The notes beneath the pieces were generated by a model. That model did no database searches and had not been told where the DNA came from. It saw nothing but the letters and a program-made list of their open reading frames with translations. From positions 6,495 through 70,494 of the forward strand of contig JBBKXQ010000049.1 in NCBI GenBank assembly GCA_037969565.1: a stretch of 64,000 bases of DNA, written 5' to 3'. Source of the stretch: Acidimicrobiales bacterium. GTDB lineage: Bacteria > Actinomycetota > Acidimicrobiia > Acidimicrobiales > SZUA-35. Position numbers and translations under genes: made by a program. Below are positions 1 to 64,000 of this stretch, piece after piece. How positions within the stretch are numbered: position 1 is the stretch's first letter; every line of letters begins with the position of its first letter.

Positions 1-151
1 TCCCGGTCTGGGTTTGGTCGATGAGACCGACCTTCGCACCTTCATCGGCGAAGAGGTGGGCCATGGCACGTCCCATTCCGGACGCCGCTCCGGTGATGAT
101 GACCACCCGTCCCTCGATCGAACGCGAAAGCTGACTCAACCTCGTTGTCAT
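1..151 (-). CDS. SDR family oxidoreductase (5' part only; runs off window start)
   Basis: Manual translation MTTRLSQLSRSIEGRVVIITGAASGMGRAMAHLFADEGAKV contains the TGxxxGxG SDR motif; TAGCCT -10 box 7 nt before the ATG. Confidence 0.85.
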   Translation of the reverse strand, partial: MTTRLSQLSRSIEGRVVIITGAASGMGRAMAHLFADEGAKVGLIDQTQTG

Positions 152-198
152 GACGGTGAGGCTAGGTGCCGCACCTCATTCGATTCACATTGCCGGCC

Positions 199-235
199 CA
201 GACCGTCGAGCTCAGACCGTCGAGCTCAGACCGTC
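199..235. repeat. 14-bp tandem repeat CAGACCGTCGAGCT x2.6
   Basis: Direct reading; overlaps the stop codon of the GTPase gene. Confidence 0.85.
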
Positions 236-800
236 ACACCGTGGCGGCGGCGATGGTCATGGCGTGACGGACGAGGCCGATCAGCGTGTCGCGGACGGCG
301 GCTCGGTGCCGGGCGTCGGTGACGACGATCGGAATGTGCAGCGGGATGTCCAACGCCTCGCGGATGTCATCCGGATGGTGCTTGAGTACACCGTCGAACG
401 CGTTGACGGCGACGACGAAGGGCAGACCGGCCCGTTCCATGTAGTCGATGGCAGCAAAGCAATGATCGAGTCGTCCGGTATCGACCAGGACGACGGCGCC
501 GATGGCCCCTCGTACGAGTTCGTCCCACATGAAGTGGAAACGGTCCTGGCCCGGGGTGCCAAAGAGATACAGCACGAGTTCGGAGCTGAGGCTCACTCGG
601 CCGAAGTCCATGGCCACCGTGGTGCTCGTCTTGCTCGTGGCATCGCCGAGATCGTCGACGCCTTCGCTGACCTTGGTCATGGCGGCTTCGGTGGTGAGCG
701 GATCGATGTCGGACACCGTTGCGACGAACGTGGACTTGCCGACGGCGAAGCCTCCTGCGACAACGATCTTGACGGGAATTTGCGATTGATGGGTCGTCAT
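234..800 (-). CDS. cvnD: Conservon small GTPase (CvnD/MglA-like)
   Basis: KIVVAGGFAVGKST P-loop, TTVAMDFG, LFGTPGQDRF, VAVNAFD motifs; last gene of the four-gene operon. Confidence 0.92.
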   Translation of the reverse strand: MTTHQSQIPVKIVVAGGFAVGKSTFVATVSDIDPLTTEAAMTKVSEGVDDLGDATSKTSTTVAMDFGRVSLSSELVLYLFGTPGQDRFHFMWDELVRGAIGAVVLVDTGRLDHCFAAIDYMERAGLPFVVAVNAFDGVLKHHPDDIREALDIPLHIPIVVTDARHRAAVRDTLIGLVRHAMTIAAATV

Positions 801-807
801 GGGTTCC

Positions 808-1170
808 TCAGAGCGCCTGGAGTCCGTCGAGGACGCGCTCGAGTAGCTGGAGATCGGGTCGGGCAGATGTTTGCGTTGGAGCGGTTTGGGTTCCTACGAG
901 ACCCTCATTGACGAGGTCGCCGACGAGAACACGCGCAACCTGGAGGTGGATCTTCAGGTGAGCGGAGATCTCCGCCACCGATTGGGGGTCGGTGCAGAGC
1001 TCGAGAATTCGATGTCGTTCCAGCCCTGCGGTCAGCAGTGCTTGATGTCCATCGGGCGTCGTCCGAATCTGGGCTTCGAGTGGGAGATCGACGGCGGCTC
1101 TGGTCCTGCCTCCCGTCAGGAGGTAAGGACGGACCCGGAAGGCCGCCTCGCTGGTGGTGCTGTCGCTCAT
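808..1170 (-). CDS. cvnC: Conservon DUF742 winged-helix protein (CvnC)
   Basis: VRPYLLTGGRTR, SVAEISAHL, VARVLVGDL, LLERVLDGL motifs. Confidence 0.9.
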   Translation of the reverse strand: MSDSTTSEAAFRVRPYLLTGGRTRAAVDLPLEAQIRTTPDGHQALLTAGLERHRILELCTDPQSVAEISAHLKIHLQVARVLVGDLVNEGLVGTQTAPTQTSARPDLQLLERVLDGLQAL

Positions 1171-1589
1171 GCCGGCAGAGCAGCCTGGAGTTCGGCGCGC
1201 AGTTCGGGTGTGAGGACAGCGCCGGTCTTTTCGACGAGCACGGCCATTTCGTAGGCGACCAGTCCCACGTCAGCTCCGGCTTGGGCCACGGTGGCCAGGA
1301 GTGATCCGTCACTGATGCCAGTGACGAAGAGGAAGGCGTTCTCCATCTCGACGATGACGTCGGTGACGGCGCCGCCTCCGAAGCGACCGGCGGCCCCGTA
1401 GGCCAAGCCGATGAGTCCTGAAGAGACGGCGGAGAACCGGTCGACGGCGTCGCGGTCGAGACCGGTCGAGGCGGCGATCGGTAGTCCGTCAGACGAGACC
1501 ACGACAGCTTCGGTCACTCCTGGTACTCGTTCGACGAAGCTGTTCACCAGCCAGTTGATGTTGCTGGCCTGTGTGCTCATCACGCTCAT
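1167..1589 (-). CDS. cvnB: Conservon roadblock/LC7 protein (CvnB/MglB-like)
   Basis: NWLVNSFVERVPGV, VVVSSDGL, DVGLVAYEMAVLV; ATGA overlaps on both sides. Confidence 0.92.
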   Translation of the reverse strand: MSVMSTQASNINWLVNSFVERVPGVTEAVVVSSDGLPIAASTGLDRDAVDRFSAVSSGLIGLAYGAAGRFGGGAVTDVIVEMENAFLFVTGISDGSLLATVAQAGADVGLVAYEMAVLVEKTGAVLTPELRAELQAALPA

Positions 1590-3859
1590 GAGGGTTCTCC
1601 GTTGCTTTCAAAGTCTTGTTGGAAGGCGTTCGGGTCGAACGAGTTGTCGCCGAACGAGTTGTCGTCGAAGGGGTTTTCTGCGGGGGTGCCGTCTAGTGAC
1701 GTGTCGAAGGCACCTGCATCGAAGGCACCTGCTCCATACGGACTTGCGTCGTCGGTGTTGTCACCCGAATAGGCCTCCTCGAGAGAGACCTCGTCGAGAG
1801 TGGCTCCACCGAACAGGGCGTCGTCGAACGAGGTGTCGTCGAGAGGGGTGTCTTTGCGAGGATCGTTCAACGGGTCGAAGGAACCGGATTCCGGAGCGGC
1901 ATCGACCGACTGGGTGAAGTCCGTCGGCATCGGCGGGGTCGCGAGGTCGGCCAACGGCTTTCCCTTCAAACCACTGCGATACCGAGCCAGCATCGAACGA
2001 ATCTCTTCCGGGTTCCGGACACTTGCGGCGACCGGTCGACCCTCGCTCACTGGAGCGCGATTCTGCGAACGATCTCGTTTGACGAGGCCGCTCGAAGTCC
2101 GCTCGGCCTCGGGCTGGAGTAGCGACTCCATCCCGGTATCGAACGACTCACCGGTGGGGATTGCGTCTTCGAGTTTGGACGTCTGACCTCCAACGGCGAC
2201 GGTTTCGGCCGAAACCTCGAGTGCAGCGGGATCAAAGGTCGGCGTCGTCCAGGGTTCGTCGTTGGCTTCTGCTGCAACCGGCGTCCGGGCCGCGGGCCGA
2301 CCGAAGATCATCGACGAGGATTCGCTGGGCGCGACCGGCGGGGGAACGTCCTCCGGTGCGGAATCGAAGTTGTTGGTGCCGAGGCCGAGCAATCTGGCCA
2401 GCGCGTCGGACTGCGGAACCTGGGCGGCCACGGGCGTCGGGGCCGCTGGCATCGGAGGAGCCTCGGGGACCGAGGGCATCGCCGCGGGCTCGGGCATCGC
2501 CACTGGTTCGGGCATCGCCACTGGTTCGGGCATCGGCGGTTGCGCCGCTTGGCCGGTGCCCACAGGAGTGGTCCCCCGTTGCGGCATGGCCGGGGGTGTC
2601 CACGGCTCCTCGTCGGGCATGTCGAACGTGGGTGCCGACGGCGACGGGCTCGGTGCAGGCGGGGCCGGCATCGATGTGTCGTCGTTGGCGGGGCTGGTTT
2701 CGGTCTGCGGTGTTGCGGGCTCGTCAGAGGGGCGACCACGATCGTGGCTCGGCAGTTCGCGTCCGGCCAGAACCGCCGCAGGAACCTCAGCGATGGCCGT
2801 GATGCCACCGCTCGCGGTGTGCATCAATTCGATGTTCACGCCAAGGCGGCGGGCGAGACGTCCGACGACAATGAATCCGAGCGAACGAGTCAGGCCAAGG
2901 CCGAGTTCGGGAGGGTTGGCCAAGACCTCGTTGGCATGGGCCAGCTGTTCGGTCGTCATGCCGATGCCGTGGTCGACACAGGAGATCAAGTATGAGCCGT
3001 CGGGATGGGTCACACCCGTGACTTCCACCGGGCTGTCGGGCGGGGAGAACTGCGTGGCGTTTTCGAGAACCTCGGAGAAGAGGTGGGCGAGATCGACCGC
3101 AGCCTGAGCGCCGATCTGGGCCTCTTCGACGCTGGTCAGTTTGACGTGTCGGTAGTCCTCGATCTCGCTCATTGCCACACGAAGCACGTCCGCAATGGCG
3201 ACGGGTCCGCCCCGTCGGCGGACCGATTCCGCTCCGGCCAGCACAAGAAGGCTCTCGGCGTTTCGACGCATTCGGGTGGCGAGGTGATCGAGACCGAACA
3301 GCTCTTCGAGTCGATCCGGATCTTCCTCACTCGATTCGAGCGCATCGATGACTTCGATCTGGCGGTCGAGCAGGCTCTGATTGCGGCGGGCCAGGTTGAC
3401 CACGAGTTCGGTCAGTCCCTCGCGGACCACGTTTCGTTGCGCCACCGCAAGCCCGGCGATGCCGTCTTGCACGGCGTTGAGTGACGAGATCAGGTGTGCA
3501 ACTTCGTCATTCTTGGATCCGCCGGAGAGCGGTTCGAACGATGGTGCCTCGGCTCCGGGGTTCTTGATCGTCTCGAGCAAGGCCGGGAGACGGTCTTCCG
3601 CCAGTTCTCGAGCGGCGCGTGCTGCGCTTTCGAGAGGATCGGTGATCGTGCGACCGATGACGACGACGGTGAGGGCGCTGAGGAGCACGGAGGCGAGAGC
3701 CACCACTCCCAGCGTGCGAATGTCGTCGATCAGCACATCGGCCGACACGGTGGTGCGTCGGCTGAGCAGCACGCTGTAGGCCGCCACGATCGCAAGGACA
3801 AAGAGCGGCGGGACGGCGATGGCGACTAATTTGGTTCGTAACTTGAGATTCTGGAACAT
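1586..3859 (-). CDS. cvnA: Conservon sensor histidine-kinase-like protein (CvnA): 2 TM, HAMP, HATPase, long disordered tail
   Basis: NLARRNQSLLDRQ, LDHLATRMRRNAESLLVLAG, LENATQFSPP, DHGIGM; tail motifs TSSGLVKR and RNPEEIRSMLARYRSG. Confidence 0.9.
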   Translation of the reverse strand: MFQNLKLRTKLVAIAVPPLFVLAIVAAYSVLLSRRTTVSADVLIDDIRTLGVVALASVLLSALTVVVIGRTITDPLESAARAARELAEDRLPALLETIKNPGAEAPSFEPLSGGSKNDEVAHLISSLNAVQDGIAGLAVAQRNVVREGLTELVVNLARRNQSLLDRQIEVIDALESSEEDPDRLEELFGLDHLATRMRRNAESLLVLAGAESVRRRGGPVAIADVLRVAMSEIEDYRHVKLTSVEEAQIGAQAAVDLAHLFSEVLENATQFSPPDSPVEVTGVTHPDGSYLISCVDHGIGMTTEQLAHANEVLANPPELGLGLTRSLGFIVVGRLARRLGVNIELMHTASGGITAIAEVPAAVLAGRELPSHDRGRPSDEPATPQTETSPANDDTSMPAPPAPSPSPSAPTFDMPDEEPWTPPAMPQRGTTPVGTGQAAQPPMPEPVAMPEPVAMPEPAAMPSVPEAPPMPAAPTPVAAQVPQSDALARLLGLGTNNFDSAPEDVPPPVAPSESSSMIFGRPAARTPVAAEANDEPWTTPTFDPAALEVSAETVAVGGQTSKLEDAIPTGESFDTGMESLLQPEAERTSSGLVKRDRSQNRAPVSEGRPVAASVRNPEEIRSMLARYRSGLKGKPLADLATPPMPTDFTQSVDAAPESGSFDPLNDPRKDTPLDDTSFDDALFGGATLDEVSLEEAYSGDNTDDASPYGAGAFDAGAFDTSLDGTPAENPFDDNSFGDNSFDPNAFQQDFESNGEPS

Positions 3860-3933
3860 AACCCTCTCGCAGGATCTGACGGACTAAAAGCATGATCGGC
3901 CTCTCGATCCCGACCTTGAGGTACCTTGCCCAG

Positions 3934-4629
3934 ATGTCTGAAGAAGCTCTCAGCGGGACGCTGGCCGATCTCCCGCTCGATGCAGTCCTGAGTTCCCTCG
4001 CTGCGAACGGCCGCACCGGGGTGCTCCGAGTTGGTGAAGGGAACGAGATTTGGCTCGATGAGGGCCAGATCTACCTCGTGCTCACGCCTACCGGGGCCGA
4101 CGCCGTTGCCGTTCTCTTCGGTGCGGGTGAGGGCACCCTCGAAGAGATTGCTTCGTTGCTGGCGAAACAATCCGACGTCTCGGCCACGCTCGCCGAGCGC
4201 AGCCCGGAGGCCGCCCGATCGCTGGAGCGACTGCTCCACGAACACAATCTGCACCTGCTGTTCGAGCTGCTGGTTCCCAGTGATCGTCCGTTCGTCTTCG
4301 AAGACAGCACGGTGCATGCTCTCGGTCATCGCTTTCGGGAGAGCACCGAGCATCTGGTCACTCAGGCCAAGCGCCGACTCGAGATCTGGTCCCAGATCGC
4401 GTCCCGGATCCCTAGCACGGCGGCCGCATTCAGGCTGGCCTCGATGTTGCCCCAGAACGCCGATGAGCGAACCGTCACGGCCGACGAATGGCGCTACCTC
4501 TCGCTTCTCGACGGCCATCGGTCTGTTGCCGACGTGATCACCACCACCAAAGAGAGCGCATTCCGCGTTTGTTCGTCGCTCTATCGCATGCTTCTCGAGG
4601 GAATGATCGAAGAAGTTCCGACCGCCTGA
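3934..4629 (+). CDS. DUF4388 (PATAN-like) domain protein
   Basis: LSGTLADLPLDAVLSSLAANGRTGVLRV..IWLDEGQI; C-terminal EWRYLSLLDGHRSVADV..LYRMLLEGMI wHTH; TACCTT 6 nt before ATG 3934. Confidence 0.8.
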   Translation: MSEEALSGTLADLPLDAVLSSLAANGRTGVLRVGEGNEIWLDEGQIYLVLTPTGADAVAVLFGAGEGTLEEIASLLAKQSDVSATLAERSPEAARSLERLLHEHNLHLLFELLVPSDRPFVFEDSTVHALGHRFRESTEHLVTQAKRRLEIWSQIASRIPSTAAAFRLASMLPQNADERTVTADEWRYLSLLDGHRSVADVITTTKESAFRVCSSLYRMLLEGMIEEVPTA

Positions 4630-4630
4630 T

Positions 4631-5248
4631 TCAGGGCGTGCGCATTCTCATCAACACGGCTTCGGCTTCCACATAGGTGAATCCGAAGTAGTGCATCATG
4701 GTGGCCGCGAGATCAGGATCCTCGAGATCCAACAGTGAGCCGATCAGCGGTATCTCGTTGGCCCGAAGGTAGACCGGTCGCGTTTCGCTGAGCGAGCGCA
4801 TGGATCGAAGGGCTGATGCGATGCTTCTGACGACGTGGGTGTTGTCGGCCGAACCGCAGTCGAGCCTGACCGGAGTCCAACCGATCCACAGGATCTTCTC
4901 TCCGTAGTCGATGTAGGGAGGGAGCCGGAGGGCCAGATCTCGGGAACCGAAAGCGGCGACCTTGGTGCCGTAGAGCTCGGCCATCTCCATCAACATGCCG
5001 GCCGACGGCGTTCGCAGTCCGGACTCGAAATGTCCCAGCTCGCGTTCGGAGATGCGGAGCGCACCTGCGGCGCCGGCTGCGGTGTGACCCATCCGACGGC
5101 GTGCCTTCTCGAGGGCCAGACCAATGGCCACTTGCGAATTCTCGCGGTAGGTCTCGATCGCGTTGATGTATGGCGCGAGGTCGGGCGGATGCGCCGACAC
5201 TTCTAGACCAGTGGTGGTGTTCCCGAACGCTGAGGGTGACATGGCCAC
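4631..5248 (-). CDS. XRE-family helix-turn-helix protein
   Basis: IGLALEKARRRMG..AAGALRISERELGHFESGLRTPS. Confidence 0.7.
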   Translation of the reverse strand: MAMSPSAFGNTTTGLEVSAHPPDLAPYINAIETYRENSQVAIGLALEKARRRMGHTAAGAAGALRISERELGHFESGLRTPSAGMLMEMAELYGTKVAAFGSRDLALRLPPYIDYGEKILWIGWTPVRLDCGSADNTHVVRSIASALRSMRSLSETRPVYLRANEIPLIGSLLDLEDPDLAATMMHYFGFTYVEAEAVLMRMRTP

Positions 5249-5323
5249 CTGCCTTCAAGTTTGGGGATTCGGTGATGCACCCACTCCTTGAATCGGCAGG
5301 GTCGCTGAGACCTTGAGCCGGTT

Positions 5324-6802
5324 TCAGGCCATCGGCCGGTCGGTGGGTCGAACGGGGCTCGGTAGCAGCGTGTGTCCCATCAGGCTCTTGTCGACGGCAG
5401 CGGCGCAGGCCCGACCTTCGGCGATCGCCCAGACGATGAGACTCTGACCACGGCCCATGTCACCGCAGGCGAACACCCCTGATTCCGAGGTGGTCCAGTC
5501 TCGATCTCGAAGCACGTTGCCGCGGCCATCGAGTTCGACGCCGAGTTGGTAGAGGAGGCTTCCCTTTTCCGGTCCGACGAATCCCATCGCCAGGAGAACG
5601 AGGTCGGCGTCGTATTCGAAGTCGGTTCCCTCGATGGGGACGAATCCGGGACGATCGTCGATCATCCCCATCTCGACCTCGGTGCCACGAAGATGTGTGA
5701 TCACACCATCCGATCCGACGAACTCACTCGTGTTCACGGCGTACACCCGGTCGCCACCCTCTTCGTGGGCCGAGGTGACCTTGTACTGAAGGGGAAAGAG
5801 CGGCCATGGCGTGCGCTCGGAACGCTCGTCAGGAGGACGGGGCATGATCTCGAACTGTTTGACGGAGGCCGCTCCCTGTCGATGTGCGGTGCCGAGACAG
5901 TCGGCCCCGGTGTCGCCGCCACCGATGATGATCACGTGCTTGCCCTCGGCTGAGATCGCTGGTCGTTCGTCGTCGCCTTGCTGCACTTTGTTGGCCAGTG
6001 GCAGATATTCCATGGCCTGATGGATGCCATCGAGCTCGCGCCCGGGAATCGGCAGATCGCGTGATTCGGTTGCTCCCCCGGCCAGGACGACCGAGTCGAA
6101 TTCGGCTCGCAGCTCGGCGACGGGAATGGTGTTCGGGTTGTCGGCCGGCCCACCGACGTAGGCGTCGGTGCGAAACTCGGTGCCTTCGGCCGACATCTGA
6201 TCGAGTCGACGGTCGAGAACGGATTTTTCCATCTTGAATTCGGGAATGCCGTAGCGCAGGAGACCACCGATGCGGTCGGCGCGTTCGAACACCACGACGT
6301 TGTGACCGGCGCGAGTGAGTTGTTGGGCGACCGCGAGGCCAGCCGGACCAGAGCCGATGACTGCCACCTTCTTGCCGGTTGGCTTGGAGGCGATGACGGG
6401 CGTGACCCAACCCTCTTCCCAGGCTCGATCGATGATAGCCACCTCGATGTTCTTGATGGTCACCGCTTCGGTGTTGATTCCGGCGACGCATGCCCCCTCG
6501 CACGGGGCCGGGCAGAGCCGACCGGTGAACTCCGGGAAATTGTTGGTGGCGTGGAGGCGTTCGATCGCGTCTCGCCATTGGTCGCGGTAGACGAGATCGT
6601 TCCAGTCGGGAATGAGGTTGCCCAACGGGCATCCCTGATTGCAGAAGGGGATCCCACAGTCCATGCACCGGGATGCCTGATCTTGTAACTCGAACTGGTC
6701 GAAGGGTTCGTAGACCTCTTTCCAGTCGCGGAGCCGTACGGGAACGGGACGCCGGGTGGGAACCTTGCGGTCGTGAATCAAGAACCCGCGAGGATCACCC
6801 AC
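5324..6802 (-). CDS. gltD: Glutamate synthase small subunit
   Basis: [55 protein letters not shown]. Confidence 0.97.
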
Positions 6803-9800
6803 GAGTCACCTCCATGAGGGAACTGGTTGGGTCGGCGCCGTCGAAGGTTGCATGTTCGGCGGCAATGAGTACTCGTTTGTAATCAGATGGCATGACTTTG
6901 ACGAAACGCTCGACCTCGCTGGCCCAGGAGGCGAGCAACCGATCGGCCACTTCGGATCCGGTTTCGGTCTGATGGACTTGGATGAGTGCGAGAAGTTCGG
7001 CCTGGTCTTCCGGGCTCAGCGGGTCGAGTTCGACCATCTCGCGATTGACCCGGGACGGAAACGACCCGTCGACGTCGTAAACGTAGGCGATTCCGCCGGA
7101 CATGCCGGCCCCGAAGTTGCGTCCGGTTCGACCGAGAATGACGGCCCGGCCGCCGGTCATGTATTCACAACCATGGTCGCCGACTCCTTCGACGACGGCC
7201 GTGGCGCCCGAGTTTCGAACGCAGAAGCGCTCCCCCACACGACCCCGGAAGTACGCCTCGCCAGAGGTCGCTCCGTAGAGGAGCACGTTGCCGGCGATGA
7301 CGTTGTCTTCGGCGACGAAGGTGCTGGATTTGTGGGGGAAGAGCACGAGGCGCCCGCCACTCAGGCCCTTGCCCACGTAGTCGTTGGCGTCGCCTTCGAG
7401 GCGCAGCGTGATGCCCTTGGGTACGAACGCCGAGAAGGAGTTCCCGGCCGAACCGGTGAAGTCGAGTTGGATGGTGTCTTGGGGCAAACCGTCGGCCCCA
7501 TGCCGTTTGGTGACCTCGTGGCCGAGCATCGTGCCGACGGTGCGGTTGACGTTGCGAATGGGATAGGCCTGCCGGAACGGAGTTCCCGATTCCAGTGCGT
7601 CGGCGCAATCGACGATCAGCGTTTGGTCGAGGGCCGCCTCGAGTTGGTGGTCCTGCGTGGTGATGCAGCGGCGGGGCGTGCCTGGCTCCATCTGCGGTAC
7701 GTAGAGAATCGGTGAGAGGTCGAGACCTGACGCCTTCCAGTGATGGACGGCATCGCGAGTGTCGAGGCACTCGGCCCGTCCGACGGCCTCTTCGATCGAG
7801 CGGAATCCGAGTTCAGCCAGATACTCACGAACCTCTTCGGCGATGTATTCGAAGAAGGTTTCGACGAACTCGGGCTGCCCCGAGAATCGGGCCCGGAGCT
7901 CGGGATTCTGCGTGGCAACACCGACCGGGCACGTGTCGAGGTGGCACACCCGCATCATCACGCACCCGGAGACGACCAGGGGTGCCGTGGCGAAACCGAA
8001 CTCCTCCCCGCCCAGCAGGGCGGCCACGATCACGTCTCGGCCCGTCTTGATCTGGCCATCGACCTGGACGACGATGCGGTCGCGAAGGTCGTTGAGAAGG
8101 AGCGTCTGTTGGGTTTCGGCGAGGCCGAGTTCCCATGGCCCACCGGCATGTTTCAGCGAAGTGAGCGGCGATGCGCCAGTGCCTCCGTCGTTGCCCGAGA
8201 TGAGCACCACATCGGACTTGGCTTTCGAAACACCCGCGGCAACGGTGCCCACTCCCACCTCGGAGACCAACTTGACGTGGATCCGAGCCGATGGGTTGGC
8301 GTTCTTCAGGTCGTGGATCAGCTGGGCCAGGTCTTCGATCGAATAGATGTCGTGATGGGGAGGAGGCGAGATGAGACCGACGCCCGGGGTCGAGTAGCGC
8401 ACCTCGGCAATCCAAGGCCACACCTTCTTGCCCGGAAGCTGGCCTCCCTCACCGGGCTTCGCCCCCTGCGCCATCTTGATCTGGATGTCGTCGGCGTTGG
8501 TCAGGTAATTCGACGTGACACCGAACCGACCGGAGGCGACCTGTTTGATGGATGATCGCTTGGAATCACCGTTGGCCATGGTGACGAAGCGGGCCGGATC
8601 TTCTCCACCCTCGCCGGTGTTGGACTTGCCGCCGAGCCGGTTCATGGCGATCGCCAGCGTTTCATGGGCCTCGGATGAGATCGACCCGTAGCTCATGGCT
8701 CCGGTGGCAAATCGTTTGACGATCTCGGAGATGGGTTCGACCTCGTCGATCGGAACCGGTTCTCCCATCGGCTTCAGCTTGAAGAGTCCGCGGAGCGTTG
8801 CGAGCTGCTCGGCCTGGTCGTCGACGAGCGTCGTGTACTCCTTGAACACCTTGTACTGCTTCGAGCGTGTTGCGTGCTGCAGCTTGAAAACGGTTTCCGG
8901 ATTGAAGAGGTGGAACTCACCTTCGCGCCGCCACTGGTATTCGCCGCCCAGCTCCAGCTCTCGGTGGGCCAACATCTCGGGACGGTCGGGGAAAGCCCGA
9001 CGATGTTGCTGAGCGATTTCTTCCGCGAGTTCGTCAAGGCCGATTCCGCCCAGCTTCGAGGTGGTTCCGGTGAAATACTCGTCGACGAGTTCGTGACCCA
9101 GACCGAGTGCTTCGAAGATCTGGGCCCCGGCGTAGGAGGCCACGGTGCTGATGCCCATCTTCGACATCACCTTGATGACACCTTTGGAGGCGGCCTTCAC
9201 GTAGTTGTAGCCGGCCAACGATGGGTCGGCGCTGGATTGGTCCCACGCGATCCGATCCTCGATTGCCTCGAACGTGAGGGAGGGACAGATGGCGCCGGCG
9301 CCGTACCCCAGCAGAAGGGCGAAATGATGCACTTCGCGGGCGTCGGCGGAATCGATCACCAGACCGATCTGGGTGCGGGTTTTCTCCCGAACGAGATGAT
9401 GGTGAACGGCGCTGGTGAGCAGGAGCGATGGGATGGGGGCCAGATCAGCCGTGGCATCACGGTTGCTGACGACGATGATCGACGACCCTGCGGCGATGGC
9501 TTCTGATGCCTGCCTGCGAACGTCTTCCAAGGCCAGCCGCAGCCCCTCGCCGCCCTCGGCAACCGGGTAACGCCCACGCACGACGCTGCAACTGAGGCGA
9601 GGGAAGTTGCCTTCGTCGTTCGCGTGGATGATCTGCGTGAGTTCGTCACGGGTGATGACGGGGTGGGGCAGACGAATCTGGCGGGAAGAACGGGGGCCAG
9701 GATCGAGGAGATTGCCTTCGGGTCCGATGGCACTGCCGGCTGCGGTGACCAGTTCTTCGCGGATCGAGTCGAGGGGCGGGTTCGTGACCTGGGCGAACAA

Positions 9801-11315
9801 CTGGGAGAAGTAGTCGAACAACAAACGCGGTTTGCTGGACAACACGGCCAGCGGCGTGTCGGTGCCCATTGATCCGATCGCCTCTTGGCCGCTGCGAACC
9901 ATCGGTTCGACCAGGAGCTCGAGTTCCTCTTGGGTGAAACCGTTGGCGACCAACTGCGGAATGATCAACTCGTGGATGGGGTGTGGGATGTCTCGCTCGG
10001 GCAGGTCTGCCAGATCGATGAAACTCTCGTTCCATTCCGCATAGGGGGCGGCCGCGGCGAGCGTGGCTTTGATCTCGGCGTCATCGATGATTCGGCCATT
10101 GACGGTGTCGACGAGGAACATCTTTCCCGGCTCGAGCCGACCCTTCATCACGATCTTCGACGGGTCGACATCGATGACGCCGACCTCGGAAGCCATCGCA
10201 ACGATTCCGTCGTCGGTGACCCAGTAGCGACTCGGCCGGAGACCGTTGCGGTCGAGCACGGCGCCGACGATTTCGCCGTCGGTGAAGGTGACCGAGGCTG
10301 GTCCGTCCCATGGCTCCATCAGCGCCGAGTGAAAACGATAGAACTCCCGTTTGGCGGGATCCATCGACGGGTTCTTCTCCCAGGCTTCGGGAATCATCAT
10401 CAGAACCGCATGCGGGAGCGAATATCCGCCGAGATGCAGGAGTTCGAGCGCCTCGTCGAAACTGGCCGTGTCGGAGGCGTAGGGGGTGCAGATCGGGAAG
10501 AGTTTCTCGATTCGATCTCCCCAGATCGGCGATGCGAGGAGCGCTTCGCGAGCACGCATCCAGTTGCGGTTGCCCTTGACGGTGTTGATCTCGCCGTTGT
10601 GGGCCACGAATCGGTACGGGTGGGCCAGCGGCCAAGACGGGAACGTGTTGGTGGAGAACCGACTGTGAACCAGCGCCAGAGCGCTCTCGATGAGAGGATC
10701 GACCAGATCAGGAAAGAAGTCGGAGAGTTGGGGTGTGGTGAGCATGCCCTTGTAGACGAGGGTGCGGCTGCTCAGGCTCGAGAAGTAGACGGGGAGTTCG
10801 TGTTCGATCCGCTTCCGAACGACATATGCCTCGCGGTCGAGGTCGATGCCACGCAAGCCGGCGGGTGACGAGATCACGAGTTGTTCGAACGACGGCATCA
10901 CACCGAGGGCTTGGGAGCCGAGCGTGGAGGGGTCGGTGGGCACGGTTCGCCAACCGACGATCGTGAGGCCCTCGTCGGCCACGATCTTCTCGATCGAGTC
11001 CATGACTTCGAGTCGTTCGTCGTTCGACGCAGGCAAGAAGCCGATACCGACGGCGTAGCTTCCGGCCGGGGGAAGGTTGTCGAATGACTTCGAGAGGAGG
11101 CGATGGGGAACTTGGATCAGGATGCCGGCGCCGTCGCCGGTGTTCGGCTCGGCATTGGTGGCGCCTCGGTGCTGCATACACGTCAGGGCGTTCAACGCGA
11201 GCACGACCACGTCGTGGCTCACTCGACCGTTGAGATCGGCAATGAAACTGACGCCGCATGCATCGTGTTCGAATGAAGGGTCATAAAGACCCTGGGTCGG
11301 CGGAAAGTCTTTCAC
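6795..11315 (-). CDS. gltB: Glutamate synthase large subunit
   Basis: EHDACGV N-terminal Cys, [45 protein letters not shown]; likely GTG start 11315 after GGAG (ORF is open from 11435). Confidence 0.97.
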
Positions 11316-11501
11316 CGGCTTCTCCAGGTCAGTAGGGCGGCGGTCGCTTGTCGAGGGACGAAAAGCGGGCGGGGACAGCGTTGGCCCGGCCAAGGAGTTC
11401 GGAGATCCTATCTCCCGATGCAAAGGGTTCGCCAAACTTCATCGCTTGATGAGATGGGTGGCGGGGTTTCCCCATGTTTCCACGATCGGTACGTTCCATG
11501 A

Positions 11502-12806
11502 ATGAACCCGTCCGAACGAATGCTCGTCGATCTCGCAGCGTCGCCAACGCCCTATCACGCCGTTGCGCGATCACTGGGTCTGCTCACCGAGGCCGGGTTC
11601 GTCGAGGTCGAGGTCGACCAACCGTTTCCGAGCTCACCGGGTTCCTACGTCACCACCGTGTCGGGAACCCTGATTGCATGGATCTCTCCCGACGTCGACT
11701 CGGGTCGAGGCTTCGTGGTGGTGGGTGCGCACACCGATTCTCCCAACCTGCGGGTCCGGCTGCGTCCCGACGTGACGTCGGCTGGTTGGTCGCAGGTGGG
11801 TGTGGAGGTCTACGGCGGTGTCCTCACCAATTCCTGGCTCGACCGTGATCTCGGTTTGGCCGGACGGGTCGTCGTTCGATCGGGCGGACCCGAGGCGACG
11901 AAGACTCATCTGCTGCGAGACGATCGGGCAATTCTGCGGGTGCCGCAACTGGCCATCCACCTCGATCGCGAGATTCGGGAGAACGGTTTGCGGCTCGATC
12001 CACAGCTCCATCTCACTCCTCTTTGGGCCCTCGGCACCTCCGAAGAGGGTGATTTCGGTCGTTATGTGGCAGCCCAGATCGGGGTCGACGCCGACGACGT
12101 GCTCTCCTGGGATCTGATGGCCTTCGATGTGCAGCCGCCGGCGATCGTCGGATTGCGAGACGAGTTCATCGCGTCGGCTCGTATCGACAACCTGTTCTCC
12201 AGTTTCTGTGGTGTACACGCACTCACCTCGGTGTCAACCGGCGGCGGGGTTGCGGCGGCGACCAATGGACCACTGCGAACTCCGGTGCTCGCCCTCTACG
12301 ACCATGAAGAGGTCGGCTCCACCTCGTCGACGGGTGCCGCCGGCGCCCTGCTGTCCAATGTGCTCGAGCGGATCACCGCATCCCGCGGCGGCGACCGCGT
12401 CGCCCATCTGGAATCACTCGCCCGCTCCTATGTCGTGTCGGCCGATGGTGCGCACGCCACCCATCCCAACTACGTCGAGAAGCACGAACCCAACCATCCG
12501 ATTGCCATCAACGGTGGCGTCGTGGTGAAACGCAACTCCAATCAGCGTTACGCCTCCGATGCGGCCAGCGAAGCACCGTTCCGTCTGGCGTGCGCCGAGG
12601 CCGGCATTCCCGTGCAGACCTACATCCATCGAAACGACCTCCCCTGCGGCTCGACCATCGGGCCCATCACGTCGGCTCGCCTGGGTGTACCAACGGTCGA
12701 TATCGGGGCCCCACAACTCGCGATGCACAGCATTCGAGAACTGGCCGGCACCGACGATGTCGCTCACCTCACCGACTCGCTGCGAGCCATGTGGCTATCG
12801 GCCTGA
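11502..12806 (+). CDS. apeB: M18 family aspartyl aminopeptidase
   Basis: SPTPYHAV, GAHTDSP, RIDNL, DHEEVGS, DGAHATHPNY, CGSTIGP, AMHSIRE. Confidence 0.92.
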   Translation: MNPSERMLVDLAASPTPYHAVARSLGLLTEAGFVEVEVDQPFPSSPGSYVTTVSGTLIAWISPDVDSGRGFVVVGAHTDSPNLRVRLRPDVTSAGWSQVGVEVYGGVLTNSWLDRDLGLAGRVVVRSGGPEATKTHLLRDDRAILRVPQLAIHLDREIRENGLRLDPQLHLTPLWALGTSEEGDFGRYVAAQIGVDADDVLSWDLMAFDVQPPAIVGLRDEFIASARIDNLFSSFCGVHALTSVSTGGGVAAATNGPLRTPVLALYDHEEVGSTSSTGAAGALLSNVLERITASRGGDRVAHLESLARSYVVSADGAHATHPNYVEKHEPNHPIAINGGVVVKRNSNQRYASDAASEAPFRLACAEAGIPVQTYIHRNDLPCGSTIGPITSARLGVPTVDIGAPQLAMHSIRELAGTDDVAHLTDSLRAMWLSA

Positions 12807-12908
12807 CCTGCCACTAGCGTTCCCGGTCGCCGTGCCAGTCCGTATTGCGGGCGCGCGCCTATTCAGCAATCGAACAAGCACTCTCAGCTCATGACCCGAG
12901 GAGTTTTC

Positions 12909-15011
12909 GTGGAAGCCGTCCCGTATCTGGCCTTCTTGTCGGCACTTGCCGCACTTGGTTTGGCCGCCTACTTCTTCCAAGACGTGAAGAAGGCAAGCCC
13001 CGGCAGTGACCGCATGATCTTCCTCATGACGGAAATCCAGAACGGGGCCAAGGCCTTCCTGAAGGCCGAGTACACGTGGGTCGCCGGATTCGCCGTGGTC
13101 ATGGCCGTGCTCATCGGTGCCGTTATCGCCCCGCTCGGTGCTGTCACCTATCTCCTCGGTGCCTTCCTCTCGGCTTTCGCCGGTTATGTCGGCATGACGG
13201 TGGCCACGATGGCCAACGCTCGTACCACCGAGGCCGCCAAATACGGCCCCGGAAAGGCCCTGCCGATCGCCTTCCGAGGCGGAGCCGTCATGGGCTTCTC
13301 GGTGGCCGGATTGGCGCTCGGCGGCCTCATGATCACCTACATCCTGTTCGTGCTCGTCCTCGAGGTCGACGACGCCTTCGAAATCGTCACGGCCTACGGC
13401 CTCGGCGCATCCACCATCGCCCTCTTCAGCCGTGTCGGCGGAGGCATCTACACCAAAGCTGCAGACGTCGGAGCCGACCTCGTCGGCAAGGTGGAAGCCG
13501 GAATCCCCGAAGACGATCCCCGCAACCCCGCCACCATTGCCGACAACGTCGGCGACAACGTTGGCGACGTCGCCGGCATGGGCGCCGACCTCTTCGAGTC
13601 CTACGCCGGGTCGATCATCGCCCCGATCTCGCTGGTGGCCTTCGCTCTCGCCCTCACCGCCGATCAGGCCTCTGATGCCACCAACATCTCGCTCCTGCTC
13701 TTCCCGATCGCCATCGCCTTCGTCGGCATGGTGGCATCGATCATCGGCTCGTTCATGGTCAAGGGTGGCGAGTCCACCGACTCGAAGGACCTCAGCAAGG
13801 CCCTTCACCTCAGCACCAACGTGGCCATGGGAATCACGGTCGTCGCCACCCTCGGCATCGCCTACTGGCTGTTCGGCAACAACGACGCCTTCGACAACCC
13901 GCTCGGGCTGGCCGTTTCCGTCATCGGCGGACTCATCATCGGTTGGGCACTCGGCAAGACGGCCGAGTACTACACCTCGGAACACTTCGGTCCGGTGAAG
14001 AAGATCGCCCAGCAGACCGAAACCGGTCCCGCCACCACGATTCTCGGTGGAATCTCCGCCGGCATGATCTCGGTGGCTGCTTCGGTCGGTCTCATCGGCA
14101 TCGGCGTCGGTATCGCCTACTGGGGCGGCGAACTCGCTTTCGACAACATCGGTGCACTCCAAGGCGGCATCTACGGCATCGCGGTTGCCGCCATCGGCAT
14201 GCTTGCCACCACGGGAGTCGTCGTGTCCGTCGACGCCTACGGCCCAATCGCCGACAACGCCGGCGGAATCGCCGAGATGGCCAACCTCGATCCGTCGGTT
14301 CGAGAGGTCACCGACGCACTCGACTCACTCGGCAACACCACCGCCGCTGTGGCCAAGGGCTTCGCCGTGGGTTCGGCTGCTCTCACTGCGCTTGCACTGT
14401 TCAAGAGCTTCGAGTTCGCGATCATCCAGGCTTCCGGCGGCGACACCGTGCTCAATCTCAACGTCGGGAACGTCGACGTGTTCATCGGTTTGTTCATCGG
14501 TGCCGCGCTTCCGTTCCTCTTCGCTGCACTCACGATCGACGCCGTCGGTCGAGCCGCACAGGAGATGATCGAAGAGGTTCGTCGTCAGTTCCGTGAGATT
14601 CCGGGTCTTCGCGAAGGCGTCGAGGGTGTCAACCCCGACTCCGCTCGTTGCGTCGCCATCTCTACCCAGGCCTCGCTGAAGGAAATGGTGATCCCGGGCT
14701 CGCTGGCCGTCGTCGTTCCCCTCGTCGTCGGGTTCATCGACGTCGACGCACTCGGCGGTCTGCTTGCTGGTGCCCTCGTCACCGGATTCGCCCTGGCCAT
14801 CTTCATGGCCAACGCCGGTGGTGCCTGGGACAACGCCAAGAAGTACATCGAAGCCGGTGCCCACGGTGGCAAGGGTTCCGAGCAGCACAAGGCAGCTGTG
14901 GTCGGAGACACCGTCGGTGATCCTTTCAAGGACACGTCAGGTCCGGCCATGAACATTCTCATCAAGGTGATGACCATCGTGAGCCTGGTGTTCGCCAGCG
15001 CCTTCGTCTGA
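12909..15011 (+). CDS. hppA: Membrane-integral pyrophosphatase, K+-dependent, probably Na+-translocating
   Basis: [63 protein letters not shown]; GTG 12909 after GAGGAG. Confidence 0.95.
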
Positions 15012-15047
15012 GTAACTCGTTCATCCGAGCAATCAATTCACCTGCTC

Positions 15048-15092
15048 ACGCGAACTCCCCGCACGTCGAACGTGCGGGGAGTTCCGCGTTTT
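15048..15092 (+). terminator. Intrinsic terminator downstream of hppA
   Basis: AACTCCCCGCACG-tcgaa-CGTGCGGGGAGTT stem extended by ACGCG/CGCGT, followed by TTT. Confidence 0.8.
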
Positions 15093-15108
15093 GGCTACGT
15101 TGCCGGCA

Positions 15109-16023
15109 ATGGCACTGCACAAACCGTCCGTCCACAAACTGAGCAGCACCGACGCCTTCGTCGTCACCGATATCGCGGAGGCACCCGCAACGGGCGTGGT
15201 TCGAGCAGGCAAGAAGATCCTGGAGAGCAGCGCAACCGACCTCGCTCGCTCGGCGACCTACACGTTTGCCGCCTTCGGCATGCAGCGAAGCGGGGCGTCG
15301 GCGGGAATCAATGCCCTCGACGACGAGGTCGCGGCGGCCACGGCTGCATTCTGCGCCGAGTTGGAAGCCACCGTCCGAACCGGCGAACTGCACCTCGATC
15401 CCGGAAAGGGCACGAGTGAGCAAGATCTTGCTCCCCTGATCGCTGCCGCCGACCGACACCCGCTCGCCGGTTCCTTGGAGGCAACAGTCGCCGGCGTCAT
15501 CGCCGCCGCCGGATGGGCGAACGGTGGCACCCTCGGTGGTGCGTCGGTGGCCATCGAGGGCGATGGGCCGATCCCCGAAGCGTTGGCTGAAGCCGTCACC
15601 GCTGCCGGAGCCACCGTGATGGAAATTGCGAACGTGGCAACCAAACCCTGGCTCATCTGGGGAGCAACAGCCGATTTGATTCTGGCCGGCTCGAAGCCGG
15701 GAACGCTCACCCATCAAGGGGTGCCGATGTTCAAGGCCAAGGCGGTCGTGCCCTGGGGCCCGATTCCTTTCACGACGAAGGCCTTCGCCGATCTCCGAAA
15801 GGCTGGTGTGATCGTCGTCCCCGATTTCTTGTCGGCCGCCGGTGCCACGATCGTCGGCTACCTCGACGATCCTTCCTTGGAGTCGATTTCCAGCAGAATC
15901 ACCGATGTCTTGGAGGATTCCCAACACGATGACGGGGTACTACTGGGCGCCTGCTATCGGGCCGAGACCTTCCTGCAGACCTGGGTTTCCACTCCCCTCT
16001 TCGGGCGACCCCTGGCGGCCTGA
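15109..16023 (+). CDS. Glu/Leu/Phe/Val dehydrogenase-like protein with degenerate active site
   Basis: LARSATYTFAAFGMQRSGASAGIN, VAIEGDG and VVPDFLSAAG align by eye with GDH/LeuDH motifs; TACGTT 7 nt before ATG. Confidence 0.65.
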   Translation: MALHKPSVHKLSSTDAFVVTDIAEAPATGVVRAGKKILESSATDLARSATYTFAAFGMQRSGASAGINALDDEVAAATAAFCAELEATVRTGELHLDPGKGTSEQDLAPLIAAADRHPLAGSLEATVAGVIAAAGWANGGTLGGASVAIEGDGPIPEALAEAVTAAGATVMEIANVATKPWLIWGATADLILAGSKPGTLTHQGVPMFKAKAVVPWGPIPFTTKAFADLRKAGVIVVPDFLSAAGATIVGYLDDPSLESISSRITDVLEDSQHDDGVLLGACYRAETFLQTWVSTPLFGRPLAA

Positions 16024-16032
16024 CCGGCACGA

Positions 16033-18165
16033 TCACCGACCGGTCAAGATCTCCAGCGCGAGGCGGACAGCCGCAGGGCGGTCGCCGAATCGTTCGGCGT
16101 CGTTCCAGGCGGAAATCTCCAGCTCGGTGGGGAACCGATCCAGGACGGTGTACCCCAGCAGATCGTTGAAGGCGACCTGATCGATCGAGCGGCGATACTC
16201 CACCGATTCGGTGAGCGCCAGAACCAGGTGGCCCCGATCGAGACCGGCCCGTAGCTGCGAGATCCAGAACGATCGTCCATTGGGGTCGGCGTCGCGCCTC
16301 AGCACCTGTGCGTACAGCGCATCGACGAACTCGGCGTCATCGAGCTGACGGCCCTGAGCGAACTCGAGCGAGACGGCAAACGATCGAGCGATGATCGGGT
16401 CCTCGACGCCTCGCTGCGCCTGACTCCGCCAGAAATCGAACCCGCCCTGGTCCGGCTGCCGATGGAGCAGGCCGTGATAGAGGCGCACGATCACTTGCTG
16501 ATGCTGGGCCGGCTCCGACTCGAACAGTTCAGCGAGAACACCAGCGCTCCCGACGATGCGAGCCCGGGCGACAAGGAGGTCGGCGTTGATTCCCGGGGAG
16601 TCGTCGAACACCAACGCTGGTCCGACAATACGTTCAACCACGCTGAGGAATCGCTCGGCGGTTGCAAAGGGCGGCAACGCCAATGGCGTGCCCAGCTCGG
16701 GCGCTTCGACCCAGAGGCCCTCGGTGGCTGCATTCCCGGCCCGTACGCGGACACCGAAGGTCTGCCCGTTGGTCAGCCCCGTGATCTGCGGACGATCAGG
16801 ATCCAGGCGGTGCACGCTGCTCACGCCCGCTGAGGAGCTGAGCTCGACATCGAAATAGGCGGGGGGTGGACCGAGCGACAAATCGCCGACGTCGACCGAG
16901 AGGGTGATGCTGCTGTCACCGGCACTGACCTCGACGGATTGAACGTCGGCCGGCGGGCGACGCAACGGATAGCCCAGACGCTGAAGCACGGCCAGAGCTG
17001 CGTTGTCGATGACTCGTTCAGACTCGCCGAGGCCGAGGAACGGCGTGAGTAGGGGCTGGTTCAGTCCGTAGCGCTCCTCGTCGAGGTGAGCCACCGAACT
17101 CCCTCGATCCCAGAGGGAGGGAGCATACAACTCAACGGCCTCCCGACCCGGTAGATCGAACCAGAGCCGGCCACTCGTGAGGGCTCCGACCTCGCCGACG
17201 GCAACTGGCGACTGCACCGCGCAACCTGATTCAGTTTCCTGCTCACAGAGGAACATCATGCGGTCGTACACGAAGGGCACCTGATCTCCGAGTGGCCACC
17301 GCACCTCGCCGGCGCCCGCAGCGTCGATTCCCAACTCGGCCGAGCTGATGAATCCCCAGCCATGACCGAGCTCGTGGAGAATCACCGACTGGAGGTCGAT
17401 CTGTGTCGGGGACGGGGCACCCTCGCTGATGTTCCAGACCCGACCGTCAACACCGGCGGATTGGTTCAGGAGTACGAGAACGTCGGGATCCCGGGAGAGG
17501 TCGCACGGATCGCGGGGCGAGAAGTCGACACCGAGCAGTTGATTGGCCAAAGCAACCGGATAACGAGACCCGGGGTCGGGCAGTCGTTCGTCTTGAACAA
17601 ACGATCCTGGGCCTGCCGCACCGAGGGATTGGGGTGAACCGAAGTCGAGCCAATACAAATCGATCTCGATCGTGGGTCCCGCCAAACCGAGTTCGGTGGC
17701 CCAGGCCTCGACCGCTGCCTTGGCCAGCACCTGAACCGCTTCAGGGGTCGATGATCCGAAACAAATCCTGACGGCCTGATCGACGCCGGATGGATCAGAA
17801 GCAACGTCGCCTGCGACCCCGACTGGTTCGGCCTCGACCGCTGCTGCGACTGCCTCACCCAGCAACGCGGCTGTCCGTCGCGTCTGCACTGGGTCGGGCG
17901 TGACGCCATCGATGGTGTCGATGACGAGCACACCAGGAGTGATGGACGCTGTGTCGTCGGAAGCTGCTGTGTCGGCGGCGGCTGCTGTGTCGGCGGCGGC
18001 TGCTGTGTTGTCGGCGGCTGCGACGACATCGGGTCGGACCGCGCCGTACGACATCGTTGCGAGAGCAAGGCCGGAAACGATCACGGGCGCGCCGACACGA
18101 ACCAGCCAAGAACTCCGTCGGGTTCGTGTGGCCCTCACCACCCAAGCTCCTCGCATCCGGAACAA
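16033..18165 (-). CDS. Secreted zinc metalloprotease-like protein with FN3 and C-terminal DUF4214 repeats
   Basis: Signal-like N terminus, LHELGHGWGF, SSVAHLDE, GLTNGQTFGVRVRAGN, RLYHGLLHRQPDQGGFDFW, FVDALYAQVLRRDADPNGRSFW; start uncertain. Confidence 0.75.
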   Translation of the reverse strand: MFRMRGAWVVRATRTRRSSWLVRVGAPVIVSGLALATMSYGAVRPDVVAAADNTAAAADTAAAADTAASDDTASITPGVLVIDTIDGVTPDPVQTRRTAALLGEAVAAAVEAEPVGVAGDVASDPSGVDQAVRICFGSSTPEAVQVLAKAAVEAWATELGLAGPTIEIDLYWLDFGSPQSLGAAGPGSFVQDERLPDPGSRYPVALANQLLGVDFSPRDPCDLSRDPDVLVLLNQSAGVDGRVWNISEGAPSPTQIDLQSVILHELGHGWGFISSAELGIDAAGAGEVRWPLGDQVPFVYDRMMFLCEQETESGCAVQSPVAVGEVGALTSGRLWFDLPGREAVELYAPSLWDRGSSVAHLDEERYGLNQPLLTPFLGLGESERVIDNAALAVLQRLGYPLRRPPADVQSVEVSAGDSSITLSVDVGDLSLGPPPAYFDVELSSSAGVSSVHRLDPDRPQITGLTNGQTFGVRVRAGNAATEGLWVEAPELGTPLALPPFATAERFLSVVERIVGPALVFDDSPGINADLLVARARIVGSAGVLAELFESEPAQHQQVIVRLYHGLLHRQPDQGGFDFWRSQAQRGVEDPIIARSFAVSLEFAQGRQLDDAEFVDALYAQVLRRDADPNGRSFWISQLRAGLDRGHLVLALTESVEYRRSIDQVAFNDLLGYTVLDRFPTELEISAWNDAERFGDRPAAVRLALEILTGR

Positions 18166-18198
18166 ACGTTAGCCGTCTGATCACACTATGGTCTCGCC

Positions 18199-19134
18199 GT
18201 GGTTCGATTCGACGAAAAAGCGAACGCAGCGGGTCGGCAATACGTTGAGGACCGTCGTGGTCAACGGCCTCGGGCCTCCTCGGGAGCCGGAGCAATCGGT
18301 GGTGGCATACCCATCGGCAAGGGCGGAATCGGCGGCATCATCATCGCCATCCTCATCGCCGTTCTGGGCGGAGGCAGCCTGCTCGGCGGCGCCACGTCAT
18401 CATCTCAGGCCACCGGAGTCGAGCCACCGCTCAGCTCAGGCACGGCCGGGGCCGACGAGGCCCAGATCATCTACATCGGCGCTCTGATGGGCGACATCCA
18501 AGACACCTGGGACCGCAAGTTTGCTGCGGCCGGGCGCCAATTCGAATACACCACGATCGTCCCGTTCACCGGGTCGGTCTCCACCGGGTGCGGCAACGCC
18601 ACCTCGGCTGTCGGTCCGTTCTACTGCCCGGCCCCCGGCGACAACAAGGTCTACCTCGACCTCGGTTTCTGGGATGAACTCGCCACCAAATTCGGGGCCC
18701 CCGGCGACTTTGCCCAGGCTTACGTGATCGCCCACGAAGTCGGTCACCACATCCAGTCGATCACCGGCATCAGCGACAGCATCCGCAACGTCCAGGCCCA
18801 AAACCCCAGTCTCCAGAACGAACTCTCGGTGCGCCAAGAACTCCAGGCCGACTGCTTGGCCGGTGTCTGGGCCAACGATGCGTCTCAGCGAACCAACTCC
18901 GATGGCACCAAGATCATCGAAGTCGGAGACATCGAGGAAGGTCTGGCAGCCGCGGCCGGCGTTGGCGACGACCGGATCCAGTCCCAGGCCGGCATGACCG
19001 TCGACTCCCACGGATGGACCCACGGCTCATCCGCCGCCCGTCAGAACTGGTTCATGGAAGGCTTCAACACCGGCGACCCCGAAGCCTGTGACACCTTCGG
19101 CGACAGCGTCTCCCGTTCCGACATCGGGCTGTGA
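18199..19134 (+). CDS. Neutral zinc metallopeptidase (YpfJ-like)
   Basis: GPFYCP, GDFAQAYVIAHEVGHHIQ, ELQADCLAGVW, THGSS; TATGGT 6 nt before GTG. Confidence 0.9.
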   Translation: MVRFDEKANAAGRQYVEDRRGQRPRASSGAGAIGGGIPIGKGGIGGIIIAILIAVLGGGSLLGGATSSSQATGVEPPLSSGTAGADEAQIIYIGALMGDIQDTWDRKFAAAGRQFEYTTIVPFTGSVSTGCGNATSAVGPFYCPAPGDNKVYLDLGFWDELATKFGAPGDFAQAYVIAHEVGHHIQSITGISDSIRNVQAQNPSLQNELSVRQELQADCLAGVWANDASQRTNSDGTKIIEVGDIEEGLAAAAGVGDDRIQSQAGMTVDSHGWTHGSSAARQNWFMEGFNTGDPEACDTFGDSVSRSDIGL

Positions 19135-19139
19135 CATGG

Positions 19140-19182
19140 GGGCGGCTTCGCCGCCCTCACATTAGGGCGGCTTCGCCGCCCT
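19140..19182. repeat. Two copies of an 18-bp palindrome GGGCGGCTTCGCCGCCCT (REP-like or bidirectional terminator)
   Basis: Copies at 19140-19157 and 19165-19182 between convergent genes. Confidence 0.75.
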
Positions 19183-19245
19183 GCTGACTCGCATCTGACC
19201 ATCTCTCTCGAGCGTCCCTCCTCCGTCGGGAACGCGTGGGCGGAG

Positions 19246-19872
19246 TCAGGGAGATGGGTGCGTCATTCTGACGATTCGGGCCGGGCTGCCGACGGCCACG
19301 CTGTGATCAGGCAAGTCCTTCGTGACCACGCTGCCCGCCCCCACTGCTACCTGACGCCCGATACTCACACCCGGTAACACCACGACGTTCGCTCCGAGCC
19401 ACGAGCCAGAGCCGATTCGGACCGGTTTCTCGGCCGCCATTTGACGCCCGATCGGCGTGTACGGATCTTCCACACCGTGATTCTGATCGGTGACATACAC
19501 GTTCGGACCGAAGAACACGTCGTCCTCGATGACGATCTCGAAATGGCCGACGATGCTGCTGCTCCGCCCGATCACACAACGATCCCCGACTTGCACGATT
19601 CGGTCGCTGATGAGTTCCTGGCCCGGGACCATCCCGGCGCTCAACGAGCAATACGGACCGAACAGCGTGTCTTCACCGATCCTGATGGCGTGCTCGCCGA
19701 ACAACGCGGCGGGCGGAAAGCAGATGATGGATCCCGATCCATACGCCGCGAATCGGTTGGCTCGGCGCGACGTCGGCATGATCGCGGCCCGACGGGTGAC
19801 CCATTCGTGGGCGGCCAGCAGCGCATCGGCGCGCCACAACCTCGGGTTACCGATGTTCCGCTGCTCGGCCAT
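19246..19872 (-). CDS. Hexapeptide-repeat acyltransferase
   Basis: [50 protein letters not shown]. Confidence 0.9.
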
Positions 19873-20757
19873 TCATCGGGCCTGGGCTGATCCGGTGGAG
19901 GCGGCAAGAGCAACCGCGATCAGGCCAGCGATTCGGGCGTTGTTCTCGGCCAGGGCGAGGTTGGTCGGAATGCTGTCTCCGTCGGTGGCCTCGGCGAGCG
20001 CTCCCAGAATCACCGGGGTGACCGCCGAACCCGACACGCCGGCCTCGGCTGCTTTCGCCAGCGCTTGGTCAACAGCGATCGCCAGTCGTTCGAAATCCAT
20101 TGCCGACTCTTCGGGCACAGGCGCCGCAACCAGCAGTCCCCCGCCACCGAGATTCCAATGGGCTCGAGCAATCCGGGCCACTTCGTCGGCCGAGTCGACC
20201 CGATGGGGCACCGGTAAGTTGCTGGAACGAGCGTGGAAGGCAGGAAAGTCGTCGGTCTGCCACCCGAGAACCACGACACTGTCGGTTTCCATTCGCTCGA
20301 CCGTGGCTGCGAGGTCGAGAAAGACCTTGGCCCCCGCACTCACGGTGACGACCTGATGTTTGGCCAACGCTCCGAGGTCGGCGCTGATGTCGGAGGTGTC
20401 GGCCCAACCCCGATGCACACCACCGATGCCACCCGTGGCGAACACCTCGATACCGGCGTCGGCTGCCAACACAAGAGAGGCCGAAACCGTTGTGGCGCCA
20501 TAGTCCCAACCCTGGCCGATGGCCACGCCGAGATCTCGGGCTGCGACTTTGCGTGTGGGCCCACAGATCCTCTGATGCTCGGCCGCGTCGACCCCCACGC
20601 GAGCCACCCCGTCGAGGACTGCGGTGATCAGCGGATCTGCCCCGGAGGCGCGGACGGCCGCGAGGCAACGGTCCAGCGCCTCGAGATTGTGCGGCGAAGG
20701 AAGACCGAGGTGAGAGAAGATCGTGGATTCGAGGGCTACTCGGGCCCGGTCGCTCAT
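19873..20757 (-). CDS. psuG: Pseudouridine-5'-phosphate glycosidase
   Basis: VALESTIFSHLGLP, GATTVSAS, FATGGIGGVHRG, DISADL, SAGAK, VTP, N..L..NNA; ATGA overlap with upstream gene. Confidence 0.9.
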   Translation of the reverse strand: MSDRARVALESTIFSHLGLPSPHNLEALDRCLAAVRASGADPLITAVLDGVARVGVDAAEHQRICGPTRKVAARDLGVAIGQGWDYGATTVSASLVLAADAGIEVFATGGIGGVHRGWADTSDISADLGALAKHQVVTVSAGAKVFLDLAATVERMETDSVVVLGWQTDDFPAFHARSSNLPVPHRVDSADEVARIARAHWNLGGGGLLVAAPVPEESAMDFERLAIAVDQALAKAAEAGVSGSAVTPVILGALAEATDGDSIPTNLALAENNARIAGLIAVALAASTGSAQAR

Positions 20758-22064
20758 CGCTGCCATGCTTCTCCCAGTTCCCATTCGACACCTTCTGGTG
20801 TGTCACGAACTTCGATGTCGGCCCCGGCCATCTCGTCACGGATGAGATCGGACAGGTGGTATTGCTTCTCGTCCCGAACGACGCGGCGCAACTCGAGCAC
20901 GGCCCCCACAACGGGACCGACGACGTCGCGAGGATCACGAACTCCTCCGGTGGCCGCCTGCCCGAGTCGGACGATCATCGACCGACGGGCAGCGCGAGCC
21001 TGGTCGTTGTGGTCGCTCTGCGTGGTGTCGGTCGACCAGCGGTCGATCGCCACGTCGAGAGCCAAGATCGCGGCGACCGCACCATCGGCGTTGCGTTCCG
21101 CCAGCGCTTCGTCGAACTGCTTCTCGATCGACCGCACGTCGTCGAGCAAGGTGGCTCCGGCGAGCTCTGCTGGTGCTGAGGGTGATCGTGTGGGCGTTGG
21201 CTCAGCTGTCGTTGGCGTCGTGCTGGTCGGCGGGGCCACGCGGATGCCTCCAACACCGCCCTCACGAAGCACATCGATCGGCACGGTGACGCCGGCCGGG
21301 ATCGTGATCGACTCACCTCTGGTTCGCAGCGTGAGCACGCCCTTGCCGAAGATCTCTGCGGTGTCGGCGTCGAGATCGAGGGTGACGCCGGTGTGCTCGT
21401 CGATCCCGAGGATGAAACTGTCGGCGGGTAGGTCGCCCTCGATCATCTGTAGCCGTGACTCGCCGAGGTAGCACATCCTCGTGTCGTGATTTCCGCCCTC
21501 GTTGTTGTCGTAATGAGGGATCACGGTGACCGGTAGTCCGAAGGTGCTGAGAAGGTCGAGGCCGTCGTGCCAGAACGGATCGGCGCCGACCTTGTAGATC
21601 TCGTAGACAGGGACGGTCCGAACGCCGATCGTGAGCGCCGCCGCACTGCTGAAGACGACGGCGCCTCCGGTCTGGAGTTTCTCGGCGAGAGCTCCGGCCA
21701 CGGGAGTGCCGGCCCATTGGCGAAGGGTGAAGGTGGGACTCCCAGGGCCGGCGAAGAGCCAGTCGGCCGTGCGAATGCGGCTGAGGGCACGCTCGATGGC
21801 GACCGTGTCGCCGGTGTCTGTGCGTCGCAGCCCGGCGACCTCGACGATCTGCCCGACGCTGACGGCGAAGTATTCCAGGCTCTTCTCGACGAGCGAATCA
21901 GCGTTCTCCTGGAATCCGAAGGGTGTGTCGAGCATCACGGCGTCGAGATCTCGCCCGCCCTTGGCCTGTCGAAGCCGTTCGAACACGGCTCGATGGGGTT
22001 TGGTCATGGTCGGCGCAGTTTCGCCCGATCCCATGAGAACCAATAAGCGAGGCAGGTCTGTCAC
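20754..22064 (-). CDS. Peptidase S51/cyanophycinase-like (GATase-fold) hydrolase fused to a CysRS-type C-terminal anticodon-binding domain
   Basis: LMGSGET, DTPFGFQEN, FAGPGSP, FSSAAAL, IPHYDN, GIDEHT; C-term LRRVVRDEKQYHLSDLIRDEMAGADIEVRDTPEGVEW; TAGCCT 7 nt before GTG 22064. Confidence 0.8.
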   Translation of the reverse strand: MTDLPRLLVLMGSGETAPTMTKPHRAVFERLRQAKGGRDLDAVMLDTPFGFQENADSLVEKSLEYFAVSVGQIVEVAGLRRTDTGDTVAIERALSRIRTADWLFAGPGSPTFTLRQWAGTPVAGALAEKLQTGGAVVFSSAAALTIGVRTVPVYEIYKVGADPFWHDGLDLLSTFGLPVTVIPHYDNNEGGNHDTRMCYLGESRLQMIEGDLPADSFILGIDEHTGVTLDLDADTAEIFGKGVLTLRTRGESITIPAGVTVPIDVLREGGVGGIRVAPPTSTTPTTAEPTPTRSPSAPAELAGATLLDDVRSIEKQFDEALAERNADGAVAAILALDVAIDRWSTDTTQSDHNDQARAARRSMIVRLGQAATGGVRDPRDVVGPVVGAVLELRRVVRDEKQYHLSDLIRDEMAGADIEVRDTPEGVEWELGEAWQR

Positions 22065-22071
22065 TCGCCCG

Positions 22072-22081
22072 AGGCTAGCGT
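22072..22081. promoter_or_regulatory. Overlapping divergent -10 elements (bidirectional leaderless promoter)
   Basis: AGGCTAGCGT reads TAGCCT on - and TAGCGT on +, each 7 nt from a start codon (22064, 22089). Confidence 0.6.
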
Positions 22082-22088
22082 TTGGCCG

Positions 22089-23864
22089 ATGCGGCCCTCG
22101 ACGTCCCGACGCTCCCATCGATTTCTCACGCTCCTCGTGGCGCTCGCCGTCCTTGCGTCGGCGTGCACCAGTGGAGAAGACGATTCCTCCTCCGACACCG
22201 TCCAACCGATTGATTCGACCGAGACCGTCGACGGCTCCGACACGACGGAGTCAACCGAGGAGACGGCGCCCCAACCCTCGGTCGAACCGCTCGAGTGGTC
22301 GGCCTGTGAGCCGTTGGAGTGCACCACCATCATGGTTCCCCGTGATTACTCCGAGCCCGACGGGCCGATGCTCGAGATCGCTGTTGCCCGGCAGCCCGCC
22401 ACCGACCAGGCCAATCGCATCGGTTCGCTGGTGCTCAATCCCGGAGGGCCGGGTGGATCGGGAATCGACTATCTCCGATCAGCCGTATTCACCATCCCGC
22501 AGGAAGTGCAGGCTCGGTTCGACCTCGTCAGTTTCGACCCTCGGGGTGTGGGAGCGAGTTCCGCTGTCGATTGCGACATCAACTACGACGATCTCGCCGG
22601 GCTCGTCCCCGAAGGAGACGATGCGGCCTGGGCCATGATCGTCGAAGAAGATCAAGCGTTGATTGCTTCGTGCCCCGGGAGTGCGCTCGAACTCGCGCCT
22701 TACGTCGGCACCAACAATGCGGCCCGAGATCTCGATCAGCTCCGGGCCGCGGTTGGTGACGAGAAACTCACCTATCTCGGGTACAGCTACGGAACCAGGC
22801 TGGGTGCCACCTATGCCGAACTGTTCCCCGACAACGTCCGTGCCCTGGTGCTCGACGGCGGTGTGCTGCCAACCGATGACCTCACTGCGATCGATCTCGA
22901 ACAGGCGAAGGGCTTCGATCTGGCGTTCGAGAACTTTGCGGCGCAGTGCGACGCCGACGCCGATTGCTTGTTGCAGGAGATCGGACCCACCATCGAGGTG
23001 TTCAGAACGATCGAAGCCGAGATTCGCGACGTCGGGAGTTTCCAAACCGACGACCCCGAGCGAGTTCTCACCCCGGCCGAGTTCTACATCGGGGTCATCG
23101 CCGCGCTGTACAGCGTCAGCGCCTGGCCGTTCCTCGCTCAGGCGCTGTACACCGCCGAAACCGGCGCCGACGGCACGCTGCTCCAGGTCCTTGGCGACAA
23201 TCTGGTCGGTCGGAAGGTCGATGGTTCCTACGACAACAGCAATGAGGCCAACGGATTCATCAACTGCGCCGACGATCCGAGACGCCCGGACGTCGCGGAA
23301 ACCCGGGCCGACGTTTACGAGTCGGCGGCCCAAACCGTCTACTTCGGCGACGCGTTCCGAGCTTCCACCGGTTGCCTCACGGCCCCTCCCGCAATCGACT
23401 CGCTCACCCTCGGTCCGGCCACCGGCTCGCAGCCCATCCTCGTCATCGGCAACACCGGAGACCCTGCAACCCCCTACGAGTGGAGCGCCGCATTGGCCGA
23501 TTCACTCGAGAGCGGCGTGCTCTACTCAGTGGAGGCCGAAGGCCACACCGCCTACGGATCCTTCGAGTGTGTCGCTCCCGTGGTCAACGCCTATCTCATC
23601 GACCTCGAGGTGCCGGCCGAGGGCGGATCGTGTTCGGCGAACGCCGATGCCGACTTCTTTCCCCCGGCCGGTGAGAGCGATTTCGACTTGGTGATCTCGT
23701 TCATCGATTGCATCAGGGACGAAGGAATCGACGTCGCTCCGGTCGGAACCGCCGACCTCCTGGCCGACCCCACGCTCGAGAAACTGCTGGAGGACATCGA
23801 CATCGAGAATCCCGACACGATCGCCGCCGTCCTCGCTTGTCAGAGCCTGCTTCCCACCCCGTAA
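22089..23864 (+). CDS. Alpha/beta hydrolase lipoprotein (tripeptidyl aminopeptidase-like)
   Basis: Lipobox LASAC, NPGGPGGSG, FDPRGVG, GYSYGT, GDPATPY, EGHTAY. Confidence 0.9.
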   Translation: MRPSTSRRSHRFLTLLVALAVLASACTSGEDDSSSDTVQPIDSTETVDGSDTTESTEETAPQPSVEPLEWSACEPLECTTIMVPRDYSEPDGPMLEIAVARQPATDQANRIGSLVLNPGGPGGSGIDYLRSAVFTIPQEVQARFDLVSFDPRGVGASSAVDCDINYDDLAGLVPEGDDAAWAMIVEEDQALIASCPGSALELAPYVGTNNAARDLDQLRAAVGDEKLTYLGYSYGTRLGATYAELFPDNVRALVLDGGVLPTDDLTAIDLEQAKGFDLAFENFAAQCDADADCLLQEIGPTIEVFRTIEAEIRDVGSFQTDDPERVLTPAEFYIGVIAALYSVSAWPFLAQALYTAETGADGTLLQVLGDNLVGRKVDGSYDNSNEANGFINCADDPRRPDVAETRADVYESAAQTVYFGDAFRASTGCLTAPPAIDSLTLGPATGSQPILVIGNTGDPATPYEWSAALADSLESGVLYSVEAEGHTAYGSFECVAPVVNAYLIDLEVPAEGGSCSANADADFFPPAGESDFDLVISFIDCIRDEGIDVAPVGTADLLADPTLEKLLEDIDIENPDTIAAVLACQSLLPTP

Positions 23865-23878
23865 ACGGTTTACCGACG

Positions 23879-24679
23879 ATGGCTCCCAGACTCATTGCCA
23901 CCGATCTCGACGGCACCCTGCTCAATGCCGCGTCGCAGATCTCGGCGCGAACCGTGACGGCCATCGCCACTGCAGTCGAGGCCGGAATCGACGTGGTCGT
24001 TGCCACCGGCCGCAGTCACTGGTCGGCCCTCCCGATCATTGCGCCGCTGCGACATGTTCGCTGGCTGATCTGCTCGAACGGGGCGGTGGTCATCGATCGC
24101 CACCAGGATTCGGTGGTCGTCGAGCGCCCGCTCGGTGATCTCGTGGCCAAGCAAACCATGCTGGACGTTCAAGCCGCCTTCCCCGAAGTCGGCTTCGCCT
24201 GGGAGACGGCGGCTGGGTTGTTCTACTCCGAGCAATTCCGGGCCAACCGGGAATCGGCCCGACCGGGTTCGGTATTCGGCACGACCTCGCCGTCGGTGGC
24301 CGAGACCGATCAAACCGGCCTGCTTCGGCTGATGGTCTCCCACCCGTCGCTGACCCAACACGAATGGCTCGACGCCGTACGCCCCCACATTCCGGACCAC
24401 CTCGAAGTCTCGACGTCGAGCGCCGACATGGTCGAGGTCTGCGGACCAGGGGCCGACAAGGGATTGGCGTTGGCGGCACTCTGCGATCAGCTGGGAGTGC
24501 CGGCCGACGCAGTCGTCGCCTTCGGTGATCACGCCAATGATCTGGGAATGCTCCGGTGGGCGGGCACGAGTTACGTCATGGACAACGCCGAAGGCCGTAT
24601 GAAGGAGACTCATACACTGATCGCTCCTCACCACGATGAGGATGGAGTGGCTCAGATTCTGGACATGCTGGCGGGCTGA
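23879..24679 (+). CDS. Cof-type HAD-IIB hydrolase
   Basis: IATDLDGTLL, VATGR, CSNGA, DKG, AFGDHANDLGML. Confidence 0.9.
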   Translation: MAPRLIATDLDGTLLNAASQISARTVTAIATAVEAGIDVVVATGRSHWSALPIIAPLRHVRWLICSNGAVVIDRHQDSVVVERPLGDLVAKQTMLDVQAAFPEVGFAWETAAGLFYSEQFRANRESARPGSVFGTTSPSVAETDQTGLLRLMVSHPSLTQHEWLDAVRPHIPDHLEVSTSSADMVEVCGPGADKGLALAALCDQLGVPADAVVAFGDHANDLGMLRWAGTSYVMDNAEGRMKETHTLIAPHHDEDGVAQILDMLAG

Positions 24680-24693
24680 TCTACCATTACCCG

Positions 24694-25689
24694 ATGGTCG
24701 CAACCCTGGTGCCTTCTGAAGCGGCGCTTCCTGATGTCCTTCCCACCGATCGGTTGAACGGGCGGGGGGTCGCCACTCGGGATCTGCGCAATCAACTTCG
24801 ACGGATCTCCAACGTCGGCAACGTGTTCACGGTGCTCGGTGCCCTGATCGCTTCCTTTGGCGTGATCATCGCCGCCGGCGTGATCAACACCTGGTGGGCC
24901 TATCTCGCGGCCTTCGTGTTGATGGCCCGAGGCCATGTGGGCCTCAACATCCTCGGCCACGAAGCGGCCCACCGTCTGCTCTTCAGCAAACAGTGGGCCA
25001 ACGACTTCGTCGGTCGTTGGGTGCTGGCCTATCCGTCGTTTCAGGCCATGGTGTCCTACCGCCGATCACACTTCGCCCATCACCGTGACGAACTCGGCCC
25101 CGAAGAGCCCGACCTGAGCCTCTACAGCGGCTATCCGATCCCGCCGGATTCGATTCGTCGGAAGCTCCGACGGGATCTCACCGGAGTCAGCGCGATGAAG
25201 AACTTTCGCGGGCTCTTCAGCGCCGCTCGCCGCGGCGCCCTCGAAGCCCGTCAGATCCTGGCCGTCCACGTGGTGTTCTTCGCCATCACCATCGCCTTCG
25301 GCCGACCCCTGGTCTACGTGGTATGGGTGGCCTCCTGGTCCACGCTGTGGCGGGTGTCGAATCGTCTGCGATCGATTGCCGAGCACGGCGGCATGGTCCG
25401 ATCCAAGGATCGCAGGCTCACCACCCACGTCATCAAGCAGAGCCCCCTCACCCGGTTCTGGATCGTTCCCTACAACACGGGCTGGCACCTGGCCCACCAT
25501 GTCGACATGGGTGTGCCTTGGCGCAACCTGCCTCGGCTGCACAACGAGCTGGTTGCGGCTGGTTGGGTCACCGAATCACTCGAATATCCGGGCTACCTCG
25601 CCTTCTGGCGGGCGGCCACGTCGGGCACGACCAAACAACCCGACGTCGAAGGTGCGGGATCGGGCAAGTCGAGCATGCTCGACTTCTGA
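24694..25689 (+). CDS. Fatty acid desaturase family protein
   Basis: His boxes HEAAH, HFAHH, HLAHH plus TM segments. Confidence 0.85.
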   Translation: MVATLVPSEAALPDVLPTDRLNGRGVATRDLRNQLRRISNVGNVFTVLGALIASFGVIIAAGVINTWWAYLAAFVLMARGHVGLNILGHEAAHRLLFSKQWANDFVGRWVLAYPSFQAMVSYRRSHFAHHRDELGPEEPDLSLYSGYPIPPDSIRRKLRRDLTGVSAMKNFRGLFSAARRGALEARQILAVHVVFFAITIAFGRPLVYVVWVASWSTLWRVSNRLRSIAEHGGMVRSKDRRLTTHVIKQSPLTRFWIVPYNTGWHLAHHVDMGVPWRNLPRLHNELVAAGWVTESLEYPGYLAFWRAATSGTTKQPDVEGAGSGKSSMLDF

Positions 25690-25726
25690 GCAGCCCCCGT
25701 CGATCAGTGACTGAGCGTTGAGGCTC

Positions 25727-26152
25727 TCAGGACGGTTCGAGGGCTCCGACGAGCCGGTCGACGAACTCGCTGGCTCCTCCGGCCAGATCGCTGCGCTTGA
25801 TCGCCATACCACCGATCACGTCGCCACCCCGACGTTCGACGATCCCGGCCAACTTCGCCAGGGTCTTGCCGGAGTCGAGGGCGTAGGTGCAGTAGACGGC
25901 AGTTTTCTTGCCATTGATCACCGGCAGATTGATGAGCCGGCGCACACCGGCCGGTTTCTGACCGACCACGAACAGTCCGTCGACCCACGATCCGATGATC
26001 ACGAGGTCGGCCTCGGAGAGTTGCTGGAGGTTGATGGCCTTGATCGAGCAGGCAATGGTGCTGATTCCCGACTCGGACAGCTCGGCGGCAATCATTTCAC
26101 CCGCCTTGCGGGTGTTGCCGGTCAACGATTCGTAGATCACGATCCCCTTCAT
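25727..26152 (-). CDS. Flavodoxin-domain protein
   Basis: IYESLTGNTRK FMN loop, ADLVIIGSW; TACCTT 7 nt before ATG 26152. Confidence 0.8.
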   Translation of the reverse strand: MKGIVIYESLTGNTRKAGEMIAAELSESGISTIACSIKAINLQQLSEADLVIIGSWVDGLFVVGQKPAGVRRLINLPVINGKKTAVYCTYALDSGKTLAKLAGIVERRGGDVIGGMAIKRSDLAGGASEFVDRLVGALEPS

Positions 26153-26184
26153 GGACCACAAGGTAGCCCACTATCCTGGCTGCC

Positions 26185-26460
26185 ATGTCCGACAAGCGCT
26201 ACCGCATTTCAATCACCTACTGCGTCCCGTGAAACTATTCAGCCCGCGCCGTGAGCGCGGTCAGTGATCTTCTCGGCAGCTACCAGCACGTGATCGACGA
26301 ACTCACGCTGGTCACCGGCAGTCGGGGCGTGTTCGACGTGGTCGTGAACGACGAGCTGATCTATTCGAAAGCGCAGACCGGCCGTCATGCCAACGGTGGT
26401 GAAGTGCTCGAGTTGATCCGCGAACTCGTCGGTCCCGACGTATCGGTGTACGGCACTTGA
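26185..26460 (+). CDS. Rdx/SelT-SelW-SelH family selenoprotein (CxxU, in-frame TGA at 26230-26232)
   Basis: MSDKRYRISITYCVP-U-NYSARAVSAVSDLL..LVTGSRGVFDVVVNDELIYSK; TATCCT 7 nt before ATG; SECIS-like hairpin follows. Confidence 0.85.
26244..26260 (+). promoter_or_regulatory. Putative bacterial SECIS element
   Basis: CCGCGC-cgtga-GCGCGG hairpin starting 11 nt after the in-frame UGA, with G in the loop. Confidence 0.65.
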
Positions 26461-27287
26461 TCGATGGTTGGCTTCCGGTAGAAGACCCGAACGATCCTCG
26501 CCTCGAGGTTTTCCAGGGACTTCGGGATCAGGTCTTGCGCCAGGAACGAGAAATGCCCAACGGCGACATGGCCGGGGTTTTCATTTCCGAGGGCGATGTG
26601 GTGGTCGGGCGGGCGTTGGCCGCCGGCTACGAGCTGGCATCGATCCTGGTCGACGCCAAACGCAGCAAACCGCTACCCGGGGTGGTGCCTCCAGACGTAC
26701 CGATCTACGCCGCCGGACCTGCGGTGTTGTCGAAGATCACCGGCTACCACTTGCACCGGGGGGCGCTCGCCTGCTTCCGCCGCCGGCCGGTCCCGTCAGT
26801 CGACGAGGTGCTCAGCGATCAGAGCATCCGCTCCATCGTGGTCTTGGAAGCCATCAACAACCCCACGAACATGGGAGTCATCCTCCGCTGCGCGGCCGGC
26901 CTCGGCATCGATGCCTTCGTCTTGGATCCCACCTGTTGCGATCCCCTCTATCGACGTTCCGGGCGTGTCTCCATGGGCGAGGCCTACGCGCTCCCCTACG
27001 CCCGCCTCGAGGCCCTCCCCGACGGTCTCGATGTACTCCGTCGTCATGGTTTCCGGCTGCTCGCCCTCACGCCAGGGCCGGATTCCATCGCTCTCGAAGA
27101 GCTCCGCCTCGGTGAAGAGGATCGTGTCGGTCTCCTGCTGGGGGCCGAGGGCCCGGGTCTGAGCCGCGGCGTGCTGGAGGCCGTGGATGAGAGCGTTCGG
27201 ATTGGGATGAGCGGGACCGTCGATTCCATCAACGTCGGCTCCGCCGCCGCCGTCGCGTTCTATGGCGTCCAACAAGCCAGGCGCTGA
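26457..27287 (+). CDS. TrmH/SpoU family RNA methyltransferase
   Basis: FISEG, TGYHLHRG, NNPTNMGVILR, DPLYRRSGRVSMG, GAEGPGL, DSINVGSAAA. Confidence 0.9.
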   Translation: MIDGWLPVEDPNDPRLEVFQGLRDQVLRQEREMPNGDMAGVFISEGDVVVGRALAAGYELASILVDAKRSKPLPGVVPPDVPIYAAGPAVLSKITGYHLHRGALACFRRRPVPSVDEVLSDQSIRSIVVLEAINNPTNMGVILRCAAGLGIDAFVLDPTCCDPLYRRSGRVSMGEAYALPYARLEALPDGLDVLRRHGFRLLALTPGPDSIALEELRLGEEDRVGLLLGAEGPGLSRGVLEAVDESVRIGMSGTVDSINVGSAAAVAFYGVQQARR

Positions 27288-28061
27288 AGAGACACCGGCG
27301 GCCGACATTTCGCGCACGGCGTTGCTGGCCTCGTCGTCCCGAGGGACCGATCGGGCGGCTCGAACGAGTGATCCCAAGGCTGCATTCACCTCGGTTGCGT
27401 TCGAAAGGCGGGCTGCGAAGGGGACCCTCGACTGGCGTTTGCCTGCCGGTTCGTCGACGGCCAGGGTGATTCCGTAGCGATCGATGGCCACCAGCTCGGC
27501 GTGACTGCCCAACCAACGGCCGCCGAGGGTCTTGGCGATCAGCAGGATGTTGTCGTCGATTCGGTCGGCCACGTCGGCCAGGAACTCCGGCCCGAAGTCG
27601 ACCAGCGGGTCTGGCTCGGCTCCGGCCACGTCCTCGGGTCGGAGCCAGCGCTCATTGTCGTCGTCATCGATCCAACGGACCCGTGTGGGCACGAGCCGGA
27701 ACCACGAATAGTCGAGGGACTCGACCTGCGCTCGGAGCTTCGGGTAGTGGTCGACCACCTGATCGGTCATTTCGATCTGCTGGAGACCGGGAACCGGGCG
27801 AAGGTCGCCCTGGAGGAGCAACCGGTCGCCCACGCTCATGGCCGCTCGTTGATCTTGTCGACCGCGGCTGGTGTGGGTGGAGAGATTGGACAGGACGGTG
27901 ACCGGCGTTCCGGAACCGTCGGCGATCATCGGCACCGTGCCGACGACCGGACGGCCATCGGTGTCGATCGTGGCGAGACTTGCCGAGTGATGGGCAGCCA
28001 GGGTGGTGCGGGCTCGCTCAGCCCAGGACGGTTCGAACACTCCACAAAGGTCGGCACACAA
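26796..28061 (-). CDS. HugZ/pyridoxamine oxidase-like protein with DUF2470-type domain; tail runs antisense into trmH
   Basis: AERARTTL, SLATI, LSNLSTHT, AEPDPL, AIDRYG, RVPF; conserved part ends near 27350; start uncertain. Confidence 0.7.
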   Translation of the reverse strand: MCADLCGVFEPSWAERARTTLAAHHSASLATIDTDGRPVVGTVPMIADGSGTPVTVLSNLSTHTSRGRQDQRAAMSVGDRLLLQGDLRPVPGLQQIEMTDQVVDHYPKLRAQVESLDYSWFRLVPTRVRWIDDDDNERWLRPEDVAGAEPDPLVDFGPEFLADVADRIDDNILLIAKTLGGRWLGSHAELVAIDRYGITLAVDEPAGKRQSRVPFAARLSNATEVNAALGSLVRAARSVPRDDEASNAVREMSAAGVSSAPGLLDAIERDGGGGADVDGIDGPAHPNPNALIHGLQHAAAQTRALGPQQETDTILFTEAELFESDGIRPWREGEQPETMTTEYIETVGEGLEAGVGERVGLAHGDTPGTSIEGIATGGIQDEGIDAEAGRAAEDDSHVRGVVDGFQDHDGADALIAEHLVD

Positions 28062-28140
28062 CGGTCTGCTCTTGAGTGGATGTTGGTTGCGATTGGTCGT
28101 CCGTCTTGAGTGCCACTCGAAATCAGGTCACGATGACCGA

Positions 28141-29769
28141 ATGATCGAGAGCACCATGCAGGACTTTCCCCTGACCATCACCCATCTGTTCCAACACGGT
28201 CGGCGGGTGCACGGTGATTCCGAGATCATGACCTTTCGCGGCCCGGACCAACCGCTGCAACGGGCCACGTTCGCCGAAGTCGGCGACCGGGCCGACCAAC
28301 TCGCCGCGGCGTTGACCCGCCTCGGCGTGCAGCAAGGTGACCGGGTCGGGACCTTCCTCTGGAACAACCAGAGCCACATGGAGGCGTACCTGGCGATTCC
28401 CTGCATGGGTGCGGTCATGCACACCCTCAACATCCGACTTTTCCCCGAGCAGCTCTCGTACGTGATCAATCACGCCGAAGACAAGGTGATCATCATCGAT
28501 GACTCGCTGGTGCCGCTTCTGGCCAAGGTGTTCAGCGAGTTGACCACCGTCGAGCACGTGATCGTGTGCAGCTCGGGCGAGGGCCCGGCGTCGCTGGAGG
28601 GTGTTGGGGAAACACTCGACTATGACGCCTTGCTGGCCGCCGAAACGCCGGGTTTCGTCTATCCCGAACTCGACGAGCGGGCAGCGGCCGCAATGTGTTA
28701 CACGTCGGGAACGACCGGCAACCCGAAGGGTGTTGCCTACTCCCATCGCTCGACCTTCCTCCACGCCTTTGCGGGTATGTCGGCCCAAACGCTGCAGTTC
28801 AGCCAGGCCGAACGGGTGCTCCTGATCGTGCCGATGTTCCACGCCAACGCCTGGGGTATGCCCTATTCGGCCTTTGCGGTCGGGGCCGACATGGTGATGC
28901 CCCAGCAGTTCCTCCAGTCCGGTCCGCTGGCGGGGCTGATCGAAGCGACGAAACCCACGATCTCGGGTGCTGTCCCGACGGTGCTCAACGACCTCTTGCA
29001 GAATCAGCCAGGGGCCGATCTGAGTTCGTTGCGTTACATCGTGTGTGGCGGGTCGGCGGTTCCCCGAGCGCTCATCGAGGGTTATCGCAAGACCTTCGGA
29101 GTCGACATCCTCCAAGCGTGGGGCATGACCGAGACCTCCCCGCTGGCCGCCGTCGGCTGGCCGCCACGCGGCGTCGACTATGACGACGACATCGACTTCC
29201 GGGTGAAGACCGGGCGGATCGTCCCCGGTGTCGAGGTTCGGATCTGTTCCGACAACGACGGCACGGTTCTCCCATGGGACGGAACGACGCAGGGCGAGAT
29301 CGAGATACGAGGGCCGTGGATCGCCGCCAGTTACTATCTCGATCCCACCGATGAGAAGTTCCACGACGGCTGGTTGCGCACCGGTGATGTGGCCACCATC
29401 GAGCCCAACGGATTCATTCAAATACGAGATCGGGCCAAAGACGTCATCAAGTCGGGCGGCGAATGGATCAGCTCGGTCGACTTGGAGAATGAGTTGATGG
29501 GCCACCCGGCCGTGATGGAGGCAGCCGTGGTCGGTGTTCCGGATGAGCGCTGGGACGAGCGGCCGATGGCCTGTGTCGTTCTGCAGCCCGGAGCGGAGGT
29601 AACCGCGGAGGAACTGCGTGACTTCCTCTCGGAGCGGGTGGCCAAATGGTGGTTGCCCGAGCGGTGGACGTTCATCGAATCGGTGCCGAAAACCTCCGTC
29701 GGCAAGTTCTCCAAGAAGGATCTTCGTTCCCAATTCGCGGACGGAGAACTCACGGTCGTCGAGATCTGA
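28141..29769 (+). CDS. Long-chain fatty acid--CoA ligase
   Basis: YTSGTTGNPKG, PMFHANAWG, WGMTET, WLRTGD, DRAKDVIKSGGEWISS, PKTSVGK. Confidence 0.92.
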   Translation: MIESTMQDFPLTITHLFQHGRRVHGDSEIMTFRGPDQPLQRATFAEVGDRADQLAAALTRLGVQQGDRVGTFLWNNQSHMEAYLAIPCMGAVMHTLNIRLFPEQLSYVINHAEDKVIIIDDSLVPLLAKVFSELTTVEHVIVCSSGEGPASLEGVGETLDYDALLAAETPGFVYPELDERAAAAMCYTSGTTGNPKGVAYSHRSTFLHAFAGMSAQTLQFSQAERVLLIVPMFHANAWGMPYSAFAVGADMVMPQQFLQSGPLAGLIEATKPTISGAVPTVLNDLLQNQPGADLSSLRYIVCGGSAVPRALIEGYRKTFGVDILQAWGMTETSPLAAVGWPPRGVDYDDDIDFRVKTGRIVPGVEVRICSDNDGTVLPWDGTTQGEIEIRGPWIAASYYLDPTDEKFHDGWLRTGDVATIEPNGFIQIRDRAKDVIKSGGEWISSVDLENELMGHPAVMEAAVVGVPDERWDERPMACVVLQPGAEVTAEELRDFLSERVAKWWLPERWTFIESVPKTSVGKFSKKDLRSQFADGELTVVEI

Positions 29770-29823
29770 CCAAACATGCGCCCTTTCCTTCTCCAACAAT
29801 CGCAAGACGAGTAGGTTCCGGAA

Positions 29824-30318
29824 ATGAAGTATGCAGAGGGCCCGACGACCGAACAGAGCATCGACATTGCCGCAACGGCTGATGAGATCTGGACGCTGGT
29901 GAGCGACCCCGCATTTCCGGCCCGTCAGAGTTCGGAACTACAGGAAGCGAGTTGGGATCCGGACGGTCCGCGGCCGGGACTCGGCGCCAGGATTCTGGGC
30001 CGTAATCGCCACGAAGCCATCGGTGAGTGGTCCACGAGTTCCACCGTCGTCGAATGGGAGGAGAATGTCGGCTTCAGCTGGGCCGTGGTCGACCCCGAAA
30101 CTCCATCCGCCCAATGGTGGTTTGCCATCGAACCGGCCGGAGATCGCTGCCGATTGACCCAGCGCGTCCGGCTCGGCCCCGGACCATCAGGCCTCACCCC
30201 GGCCATCCAACGAATGCCCGACCGGGAGGATGAGATCGTCGATCGCCGGCTCCGCTTCCACGATGACAACATGCGGGCCAATCTGGAAGCAGTGAAGGCC
30301 GAACTCGAACACCCTTGA
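29824..30318 (+). CDS. SRPBCC family protein
   Basis: IDIAATADEIWTLVSD..GARILGRN..W..NM..L; TAGGTT 6 nt before ATG. Confidence 0.8.
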   Translation: MKYAEGPTTEQSIDIAATADEIWTLVSDPAFPARQSSELQEASWDPDGPRPGLGARILGRNRHEAIGEWSTSSTVVEWEENVGFSWAVVDPETPSAQWWFAIEPAGDRCRLTQRVRLGPGPSGLTPAIQRMPDREDEIVDRRLRFHDDNMRANLEAVKAELEHP

Positions 30319-30336
30319 TCCGTTTCGCCTTTCAGC

Positions 30337-31656
30337 TCACGCGGCCCAGTGCACCCGGGCGAACGTCAACGTCGAGCAGTACCAGACATCGTGATCATCG
30401 CCCGGCGTCAGGAACATGCCGTTGGCCACGGATGATCCGACGTCGACCCGGTCGATCGTGTCGCCAGTGGCAGCGTCGATCACGACCAACCGATCGGGAC
30501 CGTCCGAGCAATCGTTGATCACCAACTCACCTGTCGCCGCGAAAGCGAGGGGTTGCATCGTCGCCCGGATGGCTGAAATCCAACGGGTTTCGAGTGTGAT
30601 GTCGTCAAGGCCGGCGAGTCCGCCGTTGATGCTGTCCCAACACACGACGAGGCCGTGATCCGGCAGATGAATCGGTGGCGCGATGATGCCACCTCCAACG
30701 CTGTCGAACGGGGCCACTTCGGCCACCTGGCCGCTCTCGAGATCGACCCGCAACAAGCGTTGGGGACCGGGCCACGGCGCCGGCAATCTCCAGCTGATGG
30801 TCCGGCCGGGTGCTGCTGGGAACCGGCCGTTCGGGTGTTGGTCGAACAATCTGCGAACGCTCGGGATGTCACCGTTGTCCATCAGCCAGCCGTAGCCCCC
30901 CGACAGGCAGGAATCCCACGCGAGGCCCTGGGATTCGTCGGACCGATACAGGGGTCGCCAGTCCTCGTCGACGACCAACTGGTCTGCATCGACCCGAATC
31001 CGGAAGACGTGGTTGGTGCCGGGCACGTAGATGAACTCACCCTCGGGAGTGAGGTCGGCGGCAATGCGGCCCATCGAACCCTCGGGCAGAACGAGCGGGG
31101 CGTGTACCGGCTCGAGCGTCGTCGGATCGACGCGAGTGAGGGTCGAGCCGCCGTCTCCACCCAGTCGCAGGTCCTTCGTGACGATCGTGCCGTCACTCAG
31201 GATCAGGAGGCCATTGTGGGCCTGGTCGACAGCAAGTCGAGATTCGGCGAGGACCTCACAATCGGGAGAGATCCGATGGAGGTAGGAACCGTTCACGTTG
31301 TACAACGAGCCGTTGGCATGAATCGCAAGCGACCCACACCAGACGTGATCGCCACAAGGAAGCGGCAATGTCTCGGCCGTGGGCATCAGCGTGTCCGGGT
31401 CGATCCGCTGCACCCAGCCGAACGGCGGGTCGCCATGGAATGCCGCCATCGTGCCCGAGAGGAACCACTCGCCGGGGTCGCGGCGAACGACCATCACGTT
31501 CCAGCGGCCGTTCGCCGACGTGATCACCGTGGCATCTCGGTTCGCCGCATCGAGCGGGGCCGACGTGGTCTTCTGGCGCCGATTGCCGCCGCACTCAACC
31601 GCCCAAGGCGACCGCCAGTAGCCCGAATGCGCCTCGTCTCGGTCGATCCCGGTCAT
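30337..31656 (-). CDS. Hypothetical protein, possibly beta-propeller
   Basis: 439-aa ORF with beta-rich repeats; TATGGT 6 nt before ATG. Confidence 0.65.
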   Translation of the reverse strand: MTGIDRDEAHSGYWRSPWAVECGGNRRQKTTSAPLDAANRDATVITSANGRWNVMVVRRDPGEWFLSGTMAAFHGDPPFGWVQRIDPDTLMPTAETLPLPCGDHVWCGSLAIHANGSLYNVNGSYLHRISPDCEVLAESRLAVDQAHNGLLILSDGTIVTKDLRLGGDGGSTLTRVDPTTLEPVHAPLVLPEGSMGRIAADLTPEGEFIYVPGTNHVFRIRVDADQLVVDEDWRPLYRSDESQGLAWDSCLSGGYGWLMDNGDIPSVRRLFDQHPNGRFPAAPGRTISWRLPAPWPGPQRLLRVDLESGQVAEVAPFDSVGGGIIAPPIHLPDHGLVVCWDSINGGLAGLDDITLETRWISAIRATMQPLAFAATGELVINDCSDGPDRLVVIDAATGDTIDRVDVGSSVANGMFLTPGDDHDVWYCSTLTFARVHWAA

Positions 31657-31770
31657 CGGCTCACCATAGGTGAGGCCGAAGAAGCGATCGATTCTCCCTC
31701 AACGGCAGACGTGGCGTTGCCGACCAGAGAACGTCGGCAAAGGAAGATCGTCAGGGAACACGTCAGGCAG

Positions 31771-31808
31771 GTGACGTTCTCTCTCGGAAGAAGGTTTGGG
31801 GGTACGGT
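31771..31808 (+). promoter_or_regulatory. Degenerate MerR operator and -10 box upstream of merR-family gene
   Basis: GTGACGTTCTCTCTCGGAAGAAGGTTT matches the operator at 32283 in 21 of 27 positions; TACGGT at 31803-31808. Confidence 0.6.
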
Positions 31809-31815
31809 CGACAAC

Positions 31816-32241
31816 ATGTTGATCGGGCAACTTGCCGACGCACTCGGGATCCCGACCAGAACCGTTCGGTTCTACGAGCGCAAGGGTCTCCTGCCGGACC
31901 CCCAGCGGGCCAAGAACGGATACCGCGTTTACGACGACGCCACGCTCACCCGCTTGAGATTCATCCGCAGGGCCCAGACCGCAGGGCTCACGCTCGCCGA
32001 GATAGCCAGTGTGATCCGTGTCCGCGACGACGGCAGCGCGCCTTGCAGCCACGTGGAGGCACTGCTCGAGAGGCGACTGGCTGACGTACGCGACCGACGA
32101 CGACATCTCGCCGAACTCGAATCCGAACTCGTCCAACTCCTCGACCGCAGTAGCCATCTCGATCCCGCCGCCTGCGCAGCGGGCGAGATCTGCCACATCT
32201 TCAGTACCGACGACGGGGACGAAGGGTCGCCTGGCGGCTGA
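31816..32241 (+). CDS. MerR-family heavy-metal-responsive regulator
   Basis: IGQLADALGIPTRTVRFYERKGLL, NGYRVY, GLTLAEI; Cys in APC and C..AGEIC. Confidence 0.92.
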   Translation: MLIGQLADALGIPTRTVRFYERKGLLPDPQRAKNGYRVYDDATLTRLRFIRRAQTAGLTLAEIASVIRVRDDGSAPCSHVEALLERRLADVRDRRRHLAELESELVQLLDRSSHLDPAACAAGEICHIFSTDDGDEGSPGG

Positions 32242-32282
32242 CTGGCTGAGCCGGCCCGATGTCCTGACCGGCACGATCGCCC

Positions 32283-32314
32283 TTGACCTTCTCCTGCAGA
32301 AGAAGGTTTACCGT
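32283..32314 (+). promoter_or_regulatory. MerR-type promoter with long spacer and dyad operator
   Basis: TTGACC-20 nt-TACCGT; palindrome ACCTTCT-c-CTGCAG-a-AGAAGGT at 32286-32307; ATG 6 nt after -10. Confidence 0.8.
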
Positions 32315-32320
32315 GGCGTC

Positions 32321-32632
32321 ATGGACATCACCTTGCTGTACTTCGATGGTTGCCCGAACTGGGTGCAGGCGGCCGAGCACCTCGACGCTCTGGCCCGCGA
32401 GTTCCCGGATGTCGGTGTCACCCGCCGCCTCGTCGACACCGACGGTGAGGCCCAGCAGATCGGCTTTCACGGGTCACCGAGCATCCTGATCGACGGCGTC
32501 GACGTCTTTGCCCCGGAGGACGCCCCGGTGGGGTTGTCGTGTCGGATGTACCAGACCCCGGACGGTTTCGCAGGCTCGCCGACGATCGAGCAGCTCCGTG
32601 ACGCTGTGACGACGCGTCGACCGACACGGTGA
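32321..32632 (+). CDS. Small thioredoxin-fold protein of the type found in actinobacterial mer-like loci
   Basis: ITLLYFDGCPNW, FHGSPSILIDG, GLSCRMY. Confidence 0.75.
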   Translation: MDITLLYFDGCPNWVQAAEHLDALAREFPDVGVTRRLVDTDGEAQQIGFHGSPSILIDGVDVFAPEDAPVGLSCRMYQTPDGFAGSPTIEQLRDAVTTRRPTR

Positions 32633-32634
32633 CG

Positions 32635-33989
32635 ATGAGCAACCCACATGACCTGATCGTGGTCGGTGCCGGCATGGCCGGCGTCGCCGCCGCCAACAAA
32701 TGCGCATCCGCCGGATGGCGAGTCGCAATCGTCGACGAGCTCCCGTATGGCGGGACGTGCGCCTTGCGCGGCTGTGACCCGAAGAAGATCCTTCGTCGCG
32801 GAGCCGAGATCATCGACAGCGCACGCCTCATGCGTAGCAAGGGTGTCGACAGCGACGGCCTCTCGATGAACTGGGCCGATCTGATGAAGCACAAGCGCGG
32901 CTTCACCGACCCGGTCCCGCAGAACATGGAAGACGAACTGAGGCACAACGGCGTCGAAACTCTTCATGGCACGGCCCGATTCACGGCCCCGGACATGCTT
33001 GACATCGACGGCACGAGTTACGGGGCGCACCATTTCATGATCGCCACGGGCGCCCGACCGAAGCCGATGGATTTTCCCGGCGCCGAGCATCTGATCGACA
33101 GCACCGACTTCCTCGACCTCGACGAGCTGCCCGGACGGATCCTGTTCATCGGGGGTGGATTCATCTCCTTCGAATTCGCCCACATCGTCGCCCGAGCGGG
33201 CAGCCAACCGGTGATCATTGATCGCGGCTCGCGACCACTCAAAGGATTCGACCCTGACCTCGTCGAACTGCTGATCACCCGGAGCCTTGATGTCGGCATC
33301 GACCTTCGGCGCGCGAGACCGTTGTCACTTCAGTCGAGCCGAATGGCAACGGTTACCGGGTCACGGCTGAAGCAGCCGGTGAAGCGTCGACCATCGAGAC
33401 CGACCTGATCGTCCACGGCGCCGGTCGTATCGCGCAGCTGTCCCGCCTCGGGCTCGACGTCGCCGACGTTGCCTTCGGCGAGAAGGGCGTGAACGTCGCC
33501 GGCCATCTCCAGAGCACCACCAATCCCCGCGTCTTCGCCGCCGGCGACTCCGCCGACAGCCGAGGCATGCCGCTCACCCCTGTCGCGGTGTTCGAGGGCA
33601 AGGTCGCAGCGTCGAACATGCTCGAGAACACCACCGTCGTCCCGGACTACGACGGCGTTCCCACCGCCGTGTTCACGATCCCCGAACTCGGGCGGGTCGG
33701 AGTCCTCGAAGCCGACGCCCGAGCGAGCGGCATCGACGTCGACGTCCGCTACCGCGACACCAGCGACTGGTACTCCAACTACCGAGTGGGCGAGACCACG
33801 GCCGCAGTCAAGATCCTCGTCGACACGTCGAAGGACACCATCGTCGGTGCCCACATGTTCGGACCCGAGTACGGCGAACTCATCAACTTCTGCGCACTCG
33901 CCATCAAGCTCGGGCTCACCACGCGTCAACTCAAATCAATGACGGCCGCCTATCCGACCGTGACCTCGGACCTGGGTTCGATGCTCTGA
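32635..33989 (+). pseudogene. Glutathione reductase/dihydrolipoyl dehydrogenase-like flavoprotein, frameshifted near 33310-33315
   Basis: GAGMAG and GGTCALRGCDPKK in one frame; ETVVTSVE..VHGAGR..FAAGD..AYPTVTSDL continues in another; extra dinucleotide in CGGCGCGCGAG. Confidence 0.8.
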
Positions 33990-34052
33990 GTTCGGGCGGT
34001 TCGGTCACGGTCTTCGAGGCGGTCGAGCCCGCGCATCGTCTACGTTTCGAGG

Positions 34053-35219
34053 ATGACCAGCGACAGAGAACCGGCTTCGGTTGTCGACGTTCGCGAGGCC
34101 AGGAAGCTGTTCCCGGCCACGGCTGCCTCGGCCTACTTCAACACCGCAGCAGTGGGGCTGGCGAGCCTCGGCTTGACGGCTGCCTTTCACCGTTTCATCG
34201 ACGAGTGGTCTGCATCTGGTCTGGACTATGTGCGCGGGGAGTCCGCAGCCGAAACTGCCAGGGCGTCAGCGGCGGCTCTGATGGGCGCTGACCGGTCCGA
34301 CATCGCCTTGATCGCGTCGGTGTCTGCCGCCGCCGGGCTCGTCGCTGCTCAGTTCGGGCCCGCCGCCAGCGGCCAGAACGTGGTGATCGGCGAACGCGAA
34401 TACAGCTCGAACCATTTCCCGTGGCGGCTACTCGCCGGAAAGGGCTATGAGGTGCGCCAAGTGCCCTTCCGCAACGGTGGCCTCGAACCCGAAGACATCG
34501 CACGACACGTGGATCGCGGGACGCAGCTGGTCGCGTTCAGTGCCGTCCAAACGGCATCCGGGCATCGGTCCGACATCCCGGCCATCAGTCAGTTGGCGCG
34601 TTCAGTGGGTGCAATTGTCTTTGTAGACGGCTCTCAGATGATCGGCGCGATGCCGGTTGCTGCCGACCTCGGCTTCGTTGACGTGTTGGCAACGTCAGAT
34701 CACAAGTTCCTGATGAATGCCGGCCGTGGGGTCGGGTACTGCTACTTGTCGCCCGACATCCAAGATCGGTTCAGCCCGCTCAACGCCGGGTGGAAGGCCG
34801 GACGAGCGCCATTCGAGAGCTTCTTCGGGCCAACCATGGACCTCTCTTCTACCGCCTCGCGGTTTGACAACTCGATCAGTTGGCTCGCTGCGATCGGCGA
34901 CGAAGCCGCGCTCTCGGTCTTCGACACGTTCGGATCTGGCGTGATCTTCCGCCGAAACAGTGAACTGGCCGGACTGCTCCGGTCAGCGATGGCCGACATC
35001 GGCCGCGAGCCGATCAAGCTTCCGGTTGCCAATCGCAGCACGATCGTGTCCGTGCCCCTCGGTGACGTTGATGCTGCTGAACTTCTGGTGCAACTCGAGC
35101 GGCGCGGCATCGTCTGTTCGGCTCGCGACGGCAATCTGCGTCTGGCGATCCACTTCTACAACCACGAAGACGACATCGACCAGATCACGAGCGCTCTCAC
35201 CGAACTGCGACTTCGTTAG
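34053..35219 (+). CDS. Class V PLP-dependent aminotransferase family protein
   Basis: YFNTAAVG, EYSSN, FVDGSQ, SDHKFL, RLAIHFYN. Confidence 0.85.
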   Translation: MTSDREPASVVDVREARKLFPATAASAYFNTAAVGLASLGLTAAFHRFIDEWSASGLDYVRGESAAETARASAAALMGADRSDIALIASVSAAAGLVAAQFGPAASGQNVVIGEREYSSNHFPWRLLAGKGYEVRQVPFRNGGLEPEDIARHVDRGTQLVAFSAVQTASGHRSDIPAISQLARSVGAIVFVDGSQMIGAMPVAADLGFVDVLATSDHKFLMNAGRGVGYCYLSPDIQDRFSPLNAGWKAGRAPFESFFGPTMDLSSTASRFDNSISWLAAIGDEAALSVFDTFGSGVIFRRNSELAGLLRSAMADIGREPIKLPVANRSTIVSVPLGDVDAAELLVQLERRGIVCSARDGNLRLAIHFYNHEDDIDQITSALTELRLR

Positions 35220-35231
35220 CCTCTCCGATCG

Positions 35232-36011
35232 ATGCGTCTCGAATCCGGCACCGCCTCCGCAACATTCAGCCTCTCGAATGGTGGAAGGCTGGCGTCCTTG
35301 GTGGTGTTCGGAAATGAGCTCCTCATCACCGCCCACGAAGCACCGCTGGGTTGGGGTGCGTATCCCATGGTGCCCTACGCAGGCCGAGTCGATCGCGGGA
35401 GGTTCAGATTTGACGGCCGTGATCACGATCTACCCGTCGCGATGGCCCCCCACGCCATACACGGGACCGTCTGGGATCAGTCGTGGGAGAAGACCGGCGA
35501 AGGTGAGATGGGCATCGATCTCGTCGACCCCTGGCCGCTCGGCGGCTCGGTTGCTCAATCGGTGTCACTCACCGATGAGACCCTCACCCTCACGCTCACC
35601 CTCACGGCTGGACCCACCCCGATGCCGGCGATGCTCGGATGGCATCCCTGGTTTCGTCGTGTGCTCACCTCGGGAGCCGAGGCTTCGCTCCAGCTGGACC
35701 CGACGTCGATGTATGAAGTCGACGACGACGCCATTCCGACCGGGCGACTGATCGATCCGCCGACAGGGCCGTGGGACGACTGTTTCACAGGGCTGCGGGC
35801 CGATCCGACGATCACCTGGCCTGGTGTGCTCGAGCTGACCTTGTCGTCTTCGTGCACGGACTGGGTGGTGTTCACCGAACGGGAACACGCGCTCTGCGTC
35901 GAACCCCAGACGGCGGCGCCCGACGCGTTCAATCGAACCCCGGACGTGCTCGCTTCAGGTGAGCAACTTCGGGCCACCTTCACGCTCGCCTGGCGAAATC
36001 TCGCCTCGTGA
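35232..36011 (+). CDS. Aldose 1-epimerase family protein
   Basis: MVPYAGRV, HAIHG, GWHPWF, WDDCF, CVEPQT. Confidence 0.85.
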   Translation: MRLESGTASATFSLSNGGRLASLVVFGNELLITAHEAPLGWGAYPMVPYAGRVDRGRFRFDGRDHDLPVAMAPHAIHGTVWDQSWEKTGEGEMGIDLVDPWPLGGSVAQSVSLTDETLTLTLTLTAGPTPMPAMLGWHPWFRRVLTSGAEASLQLDPTSMYEVDDDAIPTGRLIDPPTGPWDDCFTGLRADPTITWPGVLELTLSSSCTDWVVFTEREHALCVEPQTAAPDAFNRTPDVLASGEQLRATFTLAWRNLAS

Positions 36012-36050
36012 GGCGAGCGCACGGCCGGCGGAACAGGTAAGAAGTCCGCC

Positions 36051-36515
36051 GTGGACACAGATCGCCTCCTGATGAGCCTGGCTGCCGGCTTCATGCTCGA
36101 CCAGATCGATTCCCGCAGCGCGTTCCCGCTCTACGTCGGCGGCAGCATCTCGCTGCTGGGGCTGATCCTGATGATCATCGCCGGTGGATGGGTCCGTGGG
36201 CTGGGACTGGTTCTGGTGCTGATCGGCATCATCGTGATGCTCGCAGTCTGGCTGGTGAGGGCCGCGGCCCGAACGGCGATTCACAAGTTCGCCCAACCGC
36301 AGGCCATCGTTCAGAAACGGGAACAGGTCAATGCCGCGCTGGTCGACGCCAACCTGCCGACGGGTCCCGTTTCTGCCATTCGGTACATCACCCGCTTCCG
36401 GAAGGGACTGCGACCCGAGATCGCCCGCCTGCGAACGATCTTCACCGATCTGCAGACCGAACTGGATCTCGACCTCGTACCGGGCGAGCCCGGCCGACCC
36501 GAAATCCCTGAGTAG
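36051..36515 (+). CDS. Hypothetical membrane protein
   Basis: Two hydrophobic segments; fits the gap in the operon. Confidence 0.6.
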   Translation: MDTDRLLMSLAAGFMLDQIDSRSAFPLYVGGSISLLGLILMIIAGGWVRGLGLVLVLIGIIVMLAVWLVRAAARTAIHKFAQPQAIVQKREQVNAALVDANLPTGPVSAIRYITRFRKGLRPEIARLRTIFTDLQTELDLDLVPGEPGRPEIPE

Positions 36516-36519
36516 TGCG

Positions 36520-37578
36520 ATGGTCGATTCCGTGCAGTTTCCCGACGAGCATGACATCACTGCCGAGTGGCTGGCCACCGCGTTGGGGGTGTTTGGGGCC
36601 CAGCTGACCGAGACGAGGGTGTCGATCGGCACCGGCCAGGTCGGCGAGAACGTCCGTTTCTCGATCAAATCCGATCATCCGAACCTGCCCACCTCGGTCG
36701 TCGGCAAGTTTCCGTCACTCGACGAGACGAGCCGGCAGACCGCAGTGGCGACCGACGCCTATGTGAAGGAGATCGGGTTCTATCGCGATCTCCAACACAC
36801 CGTGAAGGCCCGAACCCCTCGAATCCACTTTCTGGCCGAGGACCTAGCGAACAATCGTTTCCTCCTGCTCATGGAAGACATCAACGACGCCGTCCAAGGA
36901 GACCAGCTCGCCGGATGCTCGGTCGATCAAGCCCGACTGGCTGTCGACCAATTGGTCGGTCTGCATGCTCCCCATTGGGGATCGACGCAGCTCGCCGACC
37001 TGGCTTGGATGCGGCCCCGGACACCTGAACGAGGAGTCGAGCTATCCGGTCTCTACGCGGCCGTGTTCGAAGGATTCGCCACCCGCTACCGAGCTCGTCT
37101 ATCAGCCGCAGTCATCGAGCTGGGTCGACAATTCGGAGCGCTCATTCCTCGCTGGTTCGGCGCCGGCCAAACGCCGATCACCCTGGTTCACGGCGACTAC
37201 CGACTCGACAACATGTTGTTCGGGAGTGGCGGCGACGCTCCACCGCTCACCATCGTCGACTGGCAAACCACAGCGATCGGCCATGGGCCCGCCGATCTGG
37301 CCTACTTCCTCGGCGCTGGCTTGCTGACGGCGGATCGTCGCGATTCCGAGGAATCCCTGATCAGCCGCTATGTCGATGGCCTCCAGGGTGCGGGGGTGGC
37401 CGTCGACCGGGACGTCATCGGCCATGACTATGCTGTCGGCTCGGCGTCGGGCTATTTGATGGCAGTGATTGCCTCGCAGATTGTTGCCCAGACCGAGCGG
37501 GGCGATGAGATGTTCTGCGTGATGGCCGAACGGCACGCGCAACAGATGGTCGACCGGGATCTGCTGGCCCTGTTCTGA
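36520..37578 (+). CDS. Phosphotransferase (APH/ecdysteroid kinase-like)
   Basis: IGTGQVG, EIGFY, LLMED, HGDYRLDNMLF, VDWQ. Confidence 0.88.
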   Translation: MVDSVQFPDEHDITAEWLATALGVFGAQLTETRVSIGTGQVGENVRFSIKSDHPNLPTSVVGKFPSLDETSRQTAVATDAYVKEIGFYRDLQHTVKARTPRIHFLAEDLANNRFLLLMEDINDAVQGDQLAGCSVDQARLAVDQLVGLHAPHWGSTQLADLAWMRPRTPERGVELSGLYAAVFEGFATRYRARLSAAVIELGRQFGALIPRWFGAGQTPITLVHGDYRLDNMLFGSGGDAPPLTIVDWQTTAIGHGPADLAYFLGAGLLTADRRDSEESLISRYVDGLQGAGVAVDRDVIGHDYAVGSASGYLMAVIASQIVAQTERGDEMFCVMAERHAQQMVDRDLLALF

Positions 37579-37672
37579 GCCAGCACTGTTTTGAGCTAGC
37601 ACTGTTTTGAGCCAGCACTGTTTTGAGCCAGCACTGTTTTGAGCTAGCACTGTGCTGGGCTGGCACTGCTCT
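37577..37672. repeat. 16-bp tandem repeat GAGCYAGCACTGTTTT x6 (last two degenerate)
   Basis: Units start at 37577, 37593, 37609, 37625, 37641, 37657; begins inside a stop codon between convergent genes. Confidence 0.92.
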
Positions 37673-37679
37673 GAATACT

Positions 37680-38363
37680 TCAGTGGGAGCGGTCTTGCCA
37701 GGTGCAGATGCAGGCTTCGTTTCCTTCCGGATCGGCCAGGACCCAGAACGCCTTGGCGTATTCATCGGAGAGCAGCGTGCCGCCCGCATCGATGGCTGCA
37801 GAAACTCGCTGTTCAGCGAGTTGGTGCGGGATCGTGGCGTCGATGTGGATTCGATTGCGTTGGGGTCGAGCCTCGTCCATTTGCTGAAACCAGATGTCTG
37901 GACCACGTCCAGTGGGATCATGGATGCTGTCGATCTGGCCAGACTCGGATGCCGGACCCGGTCGATAGCCGAGCAAGGCCAGCCAAAAAGGTCGAACCGC
38001 ATCGAAGTCGAGCGCATCGATGGCCACCTCGACGATGAGGCCGACGTCTGGTTCCATGGTGGCGCCGACCTCGCCAGCCAACTCGGAGACTGCGGCAGCC
38101 AGCGTTGCATCGAGAGCGGTCAATCCCCCGACGTCATGCGTGGTCAGCGAGATCCGCACTCGATCGGGATAGCGAATCTGGATGTCGGGGTGGTGTTGGT
38201 GCTCTTCGGCGAGTTCGGCCACCTGCTGGGCGAACGCGGTGGCGGCCACGAACGATCCGGCCCGAAACGCTCCCTCCACCTGGCCCAGCATGATGTTCCA
38301 TCCCGGCAACGGGAATCGTTGGCGGAATTCCTTGGCTGTGACTCGCTCGGGACGCTTCGGCAT
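37680..38363 (-). CDS. Pterin-4a-carbinolamine dehydratase-like/VOC fusion protein
   Basis: AEEHQHHPDI..THDVGGLT..D plus RNRIHID..FWVLADPEGNEAC; TACGAT 6 nt before ATG. Confidence 0.85.
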   Translation of the reverse strand: MPKRPERVTAKEFRQRFPLPGWNIMLGQVEGAFRAGSFVAATAFAQQVAELAEEHQHHPDIQIRYPDRVRISLTTHDVGGLTALDATLAAAVSELAGEVGATMEPDVGLIVEVAIDALDFDAVRPFWLALLGYRPGPASESGQIDSIHDPTGRGPDIWFQQMDEARPQRNRIHIDATIPHQLAEQRVSAAIDAGGTLLSDEYAKAFWVLADPEGNEACICTWQDRSH

Positions 38364-38395
38364 CTCCGAATCGTAGAGGTTCGAATCGGTGGGGG

Positions 38396-38626
38396 TCAGT
38401 TGACTTGCCCACCGAGTCCGCTGTCGTCGCCAAAGGCGAAGAAGGCGACAACAACGAGTACGAAAATGGTGACGAGGGCCAGCCACTGGATGGTCGCGCT
38501 CATGTTGGCTCGTTGGGTGCCACTCCGACGATTCGAACTCCCACGATTCCGACTGCGACTGGAGCGCTTGTTGCGGTCGGCCCCGTTCTTGGTCGCCTTG
38601 CTCTTGTTCGCACTGCTCGATGCCAT
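38396..38626 (-). CDS. Small basic single-TM protein
   Basis: MASSSANKSK..basic N terminus then WLALVTIFVLVVVAFFAF; start uncertain. Confidence 0.55.
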   Translation of the reverse strand: MASSSANKSKATKNGADRNKRSSRSRNRGSSNRRSGTQRANMSATIQWLALVTIFVLVVVAFFAFGDDSGLGGQVN

Positions 38627-38654
38627 GAACCCCAAACCGTCGTGGAACACCGAT

Positions 38655-38684
38655 TTGTTCCATCTCGTTTTGTTCCATCTCGTT
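38655..38684. repeat. 15-bp tandem duplication TTGTTCCATCTCGTT x2
   Basis: Direct reading. Confidence 0.8.
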
Positions 38685-38722
38685 CGACCAACGACATTTG
38701 TTCCGACGGCCGGTCGTTCTGT

Positions 38723-38757
38723 TGCCTTCCTTCTGCCTTCCTTCTGCCTTCCTTCTG
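38723..38757. repeat. 11-bp pyrimidine-rich tandem repeat TGCCTTCCTTC x3
   Basis: Direct reading in divergent intergenic region. Confidence 0.85.
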
Positions 38758-38817
38758 TCGTCAGTGGCCGCAACCGATTCACCGGGGGGAAGGACGATTG
38801 CGATACATTTCCTGCCG

Positions 38818-39249
38818 ATGACCGCTTCGGCAACCGAACCGACGAGCACCGACCAGAGGGCCGAGCGCGGGCCGATTTCCGAACGCGCCGATTCGCGAGC
38901 CGATCGCTTCATGCTCCGACTGCTCCGGATCCCCACGCACCCCAATGCGAAGGCGGCGCGGCCCGAGGCCGCTCAATCGGCGTTCCAAACATCGATCGTG
39001 CTTTCGGCCGTTCGTTGCCTGCTCACCTACATCGTGCTGCCCTTCGTTGCGCCATTCGTCGGACTGGCAGCGTCGATCGGCGAGCCACTGGGCATCTTGG
39101 TCGCCTTGGTGGCCATCGTTTCGATCACGATGAGCATGAGGCGTTTCTGGCGTTCACGACACAAGCAGCGGTGGACCTACACCATTCTCGGTGGTGTCAT
39201 GATGGGTTTCTTGTTCTTCCTTCTGGCCACTGACATCAGCAACCTCTGA
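38818..39249 (+). CDS. Conserved hypothetical membrane protein
   Basis: ADRFMLRLL, AFQTSIVLSAVRCLLTYIVLPF, RRFW..RW.Y; three TM segments. Confidence 0.7.
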   Translation: MTASATEPTSTDQRAERGPISERADSRADRFMLRLLRIPTHPNAKAARPEAAQSAFQTSIVLSAVRCLLTYIVLPFVAPFVGLAASIGEPLGILVALVAIVSITMSMRRFWRSRHKQRWTYTILGGVMMGFLFFLLATDISNL

Positions 39250-39253
39250 TCCG

Positions 39254-40603
39254 ATGCATGTCGTGATCGTCGGTGCCGGCGAAGTCGGATGGTTCCTGGC
39301 CGAACGCCTCGGCAACGAACACCATGATGTCGTCGTCATCGAGATCGACCCTGCCGCCGCCAACATGATCGCGGAGCAACTCGACGTCCAGGTCGTCATC
39401 GGAAGTGGCTCCAGTCCGTCGGCGCTCGTGGAAGCAGGAATTGGCAAAGCCGACCTCCTCGCCGCCGTCACGCAGAACGACGAAGTGAACATGATTGCTT
39501 CGCTGCTGGGTCGCGAAAATGGGGTGACCAACACCGTCGTTCGTCTGCAGTCCGGCGAGCTTCGGACCGATATCGCCGCCAATCTGATGGATGCGATCGG
39601 AGCCGACCTCGTCATCGATCCCGACGCCGATACCGCTGACGAGATCTTGGAACTGATCCATGCCTCCGGTGCCGACGAGGTGTATCCGATGGCGGCCGGA
39701 AGTCTGCTCGTCATCGGGTGCGAAATCACGAAAGACGCCGAGGTGGCGGGTCGAACGTTGGCCCAAATCGGTGAGGACCACGGTGCCGGCCGGGAGTTCA
39801 TCTTTGGCGCAGTCACTCGCGATGGCGTCACGACGTTTCCCCGGGGCGATCATCGGCTCGAGCCCGGAGATCACGTTCGGATGCTCGTCACCAAAGAGGC
39901 GAGGCATCAGGCCCTCGAGCTCCTCGGTCATCCCGGTGGACTCGCCCGCAGGGTCATGATTCTCGGCGGTGGCGCCATCGGTTTCCGAGTCGCCGACCAT
40001 CTCCAACGCGAGGGGGTCGAGGTGATCGTCGTCGAACGAGATCACGCTCGTGCCGCCGACATCGCCGAACGGTTACGGCGCTGCGTGGTCGTGCGGGGCG
40101 AAATCACCGATACCGACCTCCTGTCCGAGGAATCGATCGGACGAATGGACGTCGTCGTTGCGGCTACGGGCGAGGATTCTTCCAACGTCCTCGCCTGTGC
40201 CTACGCCGCGGCCGAGGGTGCGCCGTTCACCGCCGCCGTTCTCCACAGCCTTTCGCTCCTGCCTCTCGTTCGGCGATTCGGCATCAACGCCGCATTGAGC
40301 CCGCGCACGGCATCAGCCAACGCCGTCCTTCGGTACATTCGGGGCGGAACCACGGCCGTCACCACCTTCCTCGAAACTGACGCCGAAGTCGATGAACTGG
40401 AAATCGAAGCTGGATCCCCCGCCGACGGTGTCGCCGTGTCCGACTTGGTCCTGCCCACCGATCTCGTGATCGGAGCCCTGATCCAACCCGGTCGGCCGGC
40501 GCTGATTGTTTCGGGGCGCACCGTCCTCAACGCGGGAGATCACATCGTCGTTTTTGCTCGACCGGGTGCCCTCGCGAAAGCACAGTCGTCCTTCGGCGCA
40601 TGA
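39254..40603 (+). CDS. trkA: Trk potassium uptake NAD-binding subunit
   Basis: Two RCK_N/RCK_C pairs: IVGAGEVG, ILGGGAIG, DEVNM. Confidence 0.93.
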   Translation: MHVVIVGAGEVGWFLAERLGNEHHDVVVIEIDPAAANMIAEQLDVQVVIGSGSSPSALVEAGIGKADLLAAVTQNDEVNMIASLLGRENGVTNTVVRLQSGELRTDIAANLMDAIGADLVIDPDADTADEILELIHASGADEVYPMAAGSLLVIGCEITKDAEVAGRTLAQIGEDHGAGREFIFGAVTRDGVTTFPRGDHRLEPGDHVRMLVTKEARHQALELLGHPGGLARRVMILGGGAIGFRVADHLQREGVEVIVVERDHARAADIAERLRRCVVVRGEITDTDLLSEESIGRMDVVVAATGEDSSNVLACAYAAAEGAPFTAAVLHSLSLLPLVRRFGINAALSPRTASANAVLRYIRGGTTAVTTFLETDAEVDELEIEAGSPADGVAVSDLVLPTDLVIGALIQPGRPALIVSGRTVLNAGDHIVVFARPGALAKAQSSFGA

Positions 40604-42081
40604 AATTTCCAGGGGCACCACATCCGAACTTGCTCGTCCATGTTCTGGGCATCACCCTCGGTGTCTCTGGTGTCGGCATCGTCATCGCAGGCATCATCGA
40701 TGCGATCGACGGTGGCCCGGATACATGGTCGCTGGTCATTTGTGGTTTCGTCACTGCGCTGGTTGGGTTCGGGCTCTGGCGGTTCACGTGCGTGCCCGAG
40801 CGACTCGAACTGATCGACGTCTTCACCACCGTGATTCTGGCCTGGGGAGGCTTGGCCGTCGCCGGTGCCGTTCCCTACGTCATCACCGGCACCCTTCCTG
40901 CTCTCGACGACGCGCTGTTCGAATCGGTGTCGGGTTTCACGACAACCGGAGCCACGGTCCTTCGTCCGATCGAAGCTGCTTCAGCCGGAATTCTCTTCTG
41001 GCGTTCGATCACGCAATGGATCGGCGGCATGGGCGTGATCGTGTTGGTCGTTGCCGTGTTGCCGACGGTCGGGGCTGGCGGCATGGATCTGCTCGAAGCC
41101 GAAGCGCCAGGTCCCACCGGCGAGCGCCTCACCCCAAGAGTTCGGCACACCGCACGTCGGCTGTGGGCCGTCTACGTGGGATTGACGATTGTGTATGCGG
41201 CCGCCTTCGTCGCCGCCGGCATGAGTCTCTATGACGGCTTCGCCCATTCCTTCACCACGATGTCGACTGGTGGATTCTCGCCCCACAGCGCGTCGCTCGG
41301 CTACTTCCAGTCGGCAACGATCGAGTGGATCGCGATCTCGGGGATGTTCATTGCCGGCGGGAGCTTCACGCTCTGGTATCGCCTCTTGCGTGGCAAACCC
41401 GGACCGTTGATTCAATCGGCCGAGTTCCGGCTGTATGTGATTGTCGTGGTGGTGGCCACCGCCGTGTGTTTCGCAACGGCGGATCCGTCGTATTCCGGTC
41501 ATGACGGAATTCGGAATTCGATGTTCACGGTGCTCTCCGTTGCTTCGACCACTGGCTTCGCCACAGTCGATTTCGGGCAATGGACTCCGTCAGGACAAAT
41601 CATCCTGCTTCTGCTGATGCCGATCGGGGCGATGGCCGGCTCCACGGCAGGCGGTGTCAAGCTCGTCCGCGTTCTGGCCGTTGCCAGCTACGCCCATCGG
41701 GCCACGCTTCGCCAGCTCCATCCGCGGATGATCCGTCCGATCCGAATCGGGTCTGCCGTCCTCGATGACGTCCTCTCCAACCGGATCGTCGGATTCCTCG
41801 TTCTGTCGTTGGCCGCCTTCGGGGGAAGCTCGATACTCATGGTTCTGAGCGGCGCCGATCTCATCACCGGTTTCTCGGCCGCAGCCACGACGTTCGGAAA
41901 TGTGGGTCCTGGCCTGGCCGATGTCGGTCCCACCGCCGACTTCTTGAACTTGCCTCGCTTCGCCCGCTGGGTCGGCATGGGAAACATGTTGCTCGGTCGC
42001 CTCGAGATCTATCCGGTGCTCCTGGCTCTCGCTGCGCTCCCCCGACCACGAGTTGGCCAACGCCCCCGATTCCGCACTTGA
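40600..42081 (+). CDS. trkH: Trk potassium uptake membrane subunit
   Basis: FESVSGFTTTGA, QWIGGMG, STGGFS, STTGF, GSTAGG, NVGPG, GRLEI. Confidence 0.93.
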   Translation: MKFPGAPHPNLLVHVLGITLGVSGVGIVIAGIIDAIDGGPDTWSLVICGFVTALVGFGLWRFTCVPERLELIDVFTTVILAWGGLAVAGAVPYVITGTLPALDDALFESVSGFTTTGATVLRPIEAASAGILFWRSITQWIGGMGVIVLVVAVLPTVGAGGMDLLEAEAPGPTGERLTPRVRHTARRLWAVYVGLTIVYAAAFVAAGMSLYDGFAHSFTTMSTGGFSPHSASLGYFQSATIEWIAISGMFIAGGSFTLWYRLLRGKPGPLIQSAEFRLYVIVVVVATAVCFATADPSYSGHDGIRNSMFTVLSVASTTGFATVDFGQWTPSGQIILLLLMPIGAMAGSTAGGVKLVRVLAVASYAHRATLRQLHPRMIRPIRIGSAVLDDVLSNRIVGFLVLSLAAFGGSSILMVLSGADLITGFSAAATTFGNVGPGLADVGPTADFLNLPRFARWVGMGNMLLGRLEIYPVLLALAALPRPRVGQRPRFRT

Positions 42082-42091
42082 ATTGCGCATC

Positions 42092-43222
42092 ATGGAATCC
42101 GCACCGATCGAGGCATTGACTGCGTTCCGTTCGGCGGTGGCCGAGTTCATCGCTACCTCCGAGCGCAGCGGCGTGGCCTGTCCCGCCTTTGGAGCGATCC
42201 TTCCTCCGCACCTGGTCGAGCGGGCACTCGTCTGGCAGCGGGCCTGTTGCGAGGCCGGCTTTGCCGGCATCCACTGGCCGACCGAACACGGAGGGGCCGG
42301 ACTCAGCCCCGATCACGGAGCCGTGTGGTTCGAGGAGTGCGCTCGAGCCGAGGTTGCGCCCTACCTGAACTTGCAGGGTTTGATCCTGGCCGGCGAGGCC
42401 ATTCTGAGATCGGGAACGATGGAGCAGAAGCAGCGGTATCTCCGCCCCACACTCTCCGGTGAGATCCTGTGGTGTCAGTTGTTCAGTGAGCCGGGCGCCG
42501 GCTCCGACCTCGCCTCGCTGACCACGAGCGCCACCGTGATCGGAGACCACGGCCAACCGGAGAACTTCGTGGTCAACGGTCAGAAGGTGTGGTCGTCGAA
42601 CGCGCAGTTCGCGCAGGCCGGAATACTCATGGCCCGAACAGATCCCGAGCTGCCAAAGCATCGCGGGATCTCGTTCTTCCTGGTCGACATGCGAAGCCCG
42701 GGCATCGAGGTCCGCACGATCCGACAGATGACGGGTGACGAGGAGTTCTGCGAGGTCTTCTTCGACGAGGTCGTCCTGCCGGCCGAGTCCCTTCTGGGCC
42801 CATTGAATGATGGCTGGCGGGTCGCCCTTAACGTGCTGCAGGACGAGCGGGGCAGCTTCGGTTCGGCCGGTGCGATCAGCCTGCGGAGAAGGCTCGACCA
42901 CTTGACCCGGCTGAGTCGTTCCGCCGAAGGCGTCGGCCCGGTCGCCCGCGATGTCCTGGCTCAATTGCAGGTGAAGGGCCGGGTTCTCGAGACCTTGCTC
43001 CGTGGCTCCACCGATCAAACCGCTGGGCCCCCCGCCGCCAAACTCCTGCGAACCGAGTTCGAATCGGCCGCCGCTCAGTTGGAGTTCGCCCTGGGGGGCG
43101 GAAGTGAAGCCCTGCTCTACTCCCCCGGCATGCGAATTGCCGGAGGATCGAGCGAGGTCCAGCGCAACATCATCGGTGAACGAGTGCTCGGACTGCCGAA
43201 GGAGCCATCGGTCGAGGGCTGA
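42092..43222 (+). CDS. Acyl-CoA dehydrogenase family protein
   Basis: WCQLFSEPGAGSDLASL, NGQKVWSS, FCEVFFD, IAGGSSEVQRNIIGERVLGLP. Confidence 0.9.
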   Translation: MESAPIEALTAFRSAVAEFIATSERSGVACPAFGAILPPHLVERALVWQRACCEAGFAGIHWPTEHGGAGLSPDHGAVWFEECARAEVAPYLNLQGLILAGEAILRSGTMEQKQRYLRPTLSGEILWCQLFSEPGAGSDLASLTTSATVIGDHGQPENFVVNGQKVWSSNAQFAQAGILMARTDPELPKHRGISFFLVDMRSPGIEVRTIRQMTGDEEFCEVFFDEVVLPAESLLGPLNDGWRVALNVLQDERGSFGSAGAISLRRRLDHLTRLSRSAEGVGPVARDVLAQLQVKGRVLETLLRGSTDQTAGPPAAKLLRTEFESAAAQLEFALGGGSEALLYSPGMRIAGGSSEVQRNIIGERVLGLPKEPSVEG

Positions 43223-43235
43223 CCAAACAGGCGCG

Positions 43236-43280
43236 GGCGCGATTCTGCAGGGCGCGATTCTGCAGGGTGCGATTCTGCCG
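43236..43280. repeat. 15-bp tandem repeat GGCGCGATTCTGCAG x3
   Basis: Direct reading; 13 bp after stop codon. Confidence 0.85.
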
Positions 43281-43300
43281 CTGATCCGTCAGACTCGCTG

Positions 43301-44275
43301 ATGGCCTCACTGACGGATTTGCTCGAGCAACGCAAGGTACTCCTCGTCGATGGTGCCATGGGAACCGAGTTGTTTCGACGTGGCCTCGGATCGGGCGATC
43401 CACCCGAGCTCTGGAACGTCGAACAGGCCGACCGGGTTGCATCGGTCCACCAGGCCTACGTCGAAGCCGGTTCCGACATCTTTCTCACCAACTCCTTCGG
43501 CGGCACGGGGTTTCGACTCAAGCTGCACAACCTGGAGCATCGGGTCATCGAACTGAATCGGGCCGCAGCCGCGATCGGACGAAAGGTGGCCGATGCCGCC
43601 GATCGTGAGGTCATCGTCGCCGGGTCGATGGGGCCGAGTGGCGAGTTGCTCGAGCCGATGGGAACGATGACACCGCAAACCTGTGCTGTCGCGTTTGCCG
43701 AGCAGGCTCGCGGCCTCGCCGAAGGTGGAGCCGACATGCTCTGGATCGAAACGATGAGCCATCTCGACGAGATCACGGCCGCCGTCGAAGGTGCCACATC
43801 GGTCACCGACCTTCCGATCGCGGCAACCCTCAGTTTCGATACCGCCGGTCGCACGATGATGGGGGTCACCGGCGCCGAGGCCGTCGTGCGCCTCTCCGAG
43901 CTCGGAGTCACGGCCGTTGGGGCGAACTGCGGTAACAACCTCGCCGACACCGAAGCAGCCGTAGCCGAAATGCGGGCTGCCAATCCAGCGATGTTGATCG
44001 TCAGTAAGGCCAACGCCGGAATGCCCGAGTGGCGAGGCACCGAACTCCACTACAGCGGAAGCCCCGAGGTCATGGCCGCGCATGCCCACCGACTTCGTGA
44101 ATCCGGTGTTTCGATCATCGGTGGCTGCTGCGGATCCACACCCGAACACATCGCCATGATGCGGGCCGTGCTCGACGGCTCGCTTCCGGTGCCCGAGGTG
44201 GAGTTCGAACCGGCCGTGATGCGTCAGGTCGCCAAGAGGGATCGTGAACGCCGGAGAGATCGTCCGAGAGACTGA
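43301..44275 (+). CDS. bmt: Homocysteine S-methyltransferase domain protein (Bmt/split methionine synthase type)
   Basis: DGAMGT, TNSFG, GSMGP, IETM, GANCG, NAG, GGCCG Zn ligands; no cobalamin-binding domain. Confidence 0.8.
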   Translation: MASLTDLLEQRKVLLVDGAMGTELFRRGLGSGDPPELWNVEQADRVASVHQAYVEAGSDIFLTNSFGGTGFRLKLHNLEHRVIELNRAAAAIGRKVADAADREVIVAGSMGPSGELLEPMGTMTPQTCAVAFAEQARGLAEGGADMLWIETMSHLDEITAAVEGATSVTDLPIAATLSFDTAGRTMMGVTGAEAVVRLSELGVTAVGANCGNNLADTEAAVAEMRAANPAMLIVSKANAGMPEWRGTELHYSGSPEVMAAHAHRLRESGVSIIGGCCGSTPEHIAMMRAVLDGSLPVPEVEFEPAVMRQVAKRDRERRRDRPRD

Positions 44276-44370
44276 CCGCTGAGTGAGGCGGACCTGCAGG
44301 CAGGCCTCGCCGCTTGTCCTTCCTGGTCGGCGTGCTTGGACGGCGGCTCGTCCTGTGCGATCCTCACGGG

Positions 44371-45222
44371 ATGGGTTACGAATGTTTTGAGCTGGAGATC
44401 ACCGACAAGGTGGCGCACATCCGGATGAACCGGCCGGGAAAAGCCAATTCGATGATCGCCTCGTTCTGGCGGGAGCTTCCGGAGATCGTCGACCGACTCT
44501 CGGCCGGCGGATCGGTTCGGGCGGTGGTCTTGTCGGGCGAAGGTCGGCACTTCTGCTCCGGGATGGATCTCGAGGTGTTCGCCAATGATGGTTCGATCGG
44601 TCCCGATGCTCGACCTGGTCACCGCAGCCGCCGCAACGAACGGTTTCGAAGCACGGCCCTGAAGCTCCAAGACACCTTCACCTCGCTCGAACGGTGTCGA
44701 GTCCCGGTGCTCGCAGCAATCCAGGGGGCCTGCGTGGGCGGAGCCATCGACATGGTGTCGGCCGCCGACATGCGATACGCCACGGCCGATGCGTACTTCT
44801 CGATCGCCGAGGTGAACATCGGGATGACGGCCGACGTCGGAACCCTGCAGCGGCTCCCGAAGCTCGTGGCCGAGGGAATCGTGAGAGAACTGGCGTACAC
44901 CGGCCGACGTTGGACGGCGGCCGAAGCCTGCGCTGCGGGTTTCGTGAATGCGGTGTTCGATGACGAGCAAGCGCTGCTCGAAGGAGTGATGGACCGAGCG
45001 ATGGAAATCGCCAGCAAGAGTCCGATGGCCGTGTGGGGCACCAAGCAAGCCATGCACTACACCCGTGATCACAGCGTGGCCGATTCACTCGAGTTCATTG
45101 CCAACTGGAACGCGGCAATGTTCGACACCGACGACATGGCGGAAGCTTTCGCGGCCAAGCTCGAGAAGCGTCCGGCCGACTTTCCCGACTTGTTCTCACT
45201 CAGCGAAGGACTCGACGGCTGA
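44371..45222 (+). CDS. Crotonase/enoyl-CoA hydratase family protein
   Basis: FCSGMDL, GACVGGAIDM, EVNIGMTADVGTLQRLP. Confidence 0.9.
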   Translation: MGYECFELEITDKVAHIRMNRPGKANSMIASFWRELPEIVDRLSAGGSVRAVVLSGEGRHFCSGMDLEVFANDGSIGPDARPGHRSRRNERFRSTALKLQDTFTSLERCRVPVLAAIQGACVGGAIDMVSAADMRYATADAYFSIAEVNIGMTADVGTLQRLPKLVAEGIVRELAYTGRRWTAAEACAAGFVNAVFDDEQALLEGVMDRAMEIASKSPMAVWGTKQAMHYTRDHSVADSLEFIANWNAAMFDTDDMAEAFAAKLEKRPADFPDLFSLSEGLDG

Positions 45223-45249
45223 ACCGGCAGCGCGTGCCGGCTCAGGTAC

Positions 45250-45540
45250 TCAGTGGTTCTGGAGTTCGTCGGCCTCGATGAGTCCGCCGGCAGCGGCCAA
45301 CGCACTACCGAGCATCACCGTGCGATCGAGAACGGCCTGCAGATAGTGCTCGGCGATGGTTTCGTGACCGGCGAGTGGAATTCGACCGAGCGATCGCACG
45401 ACGGCGGTGGAGTCGGGGCTGATTCGAGCGGTGGTGGGCAATGTCGGGAGTCGACTCTCGTCACCCCAGAACGCCTTCAACTGTTTGGTCGAGGCCTTCG
45501 GACTCTTCCGTCGGCGTCCCCTCGATCGTTTGACACTCAT
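45250..45540 (-). CDS. Small hypothetical protein
   Basis: Starts 1 bp after the SNF2 stop; FWGD..LP..VVRSLG..PL.GHE..AEHY. Confidence 0.7.
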   Translation of the reverse strand: MSVKRSRGRRRKSPKASTKQLKAFWGDESRLPTLPTTARISPDSTAVVRSLGRIPLAGHETIAEHYLQAVLDRTVMLGSALAAAGGLIEADELQNH

Positions 45541-45541
45541 G

Positions 45542-48500
45542 TCACACCGCTTCCTTGATCGGATCTCGTGCTACATCGCCAGCACCGGAATCCACGCTGG
45601 TCGTCGACTCGCCCGACGAGAGCGCTTCGTCTTCGGCGTCGAAACTGAGCAGCGCTTCGGGGTCGATTCCGAGGGCCGCTTGCAGCTGATTCGCATCGAG
45701 ATCGTCGATGGAACTCGACTTCGGAAGGACGAGGTCGGCGATCTTCCGCTTTCCGGCGACCACTTCCTCGACCCGCTCGTCAACGGTTCCGGGACACACG
45801 AGTCGGTGGCAGACAACGGTGTTCTTCTGCCCGATTCGCCATACGCGGTCTCGGGCCTGATCTTCGACGGCGGGATTCCACCAGCGGTCGTACAGCACCA
45901 CGTGGCTGGCCGCAGTGAGATTGAGCCCGGTGCCACCGGCCTTGAGCGAAAGAACCATTGCTCCGGGACCGGTGCCCTTCTGGAATTCGTCGACCATCCG
46001 ATCTCGTGTTCCTCGAGCCAGCCCTCCGTGGTAACAGGCGATCGGCATGTCGAAGCGCTTGGACAGATAACGGGACATCTTCTCTCCCCACGACGCGAAG
46101 TGGGTGAAAATGAGAATGCGTTCGTTCGAAGCGAACACGGTTTCCATGATCTCGTTGAGACGAGCGAGTTTGCCCGACCGACCGTCGAGTTCTTCGTTGT
46201 CATCCTGGTAGTTGACCGGATGATTGCAGATCTGCTTGAGGGCGGTGATGGCGGCCAGCACGGCACCCTGCTTGCGGGGACCACCTTCCGCCGCCGATGC
46301 CTGCTGGGCCACGAGATTGTCGAGCACCGCTTGGTAGAGGCCGATCTGCTCGGGGGTCATTGCGCAATGGTCGAGCTCGTCGATGCGGTCTGGCAGTTCG
46401 GCTGCAATTGCCGGCTCGGCCTTCGTGCGGCGGAACACCATGATGCCGTTGAGCGCTCGCAGAGCACCTTCGGCGTCGCTTCCGGCGTTGGTGGCCGAGA
46501 GTTGGGCGATGAACTGGTTGCGGCCTCCGACTAGTCCGGGGTTGGCCCAATCCAGAATGGCCCAGAGATCGCCGAGTCCGTTCTCGATGGGGGTACCCGT
46601 GAGGGCGAGGCGACTGCGGGCCGGGAGTCGTCGGAGTTGCTGTGCCGTTTCGCTCGTCGGGTTCTTGATGGCCTGCGCTTCATCGAGCACGACATGATTC
46701 CAGTTGATCTTCTCGAGACCGTTCATGTCGCGGACCGCCGTGCCATAGGTGGTGATGACGATGTCAGCCCGCTCGGCCAGGCCGGCCAGCCCTTGTTGTG
46801 TGGCTCTGTTGGGACCGTGGTGGACACGGACCCGAGCACTCGGCACGAACTTCCTGGCCTCCGCAGCCCAGTTGCCAACGACCGCAGGCGGGGCGATGAC
46901 CAGGGAGGGACCTTCGCCCTTCGTGAGGTTGATGTGGGCGAGCATGGTCGGCGTCTTGCCGAGACCCATATCGAGTGCGAGACAACCGCCCAGACCGGCG
47001 CCGTCGAGGAATCCCAACCAGGCCAGGGCGTTCGCCTGGTAGCTCCGAAGCTCGCCTCGGAACCCTTCGGGTTTCGTCGGTAGCTCAGTCGGGAGAGTTT
47101 TGGCACTTCGCAGCAGATCGGCGGCCCAGCCCGTTCCGGTGATGGAGATACCACCCGAGAGTGGAGATCCTTCCAGGCCCAGTGCGTGTCGGAGCATGTC
47201 GGCGCCGGAGAGTCGAGTTGTGTTGGCCCGCTCGGCCAGGGCCGCCGCTGCCTGCTGGAGGTCGGCCTTGTCGAGTTCGATCCACTGACCGCGGCTCTTC
47301 ACCAGCGGTCGGGCCTGGGCCGCCAGTCGTCGGATTTCTTCCGCCGATAGTTCGACGTCGTCGAAGAGCGCCGACCAGCGAACGTTTGCGAGCTGCTGAG
47401 CGCCGACAACGGATTCGGCCGCCTCGGAGGTGAGGCGCAGAGAAGGCGATGCTTTCCGGCGGGACAAGGCCGGCACCCGAACATCGAAACCGGCAGCGGT
47501 GAGCATGTCGCCCTGCACGGTCATCAGCTGCCAGGCCTCGTCTTGGCTCAGTAGCACTTCGCCTCGTCGTCGGGCGCCGGGCCGGAGGAGTGGCGGGAAC
47601 AGACGCTCGAGTCGAGTGAGCTGATCCTTGGCCTCTTTCCGCTTGGTGTTGGACGCATTCACGAGAGCCGATTCGACCGGTTCGAGGTCGTGATTGGAAG
47701 TGGGAGCCAGGACCGCGAGATACCAGGCGTTCGAGTCGTCCGGTGGGTCGAGCTGGATGACAAGGCTGAACTTGAGCGGGGCGGTCACCGGCGCAGCCCA
47801 CTGGTCGAGTCTCCGGGTGAGTTCGGCCCCTGCCCGGGCCGGGGCCTCGAAGGGTTCGCCGTCGAGTCGAGCCAACATGGCTTCCGCCACATCGGTCTTC
47901 GACCGAGGTGTCGGGGGTGGGGCCGGCACATCGAGCCGTCCGGCTGCGGTCGAGCAGATTGCGTCGAGCAGATCGGCGATGACGGCTTGGGTGGTGGTTC
48001 GTGGTTCCTGTTGTTGGGAGAAGGCGGACACGCTCGGCGGCAGAGCGTTGGTCAGATCCTGCAGCTCGTTCTGGTCGAGCAGCGCCGGAACCCACTGAAC
48101 GGCGAAGTGAGCCGCATCTTTCGCCAACGGTTGATCGGTCGCTTCTTTCGGACGCCTGGTCTTCTTGACTTGGGGTACGACACGGCCCTGTGTTGCGAGC
48201 CGCACCGCGACGTTCGCCGCCAGGCCGATCCACTGAGCGCTGACGCCGACTTCGGAATCGGCGATGACCTCGCTGTTCCCGAGGCTGACGAGCCATCCGA
48301 GCACATCACGAATGGGAGCGGAAACGGCTTCGATCTTCTCCCCGGTCGGGAGTTTGCCGCTCTGATGCGGTTCCCACATTTCGGACGATACGCCGGAGGC
48401 GTCGAGCCGTTCGAGCACGTCGTCGATCGTCTCGGGAGGGGCATTGAAACCGCCGGCCCACGCAATCACCCGGTCGGGAGTCCACGACAGTTGCAGGTCG

Positions 48501-48913
48501 GCTTCGCCGACTTCGCCTTCGGAGTTGTCGACCTTCGGTTCTGCCGGCGATTTCGATCCGATCAGATCGGTGAGAACTGCGTCGACACGCCGTATTTCTC
48601 GCTCGAAATCAGCGATGACCATCGAGCGTTCGGGGCCTCGGAGACGGTGCTGCGCATCGTCGGCGACAACGTGGAGGTCGTCGAGATTCCGCAGTAGGAG
48701 TCGGACCCAGGCATCTCGGTGGGCGGTGAGGATCGACAACGCCTCTTCGCTCGCGTCACCATCGACATGGGCTTGGACGAGGGTGGCAAAACCCTGGGGA
48801 ATTCCCTCACCGAGGATGCCTCGCAACTCGGTGCCGGGCTTGATCCCATTTGGAGAAGATTCGCTTGCGGGCAGCTTGCTCGCCACCTCAGCAGATATCA
48901 GGTCAGTCATCAC
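45542..48913 (-). CDS. SNF2-family DEAD/DEAH helicase
   Basis: LRSYQ, DMGLGKT, LDEAQAIKN, LTGTPIEN, SGKL, SLKAGGTGLNL, WWNPAVEDQARDR. Confidence 0.93.
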   Translation of the reverse strand: MMTDLISAEVASKLPASESSPNGIKPGTELRGILGEGIPQGFATLVQAHVDGDASEEALSILTAHRDAWVRLLLRNLDDLHVVADDAQHRLRGPERSMVIADFEREIRRVDAVLTDLIGSKSPAEPKVDNSEGEVGEADLQLSWTPDRVIAWAGGFNAPPETIDDVLERLDASGVSSEMWEPHQSGKLPTGEKIEAVSAPIRDVLGWLVSLGNSEVIADSEVGVSAQWIGLAANVAVRLATQGRVVPQVKKTRRPKEATDQPLAKDAAHFAVQWVPALLDQNELQDLTNALPPSVSAFSQQQEPRTTTQAVIADLLDAICSTAAGRLDVPAPPPTPRSKTDVAEAMLARLDGEPFEAPARAGAELTRRLDQWAAPVTAPLKFSLVIQLDPPDDSNAWYLAVLAPTSNHDLEPVESALVNASNTKRKEAKDQLTRLERLFPPLLRPGARRRGEVLLSQDEAWQLMTVQGDMLTAAGFDVRVPALSRRKASPSLRLTSEAAESVVGAQQLANVRWSALFDDVELSAEEIRRLAAQARPLVKSRGQWIELDKADLQQAAAALAERANTTRLSGADMLRHALGLEGSPLSGGISITGTGWAADLLRSAKTLPTELPTKPEGFRGELRSYQANALAWLGFLDGAGLGGCLALDMGLGKTPTMLAHINLTKGEGPSLVIAPPAVVGNWAAEARKFVPSARVRVHHGPNRATQQGLAGLAERADIVITTYGTAVRDMNGLEKINWNHVVLDEAQAIKNPTSETAQQLRRLPARSRLALTGTPIENGLGDLWAILDWANPGLVGGRNQFIAQLSATNAGSDAEGALRALNGIMVFRRTKAEPAIAAELPDRIDELDHCAMTPEQIGLYQAVLDNLVAQQASAAEGGPRKQGAVLAAITALKQICNHPVNYQDDNEELDGRSGKLARLNEIMETVFASNERILIFTHFASWGEKMSRYLSKRFDMPIACYHGGLARGTRDRMVDEFQKGTGPGAMVLSLKAGGTGLNLTAASHVVLYDRWWNPAVEDQARDRVWRIGQKNTVVCHRLVCPGTVDERVEEVVAGKRKIADLVLPKSSSIDDLDANQLQAALGIDPEALLSFDAEDEALSSGESTTSVDSGAGDVARDPIKEAV

Positions 48914-49107
48914 GCCGTTTCGATTCGCGGACTCAGTAGTCGACGCTCAGATGCAGATCAACTGCATGTGCCGGGGCGGCGGGTGCTTCCACGAGAAGGT
49001 ACAGACCCACCAGCGAGCGCCGGTCATATGAGTCTATCGGCCATTGCCGGTGATCGGTGAGATGGTCGGGCGAGATGCGGGTGACGTGCGACCGCGGATC
49101 GGTGCGT

Positions 49108-49677
49108 TTACTGACGAGGCTCGAAGAAGGCCCGCACGAGTGGTTCGAAGTGCTCGAGCGGTTCGCTCCGGTAGTCGGCGTCAAAGGCCAGTTGGTCGTA
49201 CTTGGCGCAGAATTCCTCGGTGTAGTCGAAGAATTCGTGTCCGCGGAACTCCTCCCGGGCGTTGCTGTCGGCACCGATGTAATCCCAGAAGTAGTAGCCC
49301 TGGAAGATGCCGTGGTGCTTCACCATGAAGTAGTTGGCTTCCGACGCGAAAGGCTTGATCATGGCGGCGGCGATGTCTGGGTGGTTGTACGGAGCGAAAT
49401 TGTCACCGATGTCGTGGATGAGCGCACACAAGACGTACTCGTCATCCTGGCCGTCGCGTTGGGCTCGGGTTGCGGTTTGGAGGCTGTGCTCGAGCCGGTT
49501 CACCGGGAAACCTCCGTGGTCGGCCTCGAGGTAACGAAGCTGCTCCATCACCTTGTCGGCGACGAGCGCTTGGGTGTGGGCCAACTGCGGGACGATCTTC
49601 GCCCAGTCTTCGGCCGTGCTCTCCTCGAAGGAACGGAACGTGGTGAGCCGCTCGGGTGCTTGTGTGAGATCAGTCAT
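49108..49677 (-). CDS. HD-domain phosphohydrolase
   Basis: HSLQTATRA, ALIHDIGD, NH, HHG.FQG, D. Confidence 0.85.
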   Translation of the reverse strand: MTDLTQAPERLTTFRSFEESTAEDWAKIVPQLAHTQALVADKVMEQLRYLEADHGGFPVNRLEHSLQTATRAQRDGQDDEYVLCALIHDIGDNFAPYNHPDIAAAMIKPFASEANYFMVKHHGIFQGYYFWDYIGADSNAREEFRGHEFFDYTEEFCAKYDQLAFDADYRSEPLEHFEPLVRAFFEPRQ

Positions 49678-49718
49678 GAAATCGACGTTACCCCATGGCG
49701 CATGAGAGAATCGAGTCC

Positions 49719-51965
49719 GTGACTGAGACCAGAACTGCCATTCGAACGTGCCCGCTCTGCGAAGCCGGATGTGGACTCGAGATCACACTCGAATCGGCGA
49801 GCGATCGGGTGATCCGAATCCGGGGCGACCAGGAAGATGTGTTCTCGGCCGGGTTCATCTGCCCGAAAGGCACGACGTTGGGGCATCTCCACGCCGATCC
49901 CGATTGGCTTCGCTCGCCCCGGATCAAACGCAACGGACAATTCGAGGAGGCCACGTGGGAGGAAGCTTTCGCTCACATCGAAGCGAATCTCCTGCCGATC
50001 ATCAGCGAGAGTGGCAAGGATTCGATTGCGGTCTACCTCGGAAACCCAGGAGCCCACTCTCTCGCCCCCATGTTGCACAATCGCACGCTTCTGCGGGCCA
50101 TCGGAAGTCGCAACATCTTCTCTGCATCCACGGTCGATCAACGGCCGAAAGAGATCTCGGCGGCGCTCATGTTCGGGTCGGTCACGGTTCCCGTTCCCGA
50201 TCTCGATCGCACCGATTACCTCCTCATGCTCGGCGCCAACCCGTACGCCTCGAATGGGTCGCTCTGCACCGCCCCCGACTTTCCTGGACGGCTCGAGCGC
50301 ATTCAGGCTCGCGGTGGCAAGGTCGTCGTCGTCGACCCACGACGAAGTGAAACCGCAGCGAAGGCCGATCAGCACCTCGCTATTCGCCCTGGCACCGACG
50401 CCCATTTGCTGGCCGCGATCGCGTCCACCCTCTTCGACGAGGGACTCGCCGACGCCTCGAATGTGGCGGCCCACTGCAAGGGTCTCGATGATCTCTCCGT
50501 GCTCTTCGCTCCCTTCACTGCGGCATCGGTCGCGTCCGTCTGCGGCGTGGAAGCCGAAGAGATTCGGGTGTTGGCTCGCGAGCTCGCAGCAGCCCCGACG
50601 GCCGCGGTGTACGGCCGAATCGGCACCTGTACCCAGGAATTCGGAACCCTCGCATCCTGGTTGGTCGATGTGGTGAACATCCTCACCGGAAACCTCGACC
50701 GGGTCGGCGGTGCGATGTTTGCGAAGGGTGCGGCCGGGCAGCCGTCCACGAAAGGTGCCCCTGGCGTAGGGCGGGGATTCGTGATGGGGCGTTCGACGTC
50801 ACGGGTGAGTGGATCTCCCGAATCACTGGGCGAGTTCCCGGTCACCGTGCTGCCGGAGGAAATCGAGACGCCGGGCGAGGGGCAGGTGCGAGCGCTGATC
50901 ACCGTGGCGGGCAATCCTGTCAGCTCGAACCCCAACAGCAACCGACTCGACGCCGCGCTGGCGTCGCTCACGTTCATGGTGTCGATCGATCCCTACGTGA
51001 ACGAGACGACCCGGCACGCCGACGTGATCCTGCCCCCTCCCAGCCCCCTCCAGAAGAGCCACTACGACCTTGCCCTGCTCAACTTCGCCGTTCGAAACGT
51101 TGCCAACTACTCGGCGCCGGTGATCCCACTCGAGCCCGATCAGATCGGCGAGGACGAGATCATGCTCCGGCTGGCCGCCATCTTCGCTGGAGTCGGTGGT
51201 GAGGTCGATCTGGCCGGAATGAACGAAGCAAGCGCCCGCTCGATGCTCGAGAGTGGGGTGAGAAACGAGTACAGCAACATTGCCGGTCGGGATGTCGACG
51301 AACTGATGGAGATGCTCGACGGCCACGAGGGTGTCGAGACACTGCTCGACATCATGATTCGCACGGGTCCCTTCGGCGATGGTTTCGGCACCGATCCCGA
51401 GGGTCTGTCACTCGATGTTCTCGAGCGCAACCCGCACGGTGTCGACCTCGGCGCACTCGAGCCCAACCGGGTGCCGGACAACCTCCGAACCCCCGACGGC
51501 CTGATCGACGTCACTCCCCCGATCCTCGTGGCCGACGTCGCTCGTCTCGTGGCCTCGATCGATCGTGACTGGGACTCATCGATCGTTCTGGTCGGTCGTC
51601 GACACGTCAGGTCGAACAATTCCTGGATGCACAACATTCGAGTTCTCACGAAGGGCAAGAACCGCTGCACGATGCAGATCAACCCCGGTGATGCCGAGCG
51701 TCTGGGCATTGCAAACGGTGCCGCGGCCAAGGTGGTGTCCCGGGTTGGCGAGGTCACGATCACGGCCGAGGTCACCGACGGAATCCGACGTGGCGTGGTG
51801 AGCATCCCCCACGGATTCGGTCAGAACATGGACGGCGTGGAACTCTCGATCGCCTCTGACTACAACGGCGTCAACACCAACGTGCTCACCGATGAGTACT
51901 TGCGCGACGAGCTGAGCGGCAACATCGCCCTCAACGGAGTTCCGGTCACCGTCGCTCCGGCCTGA
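49719..51965 (+). CDS. Molybdopterin-dependent oxidoreductase
   Basis: TCPLCEAGCG..ICPKG Fe-S motif, GANP, VDPRR, NETTRHAD, RSNNSWMHN. Confidence 0.9.
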   Translation: MTETRTAIRTCPLCEAGCGLEITLESASDRVIRIRGDQEDVFSAGFICPKGTTLGHLHADPDWLRSPRIKRNGQFEEATWEEAFAHIEANLLPIISESGKDSIAVYLGNPGAHSLAPMLHNRTLLRAIGSRNIFSASTVDQRPKEISAALMFGSVTVPVPDLDRTDYLLMLGANPYASNGSLCTAPDFPGRLERIQARGGKVVVVDPRRSETAAKADQHLAIRPGTDAHLLAAIASTLFDEGLADASNVAAHCKGLDDLSVLFAPFTAASVASVCGVEAEEIRVLARELAAAPTAAVYGRIGTCTQEFGTLASWLVDVVNILTGNLDRVGGAMFAKGAAGQPSTKGAPGVGRGFVMGRSTSRVSGSPESLGEFPVTVLPEEIETPGEGQVRALITVAGNPVSSNPNSNRLDAALASLTFMVSIDPYVNETTRHADVILPPPSPLQKSHYDLALLNFAVRNVANYSAPVIPLEPDQIGEDEIMLRLAAIFAGVGGEVDLAGMNEASARSMLESGVRNEYSNIAGRDVDELMEMLDGHEGVETLLDIMIRTGPFGDGFGTDPEGLSLDVLERNPHGVDLGALEPNRVPDNLRTPDGLIDVTPPILVADVARLVASIDRDWDSSIVLVGRRHVRSNNSWMHNIRVLTKGKNRCTMQINPGDAERLGIANGAAAKVVSRVGEVTITAEVTDGIRRGVVSIPHGFGQNMDGVELSIASDYNGVNTNVLTDEYLRDELSGNIALNGVPVTVAPA

Positions 51966-51986
51966 GCCGACAACCGGCCCCAGTGC

Positions 51987-52796
51987 TCAGGTCCGGTTCC
52001 ACACCGGCATCGATCCGGTGTCGGCGTCGAACTCGCGGAGCCAGAGCGAATAGAATGAAGGGTCGGTGAGTTGCGACGGGTGGTGCCCGGGCAGGGCGGA
52101 GACAGCCATTGCCGGGAGTAACTCGAAGAGGAAACTCAGCGACCACTTGAACATCCGCCAATGAGCAACCGGATGGAAGAATCGCCCCTGCCGAAACAGC
52201 AGGTAGGTGGTATTGATCACGGCGAACAGCGCCAGTACGAGCATCGACGTGATCATTCCCCCGACATAGATTCGGCGGCCGCCGTGGACGTCGTGGAATG
52301 CATCCCAGGCCGCATTCTTGTGCTCGACCTCTTCGGCCAGATGCCACAGGAACAGCGTGGCCGGAACGTCGTCGGCTCCATCCAAGAGCTCCCCGAGTCG
52401 GGACTCGGTCCAGCGGGCGGCCGAGTAGGCAACGGTTTCGAACCCGGCGGCGAAGGCCACGTTGAATGCATCGGAGCGGCTTCGATGGAGCCAATCGAAT
52501 GTCGACCGCATCCACCGCTCCATCGTGGCCAAGCCCGGTTCCTGCGAGATCAGGAGATCGTTGAAACGCCGGTGTTGCTTGTGGTGCTCCATTTCCTGAT
52601 GCAGGAAGTCTCTGGTGTCCTCCTGTAGCTCGGGACTCAGGTGGGGAAGCGTTGACCGGACCGACTTCACCACGTACGGCTCGGCGAACGGCATCATCAA
52701 CGAGACGGCGTTCGCAGCGCACGCAAACTCGGGTAGCCGGGGATGCCAGCGCGACTCGAAGTCGTCGGGGTAGGTGAAGGTCACCCGTCGCGTCAT
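51987..52796 (-). CDS. Predicted metal-dependent hydrolase
   Basis: S..MPFAE, F..QE..H..QH, GFE, WHLAEEVEHK. Confidence 0.8.
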   Translation of the reverse strand: MTRRVTFTYPDDFESRWHPRLPEFACAANAVSLMMPFAEPYVVKSVRSTLPHLSPELQEDTRDFLHQEMEHHKQHRRFNDLLISQEPGLATMERWMRSTFDWLHRSRSDAFNVAFAAGFETVAYSAARWTESRLGELLDGADDVPATLFLWHLAEEVEHKNAAWDAFHDVHGGRRIYVGGMITSMLVLALFAVINTTYLLFRQGRFFHPVAHWRMFKWSLSFLFELLPAMAVSALPGHHPSQLTDPSFYSLWLREFDADTGSMPVWNRT

Positions 52797-52868
52797 GACA
52801 TCAGTATCGGTCGTTCGCCGGCACTTCTGATCATTCGGCCACTTGGGCAGTGACCTGAGCCTGTCGGC

Positions 52869-54872
52869 TCAGCCCCGGAGCGCGGTGAATCGGGTTTTGA
52901 ACTCCACACTTTCGGAGAAGTTGAGCATCACCTGACCGCGACTGGTGCCGCCGTAGAGCTTGTCGACCCAGAAGGAGAGGCCGGGCGCATCCGGCTCACG
53001 GTCCATCACATTGCGGTAGACCAGTTCGACGAAGGCCTGATCGGAGAGGGTGCCGTAGCGAGCCTTGAACTCGTTCGACCCGGCGAACGACTCGCTGATC
53101 GATTCGATCCGGGTTCCGAGGCCAGTCCAGTAGGCCAACCCGGCCTTGTCGGCCTCCCGCAGGAAGTAGGCCTCGTAGAGCCTTGCGACGGCACCCGTCG
53201 AGTCGAAGTCGTACAACTTCTGGGTTGTGGCTCGCTGGTATTCGACCGACTCGGAGAACCCGACCATCACCTGACCGCGGCTCGTGCCGTTGGCCAACTG
53301 CTCGGCCCAATACGTCCGGCCCGCGGCATCGGAATTGCGCCCGAGCACATTTCGATAGATCAGATCGACGAACTCGGGGTTGCCGAGTTGGCCGTAGCGG
53401 GCAACGAATTCGGGCGACTCGGAGAACACTTGTGAGACTTCCCGGAGCTCGAGGCCCTGACGCAGCGACGAAACCCAATAGTCGAGACCCGGTTCATCGG
53501 GCATCCGGAGGAAGTACGCCAGGTAGAGCCGCATGACCTGCGCTCGCTGGTTGACGATCGTGAGTGGATCCGAAGCTACAAGCCCATTGCTCGCATCGGG
53601 TCGGCTGAGAAATCCGAGCCGCTCGTAGGTGCCACCGAGCACCTGCGTGTCGTCGGCCCCGAGCCAATCAGCCAACACGGTGGCGTAGACCGAGCGGAAA
53701 TCCACGGTCGGCGCCTGATTGCCACGACGGTCGAGGGCCGTGAGCGACGGAAACTCTCCGTAGAAGCCACCCTTGACCCGAGGACCGATGGCCATGAGCG
53801 TGCTGGCCGATCCGTGGTCGACGCCGCCGGAGTTGTTCGCCTTGGCCCGACGACCGAATTCGGAAACCGTCAGGATGGTGGTGCGATTGGCGAACCCGAT
53901 TGCGAGTGTCTGGTGGAAGAGCGTGAGGGCTGCGTTGAGCTCCTGCATGCGCTTGCGATGCATTTCCACGTGCCCCGCGTGGCCATCGAAGTCGCCGTAG
54001 GAAACCTCGATCACGCGGATCCCGAGGTTGGCGTTGATCAAGCGGGCGGCGAGAACCAGGTCGGCGGCGAGGTCGCCTTCTGGAAGTGGGTTCTGGTACA
54101 CCGACGAGACGTCGCGGGCGATTGCGAGGGACGACCGTCCCGACTCCGCAATTGCGTCGGCGAGAGATCCGAGTCCGGTCGAGCCGGCAGCCATGGCGTC
54201 GAATGCAGCCATCTGCTTGAGTTCCCATGGCTCGGCATCAGCGAAGTCGAACAGACCACTGGGGTTGGCAGGGAGCGCAGTGGCGGTCCGGCGGTTGCCC
54301 TGCATCAGGAGAGGCACGGTGCGACCGATGGCCACGGCGTGGAACGGGTCGGCTCCGCCCGGAAGGCCATCCATGTAACGACCGACCCAGCCCGAGGTGG
54401 GAGCGCCGTTGCCGGCTCGTCCGGTCATCCAGCGAGCTGTCGACTCGAAATGGCTCAGGTTGCTGCCCGGGTCGCCGACGCCGTCGATGACGGCAACCTG
54501 GCCGTTGTCGAACAGGCCCTTGAGATAGCCGAGCTCGGGGTGGAGGCCCCGTGAACCGCCGATCTGCAGCGCTGCGTTCTGGGCGATCGCCACACCTTTT
54601 CGTAGGTCGTAGTAGGCGCCGTCTCCGGTTGGAGCGACGGTGTTGAGCCCGTCGTTGCCGCCTTCCATGTTCAGGATGACGAGCACACCATCGGTGGGGC
54701 CGATCGGTGAGGCCGCTCCGGCCATCTCGGCGAATCCCAGCGGAAGCATTGCCGCGCCACCCACGGCCGCCGCAGCCTGGAGGAATCGGCGCCGCTGGAG
54801 TGATCCGGAATCAGAGACTGACGACGACAGTGCGCGTCGGATCTCGGCATTGGTGGGGTCGAATCGAGTCAT
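52869..54872 (-). CDS. Tat-exported DUF1501 protein fused to DUF4214 repeats
   Basis: QRRRFLQAAAA, GGNDGLN, SHFES, FDGH, SEFGRR, GVDHG, DFRSVY; then RLYLAYFLRMPD..GL.YW repeats. Confidence 0.88.
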   Translation of the reverse strand: MTRFDPTNAEIRRALSSSVSDSGSLQRRRFLQAAAAVGGAAMLPLGFAEMAGAASPIGPTDGVLVILNMEGGNDGLNTVAPTGDGAYYDLRKGVAIAQNAALQIGGSRGLHPELGYLKGLFDNGQVAVIDGVGDPGSNLSHFESTARWMTGRAGNGAPTSGWVGRYMDGLPGGADPFHAVAIGRTVPLLMQGNRRTATALPANPSGLFDFADAEPWELKQMAAFDAMAAGSTGLGSLADAIAESGRSSLAIARDVSSVYQNPLPEGDLAADLVLAARLINANLGIRVIEVSYGDFDGHAGHVEMHRKRMQELNAALTLFHQTLAIGFANRTTILTVSEFGRRAKANNSGGVDHGSASTLMAIGPRVKGGFYGEFPSLTALDRRGNQAPTVDFRSVYATVLADWLGADDTQVLGGTYERLGFLSRPDASNGLVASDPLTIVNQRAQVMRLYLAYFLRMPDEPGLDYWVSSLRQGLELREVSQVFSESPEFVARYGQLGNPEFVDLIYRNVLGRNSDAAGRTYWAEQLANGTSRGQVMVGFSESVEYQRATTQKLYDFDSTGAVARLYEAYFLREADKAGLAYWTGLGTRIESISESFAGSNEFKARYGTLSDQAFVELVYRNVMDREPDAPGLSFWVDKLYGGTSRGQVMLNFSESVEFKTRFTALRG

Positions 54873-54873
54873 G

Positions 54874-56187
54874 TCAGGCCAACTGAAATTCTGGGGAGAG
54901 GAGGGGTAGCAGGAGGAGGCCGCTGCGGCGGGCCCAGCTGTCCTCGGTGTCGAGATACTGGCGAATTGCCGTCCAGGTGGACGAGCTGGGGTTGGTGATG
55001 CCGTAGCGGTCGAGGACCATTTGGAGGTGAGCGTCGAGTGCCGCCGGCGTGGGGTTCTTCCCGAGTTGTTTGTCTTCTGCATCGAACACGATGTGTGCTT
55101 CGTACAGCCTCCAGCGCAAGGTGCTGGCGAAGCTCGATCTCCCCCAGGTGGCCGACGAGGAAATCCAGTATTCGTTCGACTTCCAGCCTGCGACGTGCGG
55201 CGGCCGGAACGGTTCTTGGCCCATCGCTCGAAGCGACCACTGCGGGTTGGCCATCGAGCAGCTCGCGCCCGTGTGACGCATCGCAGCCACGGCGTATTCG
55301 ACCGGGCTACGAATGAGTCCCTGCTTGGCCTGCGTCGAGCGGAATTGCGGATGCAGGAAGATGGATCGAAGGAGGTCCGTGATGTTCAACGTCGCGGCGA
55401 AATTGGTCGAGATGGAGTCGACAACGGCCTGCTCGGGGTTGGGGTAGGCCATGAACGACCAGAGTTTGCGGGCGATGAACCGGGCGGCCACCGTCCGCTT
55501 GCGATCGAGAATCAAGTTGATGATGTCGGGCCCGTCCCAGCTGCCCGTTTGTCCGAAAAACGTCTTCGAGCCACCGTCATGTCGCTCGGGGAAATACTGG
55601 TAGACCGAATCAACGTCCTTGTTGATGCCGTGTCCGGTCCACGCTCGGGCCGACTCTCGAACGTCGTCCTCGCTGTAGTTGTCGACGCCGAGGGTGAAGA
55701 GTTCCATGAGCTCGCGGGCGAAGTTCTCGTTGGGTGAACCCACCTTGTTCTGGTCGTTGTCGAGATAGGCGAGCATGGCCGGTTGGAGCGCAGCCCGCCT
55801 TGTCAGTTCACGGAAGTCGCCGAGGCCATGGGTCCGAAAGAGCTGGTTCTGGTCGAACATCGCCTGGTGATCGCCGACCTTGTGCAACGAGCTGCAGAAG
55901 TGGCCGTGCCAGAACAGCACCATCTTCTCCACGATCGGGGACTGGGTGGTTCGGGCCCTCTCGAGCCAGAACCAGACCATCTCGACGTAGCGGGCGTAGT
56001 GGCCGGCGCTGTCGTTCATCAGATCGGTGGGTACACCGACCGATGGATCGACGGCCCTCGATGGATCGAGCACCGATTCCACGGCGACTTCCCAGTCGAG
56101 TGGTGTGAGGGCGGAGATCTCGGCGGGAAGGGCAGCGAATCCAGATCGTCGCAGCAAATGTGCGATGTCGCGGGGGTCTGACGGCAT
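54874..56187 (-). CDS. DUF1800 domain protein
   Basis: HLLRRSGF, EKMVLFWHGHF, PAMLAYLDN, PNENFARELMELFTLG, PPHVAGW, SPEFQL. Confidence 0.92.
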   Translation of the reverse strand: MPSDPRDIAHLLRRSGFAALPAEISALTPLDWEVAVESVLDPSRAVDPSVGVPTDLMNDSAGHYARYVEMVWFWLERARTTQSPIVEKMVLFWHGHFCSSLHKVGDHQAMFDQNQLFRTHGLGDFRELTRRAALQPAMLAYLDNDQNKVGSPNENFARELMELFTLGVDNYSEDDVRESARAWTGHGINKDVDSVYQYFPERHDGGSKTFFGQTGSWDGPDIINLILDRKRTVAARFIARKLWSFMAYPNPEQAVVDSISTNFAATLNITDLLRSIFLHPQFRSTQAKQGLIRSPVEYAVAAMRHTGASCSMANPQWSLRAMGQEPFRPPHVAGWKSNEYWISSSATWGRSSFASTLRWRLYEAHIVFDAEDKQLGKNPTPAALDAHLQMVLDRYGITNPSSSTWTAIRQYLDTEDSWARRSGLLLLPLLSPEFQLA

Positions 56188-56272
56188 GGCAATGAGTAAC
56201 GACACCCAAGCCCCGGACATTAAGCGGAGATGTCGGAAAAATTGGCTGATCGGATCAGGCCAAATGAGTCAT

Positions 56273-57829
56273 TCAGCTCAGCTCGCGGATGAGCCGCTGC
56301 TTCAGCTCCCAGAGCTCCTGGGTGAGCGACACGTGGTAGCGGTGCGGATTGACCAGCCGTCGAACGCCTGGATCGAGACATTCCAGATCGGCCACACGAC
56401 GAGCCCGCATCGTCTCGAGCCCCACCGGCTCGCTCTGGATCTTCCCCTCACAGAGCACGGTTTCGAGGAGGGGCTCCATTTTCGACACTCGGCCGGAGCG
56501 AAGGACACGCACGGTTTGAGGCTCCACCGGGTGTTGCAGAATCAACGAACCATGACCATCGGTTGAATCCTCCGGGTTCGAACCGCGAACCGCCAGGAGG
56601 TCGGCGGTGGAACGGCCCCGCTCGTCATAGACCCGGTACACGTCCTTGTCGCCCGGGTTCGCAGTTTTCGCCGGAGTGTCGGACAGCTTCATCGCCGGTT
56701 GGAGTTGGTTGCCATCGCTGATGGCCACCAGCTTGTAGACACCGTCGAGATAGGCCTGGCCCTGGGATGCACTGAGTTTCGATCCGGCGCCCATGACGAG
56801 CCGAGAGATCAATTGGCGAGAATCCATGCCGTAGCGAGGTGCCTCCTGATCGATCTGGGCCAGGATCTGGAAGACAGCGAGTTCGTCGAGACCCGACGAC
56901 AGCACGATGGTGGTTTGGTCGAAGCCGGCCTCGTTGAGGAGCTCGGCCGACTTGATGGCCAGGTAGGCGAGGTCGCCGGAGTCGAGGCGAATACCGGCCG
57001 GCTCGTGACCCTTGGCTCGCAGTTCGTGGAAGACGGTGATGGCGTGAGGAATGCCGCTGTTGAGAGTGTCGATGGTGTCGACGAGCAGGAGGCAGTCATC
57101 GGGATAGGTATCGGCGTAGGCCCGAAAGGCCCCGAGTTCGCCCTCACCCAGTGCCATGAAAGCCTGCACCAACGAGTGGGCGTGGGTGCCGCGAGGGGCG
57201 ATTCCCATCACGTGGGAAAGCCCGACGTTCGACGAATATTCCGCCCCGCCGATGAGGGCGGCCCGTCCTGCCGCATTGCCCCCGAAATGAGCCGAGCGGC
57301 GAAGTCCGAACTCGAGCACCGGTTGCCCTCTCGATGCCTCAGCGAGTCGAGAGGCCTTCGTGGCAATCAACGTCTGGAAGTTGAGATGGTTCAGAAGTGA
57401 GGTTTCGAGGATCTGGGCCATGGCCAGGGGACCCTCGATGATCGCGACGGGGACATTGGCATGCACGACGCGGCCTTCCGGCATGGCCCGAATGGTGATT
57501 CCGTCGAAGTTGCCGTTCTGTTCGAGCCAGACCAGGAAATCGTTGCCGAACAACGGGGTGCCGTGGGCGTTTCGATGACTCCGCAACACCTCGATCTCGC
57601 TGGGACCGAATCGGGCCGAGGCCATCCAGTCGATCAGCCATTCGAGGCCGGCGGCGATGCAGTAGCCGGCTTGGTGGCTGCCGTAGTCGGGGTAGCGGCG
57701 AAAGAAATGCTCGAACAGCGCCGGGCGCTCGTGGATCCCTTGCCGGAAGTAGGCCTGGGCCATCGTGAGCTGATATTGGTCGGTGAAGAGGATGCCTTCG
57801 GTGAGGGATCGCTTGTCGGTGGAGAACAC
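56273..57829 (-). CDS. pncB: Nicotinate phosphoribosyltransferase
   Basis: LFTDQYQLTM, EFGLRR, GTHAHS, LVDT, IRLDSGDL, GVYKL. Confidence 0.92.
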   Translation of the reverse strand: MFSTDKRSLTEGILFTDQYQLTMAQAYFRQGIHERPALFEHFFRRYPDYGSHQAGYCIAAGLEWLIDWMASARFGPSEIEVLRSHRNAHGTPLFGNDFLVWLEQNGNFDGITIRAMPEGRVVHANVPVAIIEGPLAMAQILETSLLNHLNFQTLIATKASRLAEASRGQPVLEFGLRRSAHFGGNAAGRAALIGGAEYSSNVGLSHVMGIAPRGTHAHSLVQAFMALGEGELGAFRAYADTYPDDCLLLVDTIDTLNSGIPHAITVFHELRAKGHEPAGIRLDSGDLAYLAIKSAELLNEAGFDQTTIVLSSGLDELAVFQILAQIDQEAPRYGMDSRQLISRLVMGAGSKLSASQGQAYLDGVYKLVAISDGNQLQPAMKLSDTPAKTANPGDKDVYRVYDERGRSTADLLAVRGSNPEDSTDGHGSLILQHPVEPQTVRVLRSGRVSKMEPLLETVLCEGKIQSEPVGLETMRARRVADLECLDPGVRRLVNPHRYHVSLTQELWELKQRLIRELS

Positions 57830-57948
57830 GGCGACAGTCTGCCAGTCCTGAGCGCTGGGCAGTACGGTCTTCCTCCCATGAGCTGACCGAGCGAACCTTC
57901 TGTTCTGCAAAGTCCTTCCGACCCGTCGACCCGTAATTGGAGACCTCC

Positions 57949-58560
57949 GTGGCTGCCACTCCCCCCGCCCAAACCTCGTTACCGCTCGGCCCAGCAACGG
58001 CGCTGATCATCGTTGACGTCCAGAACGATTTCGCCGATCCAGCCGGATCACTCTTCGTTGCCGGCGGGGAAGAAGTCGTTCCCGTGATCAACGATCTGAT
58101 CGAGGCGACCACGGCCGCCGGAGGCCCGGTCTTCTACACCCAAGACTGGCACCCGGAGTCCACGCCTCACTTCATCGACGAGGGTGGTGTTTGGCCTCGC
58201 CACTGCGTTCGCGACACCTGGGGGGCGCAGCTCCATCCCGACCTTCGAGTTGTCGGGCCGGTCGTCCGCAAGGGAACCAATGGTGAGGACGGATACTCGG
58301 GCTTCACGATGAGGGATCCGATCACATTCGAAGAGATCCAGACACCGCTTCTCGGGCTGGTGACCGAGGCTGCGGTGAGCCACGTGATCGTCGTCGGGTT
58401 GGCCCTCGACGTGTGTGTGAAAGCAACCGCCCAGGACGCCGTCGCCAGCGGATTGGCGGTGACGGTCGTGGAAGACGCGGTGGCCGCAGTCGAACTGCAG
58501 CCCGGTGACGGAACGCGCGCCGTCGACGATCTCATGGCTCTCGGTGTCACGATCTCCTGA
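57949..58560 (+). CDS. pncA: Nicotinamidase/pyrazinamidase
   Basis: VDVQNDF, QDWHP, WPRHCV, KG..YSGF, GLALDVCV. Confidence 0.9.
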   Translation: MAATPPAQTSLPLGPATALIIVDVQNDFADPAGSLFVAGGEEVVPVINDLIEATTAAGGPVFYTQDWHPESTPHFIDEGGVWPRHCVRDTWGAQLHPDLRVVGPVVRKGTNGEDGYSGFTMRDPITFEEIQTPLLGLVTEAAVSHVIVVGLALDVCVKATAQDAVASGLAVTVVEDAVAAVELQPGDGTRAVDDLMALGVTIS

Positions 58561-61500
58561 GCCCGAACGCTCCTGGGAGTCGCTTCCGATCTGGGAGCGA
58601 CGGGATGAGCTGATGGAGGTCATCGCCGCCAATCAGGTGGTGATCGTCGCCGGCGAAACCGGTTCGGGGAAGAGCACACAGCTCCCGAAATTCTGTCTTG
58701 CTCTCGGTCTCGGTGAGTCCGGCCGAATCGGCCACACCCAACCCCGTCGAATTGCGGCCCGGTCCATTGCCGAGCGCGTAGCCGAAGAACTCGGCACCTC
58801 AGTTGGTGAACTGGTCGGCTACTCCGTCCGCTTCAACGACGAGGTCGGCCCGAACACCAAGATCAAGCTCATGACCGATGGCATCCTCTTGGCCGAGATC
58901 CAGCGCGACCGGAAGCTGAGCAAGTACTCGGTGCTGATCATCGACGAGGCCCACGAGCGATCGTTGAACGTCGACTTCCTCCTGGGCTATCTCAAACAAC
59001 TGCTGCCCCGCCGCCCCGACCTCAAGGTGATCGTCACGTCGGCCACGATCGACACGGCTCGCTTCTCCGAACACTTCGACGGGGCACCCATCATCGAAGT
59101 CTCGGGCCGGAGCTTCCCGGTCGAGATCGGCTATCGCCCCCTCGACGACCGCACCTTGCCCGAAGCAATCGTTGATGCCGCCTCCGAACTGTGGCGCTCC
59201 ACCACCGGCGACGTGCTCGTGTTCTGCAGCGGCGAGCGCGACATCCGCGATGCCGCCGAGGCCCTCGGTCGAGCCGATCTGCCCGGGGCCGAGGTGTTTC
59301 CGCTCTACGCCCGACTCTCGTCGAATGAGCAGCAACGAGTGTTCCGGGCGCATCGAGACCGCCGGATCGTGCTGGCCACCAACGTGGCCGAAACGTCGCT
59401 CACCGTTCCCGGCATCCGCTCGGTCGTCGATCCCGGACTCGCCCGTATTTCCCGCTACAGCGCCCGAACGAAGGTGCAGCGACTGCCGATCGAGGAGATC
59501 TCACAAGCGTCGGCCGACCAACGGGCCGGTCGTTGTGGACGTGTGGCCCCCGGGGTCTGTCTGCGTCTCTACGAAGAAGACGACTTCCTGCAACGGGATG
59601 AATTCACCGAACCCGAGATCCGACGAACGAACCTTGCTTCGGTGATTCTCCAGATGGCTGCTCTCGACCTGGGCGACATCGAGGCGTTTCCCTTCGTCGA
59701 AGCTCCGGATCTGCGCAACATCCGCGACGGGATCGCCCTGCTCGAGGAACTCGACGCCGTCGACCCCGAATACCAATCGACGAAGCGATGGCTGACACCC
59801 GACGGCAAGCAGTTGGCCCGCCTTCCGGTCGACCCCCGACTGGGTCGCATGGTGATCGAAGCCAATCGGCTGCGCTGCTTGCACGAAGTCATGGTGATCG
59901 CCGCCGGTCTCTCGGTGCAGGACCCACGGGAGCGACCGAGCGACAAGCGAGAGGCCGCGGCCGAGTCGCACGCCCGCTTCGACCACCCCACGTCAGATTT
60001 CCTCAGCTATCTCGAGCTCTGGGAGTACCTCGAAACCCAGCGACGTGAACGTAGCGGCAACCAGTTCCGGCGAATGTGTCGTAACGAGTTCCTCAACTTC
60101 AACCGAATTCGGGAGTGGCAGGACATCTATCGGCAACTTCGCAGAGTGGCTCAGCAGTTGGGCTTCGACCATCGGCACGAACCCGCCGACACCGACGACG
60201 TTCATCAGGCGCTACTCGCCGGACTGCTGTCCCAATTCGGTCAGAAGCTGCCAGCTCCGAAAAGGGTGAAAGGCCGGGCGAACCGACCCACCTACGCCGG
60301 CCCGAGGAACATGCGTTTCACGCTGGCTCCGGGCAGCAAGGCGGCGAAGGCCGCCCCCGAATGGGTGATGGCCGCCGAGCTGGTCGAGACCAACCAGCTC
60401 CGGGCCCGAACGATCACGAGGATTGATTCCCGCTGGCTCGAGCGGATGGCCGAACACTTGGTCGACCGGACGTACACGGCGGCAATTTGGAATGCCGAGC
60501 GGGGGGCGGCGTCGGCCACCGAACGGGTGCTTCTCTACGGCATGCCCATCGTGGCCGGGCGGCCCATGACGCTGGCCCGTGTGAATCCCGAATTGGCTCG
60601 CGAGTTCCTGATTCAGAACGCTCTCGTGGTTCCCGAGTGGTCCGAGCACCAATCGCCCTCGATTCAACAATTCCGGCGCCATGAGTTCCTGGTCCACAAC
60701 GAATCGCTTGTTGATGAACTACGGAAACTCGAGTCCCGGTCTCGGCAGCGTGATCTCGTGGTCGACGATGCGGTGATCTTCGCGTTCTACGACAAACGAA
60801 TCCCAGCTCAGGTGACGTCGGTCAAACACTTCAACTCATGGTGGAAGAAGGCAATCCAGAGCGAGCCCCACCTGCTCGATCTCACGAGAGATCATCTGCT
60901 GCGTGTCGGCGACGCCATCGACATTTCGGCCTTTCCCGACCACTGGTCGCTTGGCGAACTCGACCTCGATCTCCACTACGAGTTCGACTCGTCCAGCCCG
61001 GTCGACGGGTTGACGGTCGACGTGCCGGTCGAGTACCTGGCCATGTTGCATCCCGAGCCGTTCACCTGGAACGTGCCGGGTTTGCGACGAGAGTTGATCG
61101 CAGCCCACATTCGCTCGCTCCCGAAGGACCAGCGGAGGGCGTTCATCCCCGTGCCCGAGACGGCTCGATCCGTAGCCGACGAGCTCCTGCCCAGCGATGA
61201 GTCGCTGGCTGCCACGCTACGCACTCACCTCGGTCGGCTCGGGGGATTCGTCCTCGCCGACGATGCCCTGGCCGACGACAACGTCCCGGCCCACTTGCGG
61301 CCGACCTTCCGCGTCATCGGGGTCGACGGCGTCATGCTGGCGGCCGGAAAAGATTTGCGGCGACTGAAGGCCAGGCTCGATGCCAGGGCGAGACAAACAC
61401 TGGCGGCGACGAAACACCACCTCGAACGCTCCGGACTCCGAGACTGGCCCGACCTTCCCGACGGCCGCCTACCCGATCGAATCGAACGAGTCGAGGACGG

Positions 61501-62284
61501 TCACCGAGTTTGGGCGTATCCGGCGCTCATCGACGATGTATCGAGTGTCTCGATCGCGCTACTGCCGACGCGAGTCGAGCAGGCCGAGGCGATGTGGCAC
61601 GGCGTGGCACGTCTACTCGAGTTCAAGTGCTCGATCCAACGCCGTGCCATTGTCGGCCAACTCGGCAATCGTGGTGCGCTTGCGTTGGCCGCCGGTCCGT
61701 ACCCATCGGTCGACGCTTGGGTGGCCGACGTTGCGGGCGCGATCCTCGACGAGATCATCCGAACCGCGGGCGGGCCTCCTCGTGATGTGCTGCGATTCAA
61801 GGCCCTGGAGAAGTGGGCCGGCCGGACGATGCCCGAGCTCGTTCCTCGAGTGGCGGAGAAGGCGGTGGCCATCGTGAAGAAGGGTCAGGTGGTGCGATCC
61901 GAGTTGTCCGAGGCTGTCAACCCGGCAACGGCGGCTTCGATCGCGGATGCGCAGCTCCATCTCGAACGCCTCGACCACGAGGGTTCGATTCGAGAGGCGG
62001 GTGCGGCCCGACTGGACGATCTTCTTCGGTATCTTTCGGCGCTCGAAAAGCGGCTCGAGCGGATGGTCCAAGATCCCGGCCGAGATGCTGCCGCGATGCA
62101 CCGTTGCCGAGTTCTCGAGCAGGAGTTCGCCCAAGCCCGGATCCGTGCGGGTTCGATGGAACAGGTCGCCGAGGTGGCAAACATGCTCGAAGAGTTCCGA
62201 GTCAGCGTTTTCGCACAGTCGATGGGAACGAATGGACCGGTGAGCGAGAAGCGGATTCGGCGAGCGCTCGCTGCGTTGGCCTGA
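58544..62284 (+). CDS. hrpA: ATP-dependent RNA helicase HrpA
   Basis: GETGSGKSTQLPK, TQPRRIAA, DEAHERS, SATID, QRAGRCGR, LEEFRVSVFAQ. Confidence 0.95.
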   Translation: MSRSPEPERSWESLPIWERRDELMEVIAANQVVIVAGETGSGKSTQLPKFCLALGLGESGRIGHTQPRRIAARSIAERVAEELGTSVGELVGYSVRFNDEVGPNTKIKLMTDGILLAEIQRDRKLSKYSVLIIDEAHERSLNVDFLLGYLKQLLPRRPDLKVIVTSATIDTARFSEHFDGAPIIEVSGRSFPVEIGYRPLDDRTLPEAIVDAASELWRSTTGDVLVFCSGERDIRDAAEALGRADLPGAEVFPLYARLSSNEQQRVFRAHRDRRIVLATNVAETSLTVPGIRSVVDPGLARISRYSARTKVQRLPIEEISQASADQRAGRCGRVAPGVCLRLYEEDDFLQRDEFTEPEIRRTNLASVILQMAALDLGDIEAFPFVEAPDLRNIRDGIALLEELDAVDPEYQSTKRWLTPDGKQLARLPVDPRLGRMVIEANRLRCLHEVMVIAAGLSVQDPRERPSDKREAAAESHARFDHPTSDFLSYLELWEYLETQRRERSGNQFRRMCRNEFLNFNRIREWQDIYRQLRRVAQQLGFDHRHEPADTDDVHQALLAGLLSQFGQKLPAPKRVKGRANRPTYAGPRNMRFTLAPGSKAAKAAPEWVMAAELVETNQLRARTITRIDSRWLERMAEHLVDRTYTAAIWNAERGAASATERVLLYGMPIVAGRPMTLARVNPELAREFLIQNALVVPEWSEHQSPSIQQFRRHEFLVHNESLVDELRKLESRSRQRDLVVDDAVIFAFYDKRIPAQVTSVKHFNSWWKKAIQSEPHLLDLTRDHLLRVGDAIDISAFPDHWSLGELDLDLHYEFDSSSPVDGLTVDVPVEYLAMLHPEPFTWNVPGLRRELIAAHIRSLPKDQRRAFIPVPETARSVADELLPSDESLAATLRTHLGRLGGFVLADDALADDNVPAHLRPTFRVIGVDGVMLAAGKDLRRLKARLDARARQTLAATKHHLERSGLRDWPDLPDGRLPDRIERVEDGHRVWAYPALIDDVSSVSIALLPTRVEQAEAMWHGVARLLEFKCSIQRRAIVGQLGNRGALALAAGPYPSVDAWVADVAGAILDEIIRTAGGPPRDVLRFKALEKWAGRTMPELVPRVAEKAVAIVKKGQVVRSELSEAVNPATAASIADAQLHLERLDHEGSIREAGAARLDDLLRYLSALEKRLERMVQDPGRDAAAMHRCRVLEQEFAQARIRAGSMEQVAEVANMLEEFRVSVFAQSMGTNGPVSEKRIRRALAALA

Positions 62285-62321
62285 ACCTGACGGGAAGTCG
62301 AGGCTGTGCTAGCGAGAGGTC

Positions 62322-63134
62322 ATGCAACCTCCTCGCGCCACGGTCGCCGACGTCAAACGAGATCTTCTCGAAGAACAACAGGCTCTGGATCGAATCGTTT
62401 CCGCTATCGGCGAGGCTGATTGGGAGCTCCCCACATCGAGTCCGCGGTGGGCGGTCCGAGACCAGATCGGTCACTTGGCCTACTTCGACGCGACGGCGGC
62501 ACTCGCAATCGTCGATCCCGAGAAGTTTGCAGCTCACCGCGCCGAACTGTTCGGGGCCGCTTCGGATCCTGATGCCGAACCACGAGACCTCGACGAAACC
62601 CTGGCGGACTATCGGGCCATGAGACCGGACCGCCTTCTCGAAGTGTGGAGGAACAACCGCCACGACCTCGACATCGCTGCGGCCGGCTTGGGTGAATCGG
62701 ACCGAGTCGAGTGGTACGGACCGTCGATGGGTTCGAAGTCCTTCTTGACGGCGCGCCTCATGGAGGCTTGGGCTCACGGACAGGATATTGCCGACACCGT
62801 CGGCGCCAAGCGGGAGCCGACGGATCGCCTCCTGCACATCGCACAATTGGGCGTGATCACCAGGGGCTGGTCCTACTTGGTGCGGGGTGAACAACCGCCG
62901 ACGGGTGACGTCGCCGTCTCGCTCCGATCCCCGAGCGGCGTGGATTGGACCTGGGGCGACGGATCGGACGACTCGGTTCGCGGCCCGGCCGAGGATTTTT
63001 GTCTCGTGGTCACGCAACGACGTCATCTCGACGACACGGCACTGGAAGTCGACGGTGCCCTCGCTCGCGACTGGATGAGCCGGGCGCAGGCCTTTGCCGG
63101 CGGCCCCACCTCGGGGCCCGATCCGATCGGTTGA
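62322..63134 (+). CDS. TIGR03084-type mycothiol-dependent maleylpyruvate isomerase-like metal-binding protein
   Basis: W.VRDQIGHLAYFD, WYGPSM, TARLMEAWAHGQD, FCLVVTQRRH, AQAFAG. Confidence 0.85.
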   Translation: MQPPRATVADVKRDLLEEQQALDRIVSAIGEADWELPTSSPRWAVRDQIGHLAYFDATAALAIVDPEKFAAHRAELFGAASDPDAEPRDLDETLADYRAMRPDRLLEVWRNNRHDLDIAAAGLGESDRVEWYGPSMGSKSFLTARLMEAWAHGQDIADTVGAKREPTDRLLHIAQLGVITRGWSYLVRGEQPPTGDVAVSLRSPSGVDWTWGDGSDDSVRGPAEDFCLVVTQRRHLDDTALEVDGALARDWMSRAQAFAGGPTSGPDPIG

Positions 63135-63138
63135 CTGT

Positions 63139-63196
63139 CACACCGGGACTCGACACACCCGGACTCGACACACCCGGACTCGACACACCAGGACTC
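63139..63196. repeat. 15-bp tandem repeat CACACCNGGACTCGA x4
   Basis: Units at 63139, 63154, 63169, 63184; 4 bp after stop codon. Confidence 0.9.
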
Positions 63197-63199
63197 CGT

Positions 63200-63344
63200 A
63201 GACGCGACACTGCTGCTGGTTCAACCCTCCCGGAGCACCAGCAGCAGCGTTTGTCGCTCTCCCCCGCCGCCCAAGTAGCTACTCGAGCCGGGAGAACTCC
63301 TACTCACGAAGGTAGGAGTGGCTCGTAAACGAGTCGTTAACGAC
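63200..63344. ncRNA. Candidate structured RNA (unassigned)
   Basis: Long hairpin GCGACA-CTGCTGCTGGT/ACCAGCAGCAG-TGTCGC, second hairpin CGAGCC-ACTCCTAC/GTAGGAGT-GGCTCG, further short palindromes. Confidence 0.35.
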
Positions 63345-63405
63345 CCAACCGATCGACGCTGAACCATCCCCGGCCGGCGTTGACGGTGCCGACTACGGTC
63401 ACCCC

Positions 63406-64000
63406 ATGGGGTGGCAACCGAGGCTTGACACAAGAGAGATATCCCGGGATCGTGTTGACGCGATCTCCTTCACACCGATGTCGCAGCGCCTGCGGAACGA
63501 GCTGATCACACAGGCCTATGGCGATATCGCGGAGTCGATGGCCACGGTGCTCGGTCACGAGAATGCCACCTGGTGCTCGATCGGCCAATGGGCGTCGAGT
63601 TCCATCGGCGACTACCTCGATCTGCCGGTGCCGCGACTGGGGAAACTCATCACCCGTGCCTTCGGCGACGGAAACCGCGACGTGTTCGCCGACATCGGCC
63701 GAGCCCATGTCACCTTCCTCGAAACGGTCGGCTATGCCGCTCTGCATGACGCCGACCTCGACGAGGCCTGGGCCCGTTGCGAAGCCGAGCTCAGGGTCGA
63801 TCTGCCCGCCCCTCCGAGTCAGCCCCTACCCGCGGCCCACACCACGAGCGGCGTCTTGCTCGACGGGCGCTTGAAGGTGCCAGGGCTGCATCGTCGTGAA
63901 CTCTTGATCCGAGCATTCCTGGCCTACCGAGAGGCGCTGGTCGAGCCGGAGGAAGACATCAAGGCGCGGCTCATCCTGCTTGGCAACTCACTTCTCGCTC
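63406..64000 (+). CDS. Hypothetical protein, DUF2515-like; runs off window end
   Basis: Manual translation ..RNELITQAYGDIA..NATWCSIGQWASSSIG..GNRDVFADIG; TACGGT 6 nt before ATG; absent from the ORF track because it has no stop in the window. Confidence 0.7.
   Translation, partial: MGWQPRLDTREISRDRVDAISFTPMSQRLRNELITQAYGDIAESMATVLGHENATWCSIGQWASSSIGDYLDLPVPRLGKLITRAFGDGNRDVFADIGRAHVTFLETVGYAALHDADLDEAWARCEAELRVDLPAPPSQPLPAAHTTSGVLLDGRLKVPGLHRRELLIRAFLAYREALVEPEEDIKARLILLGNSLLA

Follow-up and report, generated by a model that had tools for sequence, protein, structure and literature searches.

What does a bacterial protein do that joins a peptidase-like hydrolase to a piece of an aminoacyl-tRNA synthetase? 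The question is raised by one gene in a 64,000-nucleotide stretch of Acidimicrobiales DNA (hereafter the window). An earlier interpretation made from the letters alone (the sequence-only reading) had described its product as a serine-hydrolase fold fused to an anticodon-binding domain of the cysteinyl-tRNA synthetase (CysRS) type, and had proposed a hydrolase steered to a tRNA. As judged by sequence comparison, the gene belongs to a conserved and unstudied bacterial family whose members combine a serine hydrolase of peptidase type with a tail homologous to the anticodon reader of CysRS.

Domain organization and the hydrolase domain

The features of the gene are listed in Table 1. The GTG start is backed by the alignment of homologues, which begin just upstream of the conserved PRxLxIMGSGE motif. 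An alternative frame with a TTG start extends to position 22205, beyond the GTG codon, and the start of the divergently transcribed neighbour lies only 24 bp from the start of the gene. The motifs FSSAAA (residues 138-143), IPHYDN (182-187) and GIDEHT (220-225) were found where the sequence-only reading had placed them, and the CysRS-like string that it had reported near the C-terminus was located at residues 392-428. In the model of the window protein, pLDDT was below 50 over residues 277-299 of the linker, whose length across the family ranges from 9 to 71 aa (median 30). The full-length predicted model, with a disordered linker, had a pTM of 0.62.

Table 1. Coordinates of the hydrolase–tail gene and its parts in the window
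Feature	Position	Strand	Details
Whole CDS	20754..22064	(-)	436 aa + stop; GTG start at 22064
N-terminal peptidase-S51-like hydrolase domain	21264..22064	(-)	aa 1-267
Ser140 codon, predicted nucleophile in FSSAAA	21645..21647	(-)	alignment and conservation
His184 codon in IPHYDN	21513..21515	(-)	aligned with PepE His157
Glu223 codon in GIDEHT	21396..21398	(-)	aligned with PepE Glu192
Disordered Ala/Gly/Pro/Ser/Thr-rich linker	21150..21263	(-)	aa 268-305
Helical region homologous to the CysRS helical-bundle domain	20910..21149	(-)	aa 306-385; profile alignment
CysRS-type anticodon-binding domain	20757..20909	(-)	aa 386-436; hhalign and Pfam CysS_C

The window protein matched the Pfam model Peptidase_S51 (PF03575) with an E-value of 0.036 and 14.2 bits, against a gathering score of 23.9. 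Two relatives, P0261 (25.4 bits; the only one of 12 members above the cut-off in one Pfam scan) and L114 (25.2 bits), exceeded this score, while most members scanned fell below it. A profile built from 28 family sequences matched the S51-like protein 6nqc at E 1.2e-5, which places the predicted S51 homology well beyond chance at the level of the family. Structure comparison assigned the PepE/cyanophycinase alpha/beta (S51) fold to this domain, with 6nqc as the closest structure. Pfam, NCBIfam and fold searches with the N-terminal domain returned S51 only and none of the known editing folds (INS/YbaK, AlaX, DTD, ThrRS N2). The NCBIfam cyanophycinase model TIGR02069 scored the window protein at 12.3 bits, far below its cut-off of 126.6. 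Cyanophycin synthetase (CphA) was above cut-off in none of five carrier genomes (best score 106 versus 850 bits), nor in any of 14 control genomes, so that this search had no positive control.

Conservation was counted in 94 relatives, taken from clusters formed at 50% identity. Ser140, which aligns with the SAGA serine of 6nqc, is serine in all 94; the hhalign alignment to PepE shifts Ser120 one residue earlier, onto S139, a position occupied by alanine in 58 of the 94. Histidine is found at position 184 in every relative and glutamate at position 223 in 91. By alignment, the three residues sit at the S51 family positions expected of the Ser-His-Glu triad that the sequence-only reading had suspected, and Ser140-His184-Glu223 is the predicted catalytic triad, conserved across the family. 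Several invariant motifs are specific to the family: MGSGE, TPFGFQEN, GPGSP, PVYEIYK and HYDNxEGGxHDT.

The CysRS-like C-terminal module

The window protein matched Pfam CysS_C at E 0.0086 (16.6 bits versus a gathering score of 23), a cut-off exceeded by five of the 12 members scanned; at E ≤ 0.01, 29 of 30 C-terminal segments matched this model. The 28-sequence family profile matched CysRS 8qhp at E 4e-6. When a profile of the C-terminal part alone (30 sequences) was compared with PDB sequences, five CysRS were recovered at E-values of 4.6e-11 to 4.4e-5, and the next match had an E-value of 0.26. These comparisons place the CysRS homology of the tail well beyond chance at family level. Both domain assignments made in the sequence-only reading hold. 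The match to CysRS anticodon-binding profiles, on which the sequence-only reading had staked its proposal, was thus obtained with both the profile search and CysS_C.

The homologous part proved longer than had been claimed. The C-terminal profile aligned to residues 363-486 of CysRS 8qhp, VIA aligned model residues 307-431 to residues 332-461 of 1u0b_B, and all CysRS alignments were confined to CysRS residues ~332-486. The tail therefore comprises not only the last ~45 aa but ~125 aa, spanning a helical bundle and an anticodon-binding domain and corresponding roughly to residues 332-461 of E. coli CysRS. The HIGH, H.GH, KMSKS and KMS motifs are all absent from the protein, in agreement with the earlier statement that it has no synthetase core.

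In the portion of PMC13449415 available to us, residues R427, W432, D436 and R439 of E. coli CysRS are those randomised as anticodon contacts. They align with R397, Y402, D406 and R409 of the window protein (hhalign, E 4.8e-5), and these positions are kept in 90, 88 (as Trp, Phe or Tyr), 90 and 91 of the 94 relatives, respectively. The same residues survive in genomes of ~1 Mb, although the helical region is shortened there. The predicted C-terminal fold superposed poorly on CysRS (rmsd 15-16 Å). Foldseek with the C-terminal model alone gave CysRS 1u0b as the top match, but with an E-value of only 1.9e-3, and a wide VIA structure search with the same model led to generic helical bundles. Since the fold alone fails to identify the module, its identification rests on the sequence profiles. 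All segments are net acidic, with median charges across the family of -7 (N-terminal domain), -4 (helical region) and -2 (anticodon-binding domain), and of -12, -4 and -6, respectively, in the window protein. The host genome encodes one tRNA-Cys(GCA) and has a separate, complete housekeeping CysRS gene, of which the tail is therefore no fragment.

Distribution and gene neighbourhood

A count of genomes with the fusion, suggested in the sequence-only reading, gave at least 599 species genomes, with 499 clusters at E ≤ 1e-30, mainly from Acidimicrobiia. Environmental Actinomycetota carry it in abundance, Chloroflexota-dominated clusters exist too, and at least one carrier, Salinilacustrithrix flava (locus L057), is cultured. 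The distribution is patchy: the gene was found in 5/6 other genomes of the genus, 7/12 of the family, 41/121 of the class and ~31/401 of the phylum sample, which argues against a general fidelity factor, expected to be more widespread. Its presence in all 12 sampled genomes of 0.9-1.1 Mb, on the other side, argues for a core cellular role. Members are labelled in databases as "hypothetical", "cyanophycinase-like exopeptidase" or "peptidase E", and the family is unnamed. No paper on it, and no description of a protein with this architecture, was found in the literature searched, in line with the earlier remark that no characterised protein of this kind was known.

The sole conserved neighbour, located upstream, encodes an alpha/beta hydrolase of generic type, and Gfo/Idh/MocA dehydrogenase genes often come before it (counts made with tblastn). 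A conserved co-directional cluster is formed with this hydrolase and two Gfo/Idh/MocA dehydrogenases of the sugar or inositol type. None of the conserved neighbours is translation-related. A survey of distant loci (14 fetched; L089-L091, not recovered by the ORF filter, left out) showed the gene on its own and in differing surroundings outside the class, and the ~1-Mb genomes keep it without the alpha/beta hydrolase–dehydrogenase cluster. A complex prediction for the L012 pair (the protein and the alpha/beta hydrolase upstream of it; alignments A4 and A3) scored 0.00 against a mark of 0.32 and gave no verdict. psuG, a hexapeptide acetyltransferase and a TAP-like hydrolase were rejected as functional partners: they adjoin the gene in none of 80 related loci and do so only within the window's own family. 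The host genome also carries an MshC-like CysRS paralogue, which was likewise rejected, both as a partner and as a replaced gene; all 12 small genomes have the gene but only one match to the CysRS family, and the gene is missing from many genomes that do have the paralogue.

Candidate functions and comparison with known systems

The reading that we tentatively favour is a serine hydrolase directed to tRNA-Cys, which would act in trans as a deacylase when this tRNA carries a wrong or harmful load. The proposal of a hydrolase steered to a tRNA draws support from the domain assignments, the triad and the conservation of the anticodon contacts; the poor superposition on CysRS, the acidic character of the protein and the lack of a translation-related conserved neighbour count against it, and it stands as the leading interpretation. 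The C-terminal module, which would have its origin in two domains of CysRS, the helical bundle and the anticodon-binding domain, may dock on the arm of tRNA-Cys that bears the GCA anticodon, and the flexible linker would allow the S51 domain to reach the acceptor end. There, Ser140-His184-Glu223 would attack the ester that joins the amino acid, or an acyl-amino acid, to A76, and the ester would be hydrolysed via an acyl-enzyme intermediate. Because linkers may be as short as 9 aa, this reach is not assured. S51 enzymes prefer Asp, and on that basis an Asp-like group, e.g. an oxidised cysteine, is a speculative candidate for the acyl group removed.

Cleavage of an aminoacyl-nucleotide bond has been described for MccG, an S51 enzyme, which sets a precedent for a nucleotide leaving group and makes the proposed chemistry plausible. 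A free-standing editing protein with its own anticodon-binding domain, ThrRS-ed, also counts in favour of a tRNA-Cys hydrolase, while the net acidic segments count against it, as do the alpha/beta hydrolase and Gfo/Idh/MocA neighbours, which point more to small-molecule metabolism. The high accuracy of CysRS also counts against it, and no mis-acylated tRNA-Cys in need of removal is known to us. As CysRS has no editing domain, a hydrolase dedicated to tRNA-Cys would prompt one to ask which errors arise on this tRNA. To our knowledge, no S51-type enzyme acts on tRNA-Cys. With the same tentativeness, the family may represent an unrecognised class of tRNA-acting enzyme, in which an anticodon reader of synthetase origin guides an S51 hydrolase to tRNA-Cys for the removal or transfer of an acyl group on that tRNA alone. 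If the tail binds tRNA-Cys, the protein would be the first enzyme of S51 fold to act on a tRNA and a new route to tRNA-specific hydrolysis, in which a catalytic domain derived from a peptidase is aimed by a recycled anticodon reader. Such a class would also imply that cysteine handling includes a new step, of quality control or dependent on tRNA, whose importance is such that free-living bacteria with ~1-Mb genomes retain it. The cultured carrier makes the idea directly testable.

The same data were weighed against four other explanations. An ordinary S51 exopeptidase (an Asp-X dipeptidase or cyanophycinase-like enzyme), whose CysRS-derived tail has lost tRNA binding and now serves oligomerisation, localisation or the binding of a protein partner, is unlikely but carries real weight. 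It would agree with the database names, with the closest structure being a tail-less peptidase of a freshwater actinobacterium, with the acidic protein and the weak C-terminal fold match, and with a generic hydrolase as the conserved neighbour. A repurposed tail, however, would not be expected to retain the exact CysRS anticodon contacts in ~90 of 94 diverse members; the low score on the cyanophycinase model also speaks against this explanation, as does the absence of a CphA score above the cut-off in the five carrier genomes, a search that had no positive control. A Cys-tRNA-Cys-dependent aminoacyl transferase, in which the serine would take up the cysteinyl group to form an acyl-enzyme and hand it on to an amine or a hydroxyl rather than to water, yielding a cysteine-containing small molecule, would share the architecture and residue evidence of the tRNA-Cys hydrolase. 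Acyl transfer is within the reach of Ser/Cys-His-acid enzymes with related folds, and the alpha/beta hydrolase with two dehydrogenases could be a small biosynthetic unit. We nevertheless regard such a transferase as improbable, as no acceptor-forming enzymes (aminotransferases, ligases) recur beside the gene, which stands alone outside the class, is kept in ~1-Mb genomes without the cluster and is independent of the MshC-like paralogue.

A tRNA-gated peptidase, whose tail would sense how abundant or how fully charged tRNA-Cys is and switch the activity on or off, would follow a logic similar to that of the GCN2-type kinases with their HisRS-like tRNA sensor. The conserved anticodon-binding residues would fit such gating, and a flexible, sometimes short linker is more in keeping with regulation than with spanning the long distance to the acceptor end; yet the full-length model gave no sign of inter-domain contact, no peptide substrate is indicated and we know of no bacterial precedent, which makes this explanation very improbable. 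The least probable in our view is a detoxifier of a small aminoacyl-nucleotide, such as a natural compound that mimics cysteinyl- or aspartyl-adenylate and thereby poisons a synthetase. It has a model in MccG and several stand-alone S51 homologues, which protect against processed microcin C according to the available part of PMC9239234. A small-molecule substrate, however, gives no reason for keeping an anticodon-binding module, 91 of 94 relatives have Glu as triad acid where the MccG clade has Asp, and no mcc-type genes were present among the neighbours scanned.

Among the known S51 proteins, PepE (an Asp-X dipeptidase) and the cyanophycinases CphB/CphE have marginal sequence similarity to the window protein, itself below the Pfam S51 cut-off, and no characterised S51 enzyme has the linker plus CysRS-type tail, together 170 aa, of the hydrolase–tail family. 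The closest structure, 6nqc ("peptidase from an acI-B1 Actinobacterium"), has 244-259 aa and no tail; no paper on it or its function was found in the literature searched. MccG, as described in the accessible part of PMC9239234, confers microcin C immunity by hydrolysing the carboxamide bond of aspartamide-adenylate and -cytidylate, and its clade V has Asp as the triad acid. It resembles the hydrolase–tail family as an S51 serine hydrolase and has a nucleotide leaving group in an aminoacyl-adenylate mimic, but it is a single-domain enzyme with a small-molecule substrate, whereas the family has Glu and an anticodon-binding module.

The free-standing editing factors listed in the part of a 2024 review available to us (PMC11295145) all use non-S51 folds, and most have no anticodon-binding domain. 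The same source describes ThrRS-ed of Crenarchaeota, a free-standing editing protein with an anticodon-binding domain and a demonstrated editing role. Its design logic, a hydrolytic domain combined with the anticodon-binding domain of the cognate synthetase and acting in trans, is the one proposed for the hydrolase–tail family; its hydrolytic fold is unrelated, it derives from another synthetase, and in the hydrolase–tail family editing is only proposed. YbaK, a Cys-tRNA-Pro deacylase that also deacylates Cys-tRNA-Cys in vitro (PMC11295145, same part), is likewise a hydrolase that takes cysteine off tRNA, an activity comparable to the one proposed here, but it consists of one INS-fold domain, does not recognise a specific tRNA and has no relation to the family in sequence or fold. 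CysRS itself (E. coli 1li5/1u0b; 8qhp) is homologous to the last ~125 aa of the window protein, in which the anticodon-contact residues are kept but which has neither the Rossmann catalytic core nor HIGH/KMSKS. MshC, a CysRS paralogue without the anticodon-binding domain, and the hydrolase–tail family are two cases in which the CysRS gene has been split up: MshC keeps the catalytic half of the synthetase, whereas the hydrolase–tail family keeps the tRNA-binding half. Neither depends on the other, since ~1-Mb genomes have the hydrolase–tail gene and no MshC-like paralogue.

Domain architecture and conserved residues

The sequence-only reading had interpreted the protein as a serine hydrolase joined to a CysRS anticodon-binding domain, a candidate tRNA-directed hydrolase. 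The motifs it quoted were all found at the positions assigned to them and, as it had claimed for the missing synthetase core, neither HIGH nor KMSKS is present. A longer, TTG-initiated frame extends up to 22205; the GTG start is supported by aligned homologues (n = 28), which begin a few residues ahead of the conserved PRxLxIMGSGE.

Scanned alone, the window protein stayed under the curated cut-offs of two Pfam families, CysS_C (E 0.0086) and Peptidase_S51 (E 0.036); it also matched NCBIfam cysS at E 0.0038, over the last hundred positions of the model. At the level of sequence profiles, the doubt left by these single-protein Pfam matches is removed for both domains. A 28-sequence family profile matched the CysRS structure 8qhp (E 4e-6, profile 305-423 on CysRS 362-485) and the S51-like 6nqc, a tail-less peptidase of an acI-B1 Actinobacterium (E 1.2e-5); the latter match bears out the S51-like N-terminal half. 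The proposed CysRS-type C-terminal domain was recovered with a profile of the last 136-141 residues (members from 30 genomes), which matched five CysRS sequences (E 4.6e-11, 1.7e-10, 1.3e-9, 2.5e-8 for E. coli, and 4.4e-5) and, apart from these, nothing below E 0.26. CysS_C was matched at E<=0.01 by 29 of the 30 C-terminal segments. In one Pfam scan, 5/12 members exceeded the CysS_C gathering score and 1/12 that of S51; one further member, scanned separately, also exceeded the S51 score. An AlphaFold2 model (mean pLDDT 84.7, pTM 0.62) resolves the segments listed in the table; across the family, the linker between the domains is of low complexity and 9-71 aa long (median 30).

Features of the protein and its surroundings (nucleotide positions in the window unless a contig is named; C49 and C172 are contigs of the genome holding the window)
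Feature	Position	Strand	Details
Alpha/beta domain	residues 1-267		AlphaFold2 model
Disordered stretch	residues 277-299		AlphaFold2 model
Four helices	residues 306-398		AlphaFold2 model
Helix and beta-hairpin	residues 402-430		AlphaFold2 model
Hydrolase/CysRS-tail CDS	20754..22064	-	open frame, 436 codons, GTG start
Gap from this GTG to ATG of divergent TAP-like alpha/beta hydrolase	22065..22088		24 bp
Pseudouridine-5'-phosphate glycosidase gene (psuG)	19873..20784	-	Pfam Indigoidine_A, E 6.9e-93
Hexapeptide acetyltransferase gene	19246..19872	-	directly after psuG, no gap
Alpha/beta hydrolase orthologue (locus L096)	C49:99869-100624	opposite	outside the window; 52% identity
MshC-like CysRS paralogue	C172:41088-42176		no anticodon-binding domain; 427 bits on MshC model, cut-off 485

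Conservation was assessed on an alignment of 94 sequences, the query plus 93 cluster representatives taken from the 150 listed at 50% identity; the other 57, which fall outside 395-480 aa, were excluded as fragments or longer forms. The predicted triad comprises Ser140 (94/94), His184 (94/94) and Glu223 (91/94), the last two aligning with PepE His157 and Glu192. The SAGA serine of 6nqc aligns with the predicted nucleophile, while hhalign against PepE shifts it by one residue, onto S139. Since position 139 is Ala in 58 of the 94 sequences, the alignment favours Ser140 as the likely nucleophile. Tail residues 386-429 align to E. coli CysRS 416-459 (hhalign, E 4.8e-5), in which R427, W432, D436 and R439 have been randomised as anticodon contacts (PMC13449415). 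The corresponding residues are R397, Y402, D406 and R409, and across the 94 sequences these positions hold Arg (90), Trp/Phe/Tyr (88), Asp (90) and Arg (91).

Distribution and genomic context

A word-indexed protein search returned at least 8000 proteins, all at E<0.001, and an exhaustive search of cluster representatives gave 1556 at E<=1e-3 and 499 at <=1e-30. Counting the genomes that bear the fusion, as the sequence-only reading had proposed, gave at least 599 confirmed carriers among one-genome-per-species contigs (599 of the 600 pattern matches listed) and 41/121 genomes in a class sample. The best 80 of these at least 599 matches are nearly all Acidimicrobiia-type metagenome genomes by label, together with the cultured Salinilacustrithrix flava. 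In an even phylum sample, 42/401 genomes matched the family profile at E<=1e-10. For 11 of the 42, the sole match (E about 1e-11) covered C-terminal profile positions alone, in frames of 460-560 aa; these were taken to be the genomes' own CysRS and set aside, which leaves 31 carriers. Among close relatives, the gene occurs in 5/6 other genomes of the genus and 7/12 of the family. It is present in 12/12 genomes of a genus with genomes of 0.9-1.1 Mb; in five of these, its loci have 30-33% G+C and encode a protein of 357-369 aa in which the helical region is shortened and the anticodon-domain motif is intact. ESM-Atlas clusters, some of them dominated by Chloroflexota, bear the label 'hypothetical protein' or 'cysteinyl-tRNA synthetase-like'; in the source databases, members go by 'hypothetical protein', 'cyanophycinase-like exopeptidase' or 'peptidase E'.

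An in-frame ATG of psuG at 20757 overlaps the stop codon of the gene (ATGA). The string formed with psuG and the acetyltransferase is restricted to the window's own family, and the window's neighbour genes lie beside the homologue in 0/80 related loci. Of the 73 loci with enough upstream sequence, 70 have a generic alpha/beta hydrolase (Abhydrolase_1/6, matching no NCBIfam equivalog) directly upstream in the same orientation; this conserved neighbour is itself often preceded by two Gfo/Idh/MocA dehydrogenases. The orthologue of this hydrolase in the window's genome is found on the same contig at a distance of ~72 kb, consistent with a split of the pair by rearrangement. Eleven loci elsewhere in the phylum have varied neighbours with no theme (the hydrolase in 1/11), and small genomes carry a different, divergent alpha/beta hydrolase (Abhydrolase_3) upstream and convergent shikimate-pathway genes downstream. 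No recurrent translation or tRNA gene was found beside homologues in the loci surveyed. A bacterial release-factor-like gene (L084:5974-7170, +; baeRF family 10, E 7.7e-22) was seen once, in a distant carrier genome, at ~1 kb from the homologue and running in the opposite direction.

In the window itself, one or both mRNAs of the gene and the divergent TAP-like hydrolase may be leaderless; the latter has a lipoprotein-like N-terminus, read by eye. The window also encodes a 710-aa protein (16033..18165, -) bearing an N-terminal Ala/Asp/Thr repeat, a zinc-protease-like HELGH motif (noted by eye) and DUF4214 (E 1.5e-21), and it contains an open reading frame of 1546 aa (6795..11435, -). The 64-kb window holds no tRNA genes. 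The genome has one tRNA-Cys(GCA), a complete CysRS and the MshC-like paralogue; ARAGORN listed 50 tRNAs, including this tRNA-Cys(GCA) and two predicted tRNA-SeC(TCA). Acidimicrobiia MshC-like proteins look like a divergent group, because 0/121 class-sample genomes pass the MshC cut-off. The small genomes rule out that the gene depends on this paralogue.

Possible functions

The most economical reading, which we hold tentatively and at somewhat less than even confidence, is a tRNA-Cys-directed S51 hydrolase. The tail would keep its CysRS job of gripping the tRNA-Cys anticodon arm and would thereby tether the hydrolase to that tRNA. S51 enzymes cut the bond at the alpha-carboxyl of the N-terminal residue and favour Asp; because of this preference, the acyl group removed could be Asp-like, oxidised cysteine being one speculative candidate. 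The proposed substrate, an aminoacyl ester at A76, would be reasonable since the leaving group of an S51 enzyme can be a nucleotide, as described for MccG (PMC9239234). Four observations count against this reading: the patchy distribution of the gene, the poor superposition of the predicted C-terminal fold on CysRS, the acidic net charge of every segment of the protein, and the small-molecule flavour of the neighbourhood with its hydrolase and dehydrogenases.

A plain peptidase with a repurposed tail is unlikely, being hard to reconcile with the kept anticodon-contact residues; a search of five carrier genomes, run without a positive control, yielded no cyanophycin synthetase. A Cys-tRNA-dependent transferase seems improbable, a peptidase gated by tRNA is more doubtful still, and least probable is an MccG-like detoxifier: the triad acid is Asp in the MccG clade and Glu in 91 of the 94 aligned sequences of this family.

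Comparison with known families

Fold and triad place the N-terminal domain in the S51 superfamily, as a divergent member; according to the NCBIfam model it is not a cyanophycinase. The protein carries a CysRS-derived module but no catalytic core, and is therefore not a CysRS. A full-text literature search found no paper describing an S51 hydrolase with a CysRS tail, in agreement with the earlier statement that no characterised protein with this architecture is known. The family is of real interest because the tRNA-directed hypothesis is directly testable by standard tRNA biochemistry. The available part of a 2024 editing review (PMC11295145) names no S51-type editing factor; it does describe ThrRS-ed, a free-standing editing factor that carries an anticodon-binding domain itself. 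ThrRS-ed has its design logic, but not its fold, in common with the protein studied here.

Follow-up and report, generated by a model that had tools for sequence, protein, structure and literature searches.

Within the 64,000-nt stretch of DNA analysed here (the window), which comes from an Acidimicrobiales bacterium, a plain ORF list contains at the locus under study only a 69-aa piece starting at GTG 26251. This raises the question of whether the piece represents a gene of its own or the remainder of a longer reading frame running through an in-frame TGA codon. The piece continues a frame opened by ATG 26185-26187; no other ATG, GTG or TTG codon lies between the preceding in-frame stop and the codon for the Cys of the potential redox motif. 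From this start codon, the frame translates as MSDKRYRISITYC-V-P-TGA-NYSARAV; the residues ahead of the TGA at 26230-26232 are MSDKRYRISITYCVP, and those following it read NYSARAVSAVSDLL..., on to the terminal TGA at 26458-26460. An earlier note on this DNA had proposed a hidden, leaderless selenoprotein gene at this place, and the ATG frame, the TGA codon, the hairpin, the TATCCT box and the overlap of the stop with the next gene were all recovered where it had located them (Table 1). As judged from the sequence, we assign a probability of roughly 0.93 to the reading that positions 26185-26460 encode a 91-residue SelW-like thiol/selenol oxidoreductase of the Rdx family with a Cys13-Val-Pro-Sec16 redox centre.

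Table 1. Features of the SelW-like locus and its neighbours, in coordinates of the window.
Feature	Position	Strand	Remarks
Flavodoxin-like gene	25727..26152	-	Pfam Flavodoxin_3, E 9.9e-09; ATG 32 nt from the SelW ATG
-10-like box TACCTT	26160..26165	-	7 nt before the flavodoxin ATG
-10-like box TATCCT (TANNNT)	26172..26177	+	7 nt before the ATG; putative promoter of a leaderless transcript
Predicted SelW-like (Rdx family) selenoprotein gene	26185..26460	+	91-codon frame and stop; CVPU motif with Sec as codon 16
Cys13, first residue of CxxU	26221..26223	+	TGC; invariant in 27/27 aligned loci
Predicted selenocysteine codon 16	26230..26232	+	in-frame TGA, conserved among orthologues
Putative bSECIS hairpin	26244..26260	+	6-bp stem, CCGCGC (26244-26249) with GCGCGG (26255-26260)
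Hairpin loop CGUGA (DNA CGTGA)	26250..26254	+	17 nt between UGA and loop
Annotated 69-aa ORF	26251..26460	+	shortened call starting at GTG 26251-26253 inside the SECIS loop
SpoU/TrmH-superfamily RNA 2'-O-methyltransferase gene (RlmB/TsnR-like)	26457..27287	+	Pfam SpoU_methylase, E 8.9e-29

Assignment of the readthrough product to the SelW-like family

The 91-residue product obtained by reading through the TGA matched the Pfam family Rdx (PF10262) with an E-value of 2.7e-18 and a score of 66.4 bits (cut-off 22.6). The match covers the complete profile (positions 1-74 of 74, corresponding to residues 7-80) and thus spans the TGA. The product also scored above the cut-off of the NCBIfam model TIGR02174 'CXXU_selWTH' (52.6 vs. 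34.2 bits), which bears out the Rdx/SelW membership proposed earlier. The subfamily represented by the Campylobacter-type equivalog NF041051 was ruled out, the score of 73.5 being below the cut-off of 88. The CxxC or CxxU motif which members of the family carry near the N-terminus, after the first strand, is present as C13-V-P-U16. The CVPU motif aligns with the CxxC motifs of the Rdx proteins 2fa8 and 3dex in the PDB, and two Cys-form homologues from the protein database (P0003 and P0005) read straight through this region with CVPC opposite CVPU. The TGA therefore stands opposite the second Cys of the CxxC motif in the Cys-form homologues and the solved Rdx proteins alike, i.e. at the second redox position, as had been suggested in the earlier note. 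A thioredoxin-like fold of the predicted product would be in keeping with its sequence homology to the solved members.

The product of this locus is stored in the protein database (P0002) as the 69-aa form beginning right after the TGA. Most of the 67 relatives found there are also 69-aa forms, some of them named 'selenoprotein W-related protein' or 'Rdx family protein'. The database annotation systematically shortens the gene and drops its Cys-x-x-Sec centre. Acidimicrobiia are a widespread marine and freshwater group, and their selenoproteomes are undercounted because the public databases hold 69-aa stubs lacking the catalytic Cys-x-x-Sec. The public loci closest to the one studied here are titled as Acidimicrobiales, Acidimicrobiia or Candidatus Microthrix MAGs, and remoter ones as Chloroflexota. 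Judging by the titles of the closest loci, the host is probably an uncultured, marine-type actinobacterium belonging to the Acidimicrobiales. Its genome is available in 203 contigs, is 94% complete and has a G+C content of 63%.

Conservation of the in-frame TGA and presence of the Sec machinery

A match to the gene was obtained in 29 of 60 related genomes, of which 28 contain exactly one in-frame TGA and the 29th yielded a 28-residue fragment. The CxxU context was present in 29 of 30 loci (CVPU in 26, CTAU in two and CVTU in one). Of the best 80 public loci from a separate scan restricted to one genome per species, 79 carry TGA at this codon and one carries TGT (L062, titled as a Candidatus Microthrix MAG). 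All these locus counts overstate independence because related genomes share ancestry, and the locus sets overlap by contig and coordinates (at least L059 = L021 and L060 = L025). With its TGT codon, L062 represents a Cys form (CVPC) like those of P0003 and P0005. Among 27 aligned genes, the internal codon is always TGA (27/27), whereas the terminal stop varies between TGA (17), TAG (7) and TAA (3). A fixed internal TGA combined with a variable terminal stop is the pattern expected of a recoded codon.

The genome from which the window was taken contains selA (391 bits), selB (289 bits) and selD (376 bits), all scoring over their cut-offs. The selA and selB genes adjoin each other on contig 70, and the same contig carries the gene for tRNA-Sec (64 bits), which was called tRNA-SeC with the anticodon tca by ARAGORN. 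The selD gene itself contains an in-frame TGA (SHGAGUGCK), located at what we take to be the known Sec/Cys site of SelD. In-frame TGA codons are also read in the gene for an FdhA-like molybdopterin enzyme on contig 25 (...NNIDSCNRTUHAPS...) and in a Prx-like gene on contig 93 (...RGDWUPYC...). Across the related genomes, selA was over the cut-off in all 28 others possessing the TGA-containing gene, and the SelW-like gene was present in none of the 14 genomes lacking selA over the cut-off. The assumption of the earlier note that the organism decodes selenocysteine is thus in accord with the selA, selB, selD and tRNA-Sec genes of the same genome. The opposite constellation, in which the machinery is missing and all homologues carry TGC or TGT, is clearly not the one found. 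An alternative genetic code using TGA as a sense codon was also considered and rejected: TGA terminates this gene as well as 17/27 orthologues in positions where the others use TAG or TAA, and selA and selB contain no internal stops.

A conserved hairpin downstream of the TGA

The hairpin starts 11 nt after the TGA, and an 11-nt spacing rule is known for the SECIS element of E. coli fdhF. Its calculated energy is -11.2 kcal/mol (centroid). Folding of the single sequence from 26230 to 26290 (61 nt) resulted in a z-score of +0.8, with 156 of 200 shuffled sequences folding at least as well. Because single-sequence folding was not significant, we relied on covariation instead. When RNAalifold was applied to an ungapped alignment of 27 loci, exactly this helix was predicted. 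Across these loci, 90.7% of the cells are paired, compared to 11.7-65.4% in slid registers, and changes on both sides occur in five of the six pairs (19 cells). In 500 shuffles, neither the observed percentage of paired cells nor the count of cells altered on both sides nor the covariation score was ever reached, whereas four shuffles attained the number of pairs changed on both sides. For 'further pair types', another measure taken on the 27-locus alignment, the observed value did not exceed that of the shuffles (479/500). Evaluated in the same register, the best 80 public loci include 79 with TGA, of which 39 form all six pairs and another 24 form five of six. Loci from Anaerolineales contain a different stem (CCGGGC...GCCUGG) around the same CGUGA loop.

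The loop codon is GTG in all 27 loci, which compares to a share of 35% among the Val codons genome-wide, and the third base of the preceding codon is C, likewise in 27/27. Several of the compensatory changes in the stem alter both of the encoded amino acids, replacing Arg..Ala by His/Tyr..Val. Compensatory changes which affect the protein, occurring together with fixed synonymous sites, point to a constraint acting on the RNA. The hairpin is also intact in L062, the one Cys-form locus examined as DNA, so that this comparison does not separate a link of the hairpin to the TGA from one to the conserved peptide R-A-V-S-A.

According to the legend of Fig. 2 in a 2026 review (PMC13188914), bSECIS elements have a loop of 3-9 nt, an upper stem of 4-16 bp, a G among the two leading loop nucleotides with G or U next to it, a spacing of 16-37 nt between UGA and loop, and an energy of at most -7.5 kcal/mol. 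The hairpin described here falls within all of these values, with a 5-nt loop starting with C-G-U, a stem of 6 bp, a distance of 17 nt and the energy given above. When the whole window was compared with Rfam using gathering thresholds, no matches were returned, which speaks neither for nor against the hairpin. Taken as a whole, the comparative data support the assignment of positions 26244-26260 as a bSECIS element and putative SelB target. Because of the conserved UGA, the hairpin, the Sec genes and the established bacterial Sec pathway, it follows from established knowledge that UGA16 would be recoded to selenocysteine through binding of SelB to the hairpin.

In the same genome, hairpins with loops of the same type are present behind the in-frame TGA codons of selD (CGUGG, 26 nt after the TGA) and of the Prx-like gene (CGUGC, 12 nt after the TGA). 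A regex scan of the genome for SECIS elements with CGUG loops produced 12 matches, of which those in the SelW-like gene and in one Prx-like gene look real. The other ten have low-complexity, Arg-rich translations and were discarded as probable chance matches. The locus provides a clean SECIS signature of the clade; the CGUG loop, which is common to the SelW-like, Prx-like and SelD genes here, could serve in the detection of more selenoproteins.

Start region and transcript of the SelW-like gene

The earlier note had regarded the SelW-like mRNA as leaderless, a reading which gains comparative support from a conserved TANNNT box located 12-14 nt before the start codon without an SD motif. Among 27 loci of relatives, the box starts at this distance ahead of the assigned start in 24; one further locus (L040) also agrees if a neighbouring ATG is taken as its start, and SD-like motifs replace the box in two of the three misses. 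The 42 public loci titled as Actinomycetota show the box in 39 cases and an SD-like motif in four, compared to 3/38 and 37/38, respectively, for the 38 otherwise-titled loci (mostly Chloroflexota); several candidate starts were tried for each public locus, which loosened these counts, most of all those of SD motifs. As background values, a TANNNT box was found at 1.1% of random positions and, within these loci, at 90 of 3289 ATG triplets, and an SD-like 4-mer at about 12%. Within the window, no SD-like 4-mer is present in the 18 nt upstream of ATG 26185, and a strict two-hexamer sigma-70 scan of positions 25600-27500 returned no promoters. A look-up of datasets containing positions 25700-27300 listed no RNA dataset; the three that matched are contigs from a single study, sharing 20-31% of the words. 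A TANNNT sequence about 12 nt ahead of the start codon has been described as a leaderless signature in Actinobacteria (PMC3160421), and TANNNT without a -35 element as the dominant mycobacterial promoter, based on M. tuberculosis (PMC3898074).

From the conserved position of the box, we regard a leaderless SelW-like mRNA as very likely. Transcription would start at the A of ATG 26185 from the TANNNT box 7 nt upstream, and a 70S ribosome initiating at the 5' end would reach the UGA after 15 codons. The SECIS element would then occupy approximately nt 60-76 of this mRNA. The Sec codon, which is codon 16 here, is found between positions 11 and 21 in the relatives. If the transcript is indeed leaderless, SelB-dependent recoding would have to work 11-21 codons after a 5'-terminal AUG on mRNAs initiated by 70S ribosomes.

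The start region lies between the SelW-like gene and the divergent flavodoxin-like gene, which is present in 22 of the 27 loci of relatives. The TACCTT and TATCCT boxes of the two sides are placed back to back, 6 nt apart. On the flavodoxin side, a script-based count located a TANNNT box at a distance of 12-14 nt upstream of the start in 11 of 21 loci.

Two alternative readings of the gene and its start have to be weighed against this picture. The UGA could be a true stop, in which case the real gene would be the 69-aa ORF from GTG 26251, or the locus would be a pseudogene, and the upstream frame would be a coincidence. It is true that gene callers and public databases give the 69-aa form both here and for most of the related sequences and that the hairpin is without single-sequence significance. 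However, the 45 nt ahead of the TGA encode a conserved I-T-Y-C-V-P motif in 25/27 loci, the Rdx profile aligns from its position 1 and across the TGA, and the Cys-form homologues read straight through. Moreover, the codon is always TGA and never TAG or TAA, contrary to the terminal stop, the genome possesses a Sec machinery whose occurrence goes along with that of the gene, and the 69-aa form has no redox motif; we therefore consider a true stop hardly credible. As for the start of the SelW-like gene, its mRNA could possess a leader if the promoter were located inside or beyond the divergent flavodoxin-like gene and initiation occurred without a Shine-Dalgarno sequence, the TANNNT box then belonging, for example, to the promoter region of the flavodoxin-like gene. 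This would agree with the outcome of the strict sigma-70 scan and with an intergenic region of only 32 nt which is common to another gene. It is nevertheless improbable, given the fixed distance of the box in 24/27 and 39/42 loci, its background of only 1-3% and its retention in loci without a flavodoxin neighbour (L040-L042 and most of L062-L107). Furthermore, the 18 nt upstream of the gene itself are free of SD-like motifs, and the Chloroflexota orthologues have lost the box and use such motifs instead.

The downstream methyltransferase gene

The TTG start codon of the next gene (26457-26459) overlaps the stop codon of the SelW-like gene by 4 nt in the sequence TTGA. Its product matches the PDB entries 4x3l, 9h1k and 1ipa. 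The name 'trmH-family' used for it in the earlier note stands at the superfamily level and does not hold more narrowly: the best NCBIfam match is RlmB with 89 bits, which is below the cut-off, and the protein scores below every equivalog cut-off. The methyltransferase gene follows the SelW-like gene in 20/27 loci of relatives, compared to 4/80 of the best public loci, which marks the synteny as a trait of this Acidimicrobiales family. The N-terminus of the methyltransferase is conserved from residue 1 in several relatives.

The distance between the two genes and the start of the second one were compared in 18 loci with an assignable methyltransferase start, some of these starts being extrapolated from the alignment. 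An overlap (gap of -4) occurs only in this genome; four loci have gaps of 0-1 nt, 15/18 have gaps of up to 32 nt, and three have gaps of 65-104 nt, an observation which by itself speaks against coupling of the two genes. The start codons are TTG in nine, GTG in five and ATG in four of the 18 loci. A TANNNT box at leaderless distance before the methyltransferase start was found in none of them and an SD-like 4-mer in five; in the genome studied here, neither of the two precedes the TTG.

Orthologues of the methyltransferase are also present in genomes of the family without the SelW-like gene (G006, G007, G010, G014, G020 and G027) and, with 56% identity, in genomes without selA (G011, G024 and G034). 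A role of the methyltransferase as a tRNA-Sec-specific factor was considered and rejected as unsupported, the orthologues in the three selA-less genomes being at odds with it. We examined the printed sequences of these nine SelW-less genomes by eye and found a TANNNT box 6-8 nt before a start codon in 9/9. In G014, G027, G034, G011 and G024, the boxed start codon opens the methyltransferase gene itself, and it does so in G010 as well, where 21 additional in-frame codons lengthen the N-terminus. In G006, G007 and G020, the box and an ATG open a remnant ORF of 9-12 codons. The remnant of G020 begins with MSDDR like SelW and contains the TTG of the methyltransferase gene, ending just after it, and the TGA of the G007 remnant overlaps the GTG of the methyltransferase gene. 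In G006, 14 nt separate the end of the remnant from the GTG, which the former SelW terminus (...GGCACCTGA) still abuts. The same promoter thus appears to serve the methyltransferase gene with or without SelW. Deletion of SelW seems to have spared a 5'-terminal ORF that ends where the methyltransferase gene begins, which fits a coupling by termination and reinitiation. Together with the tight placing of stop and start codons, the leaderless remnants lend indirect support to such a coupling, which the earlier note had put forward as a possibility.

At the locus studied here, the arrangement is that expected of a coupled pair, with the TTGA overlap and neither an SD motif nor a TANNNT box of its own before the TTG. 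The methyltransferase gene is probably the second cistron on the transcript of the SelW-like gene. That it is translated mainly by ribosomes which finish SelW and restart at the overlapping TTG has, in our estimation, about an even chance. If such a coupling holds, the output of methyltransferase would by logic follow the efficiency of Sec decoding at UGA16, and the recoding event would set the dose of a downstream RNA methyltransferase gene. Alternatively, the methyltransferase may be translated independently, by internal initiation at the TTG or from a separate transcript, with the overlap reflecting mere genome compaction and no link to selenium; we judge the chances of this to be somewhat short of even. 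Independence would agree with the lack of conservation of the overlap (gaps of 0 to 104 nt in the relatives), with the orthologues in genomes lacking SelW and lacking selA, and with the SD-like 4-mers in 5/18 relatives. It is less easily reconciled with the absence of the TANNNT box in all 18 loci, with gaps of at most 32 nt in 15/18 and with TTG or GTG starts in 14/18. Further against it, all nine SelW-less relatives examined carry the box 6-8 nt before a start codon, and this codon opens the methyltransferase gene in six of them and a remnant ORF in the other three (G006, G007 and G020).

In its strictest form, the coupled reading would make SelW the first cistron of a leaderless two-gene mRNA whose methyltransferase is produced only by ribosomes passing UGA16 as Sec and restarting at the TTG or GTG, and would thereby be gated by selenium. 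We consider this version unlikely. The methyltransferase gene would then lack both a separate promoter and a separate ribosome-binding site, and lineages losing SelW would have preserved expression by keeping a leaderless mini-ORF or by making the methyltransferase gene leaderless. Because the methyltransferase also exists without SelW and without selA, a strict dependence on selenium would be risky for the cell. Should the strict version nevertheless apply, the synthesis of a widely kept RNA-modifying enzyme would be gated by the selenium supply and the efficiency of Sec decoding.

Comparison with known systems

SelW-like CxxU proteins are an established family of bacterial selenoproteins, as described in the selenoproteome surveys of Zhang and Gladyshev (PMC1794560, PMC2398784), with 10 bacterial members at the time of the former, and the family is already known as the commonest marine bacterial selenoprotein. 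Bacterial members are labelled as Pfam Rdx PF10262 (earlier pfam05169) and as NCBIfam TIGR02174 CXXU_selWTH. A further selenoproteome survey by Zhang and Gladyshev (PMC1088965) is reportedly also among the descriptions of the family. The gene described here has the same domain, the same position of the CxxU motif, a similar size of about 90 residues and the same combination of a UGA with an in-ORF bSECIS element directly downstream. It does not differ in kind from the published SelW-like proteins; it is a copy from an Acidimicrobiales MAG annotated as a 69-aa fragment only, and is thus a new, mis-annotated member of the established SelW-like family. Its homology to the solved Rdx proteins extends over nearly the full length (E-values of 1.8e-09 to 3.5e-04), including Atu0228 (2fa8), SAV_2001 (3dex), 2p0g ('Selenoprotein W-related protein') and 2obk ('SelT/selW/selH selenoprotein domain'). 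These four proteins are Cys forms whose CxxC motifs fall opposite CVPU, whereas the product described here has a predicted Sec residue.

The hairpin shares with the SECIS of E. coli fdhF and with consensus bSECIS elements its character as a stem-loop located just 3' of the UGA within the ORF, and differs from them by its short 6-bp stem and the lack of a bulged U. Neither the leaderless signature nor the fixed CGUG loop is mentioned in the consulted parts of the surveys PMC1794560 and PMC2398784, and the word 'leaderless' does not occur in the 2026 review (PMC13188914). A literature search of titles and abstracts, whose limited scope is not proof of absence, retrieved no paper on leaderless mRNAs of bacterial selenoproteins.

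As far as they are described in the sources cited for the start region, leaderless mRNAs of actinobacteria share with the SelW-like gene a TANNNT box at a distance of about 12 nt from the start codon and the absence of both an SD motif and a recognisable -35 element. In contrast to these known cases, the cistron found here would need the recoding of a UGA codon 15 codons from the 5' end. What seems to go beyond the textbook picture is the leaderless signature on a gene recoded 15 codons into its frame, together with the frozen CGUG loop and the arrangement of promoter, first cistron and methyltransferase gene, of which remnants appear to be kept where SelW is gone.

Further predicted selenoprotein genes in the same genome

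The selD gene of the genome from which the window derives contains an in-frame TGA, and the encoded SelD is therefore itself predicted to be a selenoprotein. The TGA is followed at a distance of 26 nt by a hairpin (GGCGCA/CGUGG/UGCGCC), which shares the CGUG core of its loop with the hairpin of the SelW-like gene. An FdhA-like molybdopterin oxidoreductase gene on another contig likewise carries a single in-frame TGA, and a GUCGUC/GGUCU/GGCGAC hairpin was spotted by eye about 12 nt 3' of it. A Prx-like gene is probably a fourth selenoprotein gene of this genome: it contains a U-x-x-C motif (...RGDWUPYC...) and, 12 nt 3' of the TGA, an 8-bp hairpin with the loop CGUGC. The window itself also harbors a molybdopterin oxidoreductase gene, which matches FDH-alpha weakly and contains no TGA. 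The positions of these and the other features are compiled in the table.

Coordinates of features in the window, on other contigs of its genome (G000, contigs C2, C25 and C93) and at loci of related genomes (G006, G007, G020); L-numbers denote individual loci
Feature	Position	Strand	Remarks
selD with in-frame TGA	G000:C2:16551-17474; TGA at L010 1531-1533	+	context SHGAGUGCK
FdhA-like molybdopterin oxidoreductase	G000:C25, within 1500-5200 (L052)	-	single in-frame TGA, ...NNIDSCNRTUHAPSVVG...
Prx-like gene	G000:C93, script offset 1292 on reverse strand	-	AhpC/TSA, Pfam E 3.1e-08
Fatty-acid desaturase family gene	window 24694-25689	+	upstream of flavodoxin-like gene
-10-like box TACCTT	window 26160-26165	-	7 nt before flavodoxin-like gene ATG
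-10-like box TATCCT	window 26172-26177	+	7 nt before SelW-like gene ATG
Molybdopterin oxidoreductase	window about 49716-50453 (converted from C49:56210-56947)	+	weak FDH-alpha match
Remnant ORF, G006	L139 1160-1226
Remnant ORF, G007	L140 925-968
Remnant ORF, G020	L144 about 480-570

Divergent promoter region

The SelW-like gene and the divergent flavodoxin-like gene are separated by an intergenic region of only 32 nt (window 26153-26184), which contains two back-to-back -10-like boxes with 6 nt between them. Because each box lies at the same short distance from one of the divergent start codons, the flavodoxin-like gene is probably leaderless as well. A script-based count found a box 12-14 nt before the flavodoxin start at 11 of 21 loci, and inspection by eye added four further loci, at which a box lies 6-8 nt ahead of an ATG located within the upstream stretch.

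The SelW-like locus in related genomes

Three genomes of the same family lack the SelW gene and contain a leaderless remnant ORF of 9-12 codons between the promoter and the methyltransferase gene. The SelW start (MSDDR) is retained at one of these three loci and the SelW end (...GGCAC(C/G)TGA) at two. The remnants resemble what an internal deletion would leave of the selenoprotein gene. The orthologue in a genome of 66% completeness (G022, locus L046) stops 61 codons past Sec with an altered C-terminus and a second TGA, probably reflecting a frameshift or an assembly error. Another locus (L105), from a MAG titled Dehalococcoidia, is near-identical in type to loci L104 and L106 of marine Acidimicrobiaceae, including the TANNNT box, and possibly represents a mis-binned contig or a transfer.

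Among the 80 loci of the wider scan, the Sec codon is replaced by TGT (Cys) solely in L062, which derives from a MAG titled Candidatus Microthrix. Its SECIS hairpin is intact despite the Cys codon (6/6 pairs), and the locus has the appearance of a recent Sec-to-Cys replacement. The spacer 3' of the UGA is conserved at the nucleotide level as UGA-RAC-UAU-UC (window 26233-26240; columns 13-20 of alignment A1, which comprises 27 SelW-like loci): its Tyr codon is TAT in 25 of the 27 loci, whereas TAT accounts for 26% of the Tyr codons in the window's own genome. This conserved spacer may serve Sec decoding as a context signal, or it may belong to a lower SECIS helix.
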